Shown here piece by piece: positions 1 through 5,854 of a stretch of DNA of 5,854 bases. Every line of letters begins with the position of its first letter. The stretch's first letter is position 1. The translations under genes and the position numbers were made by a program. Origin of the DNA: Candidatus Woesearchaeota archaeon. Lineage in GTDB: Archaea > Nanobdellota > Nanobdellia > Nanobdellales > Nanobdellaceae. The stretch covers positions 1 through 5,854 of the forward strand of contig CAYXSZ010000018.1 of NCBI GenBank assembly GCA_964468425.1. Direction: 5' to 3'. The notes below the pieces were generated by a model. The model did not search any database. It was not told where the DNA came from and saw only the letters and a program-made list of their open reading frames with translations.

Positions 1-2
1 GT

Positions 3-404
3 ATTACCGAAGATTATGAAATATTTGTTGAGTTCAGTAAGAGTACGGGAAGAGCTAGGAGAGTTTACGTTAATGGTGAGCTTTTTGGAACTATCGATCC
101 TAGTACGGGTTTCATAATCCTTTCCTACCGCGGAGCGGAGATTGTAAAAGGTTACTTGGATTTTCCGAAATATAGAGTTGTTATAGCCGAAGAAGCCGTT
201 CCATTTGTTGAAATTGGAAAGTCTGTGTTTAATAAGTTTGTACTTGAATGCGATCCCGAAATTCTTCCCAAGGATGTTGTTTTGATAGTCGACAAAAAGG
301 ATGAACTCATCGCTACGGGAGTTGCAGTTCTTTCTGGAAGAGAGATGCTAGAATTCGATGTAGGGATTGCTGTTAAGGTAAAACATGCTAGAAAAAATCG
401 TTAA
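3..404 (+). CDS. PUA-domain protein, C-terminal part (archaeosine tRNA-guanine transglycosylase / ArcS-type C-terminus); 5' end lies outside the window
   Basis: Frame 3 is open from base 3 to the TAA at 402-404. I translated 3-155 by hand (ITEDYEIFVEFSKSTGRARRVYVNGELFGTIDPSTGFIILSYRGAEIVKGY) and found no stop, so the TTG at 156 in the ORF track is an internal codon. The last ~75 aa (YRVVIAEEAVPFVEIGKSVFNKFV...DELIATGVAVLSGREMLEFDVGIAVKV) follow the classic PUA pattern found at the C-terminus of archaeal ArcTGT/ArcS proteins. Confidence 0.85.
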   Translation: MTEDYEIFVEFSKSTGRARRVYVNGELFGTIDPSTGFIILSYRGAEIVKGYLDFPKYRVVIAEEAVPFVEIGKSVFNKFVLECDPEILPKDVVLIVDKKDELIATGVAVLSGREMLEFDVGIAVKVKHARKNR

Positions 405-924
405 GGTTAGGGGAAAAACAAAGTTTGAGAAGAAAATTATTCGCACCGCTATCTTTGTCTGGAACTTAGTTTTGTATTCTGTTCCGCTTAACCTGTTTGA
501 ATTCAAAATAATTCCAGTACCGCAGTTCGTGTTAGATACTCTATCAAGTCTGGAAACCGCTTTGCTGAATTCTGTAGGAATCGCCGCGAATCTGACAGGA
601 AACACAATCTACGCGTGTGGAGCAAGCTTTACAATAGCTCCAGAGTGTTCTGGATATAAATCTCTGTTAGGATTGTTTGCAATTGTTATGGCAACACCCA
701 CAAAGGATTTAAGAAATAGAGTCAAATGGTTTTTATACTTATCTCCGATTACGATCGCTTTGAACTTTTTAAGAATCTTTAGCACCGTACTGTTGCACTG
801 TTCGCTAAACATAGATATAGAGTTTGTCCATAACGTTCTGTGGCAAATTTTAACAACTCTAGCGGTGTTTTTCCTGTGGTTGTTCTTTTTAATCAAAAAC
901 AGGCAAAATCTCATAGAGTTTTGA
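385..924 (+). CDS. Archaeosortase/exosortase-family integral membrane protein, minimal-size form (ArtE-like size class; subfamily not assignable by eye)
   Basis: 179 aa with about 5 hydrophobic helices. The family signature TIAPECSGYKSL has its Cys88 codon at 646-648. A second signature, ALNFLRIF, has its Arg130 codon at 772-774. A conserved-looking His sits in FVHNVLW. An SD-like AAGGT at 375-379 lies 5 nt before the ATG. The ATG lies inside the last 20 nt of the PUA gene, which suggests translational coupling. Confidence 0.8.
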   Translation: MLEKIVKVRGKTKFEKKIIRTAIFVWNLVLYSVPLNLFEFKIIPVPQFVLDTLSSLETALLNSVGIAANLTGNTIYACGASFTIAPECSGYKSLLGLFAIVMATPTKDLRNRVKWFLYLSPITIALNFLRIFSTVLLHCSLNIDIEFVHNVLWQILTTLAVFFLWLFFLIKNRQNLIEF

Positions 925-1162
925 CTTCGCTTAAGAGATTTCTCAGCTTTTTAAAAGTTTGCTCGTCTAATTTTTCTACAAAAATAACCCGCTTTTCCTC
1001 GACATACATTCTAACAAAATCTCCCTCGGAAATGCCAGATCCTGTATAGATAAAAGTCCTAGAGCCCTTTTCAGTAGCAATGGTTAAGTATTTATCAGAG
1101 ACCTCGACTACTCTCCCGTAAAGAACTCCCTCTTTAGATACGTCCTCAAAGGATTCGAACAT
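911..1162 (-). CDS. Small hypothetical protein (83 aa), possibly OB-fold-like
   Basis: ATG-initiated ORF with hyperthermophile-type composition. The pattern GRVVEVSDKYLTIATEKGSRTFIYTG...GDFVRMYV...VIFVEKL alternates like a small beta-barrel followed by a C-terminal helix. A TATA-like box lies about 26 nt upstream on the minus strand. No diagnostic catalytic motif was found. Confidence 0.6.
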   Translation of the reverse strand: MFESFEDVSKEGVLYGRVVEVSDKYLTIATEKGSRTFIYTGSGISEGDFVRMYVEEKRVIFVEKLDEQTFKKLRNLLSEVKTL

Positions 1163-1183
1163 TTTTAGCCTTTGTAAATAAAT

Positions 1184-1191
1184 CTTAAATA
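1184..1191 (-). promoter_or_regulatory. Putative archaeal TATA box for the 911-1162 minus-strand gene (leaderless transcript)
   Basis: The minus strand reads TATTTAAG at -29 to -22 relative to the ATG, whose complement is at 1160-1162. This is the spacing expected if transcription starts at or next to the start codon. Confidence 0.4.
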
Positions 1192-1241
1192 GTGAGGAAG
1201 TCGCGCCGCTGCGGAACAGTGAAGAGACTACTGGGGACTGA
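1192..1241 (+). ncRNA. Candidate C/D-box sRNA (2'-O-methylation guide), boxes partly degenerate
   Basis: Layout: GTGAGGA (1192-1198, C-like), 10-nt spacer, CTGC (1209-1212, D'-like), 7 nt, TGAAGA (1220-1225, C'-like), an exact 12-nt spacer GACTACTGGGGA (1226-1237), then CTGA (1238-1241, D box). The element lies in a locally GC-rich island within an otherwise AT-rich intergenic region. Both C-type boxes deviate from RUGAUGA at the same U position and D' is imperfect. Confidence 0.3.
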
Positions 1242-1297
1242 ATCCAGGTTCTATCTCGCTAACGCTGTTATTCTCCCAAAATCGTCGAATAGCAAGG

Positions 1298-1305
1298 TTT
1301 AAAAA
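1298..1305 (+). promoter_or_regulatory. Putative archaeal TATA box for the AbrB-ABC cassette (leaderless transcript)
   Basis: TTTAAAAA at 1298-1305 is centred about 26 nt upstream of the ATG at 1327 and is preceded by a purine-rich BRE-like AGCAAGG. There is no SD between it and the ATG, consistent with a leaderless first gene of an operon. Confidence 0.45.
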
Positions 1306-1326
1306 CATTCCAACTTTCTTACTAGT

Positions 1327-1614
1327 ATGACATTCAAGGTAGTAAGAATTTCCAGCAAAGGACAACTAGTCATCCCGCAAGAGATAAGAGACAGAATGCA
1401 AATCAAGGAAGGAGACAACTTCATCATATTCACGGTCTCCGACGATGTGCTTGTTCTTAGAAAAATTGTCTTCAGCGACGAGAATTACAAAACATTCAAG
1501 AAAAAGTTCATCGAAGCCTTGAAGGAACTGAACGTCGAAATCAGCGAGGATCTCTTAGACAAGGCGTTTGATCTAATGATCAAAAAGTGTATCAATGAAA
1601 GTGATAACGCTTAG
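1327..1614 (+). CDS. AbrB/MazE/SpoVT-family (swapped-hairpin) DNA-binding domain protein with a helical C-terminal extension
   Basis: The N-terminus VRISSKGQLVIPQEIRDRMQIKEGDNFIIF...VLVLRK matches the SpoVT-AbrB domain pattern (s-s-k-G-q-h-h-I-P-k-e-I-R-x-x-h-x-I-k-e-G-D). The C-terminal ~48 aa are charged and helical. The gene's last 20 nt overlap the start of the ATPase gene. Confidence 0.85.
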   Translation: MTFKVVRISSKGQLVIPQEIRDRMQIKEGDNFIIFTVSDDVLVLRKIVFSDENYKTFKKKFIEALKELNVEISEDLLDKAFDLMIKKCINESDNA

Positions 1615-2305
1615 GGACGTGACAAAGATTTATAGGTTGGGAAAAACAGACTTTAAAGCGTTGGATGGAATTTCGCTAGAAATTCGAAAAGGAGAATTCA
1701 TATCAATTATGGGACCTTCCGGTTCGGGAAAGTCCACGTTACTTCACATTATGGGCTGTCTAGACAGACCAACTTCGGGAGAGGTTTACGTTCTTGGAAA
1801 GGATGTCAGAAAACTTAGCGACAACGAATTAGCTAATTTAAGAAACCGTAAAATTGGCTTCGTATTCCAGCTATATTACCTTCTTCCGAACTTGACGGCA
1901 TTGGAAAACGTAGAAGTTCCGATGATCTTCGCAGGGCTTCCTAAAGAAAAGAGAGTCAAAAGGGCTATGCAGCTGCTAAAGCTTGTCGGAGTGGACGATG
2001 TACATGATCACAAGCCAGTAGAACTTTCTGGAGGGCAGAGGCAGAGAGTAGCGATTGCAAGAGCCCTCGCTAACGATCCAGAGATTATCTTAGCAGACGA
2101 GCCTACGGGAGCTCTGGACATAGAGTCTGCAGAAGTTGTAATGAACATCTTCAAAAAGCTAAATAAAGAGGGAAAAACTGTGGTGATAATCACCCACGAT
2201 CCAAAGGTGGCGGCGTACGCGGAGAGAATAGTGGTTATCAAGGGTGGTAAGATTGTAGCAGATGGCGTAAACATTGATGAAGCGACTGAAATTTTAAAGA
2301 AATAA
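1595..2305 (+). CDS. ABC transporter ATP-binding protein, MacB/LolD-type (COG1136-like)
   Basis: Walker A is GPSGSGKST and the Q-loop is FVFQ. The ABC signature is LSGGQRQRVAIARAL, Walker B is IILADEPTGALD and the H-loop is IITHD. The N-terminus (DVTKIYRLGKTDFKALDGISLEIRKGEF) is typical of the MacB/LolD/FtsE-like clade. Confidence 0.97.
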   Translation: MKVITLRDVTKIYRLGKTDFKALDGISLEIRKGEFISIMGPSGSGKSTLLHIMGCLDRPTSGEVYVLGKDVRKLSDNELANLRNRKIGFVFQLYYLLPNLTALENVEVPMIFAGLPKEKRVKRAMQLLKLVGVDDVHDHKPVELSGGQRQRVAIARALANDPEIILADEPTGALDIESAEVVMNIFKKLNKEGKTVVIITHDPKVAAYAERIVVIKGGKIVADGVNIDEATEILKK

Positions 2306-2306
2306 A

Positions 2307-3770
2307 ATGGTTCGAAGGTTCGCTTCTTTCTTAATTCTACTAGCACTTCCAACCGTATTTTCTACTCCGATCATAGATGTAGCAAAAACCTACTCAATAC
2401 CAAAGGTTCTAGAACCAAATACCAAAGCAACTGTGTTCGTAGCGATTACAAACCCATATAATTATACATTGTCTTATGTTGAAGTAAAGTTTGACAGCAA
2501 CGAACGCGTAAAGATTGTATCCGACGACGAATGGGATTTGGGAACGATCCATCCTCACGAGTTCCGGTTTGTTCCCCTAGAAGTCTCGATAGGAAATTGC
2601 AGGAATTCCGTTCAAACTGTTCACGCGGAGATCGAGTACTACTCTCCGTTCGGTTACGAGGATGTAGACGAATACCTTCCATTAATAATTACAAGCGTTC
2701 CTAGGCTGGAAATAGCAAAGGTATACACCATTCCCGATCATCCAAGAACATTTGATAAAGCAAAGTTATGCATAACGCTTGCGAACAACGGATCTTCTGA
2801 ACTAAAGAATATAAATGTCGTAATACTGGGTTCGAGGTGTTTGTTAGTCTTATCTCCTAACTTAAGGATAATAAATAAACTAAAGCCGGGAGAAACCAAA
2901 ACAATTACATATGAAATAAAAACTACGAACATTCCTTGTCAAGTTCCAGTAAGAATACTTTATACAGATTGGGCGGGAAATTCTTATAACGTTACTGAAT
3001 CTATTGGGCTAGACGTGTCTCAGAGTCTCGGCACGGTTTCTATAAAGAATTTAACTTACGAAAATGCGATCGCTGGAGAGAACAACCATGTTTTGTTAAG
3101 GATTGTAAACGAAGGGAATAGAGAAATCAAGAATATCATAGTCAAAATAGCCAGCGATCCCAGATCTCCACTAAGTTTTAGCCCGCAAGAATTCTTTATA
3201 GAAAAGCTGAACCCGTATATGTACAAAACAATAGACCTATCAGTCTACGCCAATCCAGACGCAGAGGGTGTTTACAAAACGCCAATACTTGTAAGATATA
3301 GCATAGATTCGGGAAAGTTCGTAAATGATAGCTTCGTTTTAACTATAAAGGTCTCTAGGAAGCCCAGTCTATTAGTTTATGTGAGTTCCATAGAGAAAAA
3401 TCAGATAGACTTAGCTATAGCGAATGTGGGAAGCGTTAAAGCTAGAAACGTGTACGTAACACTACGAGATGGAAATTGCTATCAAGTAAAAGAAAAATCT
3501 ATCGAATTCATAGGAGATCTCGATAGCGGAGATTACGATACAGCGAGCTTCGAGGTGGAACCCACGGCGAGTTCGTGCAAACTGAAAGGTATAGTTTACT
3601 ATCAAGACGCTTTAGGACGCAACTACACGCAAGGCTTCGAGATCCCAATTAAGTTTCCAAAAGAGGAAGCTACTCGAAGTTCTAGTACACTCTACATAAT
3701 TGGAGCTCTCCTGATCTTTGTTGGAACGATTTACTACTTCTTGGTGAAAAGAAAACAAAATGCTGAGTGA
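2307..3770 (+). CDS. Secreted, C-terminally membrane-anchored surface protein with four CARDB/COG1361-like beta-sandwich repeats
   Basis: The N-terminal signal peptide is MVRRFASFLILLALPTVFS (2307-2363). Four ~100-115-aa repeats occupy about aa 20-130, 131-237, 238-351 and 352-450. Each shows the pattern h-x-h ... h-x-h-x-h-x-N-x-G ... h-x-N-h-x-V-x-h, for example LCITLANNGSSELKNINVVI, LLRIVNEGNREIKNIIVKI and DLAIANVGSVKARNVYVTL. There are six N-x-S/T sequons (N52, N161, N228, N248, N340, N439). The C-terminus reads TRSSST + LYIIGALLIFVGTIYYFLV + KRKQNAE. The gene starts 1 nt after the ATPase stop and overlaps the permease start by 11 nt. Confidence 0.85.
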   Translation: MVRRFASFLILLALPTVFSTPIIDVAKTYSIPKVLEPNTKATVFVAITNPYNYTLSYVEVKFDSNERVKIVSDDEWDLGTIHPHEFRFVPLEVSIGNCRNSVQTVHAEIEYYSPFGYEDVDEYLPLIITSVPRLEIAKVYTIPDHPRTFDKAKLCITLANNGSSELKNINVVILGSRCLLVLSPNLRIINKLKPGETKTITYEIKTTNIPCQVPVRILYTDWAGNSYNVTESIGLDVSQSLGTVSIKNLTYENAIAGENNHVLLRIVNEGNREIKNIIVKIASDPRSPLSFSPQEFFIEKLNPYMYKTIDLSVYANPDAEGVYKTPILVRYSIDSGKFVNDSFVLTIKVSRKPSLLVYVSSIEKNQIDLAIANVGSVKARNVYVTLRDGNCYQVKEKSIEFIGDLDSGDYDTASFEVEPTASSCKLKGIVYYQDALGRNYTQGFEIPIKFPKEEATRSSSTLYIIGALLIFVGTIYYFLVKRKQNAE

Positions 3771-4941
3771 TCTTCTTTTTTTAGCATTCAAGAACCTTCA
3801 GAGAAGAAAGCTAAGAGCTTGGTTGACGACTCTTGGCGTGGTAATAGGAATTTCTTCGGTGGTGTCTTTAATTACAATTGGAACTGGAATGGAAAAAGCT
3901 ATAGAAGAATCGTTTTCTAAAATGGGAAAAGATAAATTGATGATTTTTCCAGGAAAGCTAGCTGGGTCTGTACCTGGAACTCTTTTCATGGGTAAACCGT
4001 TCACCATCGAAGACGCTGAAAAAATAGAGAAGCTTCCAGACGTGAAATTTGCAGTTCCCATAGTATTCACAGTTAGCACTGCTATGTACAAGGGAGAGAG
4101 CTATCCAGTCGTGATATTTGGACTCCCACCTGAGAAGGTGAGTAAAATGGGCGGAATTGGCTACAGCTTATACGCTGGAAGATTTCTAAGAAAAGGAGAT
4201 AAGTATTCCTGCATTGTAGGTTACAAGCTAGCAAGGGATGTATTTTCTGAGAACATGAAACCCGGGAGCAAGCTTAAGATCGGTGAAGTCTCTTGCAAGG
4301 TTGTAGGAATCTGGGAGCCAACCGGATCGAGCACAGAAGACTACGCAGTTTATCTGCCGATAAATGTCCTAAAAGAAGATTTTCACATAGATGAAGTTAG
4401 AGTTATAGTTGCTCAAGCAAAGGACGTTGACAAAGCCATTACGGAGATCAAAAAATACTTGAAAAGAAAGAGGGGAGAAGACTTTAGTATCATGACCGCG
4501 GGACAGGTTTTATCTCAAGCTAAAATGATTTTAGGCATAGTTTCTTTAGTAGTGGTGGTAATTGCAGGAATTTCGCTGATAGTTTCCGCAATCGGAATTA
4601 TGAATACGATGTACATGGCAGTTACGGAAAGAACTAAAGAAATTGGTATAATGAAAGCGATCGGAGCCAAAAACAAAGATATTCTCCTGATTTTTCTCTT
4701 TGAGTCGGGCTTACTTGGAATGATTGGTGGAATCGTTGGAAACGTTTTAGGACTAGCAGGAGCGCTTCTAATTGAGAAGATCGCTGTTTCGAATGGTTAC
4801 TATCTCTTCAGAGCATATGTAGATCCTTTCGTGATAATTGGGACGATCTTATTTGCGTCTCTAATCGGAGTCATTTCTGGGCTCGCTCCAGCTAGAGCAG
4901 CTTCAAAGCTCGATCCAGTTGATGCTCTGAGAGAGGAATAA
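3760..4941 (+). CDS. ABC transporter permease, MacB/FtsX family (COG0577-like), 4-TM with a large extracytoplasmic domain
   Basis: The N-terminus LAFKNLQRRKLRAWLTTLGVVIGISSVV is the canonical MacB/FtsX-type permease start. It continues into TM1, a ~210-aa extracytoplasmic domain and three C-terminal TM helices. The FtsX-domain pattern is MNTMYMAVTERTKEIGIMKAIGAKNKDILLIFLFESGLLGMIGG, and the protein ends APARAASKLDPVDALR. Confidence 0.95.
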   Translation: MLSDLLFLAFKNLQRRKLRAWLTTLGVVIGISSVVSLITIGTGMEKAIEESFSKMGKDKLMIFPGKLAGSVPGTLFMGKPFTIEDAEKIEKLPDVKFAVPIVFTVSTAMYKGESYPVVIFGLPPEKVSKMGGIGYSLYAGRFLRKGDKYSCIVGYKLARDVFSENMKPGSKLKIGEVSCKVVGIWEPTGSSTEDYAVYLPINVLKEDFHIDEVRVIVAQAKDVDKAITEIKKYLKRKRGEDFSIMTAGQVLSQAKMILGIVSLVVVVIAGISLIVSAIGIMNTMYMAVTERTKEIGIMKAIGAKNKDILLIFLFESGLLGMIGGIVGNVLGLAGALLIEKIAVSNGYYLFRAYVDPFVIIGTILFASLIGVISGLAPARAASKLDPVDALREE

Positions 4942-4946
4942 TTTTT
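4942..4946 (+). terminator. Oligo-T tract directly after the permease stop (archaeal-type terminator candidate)
   Basis: TTTTT follows the TAA at 4939-4941 immediately, and a second T-run (TTGTTTTT) lies at about 5006-5013. Archaeal RNA polymerase terminates at oligo-T tracts. Confidence 0.4.
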
Positions 4947-5187
4947 AATAAGCCTTGTTTCTATACTTCTCAAGGAATTCTTCTATATCATCTTTGAATA
5001 GTATCTTGTTTTTAACTAAATGCTCTGCAAGAGGTTTCACATAGTACCTAACAATGTTGCGAGAGGAGATTAGATATAAGTTAATAAAAAATACTACGAT
5101 GCTTAAAATGACAGATGTCTTTAGATTTTTGTAAAAGCTACTGAATTTAGAGATTCAAGAGCATAAAAGGATTTAATTTTTTTTAAA
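4945..5187 (-). pseudogene. 80-codon stop-free minus-strand frame lacking a canonical start: decayed gene or small membrane protein with a non-canonical start
   Basis: Hand translation of the minus strand gives FKKIKSFYALESLNSVAFYKNLKTSVILSIVVFFINLYLISSRNIVRYYVKPLAEHLVKNKILFKDDIEEFLEKYRNKAY, with its stop complementing 4945-4947. An upstream in-frame stop complements 5188-5190. The only ATG/GTG/TTG in frame is the GTG at 5038-5040, which would leave 31 aa. The sequence has a clear TM-like segment (SVILSIVVFFINLYLISS) and a charged helical tail. Confidence 0.3.
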
Positions 5188-5189
5188 TC

Positions 5190-5708
5190 ATGAAAACATC
5201 GTATAGTATGGCTCGATATAAAATAAAGTCTGGAGGATGCTATTATATTTCGGGAGAAAGTATAGATTGTGTTTTTAATAGAGTTTTATCTATTTTAAGA
5301 TCCTTTTCCAAAGAAAGAACAAAAATTGCGGTAAACGACAGCAAATTTTGTGAAATTCTTTTTGAAGCAAACACCCTAACAGAACTTGGGGCAGCAACTT
5401 ATTATCTAACTGGTGAAACATTGCATTTTATTAATATGGACAGTAGCTTGGATAAAATTGAGTTTATAGAGCCACCTAGATCTAGTTTAGATGAAGTGGT
5501 GATTAAAGCTGTAGAAAGAGTTCTCGTACATAGAGAACATTCGTATATATTTGTAGATGTAAGCTATGGATCTTTTAACGTAAAGTTAAAACATCATAGT
5601 GACAAATACGTTGCGGGTTTTGATAAAAGGGCTGTATTTCTTAAAAAAGAGATTTATCGGGTAATGAGAGCTTTATCCAAAGCGGGAGGATGGGTTCCTA
5701 CATATTAA
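5190..5708 (+). CDS. Hypothetical protein (172 aa), no recognisable family; low-GC orphan
   Basis: ATG-initiated ORF with a second in-frame ATG at codon 7. An A/T-rich TATA-like stretch (CATAAAAG, about 5162-5169) lies about 25 nt upstream. The predicted protein is soluble and I can identify no catalytic or nucleotide-binding motif with confidence. Confidence 0.55.
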   Translation: MKTSYSMARYKIKSGGCYYISGESIDCVFNRVLSILRSFSKERTKIAVNDSKFCEILFEANTLTELGAATYYLTGETLHFINMDSSLDKIEFIEPPRSSLDEVVIKAVERVLVHREHSYIFVDVSYGSFNVKLKHHSDKYVAGFDKRAVFLKKEIYRVMRALSKAGGWVPTY

Positions 5709-5721
5709 CGAGAAATACAAA

Positions 5722-5854
5722 TCATTTTCTTCTGGCTCGCAAAATGTAAGCTTTAATGAACTCTCTTTCCTTTTCGTGAAAGAAATAGAGCTTTCCAAGC
5801 TTAAACTTAGTCTCGCAAAGAACTAGAATTTCAAAGTTCTTTAAATAATGCTTA
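5722..5854 (-). CDS. 3' end of a minus-strand gene running out of the window (hypothetical)
   Basis: The minus-strand frame is open from the window edge to the stop complementing 5722-5724. Hand translation gives ...KHYLKNFEILVLCETKFKLGKLYFFHEKEREFIKAYILRARRK. It is the only minus frame in 5725-5854 without stops. It converges on the 172-aa ORF with a 13-nt gap. Confidence 0.35.
   Translation of the reverse strand, partial: KHYLKNFEILVLCETKFKLGKLYFFHEKEREFIKAYILRARRK

What the first reader, a model, noticed from the sequence alone, without database searches (positions are those of the whole stretch)
1327..4941. Translationally coupled AbrB / MacB-type ATPase / four-repeat surface protein / MacB-type permease cassette
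Four same-strand genes are packed with junctions of -20, +1 and -11 nt, behind one TATA box and ahead of one oligo-T tract, so they form a single unit. In bacterial MacAB-type (type VII, mechanotransmission) ABC systems, the gene next to the ATPase and permease encodes a periplasmic adaptor that couples the permease's large extracytoplasmic domain to an outer component. Here that slot holds a 487-aa signal-peptide-bearing protein with four beta-sandwich repeats, tethered by a C-terminal TM helix. Archaea have no outer membrane or MFP adaptors. The cassette could therefore be an archaeal mechanotransmission module acting on, or through, a surface/S-layer-space protein, for example to extrude, assemble or remodel an envelope component. 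The function of this three-part combination is not established to my knowledge.
Basis: partly seen in the sequence, partly recalled or inferred. Interest (0 to 1): 0.75.

Follow-up and report, generated by a model that had tools for sequence, protein, structure and literature searches.

The report
Archaeal MacB-type pump with Ig-repeat partner
This is a real four-gene archaeal operon (small regulator, ABC ATPase, membrane-anchored Ig-repeat surface protein, MacB-type permease) whose three-part core recurs in about a hundred other archaeal loci, with the repeat protein where the closest bacterial relatives encode a membrane-fusion adaptor; nobody has tested what it does.

Summary
Four same-strand ORFs (1327-1614, 1595-2305, 2307-3770, 3760-4941) have junctions of -20, +1 and -11 nt. 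They encode an AbrB/SpoVT-type regulator, a MacB/LolD-clade ABC ATPase, and a 487-aa middle protein ("Mid"). Mid has a signal peptide, four Ig-like beta-sandwich repeats and a C-terminal TM anchor. The fourth ORF is a MacB_PCD+FtsX permease.

Mid belongs to a large, fast-evolving archaeal family that NCBI names "COG1361 S-layer family protein" (5,417 cluster representatives). In 71 of 80 metagenome loci found through Mid alone, and in all 12 other distinct loci, it lies beside an ABC ATPase and/or MacB-type permease. The usual order is ATPase-Mid-permease(-permease), often preceded by a PadR or MarR regulator.

In 61 of 68 closest bacterial loci with an upstream ORF, that ORF is an HlyD/MFP adaptor. 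No Mid locus has an MFP and no bacterial locus has Mid.

Best reading: an inducible archaeal MacB-type extrusion system in which the Ig-repeat protein non-homologously replaces the MFP as accessory subunit, probably for resistance to peptides or amphiphiles. Physical coupling and substrate are inferred, not shown.

The association was mentioned in passing in arCOG papers and is uncharacterised. Interest is moderate.

The parts
1298..1305 (+). TATA-like box TTTAAAAA about 25 nt upstream of the abrB ATG (leaderless-type promoter, inferred)
   Evidence: Sequence. It is the only TATA-like match on the + strand between 1100 and 5241. Function is inferred.
1327..1614 (+). 95-aa AbrB/SpoVT (MazE-fold) DNA-binding protein; presumed operon regulator
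   Evidence: PF04014 2.3e-9 and TIGR01439 1e-12, residues 5-47. It overlaps the ATPase gene by 20 nt. The same upstream slot holds PadR or MarR regulators in other loci.
1595..2305 (+). 236-aa ABC ATPase of the MacB/LolD/FtsE clade
   Evidence: ABC_tran 3.3e-35. Best NCBIfam models are MacB (8e-84) and LolD (5e-77). Walker A at residue 40, LSGGQ at 144, Walker B IILADE at 164 and the H-loop at 199 are all present.
2307..3770 (+). 487-aa 'Mid': COG1361-family surface protein. It has a signal peptide (aa 1-22), four Ig-like/CARDB-type beta-sandwich domains (aa ~36-128, 132-236, 243-350, 354-450), a TM anchor (aa ~459-481) and a KRKQNAE cytoplasmic tail.
   Evidence: CARDB 1.2e-9. AF2 model with pLDDT 80.5. 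Repeat z-scores. The family search gave 5,417 representatives. NCBI names for family members. The family core is D2-D4 plus the TM; D1 is present in only 24% of aligned members.
3760..4941 (+). 393-aa MacB-type permease: TM1, an extracytoplasmic domain of about 215 aa, then TM2-4
   Evidence: MacB_PCD 1.3e-30 and FtsX 1e-24. PDB sequence matches are MacB 5gko 8e-46, Spr0695 5xu1 3e-32 and YtrF. TM segments at 22-40, 257-275, ~308-338 and 357-375.
4942..4946 (+). T5 tract immediately after the permease stop codon; candidate archaeal terminator
   Evidence: Sequence. Not unique: three T>=5 runs also lie inside the unit.

Best explanation
The window carries one copy of a widespread archaeal module: a small transcription factor (here AbrB/SpoVT-type), an ABC ATPase, a COG1361-family Ig-repeat protein (Mid) and a MacB-type (type VII ABC) permease. 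They are transcribed from one TATA-box promoter and translationally coupled.

Shown:
- The gene set and its compact organisation.
- The domain identities.
- Conservation of the ATPase/Mid/permease association across about a hundred loci.
- The mutually exclusive distribution of Mid (archaeal loci) and HlyD/MFP adaptors (closest bacterial loci).

Inferred:
- Mid is an obligate extracytoplasmic accessory subunit. It would be anchored by its C-terminal helix beside the permease dimer. Its conserved membrane-proximal domains would contact the permease's extracytoplasmic domain. Its variable number of distal Ig repeats would project into the space under the S-layer.
- ATP-driven movements of the permease (mechanotransmission) would then expel substrates taken from the outer membrane face along or through the Mid assembly, as MacA, YknX or Spr0693 do in bacteria.
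- The most likely job is inducible removal of membrane-active toxic compounds (antimicrobial peptides or other amphiphiles). The upstream regulator would repress the operon until stress.
For: Operon anatomy.

MacB-type identity of the ATPase and permease, with intact catalytic motifs.

Mid fold and topology.

Conserved linkage:
- 6/6 first archaeal loci.
- 71/80 loci retrieved with a Mid-only profile have an ATPase and/or permease beside Mid on the same strand. The orders include A-M-P-P 22 and A-M-P 19. Of the 9 loci without either gene, 6 are contigs under 3 kb (1,059-2,901 bp) where Mid has at most ~300 bp of flank on at least one side; the others are L159 (Mid runs off a contig end), L143 and L148.
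- Long and short Mid forms both sit between ATPase and permease with overlapping junctions.

Accessory-slot argument: 61/68 ORFs upstream of the closest bacterial ATPase-permease pairs are HlyD/MFP. There are 0 MFP hits in all Mid loci (L001-L006, L084-L167) and 0 Mid hits in the 77 bacterial loci.

Interface-compatible conservation: information content rises towards the membrane (D2 1.66, D3 1.88, D4 1.99 bits; TM 1.67), while the distal D1 is optional.

Resistance-type context:
- PadR (8) or MarR (4) among 38 upstream ORFs, also seen.
- An SdpI-family gene inserted in the module in L084/L085.
- MatE pumps just downstream in 3 loci.

Precedent: monoderm MacAB-like pumps need accessory proteins and confer peptide or antibiotic resistance. 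Examples are YknWXYZ (PMC4887032) and Spr0693-0695 (PMC5768738). Archaeal loci combining a Yip1-family protein (YknW is Yip1-family), a SalXY-type ABC and 'S-layer proteins' were described in PMC5898192.
Against: - No direct evidence of a Mid-permease contact. No multimer model could be run.
- Mid shares no fold with MFPs. It lacks the alpha-hairpin, lipoyl and beta-barrel domains. Foldseek returns only generic tandem Ig/ASH/MG arrays. It is anchored by a C-terminal rather than N-terminal helix, and nothing shows that it oligomerises into a conduit.
- The gene order differs from bacteria (A-Mid-P versus MFP-A-P).
- A few Mid genes have no transporter gene within the held sequence. L148 has ~4.9 kb of flank on both sides. 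L143 is a Mid-Mid pair with 3.7 kb upstream but only 0.9 kb downstream. L090 and L108 have A-Mid without a recognisable permease.
- The substrate is unknown. The regulator and neighbour context is circumstantial, and the regulator type varies.
- AbrB is in this slot only in the window/L001. One more AbrB-type gene lies two genes upstream in L170.
Confidence: 0.5

Rival explanations
1. FtsEX-like mechanotransmission with no transported substrate. The ABC motor uses ATP to change the conformation of Mid itself, which is a client or effector rather than a duct. This could switch adhesion, cell-cell contact or S-layer attachment, or remodel the envelope. It is essentially the first reader's 'acting on a surface protein' version.
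For: MacB-family members such as FtsEX drive extracytoplasmic partners (EnvC, PcsB, CwlO) rather than transporting anything (established knowledge). The Mid-permease gene linkage is tight. Mid is the fastest-evolving part, and its repeat number varies at syntenic loci, as for exposed adhesins. Mid is 573, 634 and 937 aa in L086, L002 and L168. L086 versus L168 identities are ATPase 83%, permease 65% and Mid 45%. The Mid domains are of the CARDB 'cell adhesion related' type.
Against: Mid has no enzymatic or coiled-coil domain of the kind FtsX partners use. FtsX-specific NCBIfam models score far below cutoff, whereas the MacB model is best. The recurrent PadR/MarR regulators, the SdpI-family gene and the adjacent MatE pumps fit detoxification better than morphogenesis.
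Confidence: 0.2
2. Mid is a surface-tethered binding or immunity protein. It captures a peptide toxin or other ligand outside the membrane and hands it to the ABC exporter, or simply sequesters it, in the way LanI lipoproteins cooperate with LanFEG. It is not a structural duct.
For: Ig-like repeat arrays are typical binding modules, and MG-domain proteins such as alpha2-macroglobulin appear among the fold matches. The fast evolution and repeat-number variation of Mid would fit tracking of variable ligands. An SdpI-family immunity-type gene sits inside the module in one lineage.
Against: The best-conserved parts of Mid are the membrane-proximal domains and the TM helix, not the distal and presumably ligand-exposed ones. 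Nearly all loci have one Mid gene per transporter module (5 of 80 have two), in fixed operon positions, which suggests a subunit. LanFEG transporters are of a different ABC type (own knowledge).
Confidence: 0.15
3. Mid is simply an S-layer or envelope structural protein, as its database name suggests. It happens to be co-transcribed with an unrelated ABC exporter, with no functional coupling.
For: NCBI names family members 'COG1361 S-layer family protein'. There is a weak match to a putative Pacearchaeota S-layer protein model (NF033506, 3.6e-6, far below its cutoff of 110 bits). At least one Mid gene stands alone: L148, with ~4.9 kb flanks on both sides.
Against: Adjacency holds in 71/80 independently retrieved loci and in all 12 others, usually with overlapping or near-abutting reading frames and Mid between the ATPase and permease. 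A major S-layer protein would not be expected in 1:1 operonic linkage with a transporter. To my knowledge no COG1361 member has been shown experimentally to form an S-layer.
Confidence: 0.05

Closest known systems
Monoderm MacAB-like pumps: B. subtilis/B. amyloliquefaciens YknWXYZ and S. pneumoniae Spr0693-0694-0695 (PMC4887032, PMC5768738)
   Same: A separate MacB/LolD-clade ATPase plus a 4-TM permease with a large extracytoplasmic domain. The window permease matches Spr0695 (5xu1) at 3e-32 and MacB at 8e-46. One membrane-anchored extracytoplasmic accessory protein is encoded in the operon. The cell has a single membrane. These pumps have a role in peptide-toxin or antibiotic resistance. In archaea the related loci can also carry a Yip1-family protein like YknW (PMC5898192).
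   Different: The accessory protein is a string of Ig-like domains with a C-terminal anchor, not an HlyD/MFP with an N-terminal anchor. No MFP occurs in any Mid locus. The gene order is A-Mid-P rather than MFP-A-P. Hexameric duct formation is unknown.
E. coli MacAB-TolC (type VII ABC, mechanotransmission)
   Same: The NBD and permease families are the same. The best NCBIfam model for both window proteins is MacB (8e-84 and 1e-43).
   Different: The NBD and permease are separate polypeptides rather than fused. There is no MacA, no TolC and no outer membrane. Scores are far below the MacB equivalog cutoff (966 bits).
FtsEX with EnvC/PcsB/CwlO, and LolCDE with LolA (own knowledge)
   Same: A MacB-superfamily motor that works on an extracytoplasmic partner protein through its periplasmic domain.
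   Different: The FtsX and LolC/E models score far below their cutoffs. Mid has neither a coiled-coil/hydrolase nor a LolA-like fold.
Archaeal 'SalXY-family ABC transporter + S-layer proteins' loci around arCOG01996/arCOG02054 (Makarova et al. 2014 PMC4158269; 2015 PMC5898192)
   Same: This is probably the same transporter/surface-protein pairing. It was noted in Methanococcales, Archaeoglobi and Thermococci and suggested to be a membrane-associated defence or remodelling system.
   Different: It is mentioned only in passing as neighbourhood context. There is no definition of the triad, no link to MFP replacement and no experiments. The window lacks the arCOG01996/Yip1 cassette.
COG1361 'S-layer family protein' / Pfam CARDB (PF07705)
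   Same: Mid matches CARDB. Its family members carry the NCBI name 'COG1361 S-layer family protein'.
   Different: The name is a prediction. No structure exists in the PDB, and I found no functional study.

Membership tests
MacB-type (type VII) ABC transporter | NBD of the MacB/LolD/FtsE clade with intact Walker A/B, signature and H-loop | tested here: met
   Best NCBIfam models are MacB 8e-84 and LolD 5e-77. Motifs are at residues 40, 144, 164 and 199.
MacB-type (type VII) ABC transporter | Permease with 4 TM helices and a large extracytoplasmic domain between TM1 and TM2 (MacB_PCD + FtsX) | tested here: met
   PF12704 1.3e-30 (residues 21-232) and PF02687 1e-24 (267-386). PDB match to MacB 5gko at 8e-46 over residues 2-392. 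TM pattern.
MacAB-like tripartite efflux pump | HlyD/MFP periplasmic adaptor encoded with the transporter | tested here: not met
   An MFP HMM built from 68 bacterial neighbours gives 0 hits in the searched Mid-containing loci (L001-L006, L084-L167) and 84 hits in the bacterial loci. Mid is all-beta and Ig-like.
MacAB-like tripartite efflux pump | Physical complex of the accessory protein with the permease extracytoplasmic domain; stimulation of ATPase activity | not testable with these tools
COG1361 / CARDB-repeat surface protein family | Sequence membership; signal peptide, Ig-like repeats and C-terminal TM with a basic tail | tested here: met
   A profile search gave 5,417 representatives at E<=1e-3 and 610 at E<=1e-30. 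Of the 153 family sequences held at that point, 139 have both terminal hydrophobic segments. NCBI names for family members. CARDB 1.2e-9.
COG1361 / 'S-layer family' | Forms the S-layer lattice | not testable with these tools
   The name is predictive only. The match to NF033506 is 25.9 bits against a cutoff of 110.
AbrB/SpoVT transition-state-regulator / MazE-fold DNA-binding proteins | N-terminal swapped-hairpin (looped-hinge helix) domain | tested here: met
   TIGR01439 at 47.6 bits (cutoff 28.3) and PF04014 at 37.5 bits (cutoff 24.7), residues 5-47.
Type II toxin-antitoxin (MazE/VapB antitoxin) | Cognate toxin gene (MazF/PIN etc.) immediately downstream | tested here: not met
   The overlapping downstream gene is the ABC ATPase. 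MazE/antitoxin equivalog models are far below cutoff.
FtsEX / LolCDE | Equivalog-level match of the permease to FtsX or LolC/E | tested here: not met
   FtsX models score 39-43 bits against cutoffs of 225-255. lolCE scores 85 bits against 362.
Archaeosortase substrate (PGF-, PEF-, VPXXXP-, PACE-CTERM etc.) | Conserved signature motif directly before the C-terminal TM helix, and co-occurrence with the sortase | tested here: not met
   No sorting-domain model hit at E<=0.01. The family consensus shows no conserved motif before the TM. The archaeosortase-like gene at 385-924 has no counterpart in L002-L006.

The most novel reading that the evidence does not exclude
The COG1361 Ig-repeat proteins are the archaeal, non-homologous replacement of membrane-fusion proteins. 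Several copies would assemble around the MacB-type permease dimer into a repeat-length-tunable conduit or stalk spanning the pseudo-periplasm up to the S-layer. That would define a previously unrecognised, archaea-wide class of trans-envelope mechanotransmission machine. The family has thousands of clusters and has so far been mis-filed as 'S-layer family protein'.
Probability: 0.3. Interest if true: 0.8.

Novelty: new variant of a known kind. Interest (0 to 1): 0.55.

Why it matters
MacB-type ABC systems are understood only in bacteria, where their output always goes through a partner protein (MacA, LolA, EnvC, YknX). Here a very large archaeal protein family, named only by prediction, is tied to the archaeal versions of these motors and excludes MFP adaptors. 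This gives a concrete, testable hypothesis for three things: what thousands of 'COG1361 S-layer family' genes do, how archaea expel membrane-active toxins across a membrane-plus-S-layer envelope, and how an accessory subunit can be replaced non-homologously. It also provides annotation rules (regulator-ATPase-Mid-permease) for archaeal genomes, especially DPANN and uncultured lineages.

Tried and rejected
- The word-index homologue searches with Mid and with a 3-sequence profile found only 3 hits each. The family is too divergent for them. The full HMMER scan and a profile of the 400-aa class solved this.
- The genome scan seeded with the permease saturated on bacterial MacB homologues (77 of 80 loci). 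It was reused as the MFP control.
- The 117-sequence alignment was too diverse for a locus scan and too large for a family scan.
- Single-sequence AF2 of Mid was useless (pLDDT 40.5).
- Foldseek against the PDB gave only generic tandem-Ig arrays. No PDB sequence relative exists for the family.
- The archaeosortase-substrate idea for Mid's C-terminus was rejected. There is no motif, no model hit, and the sortase neighbour is not conserved.
- The toxin-antitoxin reading of the AbrB/MazE-fold gene was rejected because there is no toxin gene.
- PADLOC gave only generic ABC/LolE-TM hits and nothing for Mid or AbrB.
- The bacterial sigma-70 and hairpin-terminator scans were at chance level and are irrelevant for an archaeon.
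- No tRNA was found.
- No Mid-permease or Mid-ATPase fusion was found among eight long (974-1,264 aa) family members. They are just more CARDB/DUF11/NEW3 repeats.
- Genes downstream of the module are heterogeneous, so the module ends at the permease.
- Literature searches for MJ0795/MJ0797, archaeal mechanotransmission and COG1361 found no functional study.

Full report
**1. What is in the window**

- 1327-1614 (95 aa)
- 1595-2305 (236 aa)
- 2307-3770 (487 aa, called Mid here)
- 3760-4941 (393 aa)

The junctions are -20, +1 and -11 nt, confirmed on the sequence.

Pfam and NCBIfam identify the four products as follows:
- An AbrB/SpoVT-MazE-fold DNA-binding protein (TIGR01439 1e-12).
- An ABC ATPase whose best models are MacB and LolD.
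- A CARDB-type repeat protein.
- A MacB_PCD + FtsX permease. Its best PDB sequence matches are MacB (5gko, 8e-46), S. pneumoniae Spr0695 (5xu1) and B. subtilis YtrF.

The ATPase has all its catalytic motifs, and the permease has the 4-TM plus large-loop topology.

A TATA-like TTTAAAAA at 1298-1305 sits about 25 nt before the first ATG. It is the only such element on this strand across the unit. A T5 run follows the last stop codon. However, three further T>=5 runs lie inside the unit, which is about the number expected by chance. The 'one oligo-T tract' argument is therefore weaker than stated.

The window is 99.45% identical to a hydrothermal-vent metagenome contig (L001). The lineage is archaeal but otherwise unresolved. 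Three observations support an archaeal origin:
- An archaeosortase-family gene and a PUA-domain gene lie upstream.
- The nearest genome-resolved permease relatives are Woesearchaeota, Methanosarcinales and an unclassified 'archaeon' MAG.
- There is a probable C/D-box sRNA.

**2. The middle protein**

With a 117-sequence alignment, AF2 gives a model with pLDDT 80.5. It has four beta-sandwich domains: D1 ~36-128 (low confidence), D2 132-236, D3 243-350 and D4 354-450. A helix follows at 459-486.

The domains are detectably related to each other. D2-D4 gives z=18 and D2-D3 gives z=7. Residues 5-23 form a signal-peptide-like segment, and the tail after the helix is KRKQNAE.

Foldseek against the PDB returns only generic tandem Ig/ASH/MG-domain arrays: ciliary hydin-like proteins, integrin alpha legs and alpha2-macroglobulins. 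Nothing resembles a membrane-fusion protein. No PDB chain is a sequence relative.

**3. The family**

Word-index searches nearly failed. A full HMMER scan of 1.84 billion cluster representatives found 5,417 relatives at E<=1e-3 and 610 at E<=1e-30. Lengths range from 274 to 1,264 aa, and most are about 400 aa.

Of the 153 family sequences held at that point, 139 have both an N-terminal and a C-terminal hydrophobic segment. The family core corresponds to the window protein's D2-D4 plus the TM helix. D1 is an extra domain, present in 24% of aligned members. Conservation rises towards the membrane. Long members are simply more CARDB/DUF11/NEW3 repeats with no fusions.

Where a source gives a name, it is 'COG1361 S-layer family protein' or 'hypothetical protein'. 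The source organisms are Woesearchaeota, Nanoarchaeota, Aenigmatarchaeota and Micrarchaeota. One MAG is labelled Alphaproteobacteria, but its locus has the same PadR-ATPase-Mid-permease-permease layout.

**4. The neighbourhood test**

- Every one of the first six archaeal loci has Mid beside the transporter genes.
- A metagenome scan seeded only with a Mid-family motif returned 80 loci. I labelled their ORFs with HMMs for Mid, ATPase and permease. In 71 of 80, an ATPase and/or permease lies beside Mid on the same strand.
- The orders were A-M-P-P 22, A-M-P 19, A-M 7, M-P(-P) 12, A-P-P-M 3, P(-P)-M(-M) 6, M-A-P 1 and M-A-M-P 1.
- Of the nine loci with neither gene, six are contigs under 3 kb (1,059-2,901 bp) where Mid has at most ~300 bp of flank on at least one side. 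In L159, Mid runs off a contig end. L143 has two Mid genes with 3.7 kb upstream but only 0.9 kb downstream. Only L148 is clearly solitary, with ~4.9 kb on both sides.
- Seven further look-ups all show A-Mid-P(-P) or Mid-x-P-A. These include Mid forms of 937, 1,134 and 1,229 aa.

The window's ATPase-Mid-permease order is therefore the canonical one.

**5. The control**

The permease-seeded genome scan returned 77 bacterial loci. There the order is X-ATPase-permease. X is an HlyD/MFP adaptor in 61 of the 68 loci that had an upstream ORF. This holds in CPR and Chloroflexota lineages too.

An MFP HMM finds nothing in the Mid-containing loci searched (L001-L006, L084-L167). The Mid HMM finds nothing in any bacterial locus. 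Mid and MFP are thus mutually exclusive accessory genes of closely related ATPase-permease pairs.

**6. Regulation and context**

The gene upstream of the ATPase is often translationally coupled to it. It is a PadR (8) or MarR (4) regulator among 38 upstream ORFs, and again in L086, L168, L171 and L173. The window's AbrB-type gene occupies this same slot. An AbrB/MazE-fold gene also lies two genes upstream in L170.

One lineage inserts an SdpI-family (peptide-toxin immunity type) gene between Mid and the permease. Three loci have a MatE pump immediately downstream. Otherwise the downstream genes are unrelated, so the module ends at the permease.

Across syntenic loci the ATPase is most conserved, the permease intermediate and Mid least. 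L086 versus L168 gives 83%, 65% and 45% identity. Mid length changes between these loci from 573 to 634 to 937 aa. Mid is a fast-evolving, repeat-number-variable exposed component.

**7. Mechanism**

Shown: one compact operon, a MacB-type motor, a conserved Ig-repeat partner gene, and exclusion of MFP.

Inferred:
- Mid is a stoichiometric accessory subunit. Its conserved membrane-proximal domains and TM helix contact the permease, and its distal repeats extend under the S-layer.
- The system extrudes membrane-active toxic compounds on induction.

The closest characterised analogues are monoderm MacAB-like pumps. YknYZ activity strictly depends on the MFP YknX and the Yip1-family protein YknW, and the system protects against the SDP peptide (PMC4887032). 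Spr0693-0695 confers antibiotic and antimicrobial-peptide resistance (PMC5768738).

Makarova et al. described archaeal loci that combine a Yip1-family protein, a SalXY-type ABC transporter and 'S-layer proteins'. They proposed defence or membrane-remodelling roles (PMC4158269; PMC5898192).

The rival explanations are:
- An FtsEX-like motor that acts on Mid as a client.
- A LanI-like binding or immunity role for Mid.
- Mere co-transcription of an S-layer protein with an unrelated exporter.

None can be excluded without experiments or multimer modelling. The last is unlikely given the linkage statistics.

**8. Novelty and verdict**

The parts belong to known families. The pairing is visible in databases and was mentioned in passing in the arCOG literature. 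I found no paper that defines or tests the triad. I therefore file the cassette as a member of a widespread but uncharacterised archaeal variant of MacB-type multi-component systems.

Its interpretation is partly supported: the unit, the slot and the conservation hold, but the mechanism is untested and the novelty somewhat overstated. Interest is moderate at 0.55. It would be high if the Ig-repeat protein proves to be a true MFP replacement forming a trans-envelope structure.

Noticed in passing
window 1188-1243 (+): Probable archaeal C/D-box sRNA in the intergenic region upstream of the operon promoter. It gives a weak Rfam hit to sR9 (RF01312, 25.8 bits against a gathering score of 36, E 0.049). 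By eye there is a C box GTGAGGA, a C' box GTGAAGA, a D box CTGA and guides of about 12 nt. The 'terminator-like' hairpin at 1231-1247 lies within it.
   Followed up: partly
window 385-924 (+): A short (179 aa) archaeosortase/exosortase-family protein (TIGR04178 2.8e-13; weak ArtD/E/F, XrtH and pacearchaeosortase matches). It is not conserved next to Mid in other loci, and Mid shows no sorting motif. It is probably an unrelated neighbour, and its substrate is unknown.
   Followed up: partly
window 3768-3770 versus L001 3379-3401: Mid's TGA stop codon is replaced by a Cys codon in the 99.45%-identical vent-metagenome contig L001. That extends Mid by 7 residues to 494 aa (...NAECSSFFSI) and lengthens the overlap with the permease gene to 32 nt.
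   Followed up: yes
window 3776-3782 (+): A T7 run lies directly after Mid's stop codon, inside codons 6-8 of the permease gene. Oligo-T tracts can terminate archaeal transcription, so it could attenuate permease expression. It may equally be only coding sequence (LLFL).
   Followed up: no
L086, L002 and L168 (syntenic loci: Thy1 - VTT/DedA - [PadR] - ATPase - Mid - permease): At an orthologous locus the Mid gene is 573, 634 or 937 aa, while the flanking genes stay the same. Ig-repeat copy number therefore changes quickly. A DedA/VTT-family membrane protein gene is a recurrent divergent neighbour, and one also lies downstream in L089.
   Followed up: partly
L084 7197-7838 and L085 1653-2294: An SdpI/DUF1648-family membrane protein gene is inserted between Mid and the permease in one lineage, giving the order Mid-SdpI-permease-ATPase. 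SdpI-family proteins are peptide-toxin immunity/signalling proteins in Bacillus.
   Followed up: no
L153, L154, L155, L140, L143: Some loci carry two tandem short (~300 aa) Mid paralogues, placed after rather than between the transporter genes (P-P-M-M, P-M-M). L143 has a Mid-Mid pair with no transporter gene within the 3.7 kb upstream and 0.9 kb downstream that are held.
   Followed up: no
window 5190-5708 (+) and 911-1162 (-): A 172-aa ORF and an 83-aa ORF have no significant family match in Pfam, NCBIfam or PADLOC. The only hit is a faint MM0924-family match for the 83-aa ORF. The 83-aa ORF overlaps the 3' end of the archaeosortase-like gene convergently.
   Followed up: no
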